Origin: Sulfurimonadaceae bacterium
GTDB taxonomy: Bacteria; Campylobacterota; Campylobacteria; Campylobacterales; Sulfurimonadaceae
Assembly: GCA_041571435.1 (NCBI GenBank)
Contig: JBFFUI010000002.1
Coordinates: 1 to 64,000, forward strand
Direction: 5' to 3'
Length of the DNA: 64,000 nt
The notes under the pieces are model-generated. The model made no database searches and was not told where the DNA came from. It was given only the letters and a program-made list of their open reading frames with translations. Made by a program: the position numbers and the translations under genes. Shown here piece by piece: positions 1 through 64,000 of this stretch (position 1 is the first letter of the stretch; every line of letters starts with the position of its first letter).

Positions 1-1
1 A

Positions 2-880
2 ATCCTGGCCGGCGGCAGCGGCACACGTCTTTATCCGATAACCAAAGGGATCTCGAAACAGTTAGCACCCATCTACGACAAACCGATGATCTACTATCCG
101 CTCTCAGTACTGATGCTTTCGGGCATCACCGAAGTACTGATCATCTCAACACCGCAGGACCTTCCCCGTTTTGAAGAGCTCCTGGGTGACGGTTCGGATA
201 TCGGGATGCAGTTTAGCTATGAAGTCCAGCCCTCTCCTGATGGACTGGCACAGGCCTTTATCATCGGTGAGGAGTTTATCGGAGACGATGATGTCTGTCT
301 CGTTCTGGGTGACAACATCTTCTACGGGCACGGTCTGACGCAGATGCTGGCCAATGCCGTGACCAATGCGACAGAAGCACAAAAAGCGACGGTGTTCGGC
401 TACTATGTCAATGACCCCGAACGTTATGGTGTTGCCGCATTTGATAGTGAAGGCAATGTCACCAGTATCGAAGAGAAACCGGAAGTTCCGAAGAGTAATT
501 ATGCTGTCACCGGTCTCTACTATTACCCCAACAATGTTGTCGAGATCGCTAAAAACGTCAAGCCGTCAGAGCGTGGCGAGCTTGAGATCACCACCGTCAA
601 TCAGGCCTATCTTGAAGACAGTGCTTTGAAGATGGAGCTTATGGGCCGCGGGTATGCCTGGCTTGATACGGGGACACATGAGTCATTTTTGGAAGCCTCC
701 AACTTCATCCAGACCATCGAGAACCGTCAGGGGCTCAAAGTCGCCTGTATCGAGGAGATCGCTTACGAGATGGGCTACATCACAAAAGAGCAGCTGATCA
801 AGCTGGCACAGCCGCTCAAAAAGAACCAGTACGGCCAGTACCTGATCCGCCGTGCAAATGAAGGGACGATGCTTCGATGA
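2..880 (+). CDS. rfbA: Glucose-1-phosphate thymidylyltransferase (5' end truncated by window edge)
   Basis: Frame open from base 2: [12 protein letters not shown]...[28 protein letters not shown] and WLDTGTHES motifs. Confidence 0.97.
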
Positions 881-1449
881 CATTCACACGCACAAAGATA
901 CCTGATGTTGTTATCATCGACCCGCAACTTCACGGCGATGAACGCGGTTACTTTGTAGAGACCTTCCGCCAGGACAAGCTCGAAGCCTTTTTGGGGTTCA
1001 AGGTCGACTTCTGCCAGGACAACGAGTCCAAGTCCAGCAAAGGTGTACTGCGCGGTCTACACTACCAGCTTCATCCGGCCGCACAGACAAAACTTGTCCG
1101 TGTCATCCAGGGCAAAGTGCTTGATGTCGCCGTAGACATCCGCGAAGGAAGCCCGACATTCGGCCAGCATGTCGCCGTACTGCTCAGCGGTGAGAACAAG
1201 CGCCAACTTTTCGTACCGAGGGGGTTTGCACACGGTTTTGTCGTCATGGAAGACGACACGATTTTCACCTATAAAGTCGATAACTACTACTCACCCGAAA
1301 ACGACAGAGGCCTAGCGTTTGACGACCCGGCACTGAAGATCGACTGGCTCCTTGAGAAAAATGAGCTTAAGCTCTCAGAGAAAGACACCAAGCAGCCCTC
1401 TTTGGACAAAGCGACTCTGTTTGACAGCAAGGTCGACCTCTATGCCTAG
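877..1449 (+). CDS. rfbC: dTDP-4-dehydrorhamnose 3,5-epimerase
   Basis: [33 protein letters not shown] motifs; ATGA overlap with rfbA. Confidence 0.97.
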
Positions 1450-2311
1450 ATCTATCTTAGTCACCGGAGCCAACGGACAGCTGGGTTCTGAACTGCACCT
1501 TCTTGCACAAGGCCAAAGCAGCGACGATTTCACCTTTATAGACAGGCAGACACTGGACCTCTCTTCGCAAACTGCCATAGAGGACTATTTTGACGGCAAG
1601 CAGTTTGATATTATTATCAACTGTGCCGCCTACACGGCTGTCGACAAGGCTGAGTCTGACGAGGAGCTGGCGTTTGCGATCAACCATAAAGCCGTTGAGA
1701 CGCTTGCCCACATCGCCAAAGCCAAAAACATAGCGCTCATACACATCTCAACCGATTATGTCTTTGACGGCAGTAATTTCAAACCCTATATCGAGAACGA
1801 TCCCACCAACCCGCAGAGCAGTTACGGCGCAAGCAAACTTGCCGGCGAAGAGACCCTTCTCTCGATCAACCCTGCCAACACGATCATCATCAGGACATCC
1901 TGGGTCTATTCGACCTTTGGCAATAATTTTGTCAAGACGATGCTGAGACTGGGCAGAGAACGTGACGAACTCGGTGTCATCTTTGACCAAGTCGGAACAC
2001 CGACCTATGCAGGCGATCTTGCCAAAAGCATCCTGGAGATCATCCCTCAGCTCGACAATAAGAATGTCGAGATCTATCACTACAGCAATGAAGGGGTCTG
2101 TTCATGGTATGACTTTGCCAAAGCAATCTTTGAACGCGGTGGTATAGAGTGCAATGTCAAACCCATTGAGACCAAAGAGTACCCGACGCCGGCAACACGG
2201 CCGCACTACTCTCTGCTGAACAAATCAAAAATAAAAAACAGCTACACGATCACGATCCCCTACTGGCTGGATTCACTGACCGAAGCTTTAAACATGATGG
2301 AGAAGAAGTAA
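1442..2311 (+). CDS. rfbD: dTDP-4-dehydrorhamnose reductase
   Basis: ILVTGANGQLG, NCAAYTAVDKAE, HISTDYVFDG, YGASK; start moved to ATG 1442 (MPRSILVTG). Confidence 0.96.
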   Translation: MPRSILVTGANGQLGSELHLLAQGQSSDDFTFIDRQTLDLSSQTAIEDYFDGKQFDIIINCAAYTAVDKAESDEELAFAINHKAVETLAHIAKAKNIALIHISTDYVFDGSNFKPYIENDPTNPQSSYGASKLAGEETLLSINPANTIIIRTSWVYSTFGNNFVKTMLRLGRERDELGVIFDQVGTPTYAGDLAKSILEIIPQLDNKNVEIYHYSNEGVCSWYDFAKAIFERGGIECNVKPIETKEYPTPATRPHYSLLNKSKIKNSYTITIPYWLDSLTEALNMMEKK

Positions 2312-3318
2312 TGAAATCTATTTTAGTCACCGGTTGCGCCGGTTTCATCGGTTCAAATTTTGTGCCCTATTTCCTGGAAAAGTACCCGGAGTACTTCATC
2401 GTCAACCTTGACCTGCTGACCTATGCAGGGGACCTTGACAACCTCAAAGAGGTTGAAGGAAACCCTAACTACAAGTTTATCAAGGGCGACATCTGCAACC
2501 GGGAACTGGTCGAGTTCATCTTTAACGAATATGACATTCGAGGTGTTATCCACTTCGCGGCAGAAAGCCATGTCGACAACTCTATCAAAAACCCGGGTAT
2601 CTTCATCGAGACCAATGTCAACGGCACCTTTACGCTGCTTGATGTCGCACAGAAACAGTGGATGGAAAAACCGTTTGTCTACAAAGAGGATTACAGAGGG
2701 TGCCGCTTCCACCACATCTCCACCGATGAAGTCTACGGTACGCTGAACGAGACAGACCTTTTTACCGAAGAGACGCCGTACGCACCGAACTCACCCTATT
2801 CAGCTTCCAAGGCAAGCAGCGACATGATCGTGCGCTCTTACCAGGAGACCTACGGCATGAACACCGTCATCACCAACTGCTCCAACAACTACGGCCCGAA
2901 GCAGCATGACGAAAAACTGATCCCGACGATTATCAGAAAAGCACTGGCAGGACAACCTATCCCGATCTACGGTGACGGCAAGAACATCCGTGACTGGCTC
3001 TACGTCCTCGATCACTGTAAGGGGATCGACCTTGTCTACCATACGGGCAAAGAGGCGAACGTCTACAACATCGGCGGCCGAAACGAACGTACCAACCTCC
3101 AGATCGTCGATAGTATCTGCAGTATCCTCGATGAAAAGGTACCGAAAGATGGCTCCTACAAAGAGCTGATCACCTTCGTAGAGGACCGTGCCGGCCACGA
3201 CAGACGCTACGCCATCGACGCGACGAAGCTGGAGAACGATCTTGGCTGGAAAGCGGATGAGAATTTCGATACGGGAATCATCAAGACCATTGAGTGGTAT
3301 TTGGAGAAATATCAATGA
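2311..3318 (+). CDS. rfbB: dTDP-glucose 4,6-dehydratase
   Basis: TGCAGFIGSN, HFAAESHVD, HISTDEVYG, PYSASKA, DRAGHDRRYAID. Confidence 0.97.
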   Translation: MKSILVTGCAGFIGSNFVPYFLEKYPEYFIVNLDLLTYAGDLDNLKEVEGNPNYKFIKGDICNRELVEFIFNEYDIRGVIHFAAESHVDNSIKNPGIFIETNVNGTFTLLDVAQKQWMEKPFVYKEDYRGCRFHHISTDEVYGTLNETDLFTEETPYAPNSPYSASKASSDMIVRSYQETYGMNTVITNCSNNYGPKQHDEKLIPTIIRKALAGQPIPIYGDGKNIRDWLYVLDHCKGIDLVYHTGKEANVYNIGGRNERTNLQIVDSICSILDEKVPKDGSYKELITFVEDRAGHDRRYAIDATKLENDLGWKADENFDTGIIKTIEWYLEKYQ

Positions 3319-4505
3319 ACCAGATCCTCAGTCTAATAGGCCGAAGTAAAGAGCTATTTGCCCAAGATATCTCTCGCAACAACGATGCATTAAAAGACAT
3401 TGTCTCGTCATCATCTTTTCTGGTGATCGGCGGCGCCGGTTCAATCGGTCAGGCAGTGACAAAAGAGATCTTTAAACGTAACCCGAAAAAACTGCACGTG
3501 GTTGATATCAGTGAGAACAATATGGTCGAACTTGTCAGGGATATTCGAAGTTCATTCGGTTATATCGATGGTGATTTTCAAACATTCGCACTGGACATCG
3601 GATCAGTCGAATACGATGCTTTTATTGAAAATGACGGTAAATATGATTATGTCCTAAATCTCTCGGCACTGAAGCATGTGCGTAGCGAAAAAGACCCTTT
3701 TACTCTGATGCGCATGATCGATGTCAATATCTTTAATACGGACAAGACACTGCAGCAAGCCATCGACAACGGTACGAAAAAATATTTTTGCGTCTCTACC
3801 GATAAGGCTGCTAATCCTGTCAACATGATGGGGGCATCTAAGCGAATCATGGAGATGTTTGTGATGCGAAAATCGCAGCAGATCAAGGTTTCCATGGCCA
3901 GATTTGCCAATGTCGCTTTTTCTGACGGTTCATTGCTGCATGGTTTTAATCAACGGATAGAAAAGCGCCAGCCCATTGTCGCACCAAACGACATCAAGCG
4001 CTACTTTGTCACACCACAGGAGAGCGGTGAGCTCTGTTTGATGAGCTGTATCTTCGGTGAGAACAGAGACATTTTTTTTCCAAAGCTCAGTGAAGAGCTG
4101 CACCTCATCTCTTTTGCAGATATCGCCGTTAAATACCTTAAAGAGAAAGGTCTTGAACCTTACCTTTGTAAAGATGAAGACGAAGCGAGAGAGCTTGCTA
4201 GCACCCTGCCTGAACAGGGCAAGTGGCCATGTCTTTTTACATCGAGTGACACGACAGGTGAAAAAGACTTTGAAGAGTTTTTTACCGATAAAGAGACCCT
4301 TGATATGGACAGGTTTGAAAACCTCGGGGTCATCAAAAATGAAGCCCTGTTTGACGAAGAACGTTTAAATAAATTCGAAACAACAATCGGCGCATTAAAA
4401 GAAAGTAGAAAATGGTCAAAAGAGCAGATCGTTGAACTCTTTTTCAAGATGATCCCGGACTTTGGCCATAAAGAGACCGGTAAATACTTAGATGGTAAAA
4501 TGTAA
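3315..4505 (+). CDS. NDP-N-acetylglucosamine 4,6-dehydratase (LegB/LgaA-like)
   Basis: GGAGSIG Rossmann motif, SALKHVRSE, STDKAANPVNMMGASK, ARFANV; ATG 3315 overlaps rfbB stop; precedes a LegC-type aminotransferase. Confidence 0.85.
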   Translation: MNQILSLIGRSKELFAQDISRNNDALKDIVSSSSFLVIGGAGSIGQAVTKEIFKRNPKKLHVVDISENNMVELVRDIRSSFGYIDGDFQTFALDIGSVEYDAFIENDGKYDYVLNLSALKHVRSEKDPFTLMRMIDVNIFNTDKTLQQAIDNGTKKYFCVSTDKAANPVNMMGASKRIMEMFVMRKSQQIKVSMARFANVAFSDGSLLHGFNQRIEKRQPIVAPNDIKRYFVTPQESGELCLMSCIFGENRDIFFPKLSEELHLISFADIAVKYLKEKGLEPYLCKDEDEARELASTLPEQGKWPCLFTSSDTTGEKDFEEFFTDKETLDMDRFENLGVIKNEALFDEERLNKFETTIGALKESRKWSKEQIVELFFKMIPDFGHKETGKYLDGKM

Positions 4506-4507
4506 AT

Positions 4508-5647
4508 ATGTTTGAAAGTACCGTACAGTTTATTCAAAACGCCTACAACACGAAAGAGTTCTTGCCTCTTCATGAACCTGTTTTTTTCGGTAACGAAAAA
4601 AAGTACCTTAATGAGTGCATAGATTCGACGTTTGTCTCTTCGGTTGGAAAGTTTGTAGACCAGTTTGAAAAGATGGTAGCGGAGTATTGTGGGGCCAAAT
4701 ATGCCGTTGCAACGGTCAACGGCACTGCGGCACTCCATATCGCGCTAAAACTTGTAGGTACCGAGGACAATTGTGAAGTCATAACCCAGCCGCTGACATT
4801 CATAGCAACCTGCAATGCCATCAGTTACTGTAACGCGAAGCCCATATTTGTCGATGTTGACAGAGACACCATGGGGCTAAGTCCTGAAAGCCTGAAAGCT
4901 TTTTTGGCTGAAGAGACGCTCCAAAAAGACGGTGCCTGCTACAATAAGTCGACCGGGAAAAAAATAACAGCGGTCGTTCCGATGCACACCTTTGGGCATC
5001 CTTGCCGTATCGACGAGATAGCCGCACTGTGCGACGAGTACAACATCGCACTTGTTGAAGATGCTGCAGAGAGTCTAGGTTCATATTTTAAAGGTCAACA
5101 CACCGGTACCTTTGGAAAGATCGCGGCATTCAGTTTTAACGGCAACAAGACCATTACAACCGGGGGTGGGGGCATGATCGTCACCGATGATGAGACCTTG
5201 GCGAAACATGCCAAGCATCTCACAACCACGGCAAAAATTCCTCACCCTTATGAATATGTCCATGATGAGATCGGCTATAACTATCGTCTCCCAAACCTCA
5301 ATGCCGCACTAGGTTGCGCCCAGATGGAAACACTTGATGCCATCTTAAAAAACAAAAGAGAATTGGCAGGTCAGTACATAGACTTCTTTGTAACACAAAA
5401 TATTGACTTTGCAAATGAACTGCCGGACACAAAAGTAAACTACTGGCTCAATGCTGTTGTTTTAAAAGACAAGGAACAAAGAGATCTGTTTTTAAAAGAG
5501 ACCAACGACCGTGGTGTGATGACCCGCCCGATCTGGGCCTTGATGAACCGATTGGAAATGTTCAAAGAGTGCCAGAGCGCTAACCTATCCAACGCCGAAT
5601 GGCTGGAAGAGAGAGTGGTCAACATCCCGAGCGGGGTAAGACTGTAA
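4508..5647 (+). CDS. legC: LegC-family PLP aminotransferase (DegT/DnrJ/EryC1/StrS)
   Basis: LPLHEP, VSSVGKFV, NGTAALH, EDAAESLGS, SFNGNKTITTGGGG, GYNYRLPNLNAALG. Confidence 0.9.
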   Translation: MFESTVQFIQNAYNTKEFLPLHEPVFFGNEKKYLNECIDSTFVSSVGKFVDQFEKMVAEYCGAKYAVATVNGTAALHIALKLVGTEDNCEVITQPLTFIATCNAISYCNAKPIFVDVDRDTMGLSPESLKAFLAEETLQKDGACYNKSTGKKITAVVPMHTFGHPCRIDEIAALCDEYNIALVEDAAESLGSYFKGQHTGTFGKIAAFSFNGNKTITTGGGGMIVTDDETLAKHAKHLTTTAKIPHPYEYVHDEIGYNYRLPNLNAALGCAQMETLDAILKNKRELAGQYIDFFVTQNIDFANELPDTKVNYWLNAVVLKDKEQRDLFLKETNDRGVMTRPIWALMNRLEMFKECQSANLSNAEWLEERVVNIPSGVRL

Positions 5648-5683
5648 TGCTAAGTACTGAAGTACAATATAGAGAGGTACTAA

Positions 5684-6271
5684 ATGCCGAATCGTAAAAA
5701 GCTGATTCTTCTCGGCGGCGGCGGTCACTGCAAGTCCTGCATCGATGTTATTGAACAAGAAGGCAAATATAAGATTGCCGGTATTTTAGATAATGCAGAG
5801 CATGTTGGTCAAAAAGTATTAGGCTATGACGTTGTCGGCACCGATGCTGATATTGGTAAGTTCACAGATGAGGGGTGTGCTTTTTTAATCACCGTAGGAC
5901 AGATCAAAACATCTGCTATTCGTAAAAAACTTTTTTCCTTGCTAAGCAAGAACGATGCTCAAATGGCAACAGTAATCTCACCCCGTGCTTATGTCTCCAA
6001 GCATGCAGATATTGGTAAGGGTACGATTATTATGCATGATGCTTTGGTCAACACAGCTGCATCAATAGGTGAAAACTGTATAATCAATACAAAAGCATTG
6101 ATAGAACATGATGCCATTATCGAAGACTTTTGTCACATCTCTACCTCTGCTGTGATCAACGGAGGCGCTACCGTTCAAGAAGGGACATTTTTTGGCAGCA
6201 ATGCTGTAAGTAAAGAGGGTGTTGTCACAAGCAAAGATGATTTTATCAAAGCAGGAAGTATAGTAAAGTGA
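5684..6271 (+). CDS. NeuD/PglD-family sugar N-acetyltransferase
   Basis: LGGGGH N-terminal motif, hexapeptide repeats, IEHD catalytic motif. Confidence 0.88.
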   Translation: MPNRKKLILLGGGGHCKSCIDVIEQEGKYKIAGILDNAEHVGQKVLGYDVVGTDADIGKFTDEGCAFLITVGQIKTSAIRKKLFSLLSKNDAQMATVISPRAYVSKHADIGKGTIIMHDALVNTAASIGENCIINTKALIEHDAIIEDFCHISTSAVINGGATVQEGTFFGSNAVSKEGVVTSKDDFIKAGSIVK

Positions 6272-7131
6272 ATAAACGAATTGCTTTTTTAACAACTGTT
6301 TTTCCTATGAACAATGCCTATCTATATGACTTCTTTAATTCACTTCAAAAACAGACTAACAAAAACTTTGATGTCGTTGTAGTAAATGATGGTTATGAAT
6401 ATTTAGAGCAATTCAAACGAGAGTTTGGGAGCTTGAATATTATCGAACTTCAACATACTGATACACCGGCAAAAAATAGAGAATATGGTATAAATTACGT
6501 AAAAGACAATAATTATGATATTTTAATATTTGGAGACAGTGACGACTATTTTGATACCAACAGAATTCAGCTCTCGTTAGATATCTTGAAAGATTATGAC
6601 ATCGTCGTTAATGATCTTACACTGTTTAATGATAAAAAAGGCATTTACCACCAAAAGTATATTTCGAAGAGGATTAAAGATTCTACAGAAATAACACTGG
6701 ACTTTATTAAAGATAAAAATATCTTTGGATTATCAAATACAGCCGTAAACGTCTCTATATTAGACAATGTTCATTTTGATAAGGATCTGATTGCAGTAGA
6801 TTGGTATTTATACACAACTTTGTTGTTAAGAAATAAAACAGCAATCTTTACCAATAAGACCATAACCTATTATAGACAGTATGCAAATAATACAATCGGT
6901 ATCGGATCGAAAAGCATTCAATCTATCTTAAAAGGCATATCAATAAAAAATAAACATTACAGTTTATTGCGAAAAGAAAATACTATTTTTAAAGAGTTAT
7001 ATGAGAACATTGTTGAATTGAAGATGCAAGTTGAAGAACGAAACAGTGTTGAAGAATTCAGCATACAAAACATAGAGAATCCACTATGGTGGGAAGAAAT
7101 AAAGTTAATAAAAGAAGGAAATTCTGCATGA
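6268..7131 (+). CDS. GT-A (GT2-like) fold protein
   Basis: VVVNDG and FGDSDD (DxD) motifs, YYRQY; GTG start overlapping upstream stop. Confidence 0.75.
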   Translation: MNKRIAFLTTVFPMNNAYLYDFFNSLQKQTNKNFDVVVVNDGYEYLEQFKREFGSLNIIELQHTDTPAKNREYGINYVKDNNYDILIFGDSDDYFDTNRIQLSLDILKDYDIVVNDLTLFNDKKGIYHQKYISKRIKDSTEITLDFIKDKNIFGLSNTAVNVSILDNVHFDKDLIAVDWYLYTTLLLRNKTAIFTNKTITYYRQYANNTIGIGSKSIQSILKGISIKNKHYSLLRKENTIFKELYENIVELKMQVEERNSVEEFSIQNIENPLWWEEIKLIKEGNSA

Positions 7132-8189
7132 AAGTACAACTAACAAGTCAAAAAGAACTATATAATTTCTGTAGCCCCTATATAATTGCTGAACTTGGTT
7201 CGAATCATAACGGTAATATGGAATTAGCGAAAAAAATGATCATAGAGGCAAAAGAAGCAGGTGCAAACTGTGTTAAATTCCAAAGTTGGACAAAAGATAG
7301 TATCTTTGCTAAAAAGAAATATGAGGACAATTACTTTATTGCGGATGATTATCGAGATAGGACAGACTATACGCTTGAAGAGATAGTTGATGCCTATTCA
7401 ATTTCTGAAGACGAACTGCTAATGATGAAAAAATTTGCTGATGAAATTGGGATAGATTGTACATCTACACCTTTTAATAAAAAAGAAGCTGATTTTTTAG
7501 TAGAAAAAATGGATACACCTTTTATAAAAGTTGCTTCTATGGATTTGAATAACTATCCTTTTTTAGAATATCTTGCAAATAAAGGAAAACCCATAGTTAT
7601 ATCTACGGGACTTAGTGAACTTTATGAAATAGATAAAGCAGTAAAAACCATAGAAAACACAGGAAATCATCAGATAGTAATTTTACATTGTGTATCAACT
7701 TATCCACCCTTAGATAGTGACGTTCATCTAAATAATATAAAAACATTGATGGCAACATATCCAGAATATCCTATCGGTTTTTCTGATCATACGTTAGGAA
7801 CTGCTATACCTTTAGCATCAGTGGCATTAGGTGCATGTCTTATAGAAAAGCACTTTACACTGGACAAAAATATGGAAGGTTGGGATCATAAAGTTTCTGC
7901 AACAAAAGATGAAATGAAAGAGATTGTAGAGAACTCACGAAGAATTTCAGAAGCTATGGGTTCTTTTAGAATTACAACAACTGAAACAGATGAAAAGAAA
8001 AAAGAGTTCAGAAGAAGTATAGTCATCACCAGAGAGATGAAAAAAGGTGAGGTCTTACAAGCTGAAGACCTAGATTACAAACGACCTGGTGGTGGTTTTG
8101 ATCCTGGGATGACAGAGTTTATAGTGGGAAGAACAGTGAATAAAGATTTGAAATTTGATCATATTTTGACCAAAGAAGATATTGTTTAA
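7128..8189 (+). CDS. neuB: Nonulosonic acid synthase (NeuB/LegI family) with C-terminal SAF domain
   Basis: IIAELGSNHNG, VKFQ, KVASMD, LHCVSTYP, GFSDHT, IEKHFTLD, KRPGGG; start ATG 7128. Confidence 0.92.
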   Translation: MKVQLTSQKELYNFCSPYIIAELGSNHNGNMELAKKMIIEAKEAGANCVKFQSWTKDSIFAKKKYEDNYFIADDYRDRTDYTLEEIVDAYSISEDELLMMKKFADEIGIDCTSTPFNKKEADFLVEKMDTPFIKVASMDLNNYPFLEYLANKGKPIVISTGLSELYEIDKAVKTIENTGNHQIVILHCVSTYPPLDSDVHLNNIKTLMATYPEYPIGFSDHTLGTAIPLASVALGACLIEKHFTLDKNMEGWDHKVSATKDEMKEIVENSRRISEAMGSFRITTTETDEKKKEFRRSIVITREMKKGEVLQAEDLDYKRPGGGFDPGMTEFIVGRTVNKDLKFDHILTKEDIV

Positions 8190-8191
8190 CT

Positions 8192-8875
8192 ATGATTGCA
8201 ATTATCCCAGCAAGATGTGGTTCTAAAGGATTACCAGGTAAAAATATTAAAAATTTAAATGGCAAACCAATGATAGCTTATACCATAGAAGAGGCTTTGA
8301 AGTCTAAATATATCTCAGAGGTAATTATATCGACTGATTGTAAAGAGATAGAAGAAGTGGCTATAAGATATGGAGCTAAAAGTCCATTTTTACGACCTGA
8401 ACATTTAGCCAATGATAGTGCTAAAGCAATTGATAATTATATTTATACTATTGATAGGCTAAATAGTGAGTTTGGTTATGATATAAAAAACTTTATTGTT
8501 CTTCAACCAACCTCACCTTTGCGCAAAGCAGCAGATATTAATGGGGCAATAGAGCTTTTTAACGAAAAAAAAGCAGATAGTGTTATAAGTTATACTGAAG
8601 AGCATCATCCGATAGAATGGCACAAATATATCACCGAAGATGGAAAGTTTGAAAATATATTTGAAGAAAAACTTTTAAATCGTCAAGAGATCAAAAAGAG
8701 TTACTATCCAAATGGAGCCGTTTTTGTTTTTCAGTATGATTTGATACAACAAGGCAAATATTATAGTGATGAATCTTATGCTTACATTATGCCAAGGTTT
8801 CGCTCTGTAGATGTAGATACTCTAGATGATTTTAAGTATATAGAGTTTTTGATGAGAGGTCACGATGAACAATAG
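8192..8875 (+). CDS. neuA: CMP-nonulosonate synthetase (NeuA/LegF)
   Basis: IIPARCGSKGLPGKNIK, LQPTSPLR, SVDVDTLDDF. Confidence 0.93.
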   Translation: MIAIIPARCGSKGLPGKNIKNLNGKPMIAYTIEEALKSKYISEVIISTDCKEIEEVAIRYGAKSPFLRPEHLANDSAKAIDNYIYTIDRLNSEFGYDIKNFIVLQPTSPLRKAADINGAIELFNEKKADSVISYTEEHHPIEWHKYITEDGKFENIFEEKLLNRQEIKKSYYPNGAVFVFQYDLIQQGKYYSDESYAYIMPRFRSVDVDTLDDFKYIEFLMRGHDEQ

Positions 8876-9890
8876 ATTAGTACTAAATAGTCAAGCAAAG
8901 TTTAATGATGCGATTAAGTTACTTGATTTAAATGGAAATGGTGTGTTACCAGTAGTGGATGAAAATGAAAGACTGCTAGGGATTATTACAGACGGGGATA
9001 TAAGAAGAGCCATTTTAAATAACAACTTGGATTTAGAACATATTATCAATAAAAATCCCCATAAACTGCATATGGAAACTTCAAAAAATCATATAGTCAA
9101 TTATTTGAAAAAAATCCATCGAAGACATATCCCACTTGTAGATGATGATGACAAATTTATAAAAGTATTTACACTTGATGAGATAGATTTTAACCTCAAG
9201 CCAAACTGGGTAGTAATAATGGCAGGAGGTTTAGGTACGAGACTGGGAGAGCTTACCAAAGATACACCAAAACCTATGCTAAAAGTGGGTGCCAAACCTA
9301 TGATAGAGCATATTATAGATATGTTTGTCTCTCATGGCTTTACAAAGTTTATGCTTAGTGTAAATTATAAAGCAGAGGTGATTAAAGAATATTTTCAAGA
9401 TGGTAGTAAGTTTGGTATAGAAGTAAAGTATCTAGAAGAGAAAAAAAGGCTAGGTACAGGAGGGGCTTTGAGCCTGATAGATATTGAACTTGATGAACCT
9501 TTTTTTGTAACTAATGGGGATGTTCTTTCATCATTAGATTATGAAAAACTTTTAGACTATCACAAAGAGCAGCAATCAACTGCTACGATGTGTATTCGAA
9601 AAGATAGCTATCAAATACCTTATGGAGTTATAGAAGTAGATGATGAAAACAATATCGTTGCTATGAAAGAAAAGCCTATAGAAGAGTTTTTTATCAATAC
9701 TGGTATATACGTGCTAAATACAGAAGTACTAAGCTATGTACCAAAAGATGAGTTTTTTGATTTGCCTAGTTTATTTAATGTATTACAAAATAAGAATAAA
9801 ATTACTAAAAGTTTTGAGATTACTGATTATTGGATAGATATGGGTAAGCCAAAGGATTATGAAAAGATACAAAATGATTTTAGTAGGTAG
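8865..9890 (+). CDS. CBS-domain nucleotidyltransferase (PtmE/LegX/LgaF-like)
   Basis: N-terminal CBS pair (GIITDGDIRR), then MAGGLGTRL...PKPML, LGTGGAL, NGDV, YWIDMG. Confidence 0.88.
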   Translation: MNNRLVLNSQAKFNDAIKLLDLNGNGVLPVVDENERLLGIITDGDIRRAILNNNLDLEHIINKNPHKLHMETSKNHIVNYLKKIHRRHIPLVDDDDKFIKVFTLDEIDFNLKPNWVVIMAGGLGTRLGELTKDTPKPMLKVGAKPMIEHIIDMFVSHGFTKFMLSVNYKAEVIKEYFQDGSKFGIEVKYLEEKKRLGTGGALSLIDIELDEPFFVTNGDVLSSLDYEKLLDYHKEQQSTATMCIRKDSYQIPYGVIEVDDENNIVAMKEKPIEEFFINTGIYVLNTEVLSYVPKDEFFDLPSLFNVLQNKNKITKSFEITDYWIDMGKPKDYEKIQNDFSR

Positions 9891-9917
9891 TATAAATTTA
9901 TTATACGAGGACAAAAT

Positions 9918-10403
9918 ATGATAAAAGCTTTAATTGGAAAGATTTATTTTTTAATTGAAAATATAAGTTGGCAGTATAAATATGATCAATATAGAAAAAC
10001 TTATAATCTGTCTGATACTTTTAGATTTAATGGAATGAATATAAAATTTTATGGTAACGGTAAGATAATCATAGGAGATAATACTTATATTGGTGAATAC
10101 TCTTCTATTCAGTCATATGACAATTGTCAAGTTATAATAGGAGATAACTGTGCCATTAGCCACTTTGTAAATATATATACAATGAATAGAAATACAGAAG
10201 ATATCATTATGAACAAAACAAATATAAACAAGTCAATTGGCAATGTAGTTATAGGTAATAATTGCTGGATTGGAATAGGCGTTTTTATTAAGCAAAACGT
10301 TCAGATTGGTAATAATGTGGTTATTGGTGCGAATAGTGTGGTTACAAAAGATATACCTGACAACTCAATATACGTAGGTAATAAAGTTATTAAAAGTGTT
10401 TAA
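9918..10403 (+). CDS. Left-handed beta-helix acyltransferase
   Basis: Hexapeptide repeats IGDNTYIG, IGNNCWIG, IGANSVVTKDIP. Confidence 0.85.
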   Translation: MIKALIGKIYFLIENISWQYKYDQYRKTYNLSDTFRFNGMNIKFYGNGKIIIGDNTYIGEYSSIQSYDNCQVIIGDNCAISHFVNIYTMNRNTEDIIMNKTNINKSIGNVVIGNNCWIGIGVFIKQNVQIGNNVVIGANSVVTKDIPDNSIYVGNKVIKSV

Positions 10404-11652
10404 TAAATTATTTAAAAATTCATTTATCTATGTACTTGGAGATGTACTTAATAAAGCAGTACCTTTTTTTATGCTGCCTGTACTCACAAGATATTTAACT
10501 CCTGAAGATTATGGAATTATTTCAATATTTGGTGTATTTGTATCGATTCTTTCAGTATTTACTGGACTTAGTATTCATGGTGCAATAAATGTGAATTTTT
10601 TTAAAATGCAAAAAAATGAAATTAAAATTTTTATTGGTAATTGTCTAATAGTATTAAACATATCGACACTACTTGTTTTATTAATAGTTTATTTGTTACA
10701 TCCCATTATTGCAGAAAGGTTAGCTTTAGAGACAGAATGGCTCATAGTTGCAGTTTTTTTGGCATTCGCTCAGTTTTTGACAACTGTAAATCTGTTGTTA
10801 TGGATGGTAGAACAAAGACCAAAACCATATAGCCTCTATCAAATATCCCAGACTTTGATGGTAACTTTTTTATCCTTATTGTTTATAGTCGGTTTTGGTC
10901 TGAACTGGGAAGGGCAACTTTTAGCAACTGCTATAGGAACATTGATTTTTTCTGTTATTAGTTTTGTTTTTATTATCAAAAGGGGGTATCTGATTTTTCA
11001 ACCTAACAAAGAGCATATAAAGGATGCTCTTAAATTTGGTGTACCCTTGATCCCACATGCATTGGCAAGCTGGGTGAAGACAGGAGCAGATAGAGTGGTG
11101 CTTATGTCTATCCTTGGTGCAACTGCGACTGGAATATATGCAGTAGGCTATCAAATAGGGATCATAATAAGTGTCTTGGTTACTGCTTTTAATAAAGCAT
11201 GGAGCCCTTATATGTTTAATACTTTATCAAATGAGCCTACAAAGGAAAACAAAAAAAAGATAGTGCTGTTTACGTATATCTATTTTGTAGGGGTTTTGCT
11301 TTTTGCAGTTTGTTTTGCTTATGTCGCAGAGTTGCTAATACCCTACTTTTTGGGTAAAAATTTTACAGCATCTACAGACTTTATACTTTATTTTGCAGTG
11401 GCTTTTGCTTTTCACGGAATGTATTTAATGGTCGGCAACTATATTCTATATACAAAAAATACACATATTTTGGCATATATCACTTTTTCAACATCTGTTT
11501 TACATGTAGGATTGTTGTATGTACTTGTGAACAAAAGTGATGCTATAGGAGCTGCACAAGCTAGTGTAATATCTTTTGCAGTGACATTTTTTGCGGCGTG
11601 GATACTAGCAAGTAGAGTTTATAAAATGCCATGGGGGGCTTGGAGGGTATGA
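10396..11652 (+). CDS. wzx: Wzx-type oligosaccharide flippase
   Basis: Multi-TM; LPVLTRYLTPEDYG, LKFGVPLIPH, DRVVL...GIYAVGYQI motifs typical of the PST/Wzx family. Confidence 0.88.
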   Translation: MFNKLFKNSFIYVLGDVLNKAVPFFMLPVLTRYLTPEDYGIISIFGVFVSILSVFTGLSIHGAINVNFFKMQKNEIKIFIGNCLIVLNISTLLVLLIVYLLHPIIAERLALETEWLIVAVFLAFAQFLTTVNLLLWMVEQRPKPYSLYQISQTLMVTFLSLLFIVGFGLNWEGQLLATAIGTLIFSVISFVFIIKRGYLIFQPNKEHIKDALKFGVPLIPHALASWVKTGADRVVLMSILGATATGIYAVGYQIGIIISVLVTAFNKAWSPYMFNTLSNEPTKENKKKIVLFTYIYFVGVLLFAVCFAYVAELLIPYFLGKNFTASTDFILYFAVAFAFHGMYLMVGNYILYTKNTHILAYITFSTSVLHVGLLYVLVNKSDAIGAAQASVISFAVTFFAAWILASRVYKMPWGAWRV

Positions 11653-13016
11653 AAGCGTCAGAAATAGCAGAGAGACTTTTTGAAATAGAAAAAGAATTAG
11701 ACCTTTTTAATCAACAGATACAAGGTATATATTTTTGGAAGTTGGTTCGATTTGAGGTTTTTATACAACTTAGTCAAATATTGGGTGTATATGAGCAAGC
11801 TCATACAAAAGAGTTTGACTCAATATTTGAGAAAATAATAGCAGTTGTACCAAAGATAAAAAACACATATTTACATAGTGTATTTGTAAGAAGTTCACAA
11901 ATTGATATACTCGTTATAGAACATGGAAGAAAAGTTCTTATAGATAATGAATATGTTGACATCTACACAGAAAATAAAATAAAAGATCTAGATAGAACAG
12001 ATAAAAATTATGAGATAGTAGATAGACCATATCTTGGCAAACATTATCACAAACCTTCAAAAAACAGAAGCTACTTTGAAAATATAACTATAAATTCTTT
12101 ATTGCAAATATTTTTATTAAAAATAAAGTTCACTCAGGATGAAGAGAAGTTTATAAAAACTATTGAAGATAAAGTAAAAGAAGTATTTGATGTAAAGATT
12201 GGCTTAACAGTACACATACAAAAAAGTATCACAATTTTTAAAAGTAAAAAAGCCCAGTATCAAAAGATGCTAAAAAGAAGAGCAGTAAAACAAGTGTTTT
12301 TAGTTGTTTCATACGGTCTTGAAGCTTTTATAGCTGCATGTCAAGAGATTGGTGTGGAGTGTATAGAACTCCAACATGGCACAATGAACTATTACCATGT
12401 AGGGTATAGCTTTCCACATAATGAAAAAATAGCATATTTCCCAGATAAACTTGAGCTTTTTGGTAAATATTGGCAAGACTCTACTCCTTTGCCACTTAAA
12501 TCTGAAGATATTTCTATAGTTGGGTATCCGTATTTAAACAAAATGCTAATCAAGTATAAAAATTTCAAAAAAGAAAAAAACAGAGTGCTCTTTATCTCCC
12601 AAGGTACAGTTGCTACCCAGATGTCAAAAATTGCACTAGAACTTGCTGAAGAAAATAGTAACATAGAAGTCTACTACAAGCTACACCCAGGAGAATTTGG
12701 TAGATGGAAGACTGAGTATAAGTACTTACAAAAAACAGCAAGACCTGAAAACTTACATGTAATAGAAAATGAGATTCATCTTTATGAGCTTATGGCTACT
12801 TCAGAGTTTTTGGTAGGAGTGTATTCTACAGCTATTTTTGAGGGACTAACATTGCAATGCAAAACTATTTTACTTGACTTGCCTGGAGTTGAGTTTTTAG
12901 AATATCTTATCAGAAAAGATATTGTAAAAGTGGCAAGAAGTAAAGAGGATCTAGTAAAATTGATGCAAAAAGATGACTTTAAAAAAATCGATAGAGATTA
13001 CTTTTTCAAGGAGTAA
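11649..13016 (+). CDS. Soluble GT-B-like protein, candidate CMP-nonulosonate transferase
   Basis: IELQHG, LFISQG, YKLHPGE and GVYSTAIFEG motifs resemble CMP-sugar/CDP-polyol transferases; follows wzx; ATG 11649 behind GGAGG. Confidence 0.55.
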   Translation: MKASEIAERLFEIEKELDLFNQQIQGIYFWKLVRFEVFIQLSQILGVYEQAHTKEFDSIFEKIIAVVPKIKNTYLHSVFVRSSQIDILVIEHGRKVLIDNEYVDIYTENKIKDLDRTDKNYEIVDRPYLGKHYHKPSKNRSYFENITINSLLQIFLLKIKFTQDEEKFIKTIEDKVKEVFDVKIGLTVHIQKSITIFKSKKAQYQKMLKRRAVKQVFLVVSYGLEAFIAACQEIGVECIELQHGTMNYYHVGYSFPHNEKIAYFPDKLELFGKYWQDSTPLPLKSEDISIVGYPYLNKMLIKYKNFKKEKNRVLFISQGTVATQMSKIALELAEENSNIEVYYKLHPGEFGRWKTEYKYLQKTARPENLHVIENEIHLYELMATSEFLVGVYSTAIFEGLTLQCKTILLDLPGVEFLEYLIRKDIVKVARSKEDLVKLMQKDDFKKIDRDYFFKE

Positions 13017-13019
13017 AGG

Positions 13020-13538
13020 ATGGTAAAATTGATTAGAGGTTTTTTCGGACTAAAAAGAAAACTGATGGCTAAGTATTATACATGGCGAATAAAAAGAATT
13101 GCAAAAAGCTGTGGCATGGGGTTGAAGGTCAATGGAAAATCTTCTATTGGTAGAAATACACACTTAGGAGACAATGTAAATTTCAATGGTATGAGTATAT
13201 TAGGGGTTGGTACGGTAAAGATAGGTAATAACTTTCACTCAGGTGCAGAATGTATGATGATAACACAATATCATAATTATGATCATGGAACAAAAATTCC
13301 TTACGATGATACATATATTGTTAAAGATATAGTTATAGAAGACCAGGTTTGGCTAGGTAACAAAGTGATTGTTTTAGGTGATGTGACGATTGGAGAAGGC
13401 GCTATTATACAAGCAGGTAGTGTTGTGGTAAATGATATTCCAAAATATGCTATCGCTGGTGGCCATCCTGCAAAAGTATTTTCACAAAGAAATATAGAGC
13501 ATTATGAAAAGTTAAAAAGTGAAGGTAAATTTCATTGA
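13020..13538 (+). CDS. Left-handed beta-helix acyltransferase
   Basis: IEDQVWLG, IGEGAIIQAGSVV, GGHPAK. Confidence 0.87.
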   Translation: MVKLIRGFFGLKRKLMAKYYTWRIKRIAKSCGMGLKVNGKSSIGRNTHLGDNVNFNGMSILGVGTVKIGNNFHSGAECMMITQYHNYDHGTKIPYDDTYIVKDIVIEDQVWLGNKVIVLGDVTIGEGAIIQAGSVVVNDIPKYAIAGGHPAKVFSQRNIEHYEKLKSEGKFH

Positions 13539-13627
13539 TAACTAGACGAGAAACCATAAAAAAATCATATGAACTTATCAAGTGTTTAGAAAAAATACTT
13601 ACTGATATTAGGAGATCATAATTATCA

Positions 13628-14680
13628 ATGAAACAAATAAAATTTTTACTCATCTCAAATATGTATCCAAAAGACAACAATGATTTTTTTGGTGTTTTTA
13701 TCAAGAATATTGAAGACGGTCTACTGAACAACGACATAGACGTTGACAGGATAGTGATTGCAGGGCAAGGCAAAAGTATACGCGAAAAAATAAAAAAATA
13801 TTTTATTTTCTACAGAGAAATACTTAAAACCGATTTTGACAAGTACGATGTCGTTCAAATAAGCTATCCGTCACATACTTACTTTCCCATACTGTTTAAA
13901 ACATTTCACAAAGCAAAATTTGTTGTACGTTTACACGGGCATGACCTCGTTCCTATTAGCTTATTTCAGAACATCGTTTTACTATTTACTAAAATGTCTA
14001 TTTCAAAAGCTGACTTGGTGGTAGTTCCGAGTAACTATTTTTACACTGAACTCCTGAAGATTTCAACGCCTAAAGATTACTATATATACCCTAGCGGCGG
14101 GTTAGACACGCAACGGTTTTATCCAAAGGACGGCATTAAAAACAAAATGTTTACAATTGGGTATGTTGGCCGTCTTGGAGCTGGAAAGGGTGTTGATACT
14201 CTGTTAAAAGCAGTCACAAAATTGAATTTTGATTTTGAACTTATAATAGTGGGCGCCGGCGAGCTTGAAGAGGAGATGAAAGCCCAAGCCAGTCGCTTGC
14301 AAAAAGATCAAAAAGTCTCATTTGCCGGGAAAATCCCCAATGAGAAGCTCGTCGATTACTATAATCTTTTTGATGTATTTATTTTTCCAACGCTTATGCA
14401 AGAAAGTTTTGGAAATGTAGCCATTGAAGCGATGAGTTGTAAAACACCTATAATAGGGTCTAAAATAGGTGGATTGACAGACTATATATTTGACGGAATC
14501 AATGGCTATTTTTTCGAACCAGGCAATGCCGATGCGCTTGCAGAAACCATAACCACGTTTTATCACCTCTCATCAAAAGAAAAAGACGACATAGCAGAAG
14601 AGGCCTATAAAGTTGCGCTGACCTATGAAAAAAGCCATGTAACTAGAGGCTTTATTGCTAAATTGAAAGACCTGTTATGA
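13628..14680 (+). CDS. Glycosyltransferase family 4
   Basis: GYVGRL...KG, ESFGNVAIEAM (EX7E), GS.IGGL. Confidence 0.9.
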   Translation: MKQIKFLLISNMYPKDNNDFFGVFIKNIEDGLLNNDIDVDRIVIAGQGKSIREKIKKYFIFYREILKTDFDKYDVVQISYPSHTYFPILFKTFHKAKFVVRLHGHDLVPISLFQNIVLLFTKMSISKADLVVVPSNYFYTELLKISTPKDYYIYPSGGLDTQRFYPKDGIKNKMFTIGYVGRLGAGKGVDTLLKAVTKLNFDFELIIVGAGELEEEMKAQASRLQKDQKVSFAGKIPNEKLVDYYNLFDVFIFPTLMQESFGNVAIEAMSCKTPIIGSKIGGLTDYIFDGINGYFFEPGNADALAETITTFYHLSSKEKDDIAEEAYKVALTYEKSHVTRGFIAKLKDLL

Positions 14681-15225
14681 AAAGAGTGATGCAAAAGCTA
14701 TTTTTGATCATCTATTATGTTGTCTTGTGGAATTTGCCTAGCAGCAAGTTTTGTAGATTTTGTACCAAAATACGACTTTATTATCTTGAAAATACACTCA
14801 AGATAAAGGCAAGCGATCCAGAATATCGGCATATTGAAATATTTGAAAACCGTATCTACATTTCGGATGCTTCCCATGTCAGTATCGGGTTTGGATGTCA
14901 AATCAATGAAAATGTATTTATACAAGGCGGCACGATAGGAAATCATGTGATGATCGCTCCAAATGTGGCAATTCTTAACAGTACCCACAATATTGAGCGT
15001 ACCGATATTCCTATGGTCATGCAGGAAGATGAGTGGGGAATAGACCCGATCATAGAAGATGATGTATGGATTGGTAGAAACGCGATCATCCTGCCCGGTG
15101 TTATAATCGAAAAAGGAGCTGTTGTCGCTGCTGGCGCGGTGGTAACTTCTAATGTTGAAGAATATGCCATTGTCGGCGGCGTACCTGCAAAGTTTATAAA
15201 ATCCAGACGAGGCGTAAAAAGTTGA
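14677..15225 (+). CDS. Left-handed beta-helix acyltransferase
   Basis: IEDDVWIG, AAGAVVT, VGGVPAK. Confidence 0.87.
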   Translation: MKRVMQKLFLIIYYVVLWNLPSSKFCRFCTKIRLYYLENTLKIKASDPEYRHIEIFENRIYISDASHVSIGFGCQINENVFIQGGTIGNHVMIAPNVAILNSTHNIERTDIPMVMQEDEWGIDPIIEDDVWIGRNAIILPGVIIEKGAVVAAGAVVTSNVEEYAIVGGVPAKFIKSRRGVKS

Positions 15226-15956
15226 AGATAGAATTTTTGGAATATAAAGTTGACAACCTGTCGATGGATGAAACTTTGGAATATATAGAGCATGCTATCG
15301 ATAATCAGCGGCATATCATCAGGGAAGATTTGAATGCCGCAAAAATAGTTTGGATGAAAAAAGATCCCGATTATGCAAAATTGATTATAAACGCTGACCT
15401 CATCAATGCGGATGGACAGTCTGTCGTAATGGCTTCAAAATGGCTAGGCAATCCCATCAAGGAGAGGGTATCCGGTGTTGATTTGATGGAGAGCCTTGTA
15501 TCGTTGGCCTACAAAAAAAATTATAAGATTTTTTTCTTTGGCGCAAAAGAGGAGATTGTACAAACTGTTGTTGAGAAATATGCCGAAATGTATTCTCCCT
15601 CTATTATTGCTGGTTACAGGAATGGTTATTTTACGAAAGATGATGAAGCAACAATCGCTGATGAGATAGGGCAAAGTCGTGCAAATATTGTGTTTATAGG
15701 TATCAGTTCGCCTCTTAAAGAGCAGTTTGTCCATCAATATAAAGACATTATGAATGCGAACTTACTTATGGGTGTAGGCGGCAGCTTTGACGTCGTTGCC
15801 GGAAAAGTCAAGCGTGCACCGGTGTGGATGCAAAATGCCGGATTGGAGTGGTTTTACAGGTTTTTACAGGAACCAAGACGTATGTGGAAACGTTATCTTT
15901 ATACCAACAGTATGTTCATATATCTCGTCTTTAAAGAGAAAATTTTTGGCAGTTAG
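15222..15956 (+). CDS. WecB/TagA/CpsF-family glycosyltransferase (GT26)
   Basis: NADGQSV, ERVSGVDLM, GVGGSFDV, RAPVWMQ..GLEWFYR..QEPRR. Confidence 0.92.
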   Translation: MKIEFLEYKVDNLSMDETLEYIEHAIDNQRHIIREDLNAAKIVWMKKDPDYAKLIINADLINADGQSVVMASKWLGNPIKERVSGVDLMESLVSLAYKKNYKIFFFGAKEEIVQTVVEKYAEMYSPSIIAGYRNGYFTKDDEATIADEIGQSRANIVFIGISSPLKEQFVHQYKDIMNANLLMGVGGSFDVVAGKVKRAPVWMQNAGLEWFYRFLQEPRRMWKRYLYTNSMFIYLVFKEKIFGS

Positions 15957-15982
15957 CCGTCGTTCTAAAAGCCTTGTTTAGC

Positions 15983-15988
15983 TATAAT
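15983..15988 (+). promoter_or_regulatory. Probable sigma70 -10 box for the initiating transferase gene
   Basis: TATAAT upstream of AAGG RBS and GTG 16012. Confidence 0.55.
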
Positions 15989-16011
15989 TTTCAAAAAAGA
16001 GAAGGTAATTA

Positions 16012-17331
16012 GTGAAGAAAATCATCTCAATAGCTACGCTTCTCCTGCTCGATCTTATCGCTGTTTCACTCTCGCTCGTTCTGGCCTATGAACTACGTGA
16101 GTCTCTGGATGCCTATTTTACACTCTCTCACACGCAAGTGTTGTCACATTACCTTGGATTTACACTTCTTTATGCCGTAATACTAATAATGCTGGCCTAC
16201 GAAGGTGTCTATACACGACGTTATGACTTCTGGCATGAGAGCCGCAACATCTTGAAATCTTTAAGCTTTGCCTTTATGATTGTCTTGGCCTATTTGGCAA
16301 TGACAAAAAGTATTGCAGAGTTTTCACGTGCTGTCATCATCTTTAGCTTTATCATCATGGCTTTTCTGATACCACTCTTTAAGAACATTGCAAAAAAGCA
16401 GCTCTACGCTATCGGTCTTTGGCAACGTGAAGCCAAGGTCTATGGTGACGATCAGTTCATCAAAAATGAGATCTTTAACAATCACTATCTAGGGTATATA
16501 GAGGCCAAAAAGAAAGAACCAAAAACCGTTTTTATTAACTCAAAAGACATTGATGCAACGGAACTCCATACCATTATCAGCGAAGAGATACGCAACCGTC
16601 AGGAGGTCGTCTTTATCCCGCTGATGGACGAATATGACCTGACACAGTCGCATATCTACGAACTCTCCAACACACGCACAAACCTCATCGTTTTTCAAAA
16701 CCGTCTGAGAAGCCGTTACAGAATGCTACTAAAACAGTTGTCCGACGCATTGATGTTCGTTATCGCGTTCCCACTGCTACTGCCTGTTCTTGCCCTGATC
16801 GCTTTAAAGATCAAAAAAGAGGAACCGGATGGTTCCATCTTGTTCAAGCAGGAGCGCATCGGTAAAGACGACAAGACCTTTGTCTGTTATAAGTTCAGAA
16901 CCATGGCGGAAAACGGCGATGCCATACTTCAAAGTTATCTTCAGGAGCACCCTGAAGAGGTCGAGAACTATGCCAAGTATCATAAGTATGAGAACGATCC
17001 GCGTATCACCAAAATAGGTCATCTGCTGCGCAGGACATCCCTTGATGAACTGCCGCAGATCTTTAATGTCTTCAAAGGGGAGATGAGTTTTGTCGGCCCG
17101 CGCCCCTATATGCTCAATGAAAAAGATAAGATCGGGGAAAACCTTTCGACAATTTTAGCCGCAAAACCTGGTATTACTGGGTTGTGGCAGGTGAGCGGAC
17201 GAAGCGACGTCGATTTTTTTGAACGGGTCGATCTTGATGTCTGGTACATACAGAACTGGAACTTGTGGATGGATCTTGTGATCTTGATCAAAACGGTTAA
17301 GACGGTGCTGCTGCGCAAAGGGGCCAGTTAG
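16012..17331 (+). CDS. Undecaprenyl-phosphate hexose-1-phosphate transferase (WbaP/WcaJ-like)
   Basis: N-terminal TMs; YKFRTM, DPRITKIG..LRRTSLDELPQ, GPRP, KPGITGLWQVSGR. Confidence 0.92.
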   Translation: MKKIISIATLLLLDLIAVSLSLVLAYELRESLDAYFTLSHTQVLSHYLGFTLLYAVILIMLAYEGVYTRRYDFWHESRNILKSLSFAFMIVLAYLAMTKSIAEFSRAVIIFSFIIMAFLIPLFKNIAKKQLYAIGLWQREAKVYGDDQFIKNEIFNNHYLGYIEAKKKEPKTVFINSKDIDATELHTIISEEIRNRQEVVFIPLMDEYDLTQSHIYELSNTRTNLIVFQNRLRSRYRMLLKQLSDALMFVIAFPLLLPVLALIALKIKKEEPDGSILFKQERIGKDDKTFVCYKFRTMAENGDAILQSYLQEHPEEVENYAKYHKYENDPRITKIGHLLRRTSLDELPQIFNVFKGEMSFVGPRPYMLNEKDKIGENLSTILAAKPGITGLWQVSGRSDVDFFERVDLDVWYIQNWNLWMDLVILIKTVKTVLLRKGAS

Positions 17332-17347
17332 CCTCGTTAAGCAGGTT

Positions 17348-19054
17348 CTACTGCAGCTCTCCCGATAGGCGCTGATAAACGGCCGAGTTCTCCAGCAGCT
17401 CTGCATGTGTGCCTCTGTCTACGATCTCACCCGCCTGAAAGACCAGGATCTGGTCCGCATGCTCGATCGTGCTGAGGCGGTGGGCAATGGTGATGGTGAT
17501 CTTGTCTTTCGCATACTCTTCCAACGCCTTTTGAATGCGTTTTTCACTCTCGTTGTCCAGTGCACTGGTCGCTTCATCCAAAATGAGCAAAGAAGCGTTT
17601 TTGTAGATGGCACGGGCGATGGCAATACGCTGGCGCTGACCGCCGGAGAGATTGGCACCGAACTCTTCCATCATGGTGTGGATACCCTCTTCCAGACCCA
17701 TGGCAAAGTCATATGCGTCGGCATGCTTCAATGCCTCTATGACCCTCTCTTCATCCACTTCATGTCCATATGCGACGTTTTGTGCCAAGGTGTCCTGCAT
17801 GATATAGACGCGTTGTGAGACGATCGCGATCTTCTCCCGCAGTGCATGCTGCTGATACGCTTTGATATCGGTGTTGTTTATCTTCACCGCGCCCTTCGTC
17901 GCATCGTAAAAACGGATTAACAGGTTGACAAGCGAACTCTTGCCGCCGCCGCTGTCGCCGACCAAAGCGATATTCTGTCCTTCATGAACACTCAGGTTGA
18001 TATTGCACAGTACCTGTTTGTCACCGTAGAAGAGATCGACATCTTCTATCTCTATCGTTTTAATCTTACCGGCTATCTCTTTCTCGCCGTCAACGATCTT
18101 GTTTTCACGGTCCAAAACATCAAAAATACGTTCACTGGCGGCTATTGCATCCTGGATCTTGCTGTAGATCGTCCCGATCCTGCGTATGGGCTGAAAGACC
18201 AAACCGACACCGGTCAAAAAGGCCGTAAACTCCCCGACCGTCATACTGCCCTCATAGACTTGTCTTCCGGCCATGAAGATCACAATGGCCAGTGCAGCCG
18301 CCCCGATCAGCTCCATGATAGGCGAGATGATCTCACCGACATAGACTGCTTTCATGTTGATCTTGAAAAACATCCAGTTCTCTTTTGAGAAACGCTCCAT
18401 CTCATACTCTTCGGTCGCATTGGCTTTGATGATTTCGCTGTTGTTGAACACCTCCGTCAAACGGACCACGACATCGGCATTCTTTGCCTGTGAGCGGTGT
18501 GAATACTTTTTCAGTTTTCTTGCGATCAGGACGATAGGATAAAAGACAAGAGGGACCACTACGAGAGAGTAAAAAGCCAGCTCCGGGCTCAAATAGATGA
18601 CATACCCAACCAGGGCGACAACCGTCAGGGATTCACGGAAAAGATCCGGAAGCATATTGGCAACAAAATACTGGATACGAGTCAGATCGTTGGTCAGTCG
18701 CGAGATCAGTTCACCGCTTCGGTTGATGTAAAGGAACTCCATGTCAAAATAGAGTATCTTCTCAAGCAGCATCTCTCTGAAACGGGTAATAATATGCTGT
18801 CCGACATAGGACATGAACACCGTCTGAACATAGCGCCCTAACGCTTTGATCACATAGATAAGTATCAAAAACAGCGGTATAAGATAGAGCATCTTCTGGT
18901 CTTTTTCGATGAACATATCGTCCATCAACGGCTGCATGATCTGCGCTGTGGCGACCGTTGCAGCGACCGTCAAAACGATGCCGATGAAAATCATGAAAAA
19001 TTGAAGTTTATACTCTCTGATATATGGCCAGTAACGCGAAATTGTTGCTTTCAA
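17348..19054 (-). CDS. msbA: Lipid A/LOS ABC exporter (MsbA-like)
   Basis: TM domain + NBD (GDSGGGKS, LSGGQRQR, LDEATSALD, IAHRLSTI); likely TTG start 19054 behind AGGAG; located in the LPS core locus. Confidence 0.8.
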   Translation of the reverse strand: MKATISRYWPYIREYKLQFFMIFIGIVLTVAATVATAQIMQPLMDDMFIEKDQKMLYLIPLFLILIYVIKALGRYVQTVFMSYVGQHIITRFREMLLEKILYFDMEFLYINRSGELISRLTNDLTRIQYFVANMLPDLFRESLTVVALVGYVIYLSPELAFYSLVVVPLVFYPIVLIARKLKKYSHRSQAKNADVVVRLTEVFNNSEIIKANATEEYEMERFSKENWMFFKINMKAVYVGEIISPIMELIGAAALAIVIFMAGRQVYEGSMTVGEFTAFLTGVGLVFQPIRRIGTIYSKIQDAIAASERIFDVLDRENKIVDGEKEIAGKIKTIEIEDVDLFYGDKQVLCNINLSVHEGQNIALVGDSGGGKSSLVNLLIRFYDATKGAVKINNTDIKAYQQHALREKIAIVSQRVYIMQDTLAQNVAYGHEVDEERVIEALKHADAYDFAMGLEEGIHTMMEEFGANLSGGQRQRIAIARAIYKNASLLILDEATSALDNESEKRIQKALEEYAKDKITITIAHRLSTIEHADQILVFQAGEIVDRGTHAELLENSAVYQRLSGELQ

Positions 19055-19169
19055 ATAGACTCCTGTATACCGTATTATATCAGCCATTTCTAAATGCAGG
19101 GCGGCGCTCTCTTGACGCCTTTAAGAGAGCAACAGATATAATTTCCACAACTCTTTAAAGGTCAATGGA

Positions 19170-20000
19170 TTGCGCAAAAAAGTATCTGTCATTATACGGG
19201 TTTATGACCGTATAGAGGACTTGGAAAAAAACCTTCATATCATCGCCACACTTTGGGAGCTTCATGACTATAGCGTCACCGTAGTATTCAATGGTCATGA
19301 TGCAGGTTATAAGCTCACTGACACCGTCAAAGATCACGCTGATAAGATCATCACACTGGAGAAGAATGCCGGGCACCTCAAAGGCAACTCGCAACTGGTC
19401 ATCGAAGCGTTAAGGCAGGCTGATGACGATTCGGACTACACGCTGCTGCTTGAAGCGGACACCTGGCTTATGGGTGACGGACTGATCGACAGATACATCA
19501 ACAAGATGGAGCATACAGAGACCGTCTGGGCCAGCAGTGAATGGGTCGAATCACGCTGGTCTTTGGGGCTGGATTTCATCCTCTTAAAAACCCCTTTTGT
19601 ACGTAGTGCCGATCCAACCCTTTTTAATTATGAATCACGACCGGAGATGTATGTCTGTGAAAAGATGATGGAGAACCATTATCCCTTTACCTATGTCAAA
19701 GAGCTTATGCCTGTTCACCGGCCCTCCGCCATTAAAGACATCTACCATGCCGACGGCGGCAGGTTGAGGCTCTTTCCCCGTGCCAAAATGGTGACCCATC
19801 ATATCGAGAATCTTGCCGGGGGAATGGCACAGAAACTTTATCTAGCTGACGTCTGTTACGGCAAGCCGTTTTTTACGCAGACACCGAAGCTGCAGCTGCG
19901 GCTTCATAACCTGGGGTACAGGCTGCTGGAGTTAATATTAAAAATTGTGCCGCGTTCGGCATGGTTCGAAAAAAAGAAACTGACCTTCAAAAAAGCCTGA
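19170..20000 (+). CDS. GT2-like glycosyltransferase
   Basis: KVSVII N-terminus, VVFNG, NAGH..G, LLEADTW (ExD); TATAAT at 19137-19142. Confidence 0.6.
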   Translation: MRKKVSVIIRVYDRIEDLEKNLHIIATLWELHDYSVTVVFNGHDAGYKLTDTVKDHADKIITLEKNAGHLKGNSQLVIEALRQADDDSDYTLLLEADTWLMGDGLIDRYINKMEHTETVWASSEWVESRWSLGLDFILLKTPFVRSADPTLFNYESRPEMYVCEKMMENHYPFTYVKELMPVHRPSAIKDIYHADGGRLRLFPRAKMVTHHIENLAGGMAQKLYLADVCYGKPFFTQTPKLQLRLHNLGYRLLELILKIVPRSAWFEKKKLTFKKA

Positions 20001-20675
20001 TCAGGCCCAAGTTATGTCATGTTTTACGACTCTGGGCGGATTGCCCGCAATGATAGCTTTCGTCGCATCAATCGTTTTGGAGATCGTGGTATTGGCCCCG
20101 ACGATGCAGCCATCGCCGATCCGGCTCCCTTTCAAAATAAAGCTGCGGGCCCCGAGCCAGACACTGTCGCCGACAACCACCTCTCTGTCTTCATTGATGC
20201 ATACCTTGCTGGCGTCATAGATCTTATGGAGGTCCGAGTCCATGATGACACTCTCCCATGCCATCGTCGAATTGTCCCCTATAGTGATCTTTTTATTGCA
20301 GATGATCGTGCCGTCGCCCGAGATCAAAAAGTTCTCTCCTAGCTCCAATGCACCGCTTACCATCACTCTGGACCCCATGCCTATCTTGCATTTTCCCCGG
20401 AAGGTGATCTCCCCTTCGAGCGACAACAGGGTTCTGTGATAGCGGTAATCGATCGACTCGATATTGCCGAACCCGATCCGCACTATCCCGGTTTTCACCT
20501 TTGCCAGATGCACCTTGCCCGAGAGGGTCTGCAGTTTTGTCTTTCGCGAGACGATGATCGGCAGTCGGACCGCCTGCGACAGAGGCAGTACCCTGACGTT
20601 GACGTAGACACTTTTCGGCAGTCCTGTAAAATACCGGACCAGATTGACTATCTTTCCCATTTTCAGTGCCATCAC
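20001..20675 (-). CDS. Left-handed beta-helix acyltransferase
   Basis: IMDSDLH, VGDSVWLG, IGDGCIVGA, AGNPPR. Confidence 0.85.
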   Translation of the reverse strand: MMALKMGKIVNLVRYFTGLPKSVYVNVRVLPLSQAVRLPIIVSRKTKLQTLSGKVHLAKVKTGIVRIGFGNIESIDYRYHRTLLSLEGEITFRGKCKIGMGSRVMVSGALELGENFLISGDGTIICNKKITIGDNSTMAWESVIMDSDLHKIYDASKVCINEDREVVVGDSVWLGARSFILKGSRIGDGCIVGANTTISKTIDATKAIIAGNPPRVVKHDITWA

Positions 20676-20762
20676 GACTCCTTGCGCCTTATATAAAGGC
20701 TATTGTACAGGTTTTCCTCTTAACTTTTTTTCCGATCCGCCGCAGACATGCTCCCCAAACTT

Positions 20763-20771
20763 TGCTATAAT
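20763..20771 (+). promoter_or_regulatory. Extended -10 promoter
   Basis: TGCTATAAT about 30 nt upstream of the GT9 ATG at 20800. Confidence 0.6.
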
Positions 20772-20799
20772 ATCTTTCGACTAAACATTAACGAGACCT

Positions 20800-21831
20800 A
20801 TGAAACTATTAGAAAATATAAAATCTGTTTTGATTGTACGCTGCGGGGCTTTAGGCGACTTGGTCTACTCCGCCTCCGTCATGGATGCCCTCATCAAACA
20901 GTACGGACCGCAGCTGCAGATCGACTGGGTCTGCACACCGGGACCCGGTACACTCTTTACGTACGACAAACGCGTTCGAAACGTCTTCGCTCTCAAGCAC
21001 CGCAAACCGCCCACCTGGCTCAGCCCGCAAAAGCGCAAGATCATTGCCTATTCCAAAAAACATCCTTATGATCTTTTGATCAACCTGGAAACAGGAGAAC
21101 AGTTCGACGCTCTCTGCAAAAAAGTAGTGAGCCGCTACAAGCTCGGTACACCCTTTACGACGCTCTCCAACGACCATCCGAAAGAGAACCGTGCCGTCAC
21201 ACGCAAGCGTGTCTATGCCGATGTCATCTCGCCCTATATTTTGGAAGAGAGTGTCCCCCGGCTGTTTGGCACGCCGTTAGAGATGCTCAAAAAGAAGCTG
21301 GCACTGCCGGAAAGCTACATCGCTGTTGCCCCGACCAACTCGCATATCAAAAAGCAGCGTATCAACTATCGGGCCTGGCCGAACACGCACTGGAGCAGAC
21401 TGATCAACGCGCTTGCAACAGAGTACAACGTCGTTATTTTGGGGGCAAAAGGCGAAGAGGAGATACTCAACGAATTTGAGCTGGCCCCGTCGTCCAATAT
21501 CATCAATTTTATCGGCAAGAACAGCATAACCGATCTGGTCGCGGTGATCGAGCAGGCCCAGTGCCTGGTGACCACGGACACGGCACCGGCGCATATCGCA
21601 GCGGCTGTCAACACCCCGCTCTATATCCTGATGGGACCGAACGACCCGGTTACTGACAGCCCTTACCAGACAAAAGAGAATGAGGTCAATATCCTGCGTA
21701 CCGGCATAGACTGTTCGCCCTGCTACAACACGCCGACAATGTTTGCCTGCAAAGACAATGTCTGTATGCGGGAGATAGACCCGGACGAACTGGTTTCCAC
21801 CATCAAAAAATCCAACCTATTGAAAGCGTAA
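20800..21831 (+). CDS. GT9 heptosyltransferase-family protein
   Basis: LIVRCGALGD, RAWP, DTAPAHIAAA, GPNDP, CSPC..C..C. Confidence 0.88.
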   Translation: MKLLENIKSVLIVRCGALGDLVYSASVMDALIKQYGPQLQIDWVCTPGPGTLFTYDKRVRNVFALKHRKPPTWLSPQKRKIIAYSKKHPYDLLINLETGEQFDALCKKVVSRYKLGTPFTTLSNDHPKENRAVTRKRVYADVISPYILEESVPRLFGTPLEMLKKKLALPESYIAVAPTNSHIKKQRINYRAWPNTHWSRLINALATEYNVVILGAKGEEEILNEFELAPSSNIINFIGKNSITDLVAVIEQAQCLVTTDTAPAHIAAAVNTPLYILMGPNDPVTDSPYQTKENEVNILRTGIDCSPCYNTPTMFACKDNVCMREIDPDELVSTIKKSNLLKA

Positions 21832-21832
21832 T

Positions 21833-22663
21833 ATGCAACAACGACCTACCGTAAGTGTGATAGTAGCCATATACAGCGATCTCAGAGCCCTGGCAATGAT
21901 CATTGAATCGCTTTTGACACAGACCCTGATACCCGATGAGATCATCATTACCGAAGATGCAGAGCATGCCGACATCAAAGTCTATCTCGAACAGCTAAAC
22001 AACGACAAAATCATCCACCTTTCTCAAAAAGATGACGGCTGGCAAAAAGAGCGCGCGCTCAACAACGCCGTCAAGGCCGCCACATCGGACTACCTCATCT
22101 TCATCGACGGCGACTGTGTCCCCTACAGTACTTTTGTAGAGGGGCATGTCGCGCTGAGTCAGGCGAACACGGCCCTTTGCGGGCGGAGAACCGAACCGGG
22201 GGAGAAGTTCAGCCAACAGTTGCGTGAGGGCACCCTCACGCTCAAGACGTTTGAGAGCAGTTACCTGAAAAACTATCCAGCAATGTCAAAAGACGGCATC
22301 CGTCATTATGATGAAGGGCTCTACTTCCCGCCGAATTCGATGATCTTTTCTCTGATCCATAAATTCGGCCGCAAAAACAGCCATATCGTCGGCTGCAACT
22401 GGTCCTGCTTTAAAAAAGACCTGGAGATGATCAACGGTTACGATGAAGACTTCACACTGCCGACGACAGGCGAAGATTCAGACATTGAACGCCGTTTGCG
22501 CCACTTCGGGGTCGAGATGAAATCATGCCGCAACGCCGCTAATGTGATCCACCTCTATCACGAAAAGAACTTCAACGCGGACATCACACAAAAAACAGAA
22601 GCGCTGATGGCAACCAAAAAAGATATCTTTGTCTGCAAAAACGGTCTGCAAAAGCTTCCATAG
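21833..22663 (+). CDS. GT2 glycosyltransferase
   Basis: IFIDGDC, GCNWS, INGYDEDF..GEDSD, HLYH. Confidence 0.88.
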   Translation: MQQRPTVSVIVAIYSDLRALAMIIESLLTQTLIPDEIIITEDAEHADIKVYLEQLNNDKIIHLSQKDDGWQKERALNNAVKAATSDYLIFIDGDCVPYSTFVEGHVALSQANTALCGRRTEPGEKFSQQLREGTLTLKTFESSYLKNYPAMSKDGIRHYDEGLYFPPNSMIFSLIHKFGRKNSHIVGCNWSCFKKDLEMINGYDEDFTLPTTGEDSDIERRLRHFGVEMKSCRNAANVIHLYHEKNFNADITQKTEALMATKKDIFVCKNGLQKLP

Positions 22664-22720
22664 GCATCGCTGGCCGGAACACGTTTTTAATGAGAGAGAT
22701 GCTACAATGAGCAATAAAAA

Positions 22721-23971
22721 ATGAGCCTTACTATGCCCCTATCCATCAAATCACTCTCTTTTGAAAAAAGTTATCTCTATTTGGCGATCGTTTTTGCTTT
22801 CGTACTACCTATTTCCAGAGCTGCCGTCAGTCTCTTTATCATCTTGTTCCCCCTGGTCTGGCTGATCGAAGGGAACTACAGACATAAGCTCGAACAGCTT
22901 AGATCGTCAAAAGCCCTGCTGGTTATTGCCCTCTTTATCCTCTTTCAGTTCATCACGATCGCATGGTCAACAGACACCCACCTGGCATTGGAATCGGCAC
23001 GCATGTACACCTACTGGTTCGCCATATTTGTCTTGGCAACCAGTATCAAAAATGAGTGGATCGACAAGATCATCACCGCCTTTTTATACGGAATGGTCAT
23101 CAGTGAGATCTTTGCCTACCTGATCTTTTTCGATATCTATGCGATCAAGGGGCAGCCGCCAAGCTATCCGAGCCCTTTTATGATGCATATCGACTACAGC
23201 GTCTTTTTGGCCTTTACCTCTATCTTGCTGCTCAACCGTATCTTCTCCAAACGCTATAGCGTGAATGAGAAGATCGTGATGTTTATCTTCTTTGCGACAG
23301 TGACGACCAACCTCTTTATCTCCACCGGACGTTCCGGACAGCTCGCCTTTTTGGTTGCGCTGATGGTGAGTGTCATCATCCATTTCCGCTTTTCCGTCAA
23401 ATCAATACTTGTTTTCGGCATCGTCAGTTCGACACTGCTTATAGGTGCCTATAAGACACTGCCTCTCTTTGAGAAACGAATCAATGCCGCCAAGTCGGAT
23501 ATTCAAAAGTTCCAGGAGGGCAACTACGCCTCTTCATGGGGCCTGCGCGCTGCGTTCTGGATCCTGACCTATGACATTGTTAAAGAAGAGCCCTTGCTCG
23601 GTGTGGGAATAGGCGACTACAAACTGGCGGCACAGGAGGCCCTGGCAAAAAACGACCATGGTTTCAGTGAGAAGGTCATCTTCTGGTGCAGCGGAAGTCA
23701 TTACCATAACCAGTACCTGATGATAGTGGTACAGAGCGGTCTGATCGGCTTTACGCTTTTGGTTGCGATGTTTGTCTATCTCTACCGGCTCAAGATCGAT
23801 GACCCCGATATCAAGGAGCTCTCTATTTTGTTTCTTACGATCTATCTTGTCGCATTTTTTGCCGAGCCGTTATGGGTCAAACAGTTTCCGACAGCGCTGT
23901 TTGTGATGATGGCCGGTTTGAGCATCGCTGCCTCGATGAAGACGGAAGCTTCAGCAGCGGATTCCAAATAG
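22721..23971 (+). CDS. waaL: O-antigen ligase family (WaaL)
   Basis: Multi-TM; GRSGQL, SWGLR, PLLGVGIG, HYHNQYL periplasmic-loop motifs. Confidence 0.85.
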   Translation: MSLTMPLSIKSLSFEKSYLYLAIVFAFVLPISRAAVSLFIILFPLVWLIEGNYRHKLEQLRSSKALLVIALFILFQFITIAWSTDTHLALESARMYTYWFAIFVLATSIKNEWIDKIITAFLYGMVISEIFAYLIFFDIYAIKGQPPSYPSPFMMHIDYSVFLAFTSILLLNRIFSKRYSVNEKIVMFIFFATVTTNLFISTGRSGQLAFLVALMVSVIIHFRFSVKSILVFGIVSSTLLIGAYKTLPLFEKRINAAKSDIQKFQEGNYASSWGLRAAFWILTYDIVKEEPLLGVGIGDYKLAAQEALAKNDHGFSEKVIFWCSGSHYHNQYLMIVVQSGLIGFTLLVAMFVYLYRLKIDDPDIKELSILFLTIYLVAFFAEPLWVKQFPTALFVMMAGLSIAASMKTEASAADSK

Positions 23972-23988
23972 GCCTAGAGAGACTCTCT

Positions 23989-25098
23989 TTAGAGGTCTTC
24001 AAAAAGCCGTTTCAACGTCTCAAACTGCGTCTGAAACGAAAATTTTTCCCTCACCCGCTGCAGCGCCGCTTCGCTCATTGCTTTGGCTTTTTCCCGATCC
24101 TGCAGGGTAACGATCTGCTCGCAGAGTGAACGGCTCTCATCTTTTTCAAACAGCAGACCGCTGACCCCGTGCTCAATGATCTCCAGCGGGCCGCATCGGT
24201 TGGTTGCGATCACCGGCGTTTTGACCGCCATCGCCTCCACGACCACCAGACCGAAGGTTTCGCAAGGCGTCGCCAGTACGATGGCATCACACGCCTGCAT
24301 AAACGCGGCAGGGTTATCCATGAATCCCAGGAAATGGACAGAGGAGCCGACCTGCAGGGCTTCGGCTTTTGCGATCAGGCTCTGCGTATAGCCCTCTTCC
24401 ATCTCATGCCCGACAAAGTATGCCTCAACATCAACGTTGTTTTGACGCAGTAGGGCAACCGCTTCTATGAGCAGATATTGCCCTTTCGCCTCTTCGATGC
24501 GCCCGACCATCCCCAGGTTGAATGCTTTTGTCATGCCGATCTCTGTTTTGAGCTCCCGCAGCGCTTCATCAGAGAGAAGTGCAGGCAGCTTGACACCGGG
24601 ATAGATCATCTCCAACTGCGGTCGAACTGACCCGGGGATAAACGTCTGCAGTTCCTCTTTCACCTGATTGGTCACTGCGATCATCACATCGACATTGCTA
24701 TAGAGCCAACGGTGATAAAAGTCATCTTTAAAACGGGTCATCCGCATGTGCCTGGTCTGAACAATGCGTGGTCTTCTCTTGGAGAGTTTCTTGGCCAAAA
24801 CGACAAAAGGAAGATCTTTTGTCCAGTGCATATGCACGATATCGATCTCATGTTTATCGATCAGTTCAGCCAGTCGGTATGCGGCCTTGAACATAATGAG
24901 ATTGCTCTTCTTCGCAATAACGGCATACCTGTCATCGTTCTCTCTGTAGTACGCTTCAAGCTTGCTGTCGGTGTTGATCACGCTGATGACATTGAACGCA
25001 CCCTTCAACGCTTTAGCCGCATTCACCATATAGAGTTCCAATCCTCCCAGGTCGGGGGAGAGGCAGAGTTCCATAAGATTGATCTTGGTTTTGAGCAT
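23989..25098 (-). CDS. Glycosyltransferase family 4
   Basis: GGLE, VGRIEEAKG, ETFGLVVVEAM. Confidence 0.9.
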   Translation of the reverse strand: MLKTKINLMELCLSPDLGGLELYMVNAAKALKGAFNVISVINTDSKLEAYYRENDDRYAVIAKKSNLIMFKAAYRLAELIDKHEIDIVHMHWTKDLPFVVLAKKLSKRRPRIVQTRHMRMTRFKDDFYHRWLYSNVDVMIAVTNQVKEELQTFIPGSVRPQLEMIYPGVKLPALLSDEALRELKTEIGMTKAFNLGMVGRIEEAKGQYLLIEAVALLRQNNVDVEAYFVGHEMEEGYTQSLIAKAEALQVGSSVHFLGFMDNPAAFMQACDAIVLATPCETFGLVVVEAMAVKTPVIATNRCGPLEIIEHGVSGLLFEKDESRSLCEQIVTLQDREKAKAMSEAALQRVREKFSFQTQFETLKRLFEDL

Positions 25099-25164
25099 TG
25101 TTCCGACCTTGTTGTTGCGACTTCTTGTAACAAGATTTTATCGAATTCTCTGTATGATACGGCT

Positions 25165-25917
25165 ATGACAACAACACGATACACTTTACACGAACAGTTC
25201 CACAACTGTAAAGATCTTCTGCTCAATATCAAAAGCTATTTCAAAAGCTCTGATGAGCTGATCCATGATGCACGCAACAAACTCAAAGTCATCGATTTTG
25301 AGGGGCAGCAGATCGTCGTCAAAGCGTTTCGCGTACCCAACCTGCTCAACCAGCTGGTTTACGGTACCCTGCGCGACTCCAAGGCCAAAAAATCGTTTGA
25401 GCACTCGTTGAAACTGCAGGAGCTGCAGATCACCTGTCCGATGCCGATAGGCTACATCGAATTTCATAACGGGCTCTTTTTAAAAGAGAGTTTTTTTCTC
25501 TCGCAACGCTCGAACTATGACTTTACGATCCGCGAGCCTCTTCTCGATGCCGACTGGCCGGATCATGACAAGATATTCAGACAGTTCGGCGAGTTCACTG
25601 CCGACCTGCATGAAAAGGGTGTCCTGCACAACGACTACTCTCCGGGAAACATCCTCATCACCAAACTTGAGAGCGGCGACTACAAGTTCGATCTGGTCGA
25701 TATCAACCGTATGCGCTTCGGCCCCCTGAGTTATCAGGAGAAGATGAAGAACCTCTCCAAGCTCTGGGCCGACGAAAGCGACATGCGGCTGATCGCGACC
25801 GCCTATGCAGAGAAGATGGGCTATGACGGTGAAAAGACGGCCCGTGACATGATCCATTATGACCGCAGGAACAAAAACATCAAGACCTTTAAACGCCGTT
25901 TGAAAGGGGAAAAATGA
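25165..25917 (+). CDS. LPS core kinase (Kdo/WaaP/InaA family)
   Basis: VVKAF, LHNDYSPGNIL, LVDINRM kinase motifs; real start likely ATG 25165 (MTTTRY), not 24712. Confidence 0.85.
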   Translation: MTTTRYTLHEQFHNCKDLLLNIKSYFKSSDELIHDARNKLKVIDFEGQQIVVKAFRVPNLLNQLVYGTLRDSKAKKSFEHSLKLQELQITCPMPIGYIEFHNGLFLKESFFLSQRSNYDFTIREPLLDADWPDHDKIFRQFGEFTADLHEKGVLHNDYSPGNILITKLESGDYKFDLVDINRMRFGPLSYQEKMKNLSKLWADESDMRLIATAYAEKMGYDGEKTARDMIHYDRRNKNIKTFKRRLKGEK

Positions 25918-26663
25918 ACGCTATCTCTGTGGTACTGATCACCAAAAACGCCGAGATGCATCTCAAGGAGTGTCTGGAGAGTGTCAGCGCTTTCGATGAT
26001 GTCACCATCTACGACAACGGCTCCAGCGACAGCACCCTGGAGATCGCCGGGCAGTTCAAAAATGTCACCCTGCATACCGGCCCTTTTTTGGGGTTTGGAA
26101 AGAGCAAGGCGCATGCCGCCTCTTTGGCAAAACATGACTGGGTCTTTGCCCTTGATGCCGATGAGCCGATGAGCCCCGAACTTGTCTCCGAACTTCTGGC
26201 GATGACCCTCGATGACAATGCCGTCTACCGCGTTCGACGCGACAACTACTATAACGGCCGACATATCAAATGCTGCGGCTGGTACCCCGAACAGATCGTC
26301 AGGCTCTTTAACCGCAGTAAGACCAATTATGATGACGCGATGGTGCATGAACAGGTCGAGGTCAAATCGCTTCAGATCAAGGAGCTTATACATCCCATCA
26401 GACACTTCTCATTCCACTCTGTTGCCGACTTTCTGGAGAAGATCCAGAAATACTCCGAGATCTACGCTGAAACACACAAAGGCAAAAAACGTGCCTCTGT
26501 CGCTAAAGCGATCTTTCGCGGCAAATCGATGTTTCTCAAAAGCTATATTCTCAAAGGGGGATGGCGATGCGGATTTGAAGGTTTTGTCATCTCGTTTTTT
26601 GCAGGGCTCGGAACGACCGTCAAGTACCTTAAGCTGAGAGAAAAGAACCTCTACGACACTTAG
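25914..26663 (+). CDS. GT2 beta-glucosyltransferase-like (LgtF/WaaE/KdtX family)
   Basis: ISVVLITKNAE, DNGSSDST, ALDADE, VHEQV, HFSFHS. Confidence 0.85.
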   Translation: MNAISVVLITKNAEMHLKECLESVSAFDDVTIYDNGSSDSTLEIAGQFKNVTLHTGPFLGFGKSKAHAASLAKHDWVFALDADEPMSPELVSELLAMTLDDNAVYRVRRDNYYNGRHIKCCGWYPEQIVRLFNRSKTNYDDAMVHEQVEVKSLQIKELIHPIRHFSFHSVADFLEKIQKYSEIYAETHKGKKRASVAKAIFRGKSMFLKSYILKGGWRCGFEGFVISFFAGLGTTVKYLKLREKNLYDT

Positions 26664-27634
26664 GCGATCAGCGCTTTCAGATCGCTCTTCACTGCTGCAA
26701 ACAGCTCCGCACGCTCTGCTGTATCGACCGGCAGCATATAGGGGTGCTGTTTCTGCTCATCATTGATCCCCTTCCACCGTTTGACCGATGCAAAAAGAGA
26801 GTCCCCGAAAAAGGTCATCGTCGCGGTATTGACCAGGGCTGCCAGGTGGTACGTTCCGGTGGATGTGCTCACAAACAGCTTAAACGAGGCGAGCAGTTTG
26901 GTAAAGGCGACGATCCCCTCTTGCGATCTGTAGAAGATCACATCCAGGCCATCGCACAAGACGATGCTCTCTTCATACAGTGCATCTTCCCCCGGTCCAA
27001 AGGTCATAACGGCCTGCACATCCGGATCGTCGGAAGCGATCTTTACCAGTTCGACATATTCCGGCAAGGTCCAGTTGGCATCTGACGAGCCGCCGAAGCC
27101 CGGGTGAAAGGCGACTACCGGTCTTGCGATGGCATGACGGCTGCAAAAATGCCGATAGGCACTCTCTAACTCCTCCTTGGAGAATGGACAGAGCGGTCTG
27201 GGAAAACTCAGGTCGATATCGCTGAACAGTGCTTTGGCAAGCTGCAGGTTATACTCGAACTCTGCCATCTCGACACGGGAACGGCGCTGTTTGATACGCC
27301 GGTTGTAAAAGAGCTGTGCCAGTTTTGTCGCCGGTGCAATGCGCGTGCCGATACCGGCCAGAAACTGTGCCAGTGCAACTCTCGTGTTTGAAAAAAGGGT
27401 AATGGAAGCATCAATTTCTGCGTGACGCAGCAGCGAGACAAGCGACCAGAGTGATCTGCCCTCATCTACGATCACCTCATCGATAAACGGACAGGCCAGT
27501 GCCAACTCTCTGTTCAGAGGAGCAACACAGGCAATAACCCTGTCGTCGGGGTTATGCTGCTTGAGCACATAGAGTGTCGGAAGTGCTGTGACAAAGTCAC
27601 CGAGCTTATCCGTACGAACGACCAAGATATTCAT
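26660..27634 (-). CDS. GT9 heptosyltransferase-family protein
   Basis: ILVVRTDKLGDF, HPGFGGS, STGTYHLAA. Confidence 0.87.
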   Translation of the reverse strand: MNILVVRTDKLGDFVTALPTLYVLKQHNPDDRVIACVAPLNRELALACPFIDEVIVDEGRSLWSLVSLLRHAEIDASITLFSNTRVALAQFLAGIGTRIAPATKLAQLFYNRRIKQRRSRVEMAEFEYNLQLAKALFSDIDLSFPRPLCPFSKEELESAYRHFCSRHAIARPVVAFHPGFGGSSDANWTLPEYVELVKIASDDPDVQAVMTFGPGEDALYEESIVLCDGLDVIFYRSQEGIVAFTKLLASFKLFVSTSTGTYHLAALVNTATMTFFGDSLFASVKRWKGINDEQKQHPYMLPVDTAERAELFAAVKSDLKALIA

Positions 27635-27861
27635 GATGCAATGCCCTTCTTTAACTATTTATACACACTAAAAGTGCTGTAATTCTAACCAAATATTTGT
27701 TACAGCCCCATTCATCGATGAACAGCGTATAAACGGTCAAATTAGAGTATAATTTTTATATTATCATTGTGCTTTATGACTTGACCCGGGTGCCGAAACC
27801 CAGAGAGTAGAGGGGCAATACCGCTATAATATAAAAACAGAGCTATTTTCAAAGGAAATCA

Positions 27862-28884
27862 ATGAAATTAGAGTTTAGAAGAGGGAGTGCCTTCGCTTCT
27901 AAAAAAACCAAAACACTCCTGCAGCATGTTCAGCCCGAGGATATTACAAAAATAGCCGTTATTAGGCATGCGGCTATCGGTGACTTTATGGTCATGCGCC
28001 CTTTTCTCATCGAACTTAAAAAGTTTTTTCCCAATGCACAGATTACGCTGAGTGTAAACCGGACGGCCATGTACGGTCTGCCGGAGGATCTGATCGACGA
28101 GATCCACATTATGGACAAAGATGATCCTCAAGACAGATCGAAGAAGACCGGTCTCTTCTACCGTATCAGACAGGCAAAGACGCTGCCGCCGCAAGATATC
28201 ATCTTTGACCTCACCGACAGTACGCTCACCCTGCTGTTGACCATCTTTTCAACCGCAAAACTGAAAGTCGGTTTTCCCTATAGGGCGATGCGACGATTTT
28301 TTTATGACATCGCTACACTGCGGAGCGATTTTGTGCTGGAAGCTGAGTCTATCCTGCACATGCTCAACATCTTCGGTTCAAAAGCCGGCAGACCCCTGGA
28401 CTACGGCTATGCAGAGCGCTATCCGAAAAACATCAAAAACCGTATTGTCTATTTTGCGGGGGCGTCAATGGACGATAAATGCTGGGAAAAGGAGAAGTTC
28501 GCGGCACTTATCGACAAAATGGCCGGCACATACCCGGACGTCGAACATGTCATCCTTCAGGGCATCAAAGAGAACGAAAAGTTTCTGGAGATCTACCAAC
28601 CCGTTGAGCAGTATGAAAATGTAGCGCTCCAGGAGACGATGGAACTTGACAGTGCCATGCAGTATCTGGCCGACAGCCGATGTGTCGTTGCCAATGACAC
28701 GGGCATCCGGAATATGGCGATAGCAGTTGAGACACCGACGGTGGGTATCTTCTTTGCGACCGGTCCGTTCAGATATTGGCCGAGAGACGGCAAACATGAC
28801 TGCGTCTTCAATGGCGATTACAGAAGTCCGGAAATCGATGATGTCTACCGGTCCCTGTCAGACCTTATCGAGCGTGATGCTTAA
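27862..28884 (+). CDS. GT9 heptosyltransferase-family protein
   Basis: VIRHAAIGDF, GAS..KCW, NDTGIRNMA, PTVGIF. Confidence 0.85.
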   Translation: MKLEFRRGSAFASKKTKTLLQHVQPEDITKIAVIRHAAIGDFMVMRPFLIELKKFFPNAQITLSVNRTAMYGLPEDLIDEIHIMDKDDPQDRSKKTGLFYRIRQAKTLPPQDIIFDLTDSTLTLLLTIFSTAKLKVGFPYRAMRRFFYDIATLRSDFVLEAESILHMLNIFGSKAGRPLDYGYAERYPKNIKNRIVYFAGASMDDKCWEKEKFAALIDKMAGTYPDVEHVILQGIKENEKFLEIYQPVEQYENVALQETMELDSAMQYLADSRCVVANDTGIRNMAIAVETPTVGIFFATGPFRYWPRDGKHDCVFNGDYRSPEIDDVYRSLSDLIERDA

Positions 28885-28901
28885 AAAAGTATCTTCTTTT
28901 T

Positions 28902-30212
28902 TCACTCTTGACAGAAACGCTCGTCCTTGACGATCGTATAGCTCTCAAGCAGCTCCCCGTTTCGGCGCACGAACTCTACTAACATCCTCTTCTTTTCAAC
29001 CGTTATCAGAAGTGACCCGTCTGTAAAGTAACTAAACGGCATCATCGGATGCTTGACGTTGAACGGGTTCTTACCGGTCTGGTTCGCCGAAGAGGAGCCC
29101 GCAACGTTATAGATGGTCCCGCCGTATGGCCGTTTCTCACGGCACTTCTCGTAATCATGCAGATCGTCTTGAACAATATGTTCTGCTGCATCGAAGGTGT
29201 CACTGTAACCGTAATGTTTGTGTGAAAGCAGTGAACGTTCATAGCCATGGGAATGGCCGGCTAGTACCAGGTCGACATCGTATTTTTCGATGATTGGCAG
29301 GATATTTTCACGCATCTCCACCATACGTCCGCGGCTGTCATACAGACTGTCCGAGTCATGGCTCCCTTTGGTGTACGGCGGGTGGTGCATGGCAACGATC
29401 GTCCAGAGCTTTGTACTGGCGGCAAGATCTTTTTCAAGCCATTGGGCCATCTTGACATCGGCGCTGCGGTCTTCTGTCTGTGAATCCAGCATCACAAAAT
29501 GGACATTGCCGTTCTCAAACGAATAATACTTTTCGCTTCCCGAAGCCGTACCGCCCGCTTCGCCTTTTACAGGCATCTCAAAGATGTCATAATAGGCCCA
29601 TCTGCGTGCATCGTGGTTGCCGATGATCGACCACAGTGCATTGTGCTTCAGCGTATCGGGATAGGCGTTGAAAAGCCCCGTATTGTACTGCTCCTGTGTT
29701 CCGCTGCGGTAGGCGTTGTCCCCCAGCATCAACCAGGTATCGACCTTCCGGCTGCCGAGATAGCGCTTCATCGCCTTGCGCACCTCCTGCTGCCCCTCGT
29801 TATAGTTGCCCGAATCACCCAAGACCCAGATACGCTGCTGCATCGTTTCATCATCGTTCAAAGTCGTAAAGTAGCGGTCGCTGTTGTCGATCGTAAGCGA
29901 TGTTGCCTCAACCGCATAGCGGTAGGTTGTCGCTTTTTTCAGACCTGTCAGCTCGACTCGATGATACCTGTCGGCTTCCTCGTCACACTTTTTTTGCACA
30001 AGGTCATCTTCGCCGTAGCGGACGCACCCTATCTCTTTTTTCGGCGTCTGCCACTTCACAACCACGCTATTTTGGGTCTGCTTCTGAAGATAGGGCTGCC
30101 TGTCCACATATTGATAACTGTCGTAAAGCACGACACTCAGGCGGCCCACTCCGTATAGAGCGGCAATAACAACCAGGGTAAGGAGCATGTATTTTAGAAT
30201 TTTTTTGATCAT
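28902..30212 (-). CDS. Membrane-anchored purple acid phosphatase-like metallophosphoesterase (FN3-like N-domain)
   Basis: All five metallophosphoesterase motifs: GDSG, GDNAY, GNHD, HHPPY, GHSH; N-terminal hydrophobic anchor. Confidence 0.88.
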   Translation of the reverse strand: MIKKILKYMLLTLVVIAALYGVGRLSVVLYDSYQYVDRQPYLQKQTQNSVVVKWQTPKKEIGCVRYGEDDLVQKKCDEEADRYHRVELTGLKKATTYRYAVEATSLTIDNSDRYFTTLNDDETMQQRIWVLGDSGNYNEGQQEVRKAMKRYLGSRKVDTWLMLGDNAYRSGTQEQYNTGLFNAYPDTLKHNALWSIIGNHDARRWAYYDIFEMPVKGEAGGTASGSEKYYSFENGNVHFVMLDSQTEDRSADVKMAQWLEKDLAASTKLWTIVAMHHPPYTKGSHDSDSLYDSRGRMVEMRENILPIIEKYDVDLVLAGHSHGYERSLLSHKHYGYSDTFDAAEHIVQDDLHDYEKCREKRPYGGTIYNVAGSSSANQTGKNPFNVKHPMMPFSYFTDGSLLITVEKKRMLVEFVRRNGELLESYTIVKDERFCQE

Positions 30213-30303
30213 GTATTGACTTCTTGGCTTGAAAATTAACGTGAATGATATAGTAGCGCATGTGCTGTCTGCATTACAAGCGAAGTTTCACTATAATTTT
30301 AGG

Positions 30304-31557
30304 ATGAAAGCACCGTTTAATTGGGATTACAACTCTGATCAACCTTACCAGCTCAAAGAGCGATCCTATAAAAAAGCGATGCGCAAAAAAGAACTTGCCT
30401 CGCTTTTAACGACTATTTTCACGGCACTCATCATCCTTCCTGTCGCCGCTTTACTGCAAGCCTTGATCCCGAAACGTGCCATCTCTTCAGACGATTTTTT
30501 CGGGATGAGCATCAATCTCGACAAGGCGCCTCAGGCGACGAAGGAGCTGGTTGAAGAGCTGGAGCTCACGACGCTGCTGATCCGTTTCCCCCTCTGGGAG
30601 ATGGAGCGGCTCGAGGCCTACGTCGATTTTGTTAAGACTTATCAAGATAGTAAGATCATCCTTAATGTCATGCAGGACCGCGAACATGTTGAGGACCTTT
30701 CACTGCTTAAAGATGATCTGACAATGCTTTTCAACGCCTTTTCCCCATATGTCGAAAGCTTTCAGATCGGCTCAACGATCAACCGCGCCAAATGGGGCTT
30801 TTTCAGTGTCAACGAGTACCTCCGTTTTTATGCGGTCGCCTATGCGTTGAAATCCGATCTGTTTACCCACATCAAACTTCTCGGCCCTTCCGTAATTGAC
30901 TTCGAGTACCATTTCACTGTCCATGCCCTCTTTAACTTTTTCAGACTCAGATACGACGCCCTCTCCGCCCTGCTCTATGTCGATCGTCGCGGTGCGCCCG
31001 AAAACAGCCAGATGGGATATGACCTGATCAAGAAGATCGGCCTCCTGGATACACTGGCCTGTCTCAGTCCGAAAACAGTCCGAAAACTCTACATCACGGA
31101 GACCAACTGGCCCATCACGGACACCGCGCCTTACGCACCGACCAGCGAATACGAGTGTGTCGATGAAGAGAGTTACGCCGACTTCATGGTCCGATACTAT
31201 CTTCTGGCCTTTGCCTCGCAAAAAGTGGACGCCGTCTACTGGCATCAGCTTATCGCACCGGGCTACGGACTGATCGACAACCGTGACGGACTGACGAAAC
31301 GTGCTGCTTTCAACGCTTTCAAGACGATGCACCGCCTGCTACAGAACATGTCACTTTGTGCCTTCAATGTTGAAAATGAGGTCTATACACTGATCGCTGA
31401 AAGTGCCGAACGGCGTGTCACTGTCAAATGGTCGCTCGATTTACAAACCATTACGTATAATACCCCCTTGAACTATACTGACCGTGATGGCCAAAGCCAT
31501 AGCGCAAAGGTCATAGAAATCGGGCCATCCCCAATCTATTTTACAGAAGGCAATTAA
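30304..31557 (+). CDS. Membrane-anchored clan GH-A (TIM barrel) glycoside hydrolase-like protein
   Basis: One TM, then FFGMSIN, LIRFPLW, LLGPSV, YITETNWP, VYWHQL..GYGL; start taken as ATG 30304. Confidence 0.6.
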   Translation: MKAPFNWDYNSDQPYQLKERSYKKAMRKKELASLLTTIFTALIILPVAALLQALIPKRAISSDDFFGMSINLDKAPQATKELVEELELTTLLIRFPLWEMERLEAYVDFVKTYQDSKIILNVMQDREHVEDLSLLKDDLTMLFNAFSPYVESFQIGSTINRAKWGFFSVNEYLRFYAVAYALKSDLFTHIKLLGPSVIDFEYHFTVHALFNFFRLRYDALSALLYVDRRGAPENSQMGYDLIKKIGLLDTLACLSPKTVRKLYITETNWPITDTAPYAPTSEYECVDEESYADFMVRYYLLAFASQKVDAVYWHQLIAPGYGLIDNRDGLTKRAAFNAFKTMHRLLQNMSLCAFNVENEVYTLIAESAERRVTVKWSLDLQTITYNTPLNYTDRDGQSHSAKVIEIGPSPIYFTEGN

Positions 31558-33485
31558 TGCAGTTTCGCAATCGTTTTACACCCGTTCTGACAGCGATCGG
31601 TCTTTCGCTCGTCTTCATGATGGCGGTCCGTCTCTTTTTATGGCTGCGCTACCATGAATCATTCAACGACTTGAGCACGTATGAGACACTCCTATCCTTT
31701 ATACTCGGCATGCGCCTCGACCTGATCTCGATATTGACCTTCACAGTGCTGCTTATCCTCCTCTCCACGATCCCGCTTCGGCTGATCTTCAACAACTACG
31801 TTCGGGCATTTTTCGGTCTGGTGTGGGGGCTTATCCTATCGATGATGCTCACGGTCTCCATCGGAGACACCCTCTACTTCGAGTACACCTTCCGCCACCT
31901 CTCTTCAGAGCTTTTCAACCTGACCAACGACACGGACCTGATCATTGATATGGCTTTGCACTCCTATCTTTCCTACACCATTGTACTGTCGATCTTTTTC
32001 ACGGCTATGACCGCTCTTTTTATCTATATCTTTACCCGCCCGGTCAAAAACCAGACGATCTCGCCGAAAAGCTGGTTGACGACACTGTTGATCATCCTCC
32101 TTCTCTTTTTGGGTATCAGAAGCAAGTTCAGCGGTAAATCGTTCGGTGTCTCTGACGCCTTTGCCGTCAACAAGGTGAGTTCAGGCAACCTTGCGCTCAA
32201 CGGTTTTTTCTGTGTCTACCGCACCGCCAACAAAAAAGGGGCTAAACACGACCATCTGCCTTTAATGAAAGCCCTTGCCACGACAAAGGCAATCCTGACA
32301 TCGGAGCGCAGCGCTTTCAGCGATCCGGAAGTGCCTATTGAACGGAAGTTCAGCGAACCTGCTGCCAAGCACTACAATGTGATCTTCATCCTGATCGAGT
32401 CATGGGGTGCAGAGCACCTCGATAGCTACACCCACTACAAACCGCTGGGTGTCACCCCGTTTTTCAGTGAACTCTCGTCGAAAGGGATAAAGTTCACCAA
32501 CTTCTATGCCAACGGTAACCGCTCTATTTACGGTCTGACAACCCTGCTGACCGGACTGCCTAAACCTGCCGGTTTCCAGCCTTTGGGCAACGGTCTTGAG
32601 TTCTCCCATCTGAGCTACCTGGGCACGATCGTCAAGGCGAACGGCTACGACACGATGGCCATGCAGGGCTCAAGCAGACGTTCCTACCGAATCGACTCGG
32701 TCATGAACCTCAGCGGGTTTGACCAATATTACGGCGCCTGCGACATCCCCGATGTCGAAGAGCTGGGAGAAGGACGTTCTCCTGCACCTCTTGGTACCTA
32801 CGATTACAACCTTATGGACTATTTTCATAAAAAGGTCAACACCCTCAAAGAGCCCTTTTTCACCTTTGCTTTCACCTCCTCGACCCATACGGACTACCAC
32901 CTTCCGGACAAGAAGTATGAGAAGTTCCCCCACGGGCTGAAAAGCTATAACGGTTTTATGAACGCCATGTACTATACGGACACTGTTTTGAAGCGTTTTA
33001 TGAATGAAGTCAAAGACGAGCCCTGGTTCGACAACACCATCTTTATCTTTACCGGCGATCATGGCTTTGGCAGTGCCTCGACCGGTGATGCCAAAAAGCT
33101 TAGAGAGGTCAGTACACCGATGCCAAGCATCGAACACAACCGTATTCCCCTGTTGATCTATGCACCTAAGGTCTTCAAACCTTATGTCAACACGACACTG
33201 GGTTCGCATGCAGACATCCTGCCGACGGTCATCGATATGCTCGGTCTCAAAAACAGCTACTCTTCCATGGGAAATTCTCTGCTGGATGATACGGTATCGG
33301 AACGTTTTGTCTATCTGCAGGCCGGCAATCTTATGGGACTGATCACCGATAAGGGGTACATAAAACACAACTACAAGAACATCGTCGAAGCCAACACGTC
33401 CGACCCCGAAACCCTGGAACGAAAACTGTTGAGCATCGATACCGTCGAGGGCACATTTCTGCAAGATAACAGGTGGGCCAAATAA
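31557..33485 (+). CDS. LTA synthase/sulfatase-family phospho-substituent transferase
   Basis: About 5 N-terminal TMs; alkaline-phosphatase-fold motifs ILIESW, ANGNRS, SSTHT, GDHG, IPLLIYAP, SHADILPT. Confidence 0.87.
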   Translation: MQFRNRFTPVLTAIGLSLVFMMAVRLFLWLRYHESFNDLSTYETLLSFILGMRLDLISILTFTVLLILLSTIPLRLIFNNYVRAFFGLVWGLILSMMLTVSIGDTLYFEYTFRHLSSELFNLTNDTDLIIDMALHSYLSYTIVLSIFFTAMTALFIYIFTRPVKNQTISPKSWLTTLLIILLLFLGIRSKFSGKSFGVSDAFAVNKVSSGNLALNGFFCVYRTANKKGAKHDHLPLMKALATTKAILTSERSAFSDPEVPIERKFSEPAAKHYNVIFILIESWGAEHLDSYTHYKPLGVTPFFSELSSKGIKFTNFYANGNRSIYGLTTLLTGLPKPAGFQPLGNGLEFSHLSYLGTIVKANGYDTMAMQGSSRRSYRIDSVMNLSGFDQYYGACDIPDVEELGEGRSPAPLGTYDYNLMDYFHKKVNTLKEPFFTFAFTSSTHTDYHLPDKKYEKFPHGLKSYNGFMNAMYYTDTVLKRFMNEVKDEPWFDNTIFIFTGDHGFGSASTGDAKKLREVSTPMPSIEHNRIPLLIYAPKVFKPYVNTTLGSHADILPTVIDMLGLKNSYSSMGNSLLDDTVSERFVYLQAGNLMGLITDKGYIKHNYKNIVEANTSDPETLERKLLSIDTVEGTFLQDNRWAK

Positions 33486-34471
33486 TGCAGCATCAACAGA
33501 ACGTCAAATCGATCCTGATCATTCTGCCCAACTGGCTCGGCGATGCAGTGATGGCGACCCCGGCCATCGAAGCCCTCTGCGAACACTACCCGTATGCGCA
33601 CCTGACACTTGTCGGCTCTTTTGTCTCCGTCGAAGCGCTGAAGCATCATCCCTTTTGTCATAGACACTATATCGATGAGACCAAAAAAGGCGGTTCTAGG
33701 TTACTGAACACCTACCGGTTCGCCAAGAAGATCGGCAAGCATGACATCGCACTCTCATTCCGCAATCAGCCTCACGCCTCACTGCTGTTGAAATGGAGCG
33801 GCTCTTCAACGACGATCGCAAGAGATTCCTGGCACGCCAAACTCCTGTTGACTCTACACCCTCAAGTGAAACAGGGGCATCTTGTGGAACAGTATGTCGG
33901 TCTGGTCGAGAGCCTTATCAAAGAGGAGATTGCAGAGATCTCTCCACTGCGACTCTTCATCAAAGCCCACCACTACGATAAAGCCACACTCGGTATAAAC
34001 CCCGGAGCGACATACGGTTCAGCCAAACGGTGGTACCCGGAGAAGTTTGCAAAAGTGGCGGCCCACTACGCCGGCGAATACAACATTGTCATCTTCGGCG
34101 GCCCGACGGAGACCGAGATGGCACAGTCCATCGAAGACGAACTCACGGCACTTGGCATCAACAATGTCACCAACATGGCCGGAAAGACCACGATAGAGGA
34201 GCTCTGCGCCTACATCGGCGGGCTCTCACTCTTCATCACCAACGACAGCGGCCCGATGCATGTCGCAGCAGCGTACCAGGTCCCCACTGTCAGCATCTTC
34301 GGCCCGACCCGTCACTTGGAGACTTCCCAGTGGAAAAACCGTAAAAGCAGAATCGTACGCCATGACCTTCCGTGCGCGCCCTGTATGAAGCGGGAGTGTC
34401 CGTTAAAACATCACGACTGTATGAAGAAGATTGAAGCGGATGAAGTGATCGATGCGATAGAAACACTCTAG
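33485..34471 (+). CDS. waaF: LPS heptosyltransferase II
   Basis: PNWLGDAVM, NPGATYGSAKRW, TNDSGPMHVAAA, FGPT, CAPCMKRECP. Confidence 0.92.
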   Translation: MQHQQNVKSILIILPNWLGDAVMATPAIEALCEHYPYAHLTLVGSFVSVEALKHHPFCHRHYIDETKKGGSRLLNTYRFAKKIGKHDIALSFRNQPHASLLLKWSGSSTTIARDSWHAKLLLTLHPQVKQGHLVEQYVGLVESLIKEEIAEISPLRLFIKAHHYDKATLGINPGATYGSAKRWYPEKFAKVAAHYAGEYNIVIFGGPTETEMAQSIEDELTALGINNVTNMAGKTTIEELCAYIGGLSLFITNDSGPMHVAAAYQVPTVSIFGPTRHLETSQWKNRKSRIVRHDLPCAPCMKRECPLKHHDCMKKIEADEVIDAIETL

Positions 34472-34563
34472 AAGATTTCGAGTTTATATTTTGATTTTGA
34501 AAAGATGGCGAAGTGCCTCACCAACCCCTCTACATTTCAGGTTGGGTGCGAGATACGCTGAGG

Positions 34564-35169
34564 CTAGAATTTAAACTTGAATCCTACGAAGAAGCTTCGG
34601 TTGTAATAGCCTTTACTGTGAAAGTCCGTCGGTGTCTCAATACCTCGATATCCTGTCGTGAGACGGCCCCTCTCCATCAACTCGACATCAAAGTTTACCT
34701 GATACTCAGTATAGCCTGTCGATTTATCAAAGGCCAGTACCTCGGGCGCATAATAGAACTGTCCGCCGACATGTAGCGGGATCGCGATGTCTAAAGGGAG
34801 TGTATAATCAGATACAACACCTATCGGCATAGCAAAGATAGCTCGGTTATCCAGAGGCGTGTAAGCCAGCTTAATACCCATCCCCATCATCAGTCCCGGC
34901 GCAAACGTTGATGTCGATTGTACGACAAAGCCTAGCTCGCCCAGGGTGTTCGTATCCTGATCATTCGGTAGTCTTGCATGTGACTGATCGCCTTTCATCA
35001 CTCTAGCTTTAATGATAAAGCTGTCTGGTTCGATGGCGTTGTTAAGCTGGCCCATGTCGAGTCCGAGATGAAGATCCAGATCTTTATTGTTTAGATTGAG
35101 TTCAAACTCGTGCATCGCAAATACGTTTGACGATAACAGCAGTGTTCCTAACAACAGTTTTTTTAGCAT
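34564..35169 (-). CDS. YfaZ-like outer-membrane beta-barrel protein
   Basis: Signal peptide, YYAPEVLAF motif, alternating strands, C-terminal Phe (VGFKFKF). Confidence 0.7.
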   Translation of the reverse strand: MLKKLLLGTLLLSSNVFAMHEFELNLNNKDLDLHLGLDMGQLNNAIEPDSFIIKARVMKGDQSHARLPNDQDTNTLGELGFVVQSTSTFAPGLMMGMGIKLAYTPLDNRAIFAMPIGVVSDYTLPLDIAIPLHVGGQFYYAPEVLAFDKSTGYTEYQVNFDVELMERGRLTTGYRGIETPTDFHSKGYYNRSFFVGFKFKF

Positions 35170-36593
35170 GTTGACCCTTGTATTTTTTCTATGGTTTTCG
35201 TGGTGCTTTTGCCATCGACAAAATCGACCAGTTTAAGTACTTTTGAGAACTCGGTGCCTACGACACTCTTGCCCTCATAATCGCCGCCTTTGACCAGCAC
35301 ATCCGGTGCGATCATCTTGATCAGCTCATGCGGTGTATCATCACCGAACTTGACGACATAGTCAACAGCATCAAGTGCTGCCAGAATGTAGGCACGGTCA
35401 TCTTCAGTATTAACTGGACGGCTTGGGCCTTTAAGCTCGCGGACAGAGGCATCCGAGTTAAGTCCAACGATCAGAATATCGCCAAAGCTTTTGGCCTCTT
35501 GAAGGTACTTGACATGGCCCACATGTAAGATGTCAAAACAGCCGTTTGTAAAAACGACCCGCTGTCCATGTTCTTTCGCACGCTTGACAATACGGTCGAT
35601 CTCATCAAAACTCTTGATGTGTGCATCGGAACTGCTCTGGTGCAGTTTTGACTCATAGATCTCTATCTCATCGAGTGTGACTGTAGCCGAACCGATCTTC
35701 CCGACCACGACACCCGCTGCGAGGTTCGAGAACCGTGCCGTCTCTTCGATGCTCAATCCGGCGCTCAAGGCGAAAGCGATCGAAGCGATCACCGTATCAC
35801 CCGCACCCGTTACATCAAAGACCTCTTGTGCCACCGTCGGAAAACGCTTGACTTCGCCGTCATAAATGGCAATCCCGTCTTCCGAAAGGGTGATCATAGA
35901 ACGGTCCAGATCGCACTGCTCCTTCAGAGAGAGGAGCGCTTGCTCTAAAGAGGCATCATCTACGATGTCGATGTTCGTCGCCTCTGACGCCTCTTTTTTG
36001 TTGGGTGTCAGCATATGGGCGCCGCGGTATTTGCTGTAATCAGTCCCTTTCGGATCGACCAGCACTTTGATCTTCTTTTGCCTGGCAAGTTGGATAACAG
36101 CTTGCGACAACTCCTCAGAGACGACCCCTTTGCCGTAATCTGACAGGATGATCATGTCCGTCACAAAAAGATCTTTTTCTATCGCCTTGAGGATCTTCTC
36201 TACCGATGTCGACGAGATCGTCTCTTTGGACTCATTGTCGTAACGCAGTATCTGCTGGCTTGCAGCGATGACACGTGACTTTTTACTGGTCTTGCGCCCA
36301 GGCTGTGTGATCAGTCCTTCTGTCTTCACGCCAATAGACTTCAACATGATCGTCAGTTCTTTGGCGATCTCGTCGTCTCCGACGACACTGGCGACATTTA
36401 CCGTAGCGCCAAGCGAGATAAGGTTATTGACGACATTGCCCGCCCCGCCCAGGACAGCGGTCTCTTTGGCGATGTCGACAACCTGAACAGGCGCCTCCGG
36501 TGAAATACGTTCGGCATCACCCCAAAGGTAGTGGTCGATCATCAAGTCGCCTATGACCAGGATGTTTGGCTTGGCGTTTTTCAAAACCTGCAC
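35163..36593 (-). CDS. hldE: Bifunctional heptose-7-phosphate kinase / heptose-1-phosphate adenylyltransferase
   Basis: RISPEAPV, DVTGAGDT (PfkB), FTNGCFDILHVGH, LVKGGDY. Confidence 0.97.
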   Translation of the reverse strand: MQVLKNAKPNILVIGDLMIDHYLWGDAERISPEAPVQVVDIAKETAVLGGAGNVVNNLISLGATVNVASVVGDDEIAKELTIMLKSIGVKTEGLITQPGRKTSKKSRVIAASQQILRYDNESKETISSTSVEKILKAIEKDLFVTDMIILSDYGKGVVSEELSQAVIQLARQKKIKVLVDPKGTDYSKYRGAHMLTPNKKEASEATNIDIVDDASLEQALLSLKEQCDLDRSMITLSEDGIAIYDGEVKRFPTVAQEVFDVTGAGDTVIASIAFALSAGLSIEETARFSNLAAGVVVGKIGSATVTLDEIEIYESKLHQSSSDAHIKSFDEIDRIVKRAKEHGQRVVFTNGCFDILHVGHVKYLQEAKSFGDILIVGLNSDASVRELKGPSRPVNTEDDRAYILAALDAVDYVVKFGDDTPHELIKMIAPDVLVKGGDYEGKSVVGTEFSKVLKLVDFVDGKSTTKTIEKIQGSTC

Positions 36594-37600
36594 TATTTTA
36601 CCTCTTCTTCATACATGCGTTTGATCTCGGGAATGTACTGTTTGATACCCTCTTCAAACGAAAAGCGTGGTTCGTAGCCCAGCCCCTCTATCGTGCTCTC
36701 AATGTTGGCTTCGGTATGGAACTGATAACGACCGATATACGGGTTCGGTATATATTCGCACGTAAACGACGTGCCAAGCTCTTTTTGCAGGATATCGACC
36801 ATATCCTGGAACGAGCGGGCATTGCCCGTACCCACATTATAGATACCGCTCTCTCTTGGATGCATCGCCAGGATGTTTGCCTGAATGATGTCTTCTATAT
36901 AGATGAAGTCGCGAACGATCTTGTCAGAGCCTTCAAAGAGTCTTGGATTTTTACCTTGAAGCAGCTGATGACCGAACTGGATCACCATGGAAGAGGTCTT
37001 GTCCTTGAAGTATTCCCGCGGACCGTACACATTGAAATAACGAAGCCCTACAATACTGATGTTCGCTGTTTTCATCACATCTCGAGAAAGATGATCCATC
37101 ATCAGTTTTGAAAAACCGTAGACGTTTTGCGGCGCTTCGACACCAACCGTCTGCGGTGAAGGAGCGTCACCGTAGGTAGCACCCGACGATGCATAGATCA
37201 TGTTGGCATTTTGACGGATCGCCATTTCAAGAAGGTCTTTATAGGCGTTAAGATTCGTCTTGACCATCAGGTCCTGTTCCAGGGCCGTTGTATCGGAGAT
37301 GGCCGCTTCATGGAAGATATAGTCAAAATCGTAATCCGCTTCGAGTTTGGCAAGCAGTGCTTTGTCGTTGATGTCGCCGCTGATCACTTCCCCTCTGAAA
37401 CCGACCAGGTTTTTAAAGTGTCCAAAGCTTTTCAGATTCCCGTTGGAGAGGGTCTCGCCGGAACGAAAACTGTCCAGCACGACCACCTTTGCGTCGGGAT
37501 GATTCTCCTGGAAATAGAAGGCGAGGTTGGAACCGATAAAACCTGCTCCGCCCGTGATTAAAATCGTTTTGTTTTTTAGATCAGAATCGATATAGCGCAT
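36593..37600 (-). CDS. rfaD: ADP-L-glycero-D-manno-heptose 6-epimerase
   Basis: TGGAGFIGSN, YGFSK, LRYFNVYGPRE, YQFHTEA. Confidence 0.95.
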   Translation of the reverse strand: MRYIDSDLKNKTILITGGAGFIGSNLAFYFQENHPDAKVVVLDSFRSGETLSNGNLKSFGHFKNLVGFRGEVISGDINDKALLAKLEADYDFDYIFHEAAISDTTALEQDLMVKTNLNAYKDLLEMAIRQNANMIYASSGATYGDAPSPQTVGVEAPQNVYGFSKLMMDHLSRDVMKTANISIVGLRYFNVYGPREYFKDKTSSMVIQFGHQLLQGKNPRLFEGSDKIVRDFIYIEDIIQANILAMHPRESGIYNVGTGNARSFQDMVDILQKELGTSFTCEYIPNPYIGRYQFHTEANIESTIEGLGYEPRFSFEEGIKQYIPEIKRMYEEEVK

Positions 37601-37761
37601 TATCTCTCTTTATTTTGTTTTATGAAATCCGGCTAACGCAGATGCCTGTATATATGGGATAGATTATAACAAATAGAGGATTAATCCTCCAGCATGGCTT
37701 AGTGCAGATTAAGATTATAATGCTTATAATGCAAACCAAATTTTAACACGGAGATTCAAAC

Positions 37762-38058
37762 ATGAAAAAAATCGCATTAGCTCTACTAGTAGCAAGCGTA
37801 TCACTAATGGCAGCTGACGGTGCTGCAGCCTACAAAAAATGTGTAAGCTGTCATGGCGCAAACGCTGAGAAGAAAGCGCTTAACAAATCTGAAATCATCA
37901 ACACTTGGGATGCTGCTAAAATCGAAGCTTCTCTTCAAGGTTACAAAGCAGGTACTCTTAACGTTCACGGTATGGGTGCACTAATGAAAGGTCAAGTAGC
38001 TGCTTACGATGACGCTACTATTAAAGCTGTTTCAGAGTACATCACAACTCTTAAATAA
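37762..38058 (+). CDS. Periplasmic class I cytochrome c (c553-like)
   Basis: Signal peptide, CVSCHG heme motif, distal Met in GALMKGQV; GGAGA RBS. Confidence 0.93.
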   Translation: MKKIALALLVASVSLMAADGAAAYKKCVSCHGANAEKKALNKSEIINTWDAAKIEASLQGYKAGTLNVHGMGALMKGQVAAYDDATIKAVSEYITTLK

Positions 38059-38071
38059 TTAAGTCCTTTTC

Positions 38072-38106
38072 TGGAGACTCCTTTTAGGGGTTTCCACCTT
38101 CTTCTA
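38072..38106 (+). terminator. Intrinsic terminator after cytochrome c
   Basis: TGGAGACTCCT-TTT-AGGGGTTTCCA hairpin followed by a pyrimidine-rich tract. Confidence 0.65.
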
Positions 38107-38269
38107 TCTCTATTTCAAACACTACTCATTGTAAACAAAACAATCTCTACTGAATATCTAAACAGACCCTTTTGCAAGGCGTGCTGCTTTCTTCTCGGCA
38201 TACGCAGAGAAAAACTAATAGGAGAAAGAGTAAAGACTGCAGGTATTGTTGGGTAGGTGTAAAGAGGTC

Positions 38270-38494
38270 TTACTCCGGACGATAGCCCTCTTTCTTCTTC
38301 TTTAATGCTTCTTTTTTGTTCTGCTGCTCCGCCGCAGCGTTGAGCTCTTCGTCACCGTCATACTGCACCTGGTTCAGAAACTTCTCTTTGTCGTCAAACT
38401 GTCCGGTCTTGATCGCCCACATAATGCCAAAAAGAGCCAAGGCACCCAAAAATACCGAGACGCCTAGCATTAATATAATGATTGAATCGTTCAT
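38270..38494 (-). CDS. ccoS: cbb3 oxidase assembly protein CcoS
   Basis: Single TM then WAIKTGQFDD; directly downstream of ccoI; start MNDSIII at 38494. Confidence 0.9.
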   Translation of the reverse strand: MNDSIIILMLGVSVFLGALALFGIMWAIKTGQFDDKEKFLNQVQYDGDEELNAAAEQQNKKEALKKKKEGYRPE

Positions 38495-38508
38495 ACATGC
38501 CCTTTCGG

Positions 38509-40920
38509 CTAGCTTCGTTTCCACATAAACTTGATGCGCATCGAGTTACCGACAACGAGCAGTGAACTCACCGACATCGAAACAGCGGCAATCAGCGGAA
38601 TGATAAAGCCCGCCATCGCCAGTGGAATCGTCACCGCATTATACACCAAAGAGATGCCGAGGTTCTGTTTGACAAGCCGATAGGTCGTACGTCCAATCTT
38701 AAACGACTCTTCGAGAGAAGTCAGGGAGTCGTTCATCAACACCACATCGCTGACGTCAATCGCGATGTCACTGCCGTTGCCCATTGCAATACCGATCTCT
38801 GCCTGTGCGAGTGCCAGAATATCATTGACACCGTCGCCTGCCATCACGACACGGTGGCCATCGGACTGCATCTGTGCGATCAGGTTGGCTTTTTCCTGCG
38901 GTGTCAGTTCGGCATGGTAATGCTCTATGCCCACCTCATCAGCAATACGTTTTGCGACACCTTCATGATCGCCTGTGAGCATCACAATGTCGATTCCGGC
39001 GTGTTGAAGCGAACGGATCACATCGGCAGCATCGCTCTTGGCACGGTCAGCAAGTTCAAATCGTGCGATCAACCGCTCCCCGACTGCAAAATAGAAGAGC
39101 GTGTGGCTGCTGTCATGGTGAACAGAGATACCCTGCTCCTGCATCAACAGTGCATTGCCTCCGATCAGCATCTCTTGATCACACCGTGCGACCATCCCTT
39201 TGGCCGGAAGCTGTTGCAACTCGTCCAGGGCCGGAAGCATCTGTTCTGCATCGTCCGTCAAATATTCAGACACGCCGAGAGAGACAGGGTGCTTTGAGGC
39301 ATTCAACAGTGCCAGCAGTTTGGTCCTATATGCTCTTCTTTCATCGTCATCATCAAACCATTCGGCATGCTGTACCTGCGGTCTGCCCTCAGTGATCGTA
39401 CCTGTCTTGTCCAGCACCAGCGTGTCTATCTTCGCCAAGGTCTCCAGGTGAAGCGCCTCTTTGAAAAGAATACCGCGCTTAGCCCCTTGGCCAAGACCGA
39501 CCATCGTAGCGACCGGCGTTGCCAGAGCCAACGCACACGGACAGGCGATAATGATGACCGAGATCCCCACCATAAAGGCGGTCTCAAAACTGTGCGGCCA
39601 GATCCACCAGACCGCAAAGGTAGCAAACGCCAGCAGTAAAATAACCGTTGAAAAATACTCGGAGAGACGGTTCGCCACCTGTTCAATGCGCGGTTTTTTT
39701 GCCAGGGAGCGTTCCAGCATCGTCAAGATGTTCGCCAAGGTGGAGTGTTCAAAATCTTTGGTCGCTCTATAGGTCACAACCGCATCGATACTGGTGGTCC
39801 CGCTGACGACATGATCGCCGACGTTTTTATAGATCGGTTCGCTCTCCCCGTTCAGGCTGGACTCGTCAAAACTGCCCGCACCATCAATAATCTCGCCGTC
39901 AATACCCGCTTTTTCCCCGGCTTTAAGAAGCAATATATCACCGACAATGACTTCGTTCACGCTCACATTGTGCTGTTCACCCTCTTTTAAGAGCGTCACC
40001 TCACTCGGAATATGTTTGGAGAGAACATCCAGGGTGTCCGCGGCACTCTTTTTGCTGAGCACCTCCAAGAACTTCCCCAAGAGCACAAAGGTGATGATCA
40101 TTGCCACCGAATCGAAATAGGCTTCGCCCAACTCGAAGAGCGTAATATAGATAGAGTAGAGGTAGGTCAGCGACGCACCCGTCGCGACCAGGATGTCCAT
40201 GTTGACCGTTTTGGTCTTCAGCCCGTAATAGGCCCCGCGAAAGAAGATCCAGCCGCTGTAGAACAGTACCGGCGTTGACAAGAGCCACTCGGCGACGTTG
40301 AGGATGTTCTTGATGCTTTGATCCATCCCAGTAAAGAATCCGGCATACTGTGCCACCGCCACCGTCATAATATTCATCATCGCAAAGGCCGCTACCGCAA
40401 TACGGAGATAGTAGTCTTTGCGCTCTTTCTCGGCACGGGCTTCCTGGATATCCGGATCATAAGGAAAGGCGTCATAACCGATAGCGCGGATCATATCAAT
40501 GATCTTCGAGAGTTTGACTACCCCATCATCCCATATAATGCGCGCTTTGTTGTTGGTATGGTTGATGAAGACCTCTACGACACCCTCCATCTTATGGAGT
40601 GCCTTCTCGTTAAGCCAGACACAGGCCGAACAATGAATGCCCTCAATAATAAGCGAGACCTCGTTAAACCCTTCGCTGTCAACGATGACATAGCGGTCGT
40701 AAAAAGCCGGTGAGTTAAAATTGTTGCTGTCTTGATACTGTTCCGTCGGTGGTGCCAACTGCTCGTCACCGAGTTTGTCATAAAAACTCTCCAGACCTTC
40801 ATCTTTAAGCAGATGGTAGATCCCCTGACACCCCTTGCAGCAAAAATTAAGCTCCCCCTCTTTGATCATAACCGATTCATCAAACTGAAGATGGCAGTGA
40901 CTGCACGCGACGTTAGACAA
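38509..40920 (-). CDS. ccoI: Cu-transporting P1B ATPase of CcoI/FixI type
   Basis: CSHC...FCCKGC, HMA CSAC, ACPCAL, DKTGT, GDGVND; likely TTG start 40920. Confidence 0.9.
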   Translation of the reverse strand: MSNVACSHCHLQFDESVMIKEGELNFCCKGCQGIYHLLKDEGLESFYDKLGDEQLAPPTEQYQDSNNFNSPAFYDRYVIVDSEGFNEVSLIIEGIHCSACVWLNEKALHKMEGVVEVFINHTNNKARIIWDDGVVKLSKIIDMIRAIGYDAFPYDPDIQEARAEKERKDYYLRIAVAAFAMMNIMTVAVAQYAGFFTGMDQSIKNILNVAEWLLSTPVLFYSGWIFFRGAYYGLKTKTVNMDILVATGASLTYLYSIYITLFELGEAYFDSVAMIITFVLLGKFLEVLSKKSAADTLDVLSKHIPSEVTLLKEGEQHNVSVNEVIVGDILLLKAGEKAGIDGEIIDGAGSFDESSLNGESEPIYKNVGDHVVSGTTSIDAVVTYRATKDFEHSTLANILTMLERSLAKKPRIEQVANRLSEYFSTVILLLAFATFAVWWIWPHSFETAFMVGISVIIIACPCALALATPVATMVGLGQGAKRGILFKEALHLETLAKIDTLVLDKTGTITEGRPQVQHAEWFDDDDERRAYRTKLLALLNASKHPVSLGVSEYLTDDAEQMLPALDELQQLPAKGMVARCDQEMLIGGNALLMQEQGISVHHDSSHTLFYFAVGERLIARFELADRAKSDAADVIRSLQHAGIDIVMLTGDHEGVAKRIADEVGIEHYHAELTPQEKANLIAQMQSDGHRVVMAGDGVNDILALAQAEIGIAMGNGSDIAIDVSDVVLMNDSLTSLEESFKIGRTTYRLVKQNLGISLVYNAVTIPLAMAGFIIPLIAAVSMSVSSLLVVGNSMRIKFMWKRS

Positions 40921-41395
40921 TCTCGAACCTTCCTGCTTCTCTGTTTTTGACGATTCTGTCATACGGAGCGATAATACCGCTCATACAGATATAGACACCT
41001 GCAGCCGGCTGTGTCGCAGCAAAACCCAATGCCATGCCGAGGTTGACGCTTGCCTCACTTTTGTCAATAAAGAACGGGGTCATGGCACCGACCAGAACGA
41101 TGACCCTGTCGGGCAGATATTCCGCCAGCTGTTCCGCAGTCAGATGCATGGTATCCGTTCCATGTACGATCACGAAAACATCTTCATCATCGGCTGAAAG
41201 GATCGCAGTCAGCTGGTCACGGTCGATCTGTTCCATCTCCAGCGAGTCTTTATAGAGCATTCCTGCGATATCAACGTCATACGAGAAACCTTTCACGATC
41301 TCTTCGATCGCCAGATTATCAAACGGGACCTCTAACTCGCCGGTGATTGTGTTGTAACGTTTGTTAAATGTACCGCCAGTGTTCATTATCTTCAT
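40913..41395 (-). CDS. Short asparaginase-domain protein
   Basis: TGGTF and HGTDTM asparaginase motifs; N-terminal domain only. Confidence 0.82.
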   Translation of the reverse strand: MKIMNTGGTFNKRYNTITGELEVPFDNLAIEEIVKGFSYDVDIAGMLYKDSLEMEQIDRDQLTAILSADDEDVFVIVHGTDTMHLTAEQLAEYLPDRVIVLVGAMTPFFIDKSEASVNLGMALGFAATQPAAGVYICMSGIIAPYDRIVKNREAGRFEIV

Positions 41396-41898
41396 AGTAA
41401 CTCTTTCAATGATCTTATGATCTTGGTCGCTTCGCTTGTGGTCGCATCCGGTGAAAAAAGATAACTCTCTTTAACACCAGCCTTGTGTGCAGCGATGATG
41501 TCACGTTCACTGTCACCCACAAGCAGAGAGTGGTTTAGATCAATGTCATGTTTTTTAGCTGCTTCGAGCAACATGCCCGGCTCTGGCTTTCGGCAGTTGC
41601 ATGTTCCGGAGATATCCGGATGATGCGGACAGTAATAGACATCAGCTACCGTTATCCCGTTTTTGCCGAAGGTCTCAACCATCCAAGCCGTCAATCGTGC
41701 AAAATCATCTTCACTGTAGTAACCTCGTGCAATACCGGACTGGTTGGTCACGACAACAATCAGATACCCAAGGTCCTGATATTTCTTGCACAGCTCGAAA
41801 ATACCGTCGATGAACTCAAAATCCCCGACCTTATGAAGGTAGTTCTTTTCAATATTCACTACCCCGTCACGATCAAGAAAAAGCGCAGGTCTACTCAC
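41392..41898 (-). CDS. gmhB: D,D-heptose 1,7-bisphosphate phosphatase
   Basis: FLDRDGV, TNQSGIARG, CPHHP..CNCRKP, GDSERD. Confidence 0.95.
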   Translation of the reverse strand: MSRPALFLDRDGVVNIEKNYLHKVGDFEFIDGIFELCKKYQDLGYLIVVVTNQSGIARGYYSEDDFARLTAWMVETFGKNGITVADVYYCPHHPDISGTCNCRKPEPGMLLEAAKKHDIDLNHSLLVGDSERDIIAAHKAGVKESYLFSPDATTSEATKIIRSLKELL

Positions 41899-41901
41899 TG
41901 A

Positions 41902-42492
41902 TTACGCACCTACTCCATCACCGAACATCTCTTTCTCGATAGCGTCGCAGATCATATGCTCGATCAGAAGATGCGACTCCTGGATCCGTGGTGTAGCATC
42001 TGAGGGGACAATCAATGTATAATCAGCAGTCTGTGCCATCTTTCCGCCGTCACGACCGGTCAACGCGACCGTTGTGATCCCTCTCTCCTTGGCCGATGCA
42101 AAAGCGTTAAGAATATTCTGTGAATTACCAGAAGTAGAGATACCGATAAAAAGATCGCCCGCTTCGCCCATCCCTTCCAGCTGACGTGAAAAGACATAGT
42201 CATACCCGTAATCATTTCCGATCGCCGTCAAGTTTGAGGTGTCGGTGGTCAATGCCAACGCCGGCAAAGATGGACGGTCAAAACCATAGCGACCTACCAA
42301 CTCGGCAGCAAAATGCTGAGCATCCGCTGCAGAGCCGCCATTACCGGCGATCAAAATCTTTTTGCTCTTCTTATAGACCGTGACACAGGCTTTGATAACC
42401 TCTGCGATCTCCTCTAGAAATGTGCCATCGTTTAAAATCTTCTGTTTAGTCTCGGCCGAAGCAGCCACTTCGCTTTTAATATAATCTATCAT
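41902..42492 (-). CDS. gmhA: Sedoheptulose-7-phosphate isomerase
   Basis: GNGGSAADAQH, NDYGY, STSGNS, TPRIQESH. Confidence 0.97.
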   Translation of the reverse strand: MIDYIKSEVAASAETKQKILNDGTFLEEIAEVIKACVTVYKKSKKILIAGNGGSAADAQHFAAELVGRYGFDRPSLPALALTTDTSNLTAIGNDYGYDYVFSRQLEGMGEAGDLFIGISTSGNSQNILNAFASAKERGITTVALTGRDGGKMAQTADYTLIVPSDATPRIQESHLLIEHMICDAIEKEMFGDGVGA

Positions 42493-43701
42493 CTACTTTT
42501 TTCCTCGTAATTTCTCTTTTAATATTATTTTACCCATCTCGACACCCGGTTGGTCATAGGCATTAATGTCAAGCATATTGGCGACCAGTGCCGTCAGGAG
42601 TTCATAGTATAAGATCAGCTGGCCGATCTCCGAAGCGTTGACGCTCTCGATCTCGATCACGTCGAGAGGGATATTGTCGAGCGAATCCAGCGCTTCGATG
42701 ATCGAATCGGCCTGCATGTTGATCAGTTCCGAAAAGTCGTAACCGTTGATCAGGTCCATCGCATCAAGGTGTTCAAAGGTATTGTCCGGAATCCGCATCG
42801 TATTGTTAAACTCTTTGATCTTGATGACGGTCACCGATTTATCGCGTTTTCCTTCTACGATCAGCTGCAGAAAAGAGTGTTGATCCGTCGGCCCGATCAG
42901 GCCCACCGGCGTCAAGCCCACGTGGAGTTCACTGTGACGCTGCTTTTTGCCCAGACTCTCACCCCAAAGCTGTACATACCAGGCATTAAACTCACGAAAG
43001 ACCTCGGAGTAGGAGAAGAGACAGTTGATGTTGTAGGTGTTGGTGTTCTGGGCATAGAAGGTCGCCTTCTTCATCAAAGAGTGGCAATATCCCTGATCGT
43101 TGAAAAAGGCATCACGGACTTTTCTGGCACCATCGAGCAGCAGCTGGATGTTAACACCGATCAGCGCAAGCGGAATAAGCCCCGCACTGCTCAAGACAGA
43201 GAAACGGCCGCCCACATTTTCAGGAATGGCGTAATGGGCGATACCTCTCGCATCGGCGAACTTCTCAAGCGCCGAATTTTCATCGGTGATAATGACGCAG
43301 TTATCATTTTGCAGGTGCTCGACCGCATCAATATATTTGGCCACGGCAATCGTCTCAATCGTCGTTCCCGACTTACTGATAAGACAGTAATAGGCGTTGT
43401 GCATGTCGAAACTTTTCAGTTTGCTCTCCAGGATCAGCGGGTCGGTCGTATCCAGAATATGCAGTTTTTTGTCAAAAGAGCGTACAAGGTCCAAGAAGTG
43501 ATAAACGGCAGAAGCCCCCAGTGCGCTTCCTCCGATACCGATCACAACGATGTTGACCTGATCGACTTTGGACGCCAGCTCCAAAAACGGTGTGACATCC
43601 TGATCGCAAAGGTCATAAAATCCTATCTCTTCTCTCTCTTTGGCAATCGCATCGGAGAGCTTGTCATTGACTTTGGGTGAGAACTCGAAGGTATTTGTCA
43701 T
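42493..43701 (-). CDS. pgi: Glucose-6-phosphate isomerase
   Basis: GIGGSALG, SKSGTTIET, GGRFSVLS, QLWGESLGK, DQHS, DQPGVE. Confidence 0.95.
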   Translation of the reverse strand: MTNTFEFSPKVNDKLSDAIAKEREEIGFYDLCDQDVTPFLELASKVDQVNIVVIGIGGSALGASAVYHFLDLVRSFDKKLHILDTTDPLILESKLKSFDMHNAYYCLISKSGTTIETIAVAKYIDAVEHLQNDNCVIITDENSALEKFADARGIAHYAIPENVGGRFSVLSSAGLIPLALIGVNIQLLLDGARKVRDAFFNDQGYCHSLMKKATFYAQNTNTYNINCLFSYSEVFREFNAWYVQLWGESLGKKQRHSELHVGLTPVGLIGPTDQHSFLQLIVEGKRDKSVTVIKIKEFNNTMRIPDNTFEHLDAMDLINGYDFSELINMQADSIIEALDSLDNIPLDVIEIESVNASEIGQLILYYELLTALVANMLDINAYDQPGVEMGKIILKEKLRGKK

Positions 43702-43796
43702 AATTTCATCTTTTGAATTTTAAAGTGAATTATTTTATCGAACTTAGGCTAAAGAGCCTATTTTAAAGCGAAAAAGGCTCCAAAAAGCGTATAAAC

Positions 43797-43826
43797 TTGA
43801 CATCTTCCGTTTAGTTGTTATAAAAT
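43797..43826 (+). promoter_or_regulatory. sigma70 promoter for rho
   Basis: TTGACA at 43797, then TGTTATAAAAT -10 region at 16-18 nt spacing. Confidence 0.6.
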
Positions 43827-43907
43827 ACGTTAAACAAATCTTAAAATCACTTCTTCAATTTATTCACAACTCTGTGAAAATTCCTCAGAACTCACATAAG
43901 GTAATTC

Positions 43908-45227
43908 ATGAGCGACACCCGTCAGCACAAAAACAACAAATCCTCCCGAACACATGTTCCCGTTACTGGTCACACTATTGAAGACCTCCGCACCAAACCG
44001 ATTGACGAACTTGTCAATATCGCTGCAGAACTTGGGGTAGAAGATCCCAACGAACTCAAACGTCAGGATCTTACCTTTGAGATCTTGAAATCACAGACAT
44101 CTCAAGGCGGTTTCATCCTCTTCACCGGTATTTTGGAGACGATGCAGGACGGTTACGGTTTCCTGCGTTCGATCGACACGACCTTCAGTGACTCGCTCAA
44201 TGATGCCTATGTCTCCAGTACACAGATCAAAAAGTTCGCCCTTCGTAATGGTGACGTGGTCACCGGTCAGGTCCGCCCTCCGAAAGACCAGGAGCGTTAT
44301 TACGCTCTTCTCAAGGTCGAGGCGATTAACTACCTGCCGCCGGCAGAGAGCAAAAAACGTCCGCTCTTTGAAAACCTGACGCCTCTTTACGCACTTGAAC
44401 AACTCACACTGGAGTACAAACCCGAAAAGCTGACCGGGCGTATGATGGACCTTTTCTGCCCTATCGGCAAGGGCCAGCGCGGCCTGATCGTCGCACCGCC
44501 GCGCTCCGGTAAAACGGAATTGATGAAGGAGATCGCACATGGTATCACGGCAAACCATCCGGAAGCCGAACTGATGGTCCTTCTTGTTGACGAACGTCCC
44601 GAAGAGGTTACCGATATGGAACGCTCTGTCAAAGGCGAAGTCTACAGTTCTACCTTCGATATGCCGGCAAAAAACCACGTCAAAGTCGCCGAGATGGTCA
44701 TCGAACGTGCCAAGCGCCGTGTCGAGATCGGCAAAGACGTTGTGATCTTGCTTGACTCGATCACTCGTCTTGCACGTGCCTATAATACGGTTACACCGTC
44801 AAGCGGTAAAGTCCTTTCAGGTGGTGTTGATGCCAATGCACTGCACAAACCGAAGCGTTTCTTCGGTGCGGCACGTAACATCGAAAACGGTGGTTCACTG
44901 ACGATTATTGCAACAGCACTTGTCGAGACGGGAAGCCGTATGGACGAAGTGATCTTTGAGGAGTTCAAAGGAACAGGTAACTCGGAGGTCGTACTTAGCC
45001 GTAAGATCGCCGATCGCCGTATCTTCCCTGCAATTGATATCTTGAAATCCGGTACGCGTAAAGAAGAACTTCTTATCGGTCCGGATATCCTCCAGAAAGT
45101 CTTCATCTTGCGTTCTATGCTCCATAAACAGGAAGATGAAGTCGAAGCACTTCGCTTCCTCTACACCAAGATGCAGAAAATGCCAACGAATGAAGAGTTC
45201 CTTAACATGATGAACGAGGCGAAATAA
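43908..45227 (+). CDS. rho: Transcription termination factor Rho
   Basis: [44 protein letters not shown]. Confidence 0.99.
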
Positions 45228-45233
45228 GCGCTT

Positions 45234-45989
45234 ATGAGAGTCGGTGTCTTTGATAGCGGAATCGGTGGTCTGACGGTTGTCAAATCCCTATTGGAACATC
45301 AACTGTTTGAAGAGATCATCTACTTTGGCGACACGGCCCGCGTGCCGTATGGTGTCAAAGACAAAAACACCATCGTCCGCTACTCCCTTGAGGCCTTGGA
45401 ATTTTTTAAAAACTTCGAGATCGACCTGCTGATCACCGCCTGTAATACCGTAAGCGCCTACGCTCTCGAAGAGATGCGGGCCCAAGCACCTTTTGACGTC
45501 ATCGGTGTCGTCGAACCCGGTATCATCGCCACCAAAAACGCGCTGAACGACAGTGCTGCAAATATCCTGGTTCTTGGCACAAACGCAACGGTCTCATCCA
45601 AAGCCTACGAGATCTTACTGAAAGAGCAGGGATTCACCAACACGACGGCTAAAGCCACCGGACTTTTTGTCCCTATCATCGAAGAGGGACTTTTTTCGGG
45701 CGAAGTACTCGAAAGTACTATGAAGCATTACTTTGCGGGTCTTGAACATCCCGACGGGATCATTCTCGGCTGCACACACTTCCCTCTGATCGCCGACGCA
45801 ATTGCCGACTATTTCAACGACAATGTAACGTTGATCCACTCAGGAGAGGCAATAGTCGAATATTTGGAGACACACTACCCGTTTACCCAAAAACACGCCG
45901 AACCAAAGATCAAATTCTTCGCCTCGGAAAACCCCGAAGCACTGCGAAAAACGGCCCACCAATGGCTGAACCTTCCTGAACAAATATAG
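45234..45989 (+). CDS. murI: Glutamate racemase
   Basis: FDSGIGGLTV, ACNT, LGCTHFP. Confidence 0.97.
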   Translation: MRVGVFDSGIGGLTVVKSLLEHQLFEEIIYFGDTARVPYGVKDKNTIVRYSLEALEFFKNFEIDLLITACNTVSAYALEEMRAQAPFDVIGVVEPGIIATKNALNDSAANILVLGTNATVSSKAYEILLKEQGFTNTTAKATGLFVPIIEEGLFSGEVLESTMKHYFAGLEHPDGIILGCTHFPLIADAIADYFNDNVTLIHSGEAIVEYLETHYPFTQKHAEPKIKFFASENPEALRKTAHQWLNLPEQI

Positions 45990-46065
45990 GTTCAATCTGT
46001 CACATTTACAGAGCTAAAAGCACAGCTGTGCTATAGTCTAAAATATTTCAAAAATAGGCATTAAA

Positions 46066-47886
46066 GTGAATGAGAGTTCTGAAGTTTTAGCACGAAAGTA
46101 TCGTCCCGAAAGTTTTAATGAACTGATCGGCCAAGAGACGATTTCACAGACCCTTTCCCTTGCCCTTGACGCCAAACGCCTCTCACATGCCTACCTCTTT
46201 TCAGGCCTTCGCGGTTCCGGGAAAACCTCTACGGCCCGGATCTTTGCCAAAGCGCTGATCTGTGAACAGGGACCGACATCCCATCCTTGCGGTGTCTGCG
46301 AGCACTGTCTTATGGCCAAAGAGGGACGCCATATTGATATCATCGAAATGGATGCCGCCTCCAGCCGCAAGATCGATGATATTCGCGACCTTATCGAACA
46401 CACCAAGTATAAACCTGCCGCAGGAAACTACAAGATCTTTATAATCGATGAAGTGCATATGCTTACGAAAGAGGCCTTTAATGCTCTGTTGAAGACACTT
46501 GAAGAGCCTCCGGCCTATGTCAAGTTCATCCTTGCGACTACGGATCCACTAAAGCTGCCAGCGACGATCTTGAGCCGTACCCAGCATTTTCGTTTTAAAC
46601 GCATCGCCAATGTCAATGTCGTCCATCATCTTGAACATATCCTTCAACTTGAGAACATCACCTACGAAGAGGCCGCTTTGGACATCTTGGCACGCAGCGG
46701 TTCAGGCAGCCTTCGCGATACACTGACCCTGCTTGATCAGGCCATCATCTACTCGAAGAACCATGTTGATGTTCAGACCGTAACCGACATGCTTGGACTG
46801 GTTGACCCGCAATTCATTGAGACAATCTTCACGGCCATATTCAACGGTGACAGGGCTGCTGTACTCGGCTATATTCAGGCACTCGAGGATTATGAGGCCG
46901 AGATGGTCGTTGATGAGCTTATCGCCTTTTTGAAAGAGCGTCTCTATGCCCAGGACGGCCACTATTCGGTGTTGCTTTTAGAGCGTTTTTTCCGTATCCT
47001 ATCCGATGCAAAATCACTCTTCAGCATCAACGCAGACGGCAGTTTTGTGCTCAGTATGGTCTTTTTTAAAATGTTGGAAGCACTGAAGGTCAAAGAGATC
47101 GACCAGATGATCGAATCCTTGGAGCTACAGATAGGCAGCGGGGCGCCGATTCCAACAGCGGCAGCCAGACCTCAGCCGCAACAGCCAACACCGTCTGCCG
47201 AAGCTGAGCAGGATCTGCCCGTATCCGATACGGTACAGACAACAACCCCGCAACATTCTTTCCAGACGGAAAGCTCACCGGAACCGGAACCTGTCATATC
47301 TGAGCCAGTCGTTGAAGATGCCAAAGAACGTGCTCTTTTTGAACAACTTATCGGTAAGATCGAAGACCGCAGTATCGATCTCGGACGCTGTTTTAAAGAA
47401 CAGATCAGTTTTGTATCGTACGCGGACAACACACTGACGTGGGAGAGCTGTGCTGATGAAGAGTGTAAACAACAGCTCAAGCATGGCTATAGTGTTATCA
47501 AACAGTTTGTGCGTGAGATCTTTGGGTTTGAGACGAAAATCAAAGCACAGAAGTGTTCTAAAACGCCAACCGAATCGAGTCCGTCAAACACGCCTGAAGC
47601 ATCGTTACAAGAACAACCGCAACAAACGCAGGAACAGCCTCAGCAACAGTACCAACAGCCTCAGCAGAGGCCTCAAGTTCAGCCATCTGCTGAGGCCTCT
47701 GCACCCCAGGTCTCTTCGATGACAGAGGAGTCCGAGGTCGGTACAGGTTCCTGCGTAGCCGGCTGTAGCGACAGTGATCAATCCACCAAAGAGTTTGACG
47801 GTCAGGCCATCCTGGAAGAGCCGATGATCCAAAAAGCCACCGAGCTTTTTGAAGCCACCAAGATCACCATCCAAAACAAAGTGTAG
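46066..47886 (+). CDS. dnaX: DNA polymerase III subunit gamma/tau
   Basis: LARKYRP, GLRGSGKT, CxxC zinc module, IIDEVHML, NALLKTLEEPP, GSLRD. Confidence 0.97.
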   Translation: MNESSEVLARKYRPESFNELIGQETISQTLSLALDAKRLSHAYLFSGLRGSGKTSTARIFAKALICEQGPTSHPCGVCEHCLMAKEGRHIDIIEMDAASSRKIDDIRDLIEHTKYKPAAGNYKIFIIDEVHMLTKEAFNALLKTLEEPPAYVKFILATTDPLKLPATILSRTQHFRFKRIANVNVVHHLEHILQLENITYEEAALDILARSGSGSLRDTLTLLDQAIIYSKNHVDVQTVTDMLGLVDPQFIETIFTAIFNGDRAAVLGYIQALEDYEAEMVVDELIAFLKERLYAQDGHYSVLLLERFFRILSDAKSLFSINADGSFVLSMVFFKMLEALKVKEIDQMIESLELQIGSGAPIPTAAARPQPQQPTPSAEAEQDLPVSDTVQTTTPQHSFQTESSPEPEPVISEPVVEDAKERALFEQLIGKIEDRSIDLGRCFKEQISFVSYADNTLTWESCADEECKQQLKHGYSVIKQFVREIFGFETKIKAQKCSKTPTESSPSNTPEASLQEQPQQTQEQPQQQYQQPQQRPQVQPSAEASAPQVSSMTEESEVGTGSCVAGCSDSDQSTKEFDGQAILEEPMIQKATELFEATKITIQNKV

Positions 47887-48161
47887 TGGAAAACCTAAGC
47901 GCGACCCCCTTTCATGAACGGCTGCTCTCCTTCGATGATGGTGCCTATGATGTTATCTTCTCTGCAAAGCGCTATCTCTTTCGCAAAGAGACCCATCTGG
48001 ACGGTAAGCTTGTAAAAGTCTATGCCGAAGAGCTGGGCGGAAATGATTTTATCAGCCTCAACTACCAACCGCAAACGCTCAACGGCCTCTTAAAACCGTG
48101 TGAAATGGCGGACCGGAAGGTCATTGATTTTGTCAACCGTGCGAAGCGAATTAATCCCTGA
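47886..48161 (+). CDS. Small conserved hypothetical protein
   Basis: GTG overlaps the dnaX stop; YAEELGGNDFISLNY and LKPCEM look like conserved motifs. Confidence 0.65.
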   Translation: MENLSATPFHERLLSFDDGAYDVIFSAKRYLFRKETHLDGKLVKVYAEELGGNDFISLNYQPQTLNGLLKPCEMADRKVIDFVNRAKRINP

Positions 48162-48741
48162 ACGGCTTGTAAAAAGGCTCGTCCGCCAAGGCCAGCAGCT
48201 CCCGATCGCCCCGGCTGTCACCGTAAGCAAAGATATGGTCGTATTGGTCCAGATCATAAGCGGCCTTGACGCGGTTCGCTTTTTCCGGACCGAAACAGTT
48301 TTTGGTCGCAAATCTGCCTGTCAGTTTGCCGCCTTTAACCTCAAGGCGGGTGGAGATGAGAACAATACTGTTCTTATCACACCACGGCTGCAGCCACTCC
48401 GCCATTGATGCCGAAACAATGACGACTTCATCCCCCCGCTCCTGATGCCATCGTACTCTCTCCATCGCCTTTGGCCTTGTTAAGGCATCGATCTTTTCAA
48501 GGGAGTATCGCTCAGCCAATGTCTGAAACTGTTCTGCGTCCCACCCTCTGAAAAAATGCGAAATCAGGCGTTCTTTAGCGATATGGTTGGGGACGATCTT
48601 GAGCGTGTAACCTGTCAATATCGGACTTAAAACCACTAAACCGAGATAATATCTTGGTCTGCCCACGGCAAATTGAATAAAGTCAGCCAGGCTGTCTCTG
48701 TCGGTGACGGTGCCGTCAAAATCGAACAGAGCAAGGGTCAT
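48151..48741 (-). CDS. HAD-IB family phosphatase
   Basis: FDFDGT motif I, VSAS motif II, K, YGDSRGD motif IV. Confidence 0.9.
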   Translation of the reverse strand: MTLALFDFDGTVTDRDSLADFIQFAVGRPRYYLGLVVLSPILTGYTLKIVPNHIAKERLISHFFRGWDAEQFQTLAERYSLEKIDALTRPKAMERVRWHQERGDEVVIVSASMAEWLQPWCDKNSIVLISTRLEVKGGKLTGRFATKNCFGPEKANRVKAAYDLDQYDHIFAYGDSRGDRELLALADEPFYKPFRD

Positions 48742-50210
48742 CGATAGTACCGCTCTTCAAAGTAGCACTTCCCTTTAGGAAGCCAGGAAGGGATATTGTA
48801 AAACTTCTTACGCTGCACATCGAGGTACTTCGCTTTATAGGTTTCGTAAGAGAAGTTTTCACACTTGGCAAGATAGAAGGTCGCTTTTGCAACCTCGAAT
48901 GTCTCTATCTTGACCGCTTCACAGACATCAGAGAGCTCACTTTCAGCGATAGAACGGTGGTTAAAGATCATGATATCTTTCTTGTCAAGGGTCCGTACAT
49001 CGACCAGGGCATCGTCAAGGCGACCATATTTTGAGTTGTTGAAGAGCATATGTACCTTCATATCGCAATTGTAAGAGACAACAGAAGCCGGTGTATAGCC
49101 CAGTGAAAAGAGGTTTCCACGGTAGGGTTCCAACTCTTTACAGACCTCCTCCGCCTTAACCCCGTAAACGATAGAACTGTAAGATGAGCTCTTTTCAAAA
49201 AGCGACAGTGGGAGCAGCAGTACCGTTACGACGATGAGACCATGCAGCATCGTAAAGATGACGTTATATGTGAAAAGCCGGTTCAGTCGCGCTTCGTCGA
49301 CAAAGACAAACAACAGGTACATGTACGGCACGAAAAGCAAAAACCAGTGCAAACCGACCGTGTTTTTCAGAGAGACGACAAAAAATATCGTTAACGAGAC
49401 ACCCAGGACCGCAGTGATCAGTGTCAGGGTCCTACCGCGCTGAAATCCCGACTTGACCAACATCCAAAGACCCCATGGCGTAAACAGGTACAAGACGATG
49501 CCGAAAAAGACCAAGAGAAGTTCCGGATGGTACTCGGATTTTGGTCGGGCAATGAAGTTGAACATGATGTTGTTCCAACAGCTGTTGTAGTTGAAGTAGA
49601 GGTTTTGTGCAACAAACAAAAGCAGTACCGTTGTCACCAGCAGTATAGGCTTGATCGCTTTTTGTCTGAGCGTAATCAACGCATAGAGATAGAGCGCAAA
49701 GATCAGAAAAACGGCAAAGTACTTGCTCAAAAAAGCCAGGCCGAGGAAAACCCCTGCCCCCAGCGCCCTCTTCCACCACGCTTCTCTCTCCAGGGCACTG
49801 ACAAAAAGATAGGCGCCGATCGTGCCGAAAAAAGCCAGCGCAATGTCGTTGGTAAAGAGCAGCATCAGCATGTCGATGGGACTGGCAAGGAAGATCAAGG
49901 CGACATAAAACGCTTTCTCTTTGGAGACGCTTCTGATGGCAAGAAGATAGATAACATAGGCCATCACAACAGCGCTCATCACGCTGAAAAGTCTGTACAA
50001 GATGACATCATGGCTGATAAAGCGCATCAGGTAGATCAGCCAGCCCACCATTGGCGGGTGGTCATAATAGCCCATCATCAGGTTCTGTCCCCACTTGACA
50101 AAGTAGGCTTCATCCCCCGTAATAGGGAGCATCACAAGGATGACAAGTTTGGTCAGTAGGATCAGCGCAACGGCCAAAAGCGCCTTGCGGTACTTCTGCA
50201 GAAGTGTCAT
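48738..50210 (-). CDS. GT-C (ArnT/GT83/PMT-like) polyprenyl-phosphosugar-dependent glycosyltransferase
   Basis: Multi-TM; DEAYF..WG..L..GYYDHPPM, GLAFLSKY; C-terminal periplasmic domain. Confidence 0.85.
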   Translation of the reverse strand: MTLLQKYRKALLAVALILLTKLVILVMLPITGDEAYFVKWGQNLMMGYYDHPPMVGWLIYLMRFISHDVILYRLFSVMSAVVMAYVIYLLAIRSVSKEKAFYVALIFLASPIDMLMLLFTNDIALAFFGTIGAYLFVSALEREAWWKRALGAGVFLGLAFLSKYFAVFLIFALYLYALITLRQKAIKPILLVTTVLLLFVAQNLYFNYNSCWNNIMFNFIARPKSEYHPELLLVFFGIVLYLFTPWGLWMLVKSGFQRGRTLTLITAVLGVSLTIFFVVSLKNTVGLHWFLLFVPYMYLLFVFVDEARLNRLFTYNVIFTMLHGLIVVTVLLLPLSLFEKSSSYSSIVYGVKAEEVCKELEPYRGNLFSLGYTPASVVSYNCDMKVHMLFNNSKYGRLDDALVDVRTLDKKDIMIFNHRSIAESELSDVCEAVKIETFEVAKATFYLAKCENFSYETYKAKYLDVQRKKFYNIPSWLPKGKCYFEERYYR

Positions 50211-50938
50211 ATACTCATCTTTTTAAACTGGAACTCCGGGATCGTTTTGATGATCAGCATCACCCATCGCCACATCCATCTAGTGTAGAGGACATTTCTG
50301 TTTTTCTGCTGTGCCTTGTAGATATCTTCTGCCACCTCGTCAGGCTGTGCCGTCAGTTTTTCAGGAAGGTCCATCCCTTCGGTCATTTTAGTCGCCACAA
50401 ATCCGGGTTTCACTGTCAAGACATGCACCTGCGCTCCATAGAGCCGGTTTCTAAGCCCTGACAGATACGCCGTAAGCGCCGCTTTTGCTGAGCCGTAGAT
50501 GTAATTGCTCTTGCGACCGCGATCACCGGCCACGGAGCTGATGCCGACGATAAAACCGCTTCTTCTCTGTTCAAAATCATCGGCAACAATATTCAGCAGA
50601 CTTACGACACCGGTATAGTTGGTCTCCATGATGCGCCGGGCTTCATCAAAGTCTGACTGTGCCTTCTCCTGCTCGCCAAGATACCCAATGGCAGAGATGA
50701 TACCCAGCGGCTTCTCTTCGAGCTGTTCATAAAAGGCCTGATGGCTCTGATAGTCCAGGATGTCCAGTTCGACAAGTTTGACAACGCGCTGTGTTCTGAC
50801 CGTCACGTCATTTGCAAATGCCTCCAGCGTATCTGCCTCTCTTGCGGCAAGGTAGAGATCGTAGCCGTGTTTGGCATACTCTCTCGCTGTCGCTTTGGCG
50901 ATGTCACTTTTTGCGCCGATGATCAATATATAGCTCAT
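50207..50938 (-). CDS. SDR oxidoreductase, DprE2-like
   Basis: IGAKSDIA, SSVAGDRGRKSNYIYGSAKA (YxxxK), KPGFVATKMT; adjacent to the DprE1-like gene. Confidence 0.85.
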   Translation of the reverse strand: MSYILIIGAKSDIAKATAREYAKHGYDLYLAAREADTLEAFANDVTVRTQRVVKLVELDILDYQSHQAFYEQLEEKPLGIISAIGYLGEQEKAQSDFDEARRIMETNYTGVVSLLNIVADDFEQRRSGFIVGISSVAGDRGRKSNYIYGSAKAALTAYLSGLRNRLYGAQVHVLTVKPGFVATKMTEGMDLPEKLTAQPDEVAEDIYKAQQKNRNVLYTRWMWRWVMLIIKTIPEFQFKKMSI

Positions 50939-50939
50939 G

Positions 50940-52238
50940 TTATATTCCTACTCGTTTTGATTGTAATGACTGGAACTTGGTCTCCATATTCTGCTCTTTT
51001 CTGTACTCTCTGAAGGTCTCGATCTGCGGGTACCCCTTCTCGAAGGTCTCCTTGGAGACACGAACATCTTTGGTCAGGTAGATACGCCCCTCGTGCTCTA
51101 CAACGATCTCATCAAGCTTGTCGAGAAGCTCGAAAAGCCCCTTCTCTATTTTGAAATCCAGCGCAAGACTGTACCCCTCTATCGGAAAAGAGAGATAGTT
51201 GTCATTGGCCTTGCCGTAGAGTTTAAGCACCGCCAGAAACGACCCCTTGCCCGAGTCAGAGATGGTTTTTAGAATCGCTTCCAACCCTTCATAACTCCGC
51301 TCTTTGGGCAGGATGAACTGGTACTGGGTAAAGCCGTTTTTGCCATAAATGCGGTTCCAATGGCCGATGGCATCGAGCGGATAAAAGAAGGTGTCGATGT
51401 CAACACGCTGTTTGGAGACCCGCTCTTTGACCTTACCGTAGTAGAGCCAGTTGAAGACCCGCACACTGAGGTTGTTCAGTGCAAAGCTCGGAAAGTTGAA
51501 TGGGATGGTGCGCTTGGCACTGTTTTGGTAGTCGAGCTTCCCGTCATCTTTGAAGTCGCCGACCATCAAAAGACATTTACCGATCTGATCACCTTTGGCA
51601 AGGCAGTCGATCCAGGCAACCGAATAGGGCTTATCGCTGTACTCTTCAAAGGCCTCGAAGGTCTCTTTGAGGTTTTTGGTCTTGATGGTGGTCTGCTCTA
51701 TGAATTTGGAGTTGATCTTTTTCAAATAGATCTTGGCATCCACAATGACACCGGTCAGACCCATACCCCCGCAAGTCGCCTTGAACAGTTCGGGCGTCGT
51801 CTCTTTGGAACAGGTGACGATCTCACCGTCGGCCAGCATGATGTTAAATTCCTGCACACATTCGCTGAAACACCCTTCGACATGATGGTTCTTGCCATGG
51901 ACATCGGACGCGATGGCGCCTCCTACCGTGATAAGCTTCGTACCCGGCGTGACTTTGAGGAACCACCCTCTCGGAACGAAAGACTCCAATATCTCGGAAA
52001 GCAGCACGCCGGCCTGTACATGCAGCAGCCCCTGCTCTTCGTCAAAACTGATAAAATAGTCATGCGGTCTGACATAGATGATGTTCTCGTTCAAGGCGCT
52101 GTCACCGTAACTTCTACCGTTGCCAAAGGGTATAAAGCTTGCATCTTCGCTGACGATCTCTTTGAGCGTCTCGACTTTGTCAAACCTGAAGACGCGGTTT
52201 TTGATCTTCGGGTACATTCCCCAGCTCATCAGGCTCAT
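50940..52238 (-). CDS. FAD-linked oxidase, DprE1-like (polyprenylphosphoryl-ribose 2'-oxidase)
   Basis: GNGRSYGD, VTPGTKLITVGGAIASDVHGKNHH, YSVAWID, FFYPLD, WNRIYG..GFTQYQ, SFLAVLK, GRIYLTKD. Confidence 0.9.
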   Translation of the reverse strand: MSLMSWGMYPKIKNRVFRFDKVETLKEIVSEDASFIPFGNGRSYGDSALNENIIYVRPHDYFISFDEEQGLLHVQAGVLLSEILESFVPRGWFLKVTPGTKLITVGGAIASDVHGKNHHVEGCFSECVQEFNIMLADGEIVTCSKETTPELFKATCGGMGLTGVIVDAKIYLKKINSKFIEQTTIKTKNLKETFEAFEEYSDKPYSVAWIDCLAKGDQIGKCLLMVGDFKDDGKLDYQNSAKRTIPFNFPSFALNNLSVRVFNWLYYGKVKERVSKQRVDIDTFFYPLDAIGHWNRIYGKNGFTQYQFILPKERSYEGLEAILKTISDSGKGSFLAVLKLYGKANDNYLSFPIEGYSLALDFKIEKGLFELLDKLDEIVVEHEGRIYLTKDVRVSKETFEKGYPQIETFREYRKEQNMETKFQSLQSKRVGI

Positions 52239-52642
52239 GAAGTCTGCTCCTCTTTATGGATAAAGACATAATGCTTGTCTAAAAAATATTTGATGACGTA
52301 ACCGATACCCAGACCGATGACTGCTCCGAAGTATTTGGCATCCGGATCGTCTAAAAGGGTGTCGAACGCAATCTCCGTTCCCCAGAAAATGACGGTAGTA
52401 AAGACCCCCATAAAGGAATAGAGCACAAACTTTTTGGCATCGTCTTTCTTGTCTTTGGGGGTATGGTAAAAGATAAACTTTTTATCCAGGAGATATTTGG
52501 CGACCAGTCCGGCCAATGTTCCGAACGCCATGGCCACATAAAGTTCACCGACACCCGTATAGAGGAGAAAACTAAAGTACTGAAACAGCAGGTTAAAGAG
52601 TGTTGATATCACCGCAAAGAGCGTGTACTTTATCACTAGCAT
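52235..52642 (-). CDS. GtrA-family polyprenyl-phosphosugar flippase
   Basis: Small four-TM protein with repeated KYxLDK..IF motif; start MLVIKY overlaps the ubiA-like stop. Confidence 0.85.
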   Translation of the reverse strand: MLVIKYTLFAVISTLFNLLFQYFSFLLYTGVGELYVAMAFGTLAGLVAKYLLDKKFIFYHTPKDKKDDAKKFVLYSFMGVFTTVIFWGTEIAFDTLLDDPDAKYFGAVIGLGIGYVIKYFLDKHYVFIHKEEQTS

Positions 52643-53529
52643 CAGTAGAGTATCCATGCAAAAGCGACACCCCAACCGACAATGGTGAGCTGCATAAAAC
52701 GGTCTTTGAGGACGATCTTGGTTGGTGAACCGCTGTCCTGCTGGACAAAGGCGATCTGCATATAGCGAAGAATACCCAGGATGACAAAGAGCGCCGTAAG
52801 ATAGAGATACTCGCTGTGGACCCGTGCCACAACCTCTGCGGATGTCGTATAGATCGTATAGGCGACAATAACGACAGAGGCCATGATCGCCATCGCCGTA
52901 TCGAGGAACTGAAGGTTATAGCCATCGATAACTTTACGCATCTTTTTACCCGTATTTAGATAGATCAATACATCATCGCGACGTTTTGCAAGAGCCATAA
53001 AAAGTGCCAGAAGGAAGGTCATAATGACGATCCACATCGATAGCGGGATCCCGGTTACGGCCGAGCCGATAAACAGGCGCAGTACAAAACCGACGGCAAT
53101 GATCGTGACATCAACGATGGCGACATGCTTCAGGAAAAAGCTGTACGCGACGTTCATAACGACATAAGCTCCAAGAATAGCGGCAGCATTGAAAGAGAGT
53201 GATGTCATCAGCACAAAACCGGTGACTGAGAGCATCACCATCATGACAACCGCTTCTTTTTTTGTGATGGCACCGGACGCCAGCGGCCGGTTTCGTTTTT
53301 TGGGATGTTCTCTGTCCTCTTCGATATCATGATAATCATTCAGACTGTAGATAGCACTTGCGGTCAATGAAAACGCGATAAAGGCAATAAATGCATTAAA
53401 GAGAAGGGTGGTGTCAGTGATCTTTAGCGCAAAGAAAAGAGGAAGAAAGATAAAGAGGTTTTTAATGTACTGATGCGGCCGCATCAACTGAACAATGGCT
53501 GACAGTTTCAATGCTTCTCCTTCTCTCAA
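52642..53529 (-). CDS. UbiA-family polyprenyl-phosphate phosphoribosyltransferase
   Basis: MRPHQYIKNL, YSLNDYHDIEEDREHPKKRNRPLASG, LKHVAIVD, GFVLR, ALAKRR (Rv3806c-like subfamily). Confidence 0.88.
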   Translation of the reverse strand: MREGEALKLSAIVQLMRPHQYIKNLFIFLPLFFALKITDTTLLFNAFIAFIAFSLTASAIYSLNDYHDIEEDREHPKKRNRPLASGAITKKEAVVMMVMLSVTGFVLMTSLSFNAAAILGAYVVMNVAYSFFLKHVAIVDVTIIAVGFVLRLFIGSAVTGIPLSMWIVIMTFLLALFMALAKRRDDVLIYLNTGKKMRKVIDGYNLQFLDTAMAIMASVVIVAYTIYTTSAEVVARVHSEYLYLTALFVILGILRYMQIAFVQQDSGSPTKIVLKDRFMQLTIVGWGVAFAWILY

Positions 53530-53573
53530 AACGGGCTGATGACAAGAAACACCCTATTTATACAAGTCCTATG

Positions 53574-53579
53574 ATTATA
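53574..53579 (-). promoter_or_regulatory. Probable -10 box of the ubiA-gtrA-dprE1-dprE2-GT-HAD operon
   Basis: TATAAT on the minus strand about 45-65 nt upstream of the ubiA-like start. Confidence 0.5.
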
Positions 53580-53708
53580 GTTCTCTTTGACTTATAAATG
53601 CCTTCTCGACAGACGCACAGCCTCTCACTTGAACAGCTTTTGTATTGTTTTTTTTTATATTGTGATCTTTAAAATGATTGTGATTGATGTTTTTTGAATG
53701 TAAGAAAA

Positions 53709-53793
53709 TGGTGCGCACGAGAGGATTTGAACCTCCACACCCGTAAGGCACTACCCCCTCAAGGTAGCGTGTCTACCGTTCCACCACGTGCGC
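53709..53793 (-). tRNA. tRNA-Leu(GAG)
   Basis: GCGCACG...CGTGCGC-ACCA acceptor stem, D-loop TGGTGGAACGGTAGAC, anticodon arm CTACC-TTGAGGG-GGTAG, long variable arm, GGTTCAAATCC T-loop; 85 nt. Confidence 0.97.
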
Positions 53794-53796
53794 AGT

Positions 53797-53826
53797 TAAA
53801 GAAAGATGTCAGCCAAAAAGGCTGAC
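53797..53826 (-). terminator. Terminator-like hairpin after atpE
   Basis: GTCAGCC-TTTTT-GGCTGAC followed by ATCTTTCTTT on the minus strand. Confidence 0.6.
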
Positions 53827-53845
53827 TGAGGGTTACTTAAGTTGA

Positions 53846-54160
53846 TTAACCTAGGTAAGGGTTCGCGTATAGTGCGATAAGCGCGATTACTAGAGTATAG
53901 ATAACCTGTGCTTCGATCATTGCAAGAGCGATGAACATAGTTGTCATAAGCTTTCCGCCTAGACCTGGGTTACGTGCAGTACCAGCGATAGTTGCAGCAG
54001 CAGTGTGACCCATACCGATAGCACCACCAAGTGCAGCAAGACCAAGACCAACACCAGCAGCGATCATAGAATAGGCTTTAAGCGTTTCGTTCACTACTGC
54101 TTCTTCTGCACCAAATGCAGCCGCTGCAAGAGCGATCATCAGGAATACGATTTTTTTCAT
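53846..54160 (-). CDS. atpE: F0F1 ATP synthase subunit c
   Basis: GxGxG helix, ARNP loop, IEAQVIY carboxylate; N-terminal extension as in Campylobacterota; start MKKIVF 54160 behind GGAGA. Confidence 0.97.
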   Translation of the reverse strand: MKKIVFLMIALAAAAFGAEEAVVNETLKAYSMIAAGVGLGLAALGGAIGMGHTAAATIAGTARNPGLGGKLMTTMFIALAMIEAQVIYTLVIALIALYANPYLG

Positions 54161-54181
54161 TATATTTCTCCGTTTTAAAAT

Positions 54182-54266
54182 CAAAGTCCGTTCGGCTAGC
54201 GTAACCTATCTGAATCGATAAGCCAGAGCCACATAAATGCGAGCCCTGTCCCTACTTAACACTTTG
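54182..54266 (-). ncRNA. Structured 5' leader of atpE, riboswitch candidate (resembles DUF1646/Na+ riboswitch core)
   Basis: Starts just after TATAAT (54275-54280); CAAAGU/ACUUUG closing stem, GUU-AAG-UAG...CUA-GCCG-AAC internal loop, two nested hairpins. Confidence 0.6.
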
Positions 54267-54320
54267 TATGCGGAATTATAGTGCGTGGGTTATAAATGTT
54301 TGTTTAAAAGCGGAAATTTT

Positions 54321-56492
54321 TTATTTCGCGCGTCCCAAACTTATCTTGTTGCCCTTGAATTCTAGGATCTCAACCTTGATGTCATCGCCTATGCTGATGA
54401 CATCAGCAACATTCTTAATGTGTTCATCAGAGATCTTTGATATATGCAGCAGACCGTCCACACCGCCTGGCAGTTCGACAAAGGCGCCGAAATCAACGAT
54501 GCGTTTGACCTTACCCTCGATCACATCCCCCACTTGATACTCGGGAACAGCTTCACGCTCTTTCGTCGCGATCTCTTCAATATGTTTACGAGCGGCTTTG
54601 ACCCCCTCACGGCTAGTACCGGAGACTTTGACTTTACCGCCTTTACGGTCGATGTCGACCGCGACTTCGAAACGCTCGATGATCTCGCGGATCGTCTTGC
54701 CCGCCTGACCGATGATCTCACCGACACGAGAGGGGTCAATATGAAAGATAGCGTTGCTTGGCAGATCCTCACTGATCTTGATCTCTTTTTCGGCGTCCAG
54801 CATGATGTCAATGATATGGGCACGGCCTTCTCTGGCCTGATAGAGCGCTTTTTGCAGAACATCGAGAGAGATACCACCCAGCTTGATATCCATCTGCAGT
54901 GCTGAGATCCCCTCTTTTGAACCTGTTACTTTGAAATCCAGATCACCGTCATGATCCTCCAATCCCGTGATATCGGAAAGTATCGCGTAGTCATCCCCTT
55001 CGGAGACCATCCCCATCGCAATACCGGCAACAGTATCGGTCAGTTCAAGATCGCCCGCACGCATTGCCATGTAGCCGCCGCAGACCGTTGCCATGGATGA
55101 AGAACCGTTTGACTCCAGGATCTCGGAGACAAGACGGATCGTATTCGACGGCGACTCCAACGTGCACTCCAAAGCGCGTTTAGCCAGGTTACCGTGACCC
55201 AGTTCTCTTCGTTTAGGTGCCCCCATCGGTGATGCTTCACCGACAGAGAAGCCCGGGAAATTATAGTGCACCATAAAACGTTCACTTTGCTGAGCAGTAT
55301 CGCCCAAGGTCTCATACATCTGTGCATCTTTGTCGCCGCCGAGTGTCAAAACGACCAGAGCCTGTGTCTGACCGCGTGTAAACAGGCACGAGGCATGTGC
55401 CGACGGTAGAACATTGGTCTTGATATCGATAGGACGGATCTCGGTAAGTGTCCGTCCATCTGCACGAATGCCATCTTCTAAAATCGCCTGACGGACCATC
55501 GCTGTTTTCACATTGACAAGTGCCATCTTTACATGTTCTTTGTCCCATTCGCTATGCGTTTCCAGAATAGTGTTACGTATCTCACGCAGTGCATTTGAGC
55601 GTTCACTTTTGGCCATCTGACTGATCGCATCTTTTATCGTATGACTGTATTTCTCACGAATAACCGCTTCGATCTCGTCGGTACCCTCGACTTTATGCAG
55701 CTGCAGTGGCTTAGGTGTTTTGACATACGGTGTAAATGCACTCTCATAGGCTTCATTGGCATTTTTTAACGAGCTTTGCACCTGCGAAAGGATCTCTATA
55801 AAGGCCTCTTCATCCAACAGGTTCGACGTATAGCTCTCAATCGTGTCGACACCCATCGCAGGGTCGATCATCGGATCGACCATTGCCGTGGACAGCAGTT
55901 CAACTTCAACCGAACCCTGTGCTTTCATCTCGATCATCAAAAGATCGTTCTTGCTTCCAGCGACGTAGAGGTCCAGTGTACTTTCGGCAAGTTGCGACAT
56001 GGTAGGATTGATGATCAGCTCCCCTTCGACCTTTGCGACGCGGCACGCCGTCACCGAGTTTTTGATATCGATGTCAGAGATGTAAAGTGCTGCTGAAGCT
56101 GCATTCAGTGCAAGGGTCTGCAGATCAGACTCTTCATCTGCACTAAGGACCATCACCGTGATCTGGATGGGGTTCGTGAACCCTTTAGGAAAGAGAGGAC
56201 GGAGAGAACGGTCGATGATCCGCGATGTCAAGGCCTCGAAATCACTCGGCTTGGTCTCTCGCTTGATATAGCCCCCCGGGAACTTGCCTGCGGCGTATGC
56301 TTTTTCGATATACTGGACGGTCAATGGAAGGAACTCGCCGCCGGCAAACTCGTTTTCATCGATCACGACTGTTGCAAGCAGTACACTTTTGCCGCTTTTC
56401 ATCCAGACAGAGCCATTGGCCTGTCTTGCGACATCGCCCAGGGCATACTCTTCGTTTTTATTATCCAGGTCAATTAACACATTGTAGTCCAT
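54321..56492 (-). CDS. pnp: Polyribonucleotide nucleotidyltransferase
   Basis: ARQANGSV, FLPLTV.Y, SRIIDRSLRPLF, FTRGQTQ, RRELGHG, ESNGSSSMA, KH and S1 domains. Confidence 0.98.
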   Translation of the reverse strand: MDYNVLIDLDNKNEEYALGDVARQANGSVWMKSGKSVLLATVVIDENEFAGGEFLPLTVQYIEKAYAAGKFPGGYIKRETKPSDFEALTSRIIDRSLRPLFPKGFTNPIQITVMVLSADEESDLQTLALNAASAALYISDIDIKNSVTACRVAKVEGELIINPTMSQLAESTLDLYVAGSKNDLLMIEMKAQGSVEVELLSTAMVDPMIDPAMGVDTIESYTSNLLDEEAFIEILSQVQSSLKNANEAYESAFTPYVKTPKPLQLHKVEGTDEIEAVIREKYSHTIKDAISQMAKSERSNALREIRNTILETHSEWDKEHVKMALVNVKTAMVRQAILEDGIRADGRTLTEIRPIDIKTNVLPSAHASCLFTRGQTQALVVLTLGGDKDAQMYETLGDTAQQSERFMVHYNFPGFSVGEASPMGAPKRRELGHGNLAKRALECTLESPSNTIRLVSEILESNGSSSMATVCGGYMAMRAGDLELTDTVAGIAMGMVSEGDDYAILSDITGLEDHDGDLDFKVTGSKEGISALQMDIKLGGISLDVLQKALYQAREGRAHIIDIMLDAEKEIKISEDLPSNAIFHIDPSRVGEIIGQAGKTIREIIERFEVAVDIDRKGGKVKVSGTSREGVKAARKHIEEIATKEREAVPEYQVGDVIEGKVKRIVDFGAFVELPGGVDGLLHISKISDEHIKNVADVISIGDDIKVEILEFKGNKISLGRAK

Positions 56493-56493
56493 C

Positions 56494-57150
56494 TTATTCT
56501 CCTAAGTACTGTGCTATCTGCATATCTGTGATGTCATCAAACAACTCATAATAGCTTCTTGTCTCACCATAATCATTTAAGGATGATACCATGAAAATAT
56601 TGTCGGCCAACGGTTCCAGTGTGTCAAGGAGGTCACTCGGGAGTACAGGCACAGCAAGATAAACCGCTTTTGGGTTCATCGCCAAAACTGTCTTGATCGC
56701 GGCCATCAGCTTCAGGCCGCTCTCTGCACCTTCGTCGACCAGCATAACGGTCTCATCCCGCATATCTTTAAAATGCTTCCCTTTTCGGTATTTGTAGATA
56801 TAACTGAGTATTTTCTCTTCATATTTGCGCGAAGCTTCGCCATAGATGTAGTCATAGGTTATCTCAAAGGCATCTATAAGCCTGTCATTGATAACGATCT
56901 CCTCATGTTCACTGACACGTGCCAGCTCACAATCACTATTTTTTGGTGCATAGATACCGGCTGAGAAGAGAAAGTCCTTCTCCAACTGCATACGGCTGTT
57001 GAAGTGGTGGATGAGTTCAAGCCCGCCGGATGAAACAGCAACCAGATGCCACTTTTCCTGTTTCATCTGCTCAAGAGGCAGCTGTTCTTTCAGTTTTTCG
57101 GCTGCATCGCTGCGATCTTTAAACATATATTTTCTGTTACTCACCTTCAC
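56494..57150 (-). CDS. Phosphoribosyltransferase-family protein
   Basis: FKDRSDA, degenerate PRPP loop LVDEGAESG, LAVPV. Confidence 0.75.
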   Translation of the reverse strand: MKVSNRKYMFKDRSDAAEKLKEQLPLEQMKQEKWHLVAVSSGGLELIHHFNSRMQLEKDFLFSAGIYAPKNSDCELARVSEHEEIVINDRLIDAFEITYDYIYGEASRKYEEKILSYIYKYRKGKHFKDMRDETVMLVDEGAESGLKLMAAIKTVLAMNPKAVYLAVPVLPSDLLDTLEPLADNIFMVSSLNDYGETRSYYELFDDITDMQIAQYLGE

Positions 57151-57153
57151 CCC

Positions 57154-59331
57154 TTATCGGCTTTTCAATGTATCTGTTGTTCTGTAGTTGATCGCACTGT
57201 TGACCAACGGTTTCAATGCAATTGTAAAATAGACATACTTATCAAATACATTACTGGTCACTCCCCCACTCAAAAGGACCGGTCGATTATTTTCTACATA
57301 CCGCAAGCCGAAATCCCAACAGCGCTTCGAGTATAAAAAACCGACTTCCGCATACTTTTTAATGCTCTTTTCAACATCAAATGCATACTTTGTAAAGTAC
57401 TGATAATGTTTATTATAGCGATAAGCAAGATCAGCATTCAAGTATTTGGTATAAGGATCAAGCTCGTCCCGGTATGCCTTGTTCTCATAGAGGTACGATA
57501 CCCCCACATTGAAGGCACTGTCCTGGTAACGCAGAGTATTCAGTGTTTTAACCAGCTCATTGCGGTCAAAACTGTAAAAAGTGTTGTCGTAAAATAAGAT
57601 GCGGTCGGTGATGTTCCATCGCAACTCATTTTCAAAGTCACCCGGTCCTACCTCTTTATCCGTTACCGTACTCAAGTTTATAGGCTGGGAAAGTCGATGG
57701 TATATCTTCTCTTTACCGCTGTCATCAATGATATACTGCGAAAACTGCAGATCCACGTTATCTTTTACATTCGAGAGCGTGTAAAACTCACAATCCAGCG
57801 GGTTGCTCGGATTGGCACCGGAACATTCGTCCCCTACGTTTGCATAGTACCCTGTCTCCTTATCCGCACCGAACTTTGTATAGGCAACTGAAAGACCCAT
57901 AGTATGGGAGTTTTCCTCATATCCTTTAGTAACATAGGTACCGGCCTCAACAAGATGAGAAAGACTGCCGTAGTACCCTTTTTCATAAATGCCAGGTGTG
58001 CTGACATTGGCATCTGCCTCGCTTCTAAAATCGATCATACGACCATGAAGCTCAACTTTGTAAGCGACATTCAGATATTCATCAAGAAGAGAAGCCTGTA
58101 ATGTTACAGGCAGCTGAAGTTCCACTTCGCTACCTGTTTTACCCTCCAGGCGAAAGTAGTTGTTGGCGTTCATGTTGAGTGTATAGTATAGATGTTGCTT
58201 TAAAAATGCATCCAAATAGTGATGGTACTGGAGTATAGGTAGTTTCTGGATCGTCACATCGCGTTTTTCTATGTTTTGCGGATCAAGGTCAAGATAGTAT
58301 TTTAGATAACTCCCATAATAGTTGTCTTCTTCGTTGTAAAAAAGATTGACACGGGAGTAGACCTGATTTGATGTGACATTGCTGATCGTATCATTACTGG
58401 AGAGGTTGATATAGTCAACATCGTTCATCCACTGAAGATCGGCAAAAAGACCAGACTGTCCAGTAAGATCCAGTCCCAGCCAATTTTCCAGAACGCGGCT
58501 GTTCTCATAGTTGAAACCCAAACCGTAATGCTTCTCATTTTGAAGACTGTTCTCTAAAAAATAGCTCTGTTTCTCACTAAAATAGCCTACTGTCAGACTT
58601 CCTTTTGAGTCCAGTGAATCTACGAAACGCAAGGTGCCGTACAGTCCCTCTCCACGTGATGACCTGACCTGTGGCTTGAGTTCAATGTCAGCTCTCTCAC
58701 CGACAACAAGATAGACAGGCTGTTCATAAAAGACCCCTTCGGAACTGGAGACACCGAAAGAGGGCATCAACAACCCGCTTTTTCGTGTCCTATCCAGCGA
58801 GTAACCGAAATACGGGATATAAAGGATGGGAACACCGCCTATATGAAAGCGGGCGTTGTAGAGGTTGACCCATTGCGTCTCAGCATTGTAATCCGAGCTG
58901 CTGAAATATATCTCCCACATGGGATTATCGGGATCACATCCCGAGACGATCCCACCGTCAATCTCATACACATTGTCACAGGCTTCCGTCTTTTCAGAAC
59001 TGAGCCATATCTTCTCATTTTTCTCCAACATGAAAAACGGGGTAATCGTCCGCTCATCTTTTTTCAGGTTCATCGTCACATATTCACCCATTAACTGGTG
59101 TTTAGAACCTCTTAGAATAACGACATTTCCATAGAGATCAAGTTGGGAGCTGTTTTTGTCATAAACAGCTTCATCTGCACTGATATAGGCCTCTTTATAC
59201 ATGACCAAGACATCCGTTTTGGCGATGATTTTATCACCTTCACTCACCAGACTTTTTGCATAAAACTCAATATTGTCGCCAGCGAACAGTAACGACGTGA
59301 GAAGAGAGAGTAATATGAGGATTCTAAACAT
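57154..59331 (-). CDS. lptD: LPS assembly protein LptD
   Basis: Signal peptide MFRILILL..., SGCD..PMW, VPILYIPYF, RKSGLLMP, beta-barrel C-terminus with RCW; start ATG 59331. Confidence 0.88.
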   Translation of the reverse strand: MFRILILLSLLTSLLFAGDNIEFYAKSLVSEGDKIIAKTDVLVMYKEAYISADEAVYDKNSSQLDLYGNVVILRGSKHQLMGEYVTMNLKKDERTITPFFMLEKNEKIWLSSEKTEACDNVYEIDGGIVSGCDPDNPMWEIYFSSSDYNAETQWVNLYNARFHIGGVPILYIPYFGYSLDRTRKSGLLMPSFGVSSSEGVFYEQPVYLVVGERADIELKPQVRSSRGEGLYGTLRFVDSLDSKGSLTVGYFSEKQSYFLENSLQNEKHYGLGFNYENSRVLENWLGLDLTGQSGLFADLQWMNDVDYINLSSNDTISNVTSNQVYSRVNLFYNEEDNYYGSYLKYYLDLDPQNIEKRDVTIQKLPILQYHHYLDAFLKQHLYYTLNMNANNYFRLEGKTGSEVELQLPVTLQASLLDEYLNVAYKVELHGRMIDFRSEADANVSTPGIYEKGYYGSLSHLVEAGTYVTKGYEENSHTMGLSVAYTKFGADKETGYYANVGDECSGANPSNPLDCEFYTLSNVKDNVDLQFSQYIIDDSGKEKIYHRLSQPINLSTVTDKEVGPGDFENELRWNITDRILFYDNTFYSFDRNELVKTLNTLRYQDSAFNVGVSYLYENKAYRDELDPYTKYLNADLAYRYNKHYQYFTKYAFDVEKSIKKYAEVGFLYSKRCWDFGLRYVENNRPVLLSGGVTSNVFDKYVYFTIALKPLVNSAINYRTTDTLKSR

Positions 59332-59773
59332 TGACAACCAAAGTCCGAGCAGTTTTATCGTGCCAGCCCTGTCTATTTTTAGTATAAAATGCCCAGACAA
59401 AGCCCAGATAGAAGATCATCTCACTGATAATACGGAAAACAGCACGGTTGAGCGCACTACCGAAGATAGGTTTTTGCATCGTTACCGCATCAACAATCTG
59501 AATTTTCATAAAGATCTTGCCAAGTGTCGCGCTGTATTGATAGACAAAAAAAGTCTGATAGAGTATTTTGAGCAAGAGATATTCAAAGGTATAGCTGTTG
59601 ATCAAAGCAACCATCGCCTCGGAGTCACTGGTTGCAGTGACCTGGTCGTAGATAATGATCAAAAAGAGAAAAGCAAGAATAAACTCGTCAATTAAAAAGG
59701 CAAGAGCCCGCTTTTGCATATTGGCCAACTCTAAGCCAGCACCTAAAAGACGTTCTTCTACCTCATCGTTCAC
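59324..59773 (-). CDS. RDD family membrane protein
   Basis: KRALAFLID, ATLGK..MKI, RQGWHDK.A.T.VV. Confidence 0.9.
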   Translation of the reverse strand: MNDEVEERLLGAGLELANMQKRALAFLIDEFILAFLFLIIIYDQVTATSDSEAMVALINSYTFEYLLLKILYQTFFVYQYSATLGKIFMKIQIVDAVTMQKPIFGSALNRAVFRIISEMIFYLGFVWAFYTKNRQGWHDKTARTLVVNV

Positions 59774-59781
59774 TTCATCTC

Positions 59782-61047
59782 CTAAAGCGCTTGGTACGCG
59801 ATATCGGTACGGAGTTTCTTGCCGGCATAATGCACCTGGCCGCAGAGCGAATATGCACGGTCACGTGCCTCTCGGATCGTATCACCCAGACCGACACAGA
59901 CCAGGACCCGTCCGCCGTCAGCATAAAGTTTACCGTCCTCTTCGCTGACACCGGCATAGGAGATATGGGTATTCGCTTTGATATCATCATGAACGATCTC
60001 ATCGACAATGATCTCGGCAGGCGGTGTTGAGCTGTACGGGTAATCCTTGCTTGCCATCACGACACCGACAGCGTACTTATCTGAAAATTCAACATTCAGA
60101 GTGTCAAGCTGTTTCGTCGCTGCTTTATAGAAGAGTTCTGATGCCGGTGTCTTAAGCAGTGGCATCAAGATCTCACACTCCGGATCGCCGAAGCGGACAT
60201 TGAACTCCAGTGTGATCGGTTCGCCGTTGACCACCATAATACCGATAAACAGCACACCTTCAAACGGTGCGCCCTCAGCCTTCATACCCTTGAGCGTCGG
60301 ACGAATGATCCGATCTTTGACCTTTTCATACAAGGTATCATCTACGAGTGGTGTCGGTGCATAGGCACCCATCCCGCCTGTATTTGGTCCCTGGTCGCCA
60401 TCTAGAAGGCGTTTATGGTCTTGTGCCGCCTGAAGCAGGATAAAGTCGTCGCCGTCACAGATGGCGAACATGGAGAGTTCATATCCGTCCAGGAACTCTT
60501 CGACAATGACTTTTTTACCTGCATCACCAAATGACTTGCCGCTGAGCATCTCAGAGACCGCTTTTTTAGCCTCATCATGGCTCATCGCAATAATGACCCC
60601 CTTACCGCCGCATAGTCCATCTGCTTTGACAACGATCGGGGCTTCGAGTGTCATAATGAACTTGAACGCCTCTTCAATAAGCCCCGTCTCGATATAGCGC
60701 GCCGTCGGGATCTCGTACTTGGCCAGGAAATTTTTCATGTAGACTTTTGAGCCTTCAAGCTGCGCCGCCTCTTTGCTCGGACCGAAGATGGTCAGCCCTT
60801 TTGCCTTGAAGATATCGACAACACCGTCAACTAGCGGAGCCTCGGGACCGACTATTGTCAAGTCGATGTTGTTCGCGATTGCAAACTCTGCAAGTTCGTT
60901 GTAGTCTTTGATACTGAGATTCTCACCCAGCTGGTTTGTAGCACCGTTGCCCGGTGCAAAAAAGAGCTTTTCTACCGCTTCGTCTTGTTTCAGGGCACGC
61001 CCAATAGAGTATTCACGTCCACCACTACCTATTACCAATATATTCAT
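59782..61047 (-). CDS. purD: Phosphoribosylamine-glycine ligase
   Basis: [48 protein letters not shown]. Confidence 0.98.
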
Positions 61048-61124
61048 CTGTATACTCCAAAATCTTTCTATTACTGAATCTAATTTTTAGAAAACTGAGA
61101 TCATTCAATTTTATAAAAACTAGA

Positions 61125-61322
61125 TAATGCCCAAGTGGCCGGTCCGCAGTAAGCTTTGGTTCTCAAAGCCGAAAAAACAGCAAATCGAGTGTCCCATCAG
61201 GCCGCAATCTCTCTGGTTTGATCCATCGAACAAGACCACCGCACACAAGGACATCTACACAAATTCACTAAAAGAAAATGTAGAACCCTCATAATTGCGA
61301 GAAATCGCACCACCCAGGCTAG
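61125..61322 (-). ncRNA. ssrS: 6S RNA (epsilonproteobacterial 'purD motif')
   Basis: About 195 nt after TATAAT (61328-61333); ends pair (GCCUGGGUGG / CCACUUGGGC); position upstream of purD matches the known 6S locus of this lineage. Confidence 0.8.
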
Positions 61323-61450
61323 TTCTTATTATACAAAATGAGAGCTTTTTTAGGCATAAAACAGGGCACTGCTTTTTCCTGAAAAAGCATAAATTGTCGC
61401 TTTCCTCATCTACCTGATGTATAGATGTTAAATACGATCATTTTTTGTAA

Positions 61451-62086
61451 TTACAGCTGCTTCGCCAATGTGACACAGGCCTCTATATCGGGTCTGTCCG
61501 GCATCACATAATCGATCTCTTTGGGAAGTGCTTTGGCCGTTGTTTTACCGATGACTACGATCTTATACGTCGTTTTAAATGTAAAGAGTTCCAAAAAGCA
61601 CTCGACCGTAAACGGCGAAGTAAAAATAAGGACCGCCTCTTCCGGCAGTGAAATGTTTTTACACGCTTTATTGCATGCAGTCTCGTAGACGACCACATCG
61701 TCCAAAAAAACCCTCTGCTCTTTAACACGCTCTTTAAAATTTGAAGCCACCACTTTCGGTCGCGGGTAGAGCCAGCGTAAAGCCGCATACTTTTTAACTA
61801 TTATATCATCCAGTGAGTCCCCGTACCCGTCCCCTCTTTCCAGCAGTATGCCGCCTGCCTCTCTGACCATCGCTTCCGTTTTTGATGCAACGCTCAAAAC
61901 GGGAAGAGATCGCCAATGAGGTGAGATCTTTTCAAGTGCGGTCACTGCCTGTTTTGAGGTCAGGACAATGGCATCATAGTCGTCAAGATTAATAGCGGGT
62001 TGGAAAAAAGTTGTGGTCAGAATAGGAACATGCACAACATCGGGATGTGCTGTTTTGGAAAAGAGGAAGATGGTGTCTTTATGCAT
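61451..62086 (-). CDS. hemD: Uroporphyrinogen-III synthase
   Basis: VLTSKQAV, VVYET, IFTSP, IGKTTAKAL. Confidence 0.85.
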   Translation of the reverse strand: MHKDTIFLFSKTAHPDVVHVPILTTTFFQPAINLDDYDAIVLTSKQAVTALEKISPHWRSLPVLSVASKTEAMVREAGGILLERGDGYGDSLDDIIVKKYAALRWLYPRPKVVASNFKERVKEQRVFLDDVVVYETACNKACKNISLPEEAVLIFTSPFTVECFLELFTFKTTYKIVVIGKTTAKALPKEIDYVMPDRPDIEACVTLAKQL

Positions 62087-62130
62087 TACATATCTCCCTA
62101 ATAATCGGTTGCAGTTACGCTATCGCGCGA

Positions 62131-63669
62131 CTACTCCCATTCGATTGTTGCAGGCGGTTTGGAACTGATGTCGTAGACAACACGATTGATACCGTCAACC
62201 TCATTGATAATACGACGGGAAATGCGTTCCAAGAGGTCATGCGGAAGGTGAGCGAATGTCGCCGTCATACCGTCAACAGCTTCAACAACACGGACACAGA
62301 CCGTATTGTCATAGGTACGGTTATCACCCATAACACCGACCGATTTCACGTTCAGAAGTACAGCAAATGCCTGCCAGGTACGTGTATAGTAACCGCTTGC
62401 TTTAAGCTCGTCAAGCAAGATCACATCCGCTTCACGAAGAAGGTCAAGATCCGGCTGATTCACATCACCCATGATACGGATAGCCAGACCCGGTCCAGGG
62501 AACGGATGACGATTGATCATGCTCTCAGGAAGTCCAAGTTCAAGCCCCATCTTACGTACTTCATCTTTGAAAAGCTCTCGCAATGGCTCGATCAGTTCAA
62601 AGTCCATCCAGTCCGGCAGTCCGCCGACGTTGTGGTGTGACTTGATCACTTCAGACGGTCCGTTTACAGAAATCGACTCGATAACATCAGGGTATAGTGT
62701 TCCCTGTGCCAGGAACTTGATCCCTTCGTGTTTTTTCGCCTCTTTTTCAAACTCTTCGATGAAGGTGTGTCCGATGATCTTTCGTTTTGTCTCAGGATCA
62801 CTGACACCGGCCAGTTTGCCAAGGAAGTTATCAACGGCATCGACCGTGACCAAAGGCACTTTCAAGTTGATCTTGAAGACCTGTTCAACCTGTTCGCGCT
62901 CCCCTTTTCGTAAAAGACCATTGTCGACAAATACCGGGACCAACTGATCACCGATCGCCTCATACAGAAGCGCCGCGACAACAGAGGAGTCCACACCGCC
63001 GCTCAGGCCGCAAAGCACTTTGCCATCTCCCACTTTTTCACGGATGATCTGAATCTGCTCTTTCAGGAAGTGACCCATCTCCCACTTCTCTGTTACACCA
63101 CAGATCTTGCGTGCGAAGTTGCGAAGCATCAGGTAGCCCTCTTGCGAGTGGTTGACCTCCGGGTGGAACTGCATCGCATAAACACTCTTCTCAACATTTG
63201 CTATAGCCGCATACGGTGAGTTGGCAGAAACAGCGATCGGTGCAAAACCTTCCGGAAGCACATCGACCTTATCACTGTGGCTCATCCAGACCGTCGTGCC
63301 GTTGTCTACACCATCAAAAAGTGCGGATTCCTGCACCAGTTCGAGTTCAGCTTTGCCGTATTCGTGATGGTCTGAACGGATCACCGAACCGCCAAAATCC
63401 ACTGCAATACGCTGCATGCCGTAACAGATACCAAGCACAGGGATACCCATCGTATAGACCGCCTGATCTACCTCATAGGCATCTTCATTGTAAACCGAAG
63501 ACGGACCGCCGCTCAGGATCAGACCCTGCGGGTTTTTCGCCTTAATATCCTCAATAGAGGTGTGGTAAGGAAGGATCTCACAATAGATCTTCTCTTCGCG
63601 CATGCGACGCGCGATCAACTGTGTATACTGTGAACCAAAATCTAAAACGATAATACTGACATGTTTCAA
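62131..63669 (-). CDS. guaA: GMP synthase (glutamine-hydrolysing)
   Basis: [57 protein letters not shown]. Confidence 0.99.
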
Positions 63670-63800
63670 GATGGGGCCTTTGTAAATAAATAGAGCAACT
63701 TTTTGCTCAAAATGAATATATGATTATACAAAAAAGAGTATTAATGAGGGGTGAATGTCAAAGGACTTATACGTTAAACGCATAAGATTAAACTTTTTAG

Positions 63801-64000
63801 CTAGTGCGGCAGGTACCAACCTAAGATCTGATACTGGACGTACCAGACTATAAGAGAAGCCACGTAACCTATCAAAATCGTCCAAGAGTACTTAAGGTGT
63901 GCACCAAAAGTGTAGATACCGCGCAGTCGTCCCATGACTCCCACACCTGCAGCAGATCCGAAACTGATCAATGAACCGCCGATTCCGGCCGTCATCGTTA
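63801..64000 (-). CDS. nhaD: NhaD-family Na+/H+ antiporter, C-terminal fragment (truncated by window edge)
   Basis: TAGIGGSLISFGSAAGVGVMG matches the NhaD C-terminal signature. Confidence 0.75.
   Translation of the reverse strand, partial: TMTAGIGGSLISFGSAAGVGVMGRLRGIYTFGAHLKYSWTILIGYVASLIVWYVQYQILGWYLPH

Follow-up and report, generated by a model that had tools for sequence, protein, structure and literature searches.

A conserved structured RNA in the leader of the stand-alone atpE gene of Campylobacterales, a candidate cis-acting element on the messenger of the ATP synthase c subunit

No other part of the ATP synthase is as abundant as the c subunit, and to our knowledge the way in which its level is set in bacteria with a detached atpE gene has not been established. 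Such a gene is present in the window, as the whole analysed stretch of 64,000 nucleotides from a Sulfurimonadaceae bacterium is called here (contig JBFFUI010000002.1, positions 1 to 64,000); a spacer separates it from pnp. It was proposed in a sequence-only reading that the atpE messenger starts with a closed multi-stem structure, reminiscent of the DUF1646 (Na+) riboswitch or else a candidate for a new cis-regulatory RNA. The structure is present as it was drawn. On the minus strand the spacer holds, in this order, TATAAT, the 5' strand of P1, GUUAAGUAGGGA, hairpin 1, hairpin 2, UACGCUAGCCGAACGG, a linker with the SD and the AUG, and the promoter box, P1, both hairpins, the RBS and the start codon are all found where that reading had placed them (Table 1). 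The predicted length of the leader in the window is about 107-108 nt.

Table 1. Position of the atpE leader elements and of neighbouring features in the window, with the basis of each assignment
Feature	Position	Strand	Basis or remark
pnp	54321-56492	minus	Pfam RNase_PH, PNPase, KH, S1 domains
pnp-atpE spacer	160 nt	minus	leader elements inside
-10 promoter box TATAAT	54275..54280	minus	sequence reading
Putative transcription start, 1-2 nt 5' of P1	54267..54268	minus	inferred from C. jejuni spacing
P1 5' strand CAAAGU	54261..54266	minus	covariation
A-G-U-A strand of the conserved internal loop	54253..54256	minus	GUA in 141/141 module-bearing leaders
Inner mini-helix, 5' side GGG	54250..54252	minus	GG in 82/82 distinct short forms
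Hairpin 1 (P2a), long form only, apex GCAUUUAUGU	54224..54248	minus	covariation
Hairpin 2 (P2b), long form only, loop variable	54204..54223	minus	covariation
Conserved strand UACGCUA	54197..54203	minus	near-invariant in long-form alignment and most short forms
Inner mini-helix, 3' side GCC	54194..54196	minus	CC in 82/82 distinct short forms
G-A-A strand of the conserved internal loop	54191..54193	minus	in 141/141 module-bearing leaders
P1 3' strand ACUUUG, partner of CAAAGU	54182..54187	minus	covariation
A/U-rich unstructured linker	54161..54181	minus	sequence reading; linker folds
SD GGAGA, within the linker	54167-54171	minus	sequence reading
atpE start codon AUG	54158-54160	minus	sequence reading
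atpE, ATP synthase c subunit, 104 aa	53846..54160	minus	Pfam PF00137, E=1.2e-15; ORF
Terminator-like hairpin 3' of atpE, ahead of the tRNA gene	53808..53826	minus	consensus scan
tRNA gene	53712-53793	minus	Rfam search
purD RNA motif RF01069, full-length	61129-61258	minus	63.7 bits, E=1e-9

The minimum free energy fold of positions 54150-54270 is exactly the drawn multi-stem structure. Its energy of -26.8 kcal/mol compares with -20.8 +/- 2.8 kcal/mol for shuffled sequences (z = -2.15), and since 6 of 200 shuffles fold equally well, folding energy by itself gives modest support. Covariation across related atpE leaders had been named as a test of the structure, and these leaders proved to be both conserved and covarying. 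With a covariance model of the long form, which is the form present in the window (model R1), 32 long-form leaders were collected, and the 31 distinct ones were used for covariation: 96.2% of the cells are paired, double-sided changes occur in 17 of the 23 pairs, and the covariation score is 0.692 against 0.196 in shuffles (0 of 500 reach it) and at most 0.130 in slid controls. Double-sided changes were noticed in five of the six pairs of P1, in seven of the ten pairs of P2a (98.0% of cells paired) and in five of the seven pairs of P2b (99.1% of cells paired); the three apical pairs of P2a are almost invariant and its apex, GCAUUUAUGU, is near-invariant. On the basis of this covariation it can be said that P1, hairpin 1 and hairpin 2 are real helices.

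When the leader was compared by BLAST with 60 relatives, matches with E<=1e-13 were obtained in 14 of the 15 congeneric genomes, and outside the genus just the two ends of the leader matched, adjacent to each other. Two forms of the RNA became apparent when the regions upstream of atpE were extracted: the long form, with both hairpins, and a short form, in which GGGA is joined straight to UACGC. Most lineages are without the two hairpins and have the short form, of 40 nt. The strand UACGCUA serves as a junction strand in the long form and as a hairpin loop in the short one, and in some families it is swapped for other loops; the divergent families carry, within a P1 of their own, the hairpin loops GGGGACAGAUCC, GGGGAGAGAUCC, GGGAAUUUAUCC, GGGGAAUCGAACC, GAGGAACGAUUC and GGGAUACACGAACC. 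A pairing of UAG with CUA, which had been part of the original drawing, is not kept, as most short forms read GCAAGCC and an A.A mismatch results. Among the 82 distinct sequences of 100 short-form matches, all six core pairs of P1 and the adjacent outer pair have changed on both sides, with a covariation score of 0.300 against 0.113 in shuffles (0 of 500) and at most 0.052 in slid controls. The sequence of P1 is wholly different among lineages and its pairing is always kept, as in GCGCUAUGU/ACAUAGCG, GCGAAAUC/GGGUUUCGC and UUAAAAUU/AAUUUUAA, and the toleration of G-U pairs in P1 indicates a structure at the RNA level, on the atpE sense strand.

Single families (f1, f6, f10 and f16) contain both the long and the short form in a patchy pattern, and every copy of the insert is clearly homologous, with the same GCAUUUAUGU apex; this combination points to a two-hairpin insert which was cleanly lost several times, or transferred.

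The universal consensus consists of P1, two to five free bases, A-G-U-A, a mini-helix of two G-C pairs with a variable loop, G-A-A, one to three free bases and P1'. The module N-GUA-G(G/A)G...(C/U)C-GAA was found in 141 of 145 distinct atpE-anchored upstream regions, base N being A in 137 of them and U in 4. The other four regions are a locus with an insertion (L006), two loci with GGA for GGG (L039, L049) and one with GAC for GAA (L220). The third position on the 3' side of the mini-helix is G, U or A, depending on the lineage. In genus g71 GAG pairs with UUC, the second inner pair having changed from G-C to A-U in a compensatory manner, and only a register with the helix directly next to AGUA and GAA accommodates this change.

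The bulged-G module of the sarcin-ricin loop and of loop E is recognised by an AGUA strand opposite GAA beside a Watson-Crick pair. The same sequence pattern, including the flanking Watson-Crick pair, is found in the 141 module-bearing leaders, with A as the first base of AGUA in 137, and by this resemblance the AGUA/GAA internal loop may be a module of that type. With the sarcin-ricin loop of 23S rRNA and loop E of 5S rRNA it would share A-G-U-A facing G-A-A, the abutting G-C pairs and invariance amid varying helices; the known modules sit in rRNA, whereas the atpE version sits in an mRNA leader and is known from its sequence. Comparative support for the assignment consists of one compensatory change in a single lineage, that of g71.

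The occurrence of the motif was followed in 151 genomes of one order, Campylobacterales, which is also the scope of the search labelled "phylum", with the long-form model R1, the short-form model R2 and a broader model R3. The models each returned a single match per genome, in 112, 115 and 125 of the 151 genomes, respectively. R1 and R2 undercount the divergent families, and the apparent absence of the motif from f26, f12, f3, g46 and g65 is false negative; in the model-negative genomes whose atpE was located by a protein search, a divergent motif lies directly upstream of the gene in nine of nine. The motif is thus present in at least 142 of the 151 genomes (125 by R3, 11 by R1 only, 1 by R2 only and 5 R3-negative ones checked by hand), in single copy and always directly 5' of atpE; the remaining nine lie outside the hand check except for G053, which has no atpE match to the protein query. 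Among the loci of the model search the motif is directly upstream of atpE in 48 of 49, the last one stopping at a contig edge, and in the first extracted set the same position was found in 28 of 28 rows, one truncated locus and one insertion case included.

When named genomes were scanned with the core pattern, at least 120 matching records were obtained. Among the matches listed are Campylobacter jejuni strain GP013, C. coli LMG 9860, Arcobacter and Aliarcobacter species, Sulfurospirillum, Sulfurovum and other Sulfurovaceae, Nitratifractor, Nitratiruptor, Sulfuricurvum, Sulfurimonadaceae, Hydrogenimonas, two Nautiliaceae MAGs and one uncultured Helicobacter MAG. The AtpE of g71 presumably resembles that of gastric Helicobacter. 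Five bins among the matches listed are labelled otherwise, namely as Bacteroidota, Amylibacter, Proteobacteria (unspecified), Chloroflexi and Acidobacteriaceae (L098, L116, L133, L142 and L189); L098 and L189, which have no convincing P1, look like chance pattern matches, and L116, L133 and L142 may be mis-binned Campylobacterota contigs.

A transcription start downstream of the structure had been considered as a possible objection; the start mapped in C. jejuni lies upstream of it. Dugar et al. 2013 (PMC3656092, supplement files 3 and 4) list for Cj0936 a primary TSS with an 84-nt UTR (85 nt in 81-176), which is located right after GGTTATAATTCGAAT and is the seventh nucleotide after TATAAT. 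In the C. jejuni record L174 the same promoter is followed by the motif, and the same spacing gives an 83-nt UTR with 2 unpaired nt ahead of P1; the TSS published in these files falls 2-3 nt 5' of P1. A helix which begins about 0-3 nt from the TSS, as in 5'-terminal stabilisers, is accordingly found in C. jejuni and is likely in the window from the spacing of the -10 box. Of 111 leaders with a TANAAT-like hexamer, 58 have the last base of this hexamer 6-9 nt 5' of the first paired base of P1, and in another 43, where the fold extends P1 outward, the gap is 0-5 nt. The UTRs of C. jejuni have a mean length of 30.6 +/- 17.8 nt according to Porcelli et al. 2013 (PMC3847290), and against this mean the 84-nt UTR of Cj0936 makes the atpE leader unusually long. 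Logan contigs from metatranscriptomes of relatives break inside the motif and show neither transcript start nor end.

Between P1 and the start codon a conserved expression platform, be it a terminator or an alternative pairing which sequesters the SD, was not found among 153 distinct linkers. Two of the 153 are terminator-like, and most are 20-30 nt long, A/U-rich and close to 0 kcal/mol in folding energy, with the SD free; P1 and the start codon are separated by a median of 23 nt, with a range of 5 to 51 nt. Sequence complementary to the SD is absent from the conserved core. The translational switch which had been suggested, with CUCUG of the first hairpin pairing with CGGAG of the RBS, did not withstand comparison, because CUCUG belongs to the lineage-variable hairpin 1, whose stem differs by genus and which is absent from the short form. 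Of the generic features of a riboswitch, a covarying aptamer-like fold is present and a coupled expression platform is missing. A candidate upstream ORF in the window begins with the AUG of the hairpin 1 apex and runs for 12 codons to the UAG of CGCUAGCC; locus L018 has AUA at that AUG and L048 is without the stop, so neither the ORF nor a leader peptide is conserved and this candidate was rejected.

In a subset of leaders a second hairpin, conserved and lineage-specific, lies between P1 and the SD: AGUC...GACU, then UAAAAC or CAAAGCCC, without a U-tract (loci L035, L038, L040, L084, L093-L095, L102, L107, L111, L117, L121, L124, L125, L134, L136, L140, L143, L145, L158, L166, L182, L187, L193-L195 and L213). 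The records of this subset with a genus or family name belong to Sulfurovaceae, Nitratifractor and Campylobacteraceae. In L006, a locus of the same genus as the window (G004:C1, about 1650-1930), an insert of about 290 bp stands between the motif and the SD of atpE; bounded by the inverted repeats GGGCACCTATAAGAGCCCTAT ... ATAGGGCTCTTATAGGTGCCC, it resembles a miniature transposable element. It follows from this locus that close spacing of motif and SD is not strictly required.

The explanation which we favour, tentatively and at somewhat less than even confidence, is that the leader in the window is the long form of an uncatalogued 5'-terminal cis-acting RNA, carried by the monocistronic atpE mRNA across Campylobacterales, which caps the end of the messenger and presents a docking module. 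A helix at the extreme 5' end, with 0-3 unpaired nt, would leave too few free nucleotides for decay by RppH and then RNase J. Slowed decay would in turn give a longer-lived messenger for the c subunit, which is needed in about ten times the amount of the remaining subunits of the ATP synthase. The invariant AGUA/GAA loop could act as a docking site of the sarcin-ricin/loop-E type for a conserved partner, a protein or the ribosome, which would set c-subunit output; it is the strict conservation of AGUA/GAA that calls for such a partner. The SD and the start codon lie in the unstructured A/U-rich linker and are not sequestered, and on that account the proposed action is on stability and recruitment and is not that of an on/off switch.

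This explanation has precedents. In a review (PMC3997798) atpE is mentioned among leaders which stabilise whole transcripts by occlusion of the 5' end, the RppH of B. subtilis is described as requiring at least two unpaired 5' nucleotides and preferring three or more, and H. pylori is said to rely on RNase J. According to PMC4843948, a stem-loop in the 5' UTR stabilises the vacA mRNA of H. pylori two- to sixfold. With 5'-terminal mRNA stabilisers the atpE leader shares a helix a few nucleotides from the TSS, a highly expressed mRNA and a host group reliant on RNase J. Such stabilisers are, however, defined by position and stability, whereas the atpE leader keeps a 20-nt core and the AGUA/GAA loop order-wide, and a simple protective hairpin would not require this. 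Further points weigh against the 5'-cap and docking explanation: the partner candidates which were tried, CsrA and mimicry of 5S rRNA, are not supported (see below); the sarcin-ricin assignment has the comparative basis given above; the mapped TSS is that of C. jejuni only and the start in the window is a predicted one; and the ~290 bp insert of G004/L006 separates the motif from the SD. Moreover, a riboswitch aptamer typically presents the same picture of conserved internal-loop bases, covarying stems and an optional additional domain.

A new riboswitch class, in which the internal loop and the mini-helix, joined in the long form by the hairpins, recognise an ion or small molecule indicative of energy or ion status (such as an adenine nucleotide, Mg2+ or H+/Na+) and so alter translation or decay of the atpE mRNA, is rather unlikely, although it has much of the expected appearance: conserved bases in an internal loop and junction between covarying stems, an optional peripheral domain with a conserved apex of its own, a UTR far above the C. 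jejuni mean, and a motif bound to one gene in one order, like the orphan purD motif. It is opposed by the missing conserved platform and the mostly exposed SDs, by the variable distance from P1 to the start codon and by the core without SD complementarity, all described above. In addition, the hairpin loop is wholly replaceable in some families, and the invariant part is a generic structural module rather than an obvious pocket. That the motif is the aptamer of a new class for an energy or ion signal, setting the supply of the c-ring subunit order-wide, C. jejuni and probably gastric Helicobacter included, through mRNA stability or ribosome recruitment and not by a terminator or SD-sequestering platform of the classical kind, is a more specific proposal, and we consider it unlikely.

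Improbable in our view, if not to be passed over, is a repressor operator, at which a protein such as an ATP synthase assembly factor, a ribosomal protein that binds loop E or another RNA-binding regulator would lower atpE translation as feedback. The signature of the invariant module suggests a motif class which is frequently a protein-binding site, and a protein bound at P1, which ends 5-51 nt (median 23) from the start codon, could hinder the 30S subunit; the same variability of the SD distance nevertheless speaks against simple steric repression. A table of differential expression in C. jejuni mutants of the sRNAs CjNC140/CjNC110 (PMC10470494) contains atpE and atpB, which hints at post-transcriptional control of the atpE mRNA. 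A candidate protein was not found among those considered. A CsrA site, made of AGGGA and the GGA of the SD, was rejected, Cj0936 being absent from two CsrA RIP-seq supplement files of PMC4894983. The genome's own 5S rRNA shares just 5- and 6-mers with the motif, which is the chance level (about one shared 6-mer is expected at these lengths by our own estimate), and mimicry of 5S rRNA was rejected as well; AGUAGGGA and GCCGAAC are stretches which we take to occur in the 5S rRNA of E. coli.

It is highly improbable that the element is an independent small RNA gene, or a palindromic operator at the DNA level, which merely happens to lie upstream of atpE. P1 is an inverted repeat beside a promoter, and some lineages carry an additional hairpin on the stretch from the motif to the SD, as would suit such an arrangement. 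Yet 151 of the 153 linkers have no terminator between the motif and atpE, P1 tolerates G-U pairs, which would be mismatches in DNA or on the other strand, and the TSS table of C. jejuni assigns the start to Cj0936 as primary, with the UTR length given above.

Whether the RNA belongs to a catalogued family was answered by a search of the 4227 families of Rfam 15. At the gathering score there was no family match at the atpE leader of the window, and the proposal of a candidate new cis-regulatory RNA is borne out in this respect. At E<=10 two chance matches were obtained on 54100-54400: freshwater-2 (18.1 bits, E=1.5), confined to the A/U-rich SD region, and v-snoRNA-1 (E=4.6), in the coding region. 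At E<=1 eleven short or divergent forms, that of C. jejuni included, gave no match. Identity with the purD motif was also rejected, the sole RF01069 match of the window lying elsewhere (Table 1). The ion site of the c subunit reads E-A-Q (...AMIEAQVIY...) in the AtpE sequence of the window, as had been noted beforehand. A c subunit of the Na+ type carries, among other residues, a Ser or Thr after the Glu, and by this signature the E-A-Q subunit is probably of the H+ type. Some Na+ riboswitches precede ATP synthase genes. Membership of the DUF1646 (Na+) or nhaA-I (Li+) riboswitch family, in favour of which stood the suggested likeness of the core and the place of some Na+ riboswitches ahead of ATP synthase genes, can be practically dismissed, since the covariance models matched none of the forms tried, permissive thresholds included, and the c subunit has E-A-Q at its ion site; with these riboswitches the atpE leader shares the location in a 5' UTR.

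Other known systems stand at a greater or lesser distance from the atpE leader. The purD RNA motif (RF01069) is likewise an orphan cis-regulatory RNA, confined to the same bacterial group and to one gene; it differs in having an unrelated sequence and fold, another gene and an entry in the catalogue already. One copy of it is located about 7 kb from the atpE leader in the same window. The ATPC RNA motif is structured and associated with ATP synthase genes, but it is cyanobacterial and lies within atp operons, and it was set apart on the basis of its description. Dedicated devices in the 5' UTR of c-subunit genes exist elsewhere: the chloroplast atpH with PPR10, the factors of yeast ATP9 and the translational enhancer of E. 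coli atpE. With the atpE leader they share the raising or tuning of a many-copy subunit through the 5' UTR; the molecules and sequences differ, and the likeness is one of analogy only.

The Campylobacterales atpE leader motif appears to be undescribed: a literature search which covered little of the subscription journals and PDF supplements found no such element. In the available text of the primary-transcriptome paper PMC3847290 it is not flagged, and the sole metabolite-sensing riboswitch detected there among the 5' UTRs of C. jejuni is TPP. It is nevertheless an RNA conserved more strictly than most protein motifs, in single copy, throughout an order which includes major food-borne and gastric pathogens. 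The element provides a defined and mutable handle on the stoichiometry of the ATP synthase and on 5'-end-dependent decay in organisms with RNase J, and it is a new orphan motif for the hunting of a ligand or protein. The natural long form, the short form and one insertion variant are ready-made comparisons.

Two minor observations concern the atpE gene itself. In the libraries X1 and X2, labelled as sediment metatranscriptomic, short contigs cover 53870-54085 at very high summed depth; the depth over this conserved part of the coding region far exceeds that over the leader and comes from many organisms, so it is unreadable as expression. Residues 1-20 of AtpE (54100-54160, minus strand) form a signal-peptide-like extension, MKKIVFLMIALAAAAFGA, which is followed by EE and is common to all relatives seen, and the Pfam ATP-synt_C domain spans residues 33-95 only.
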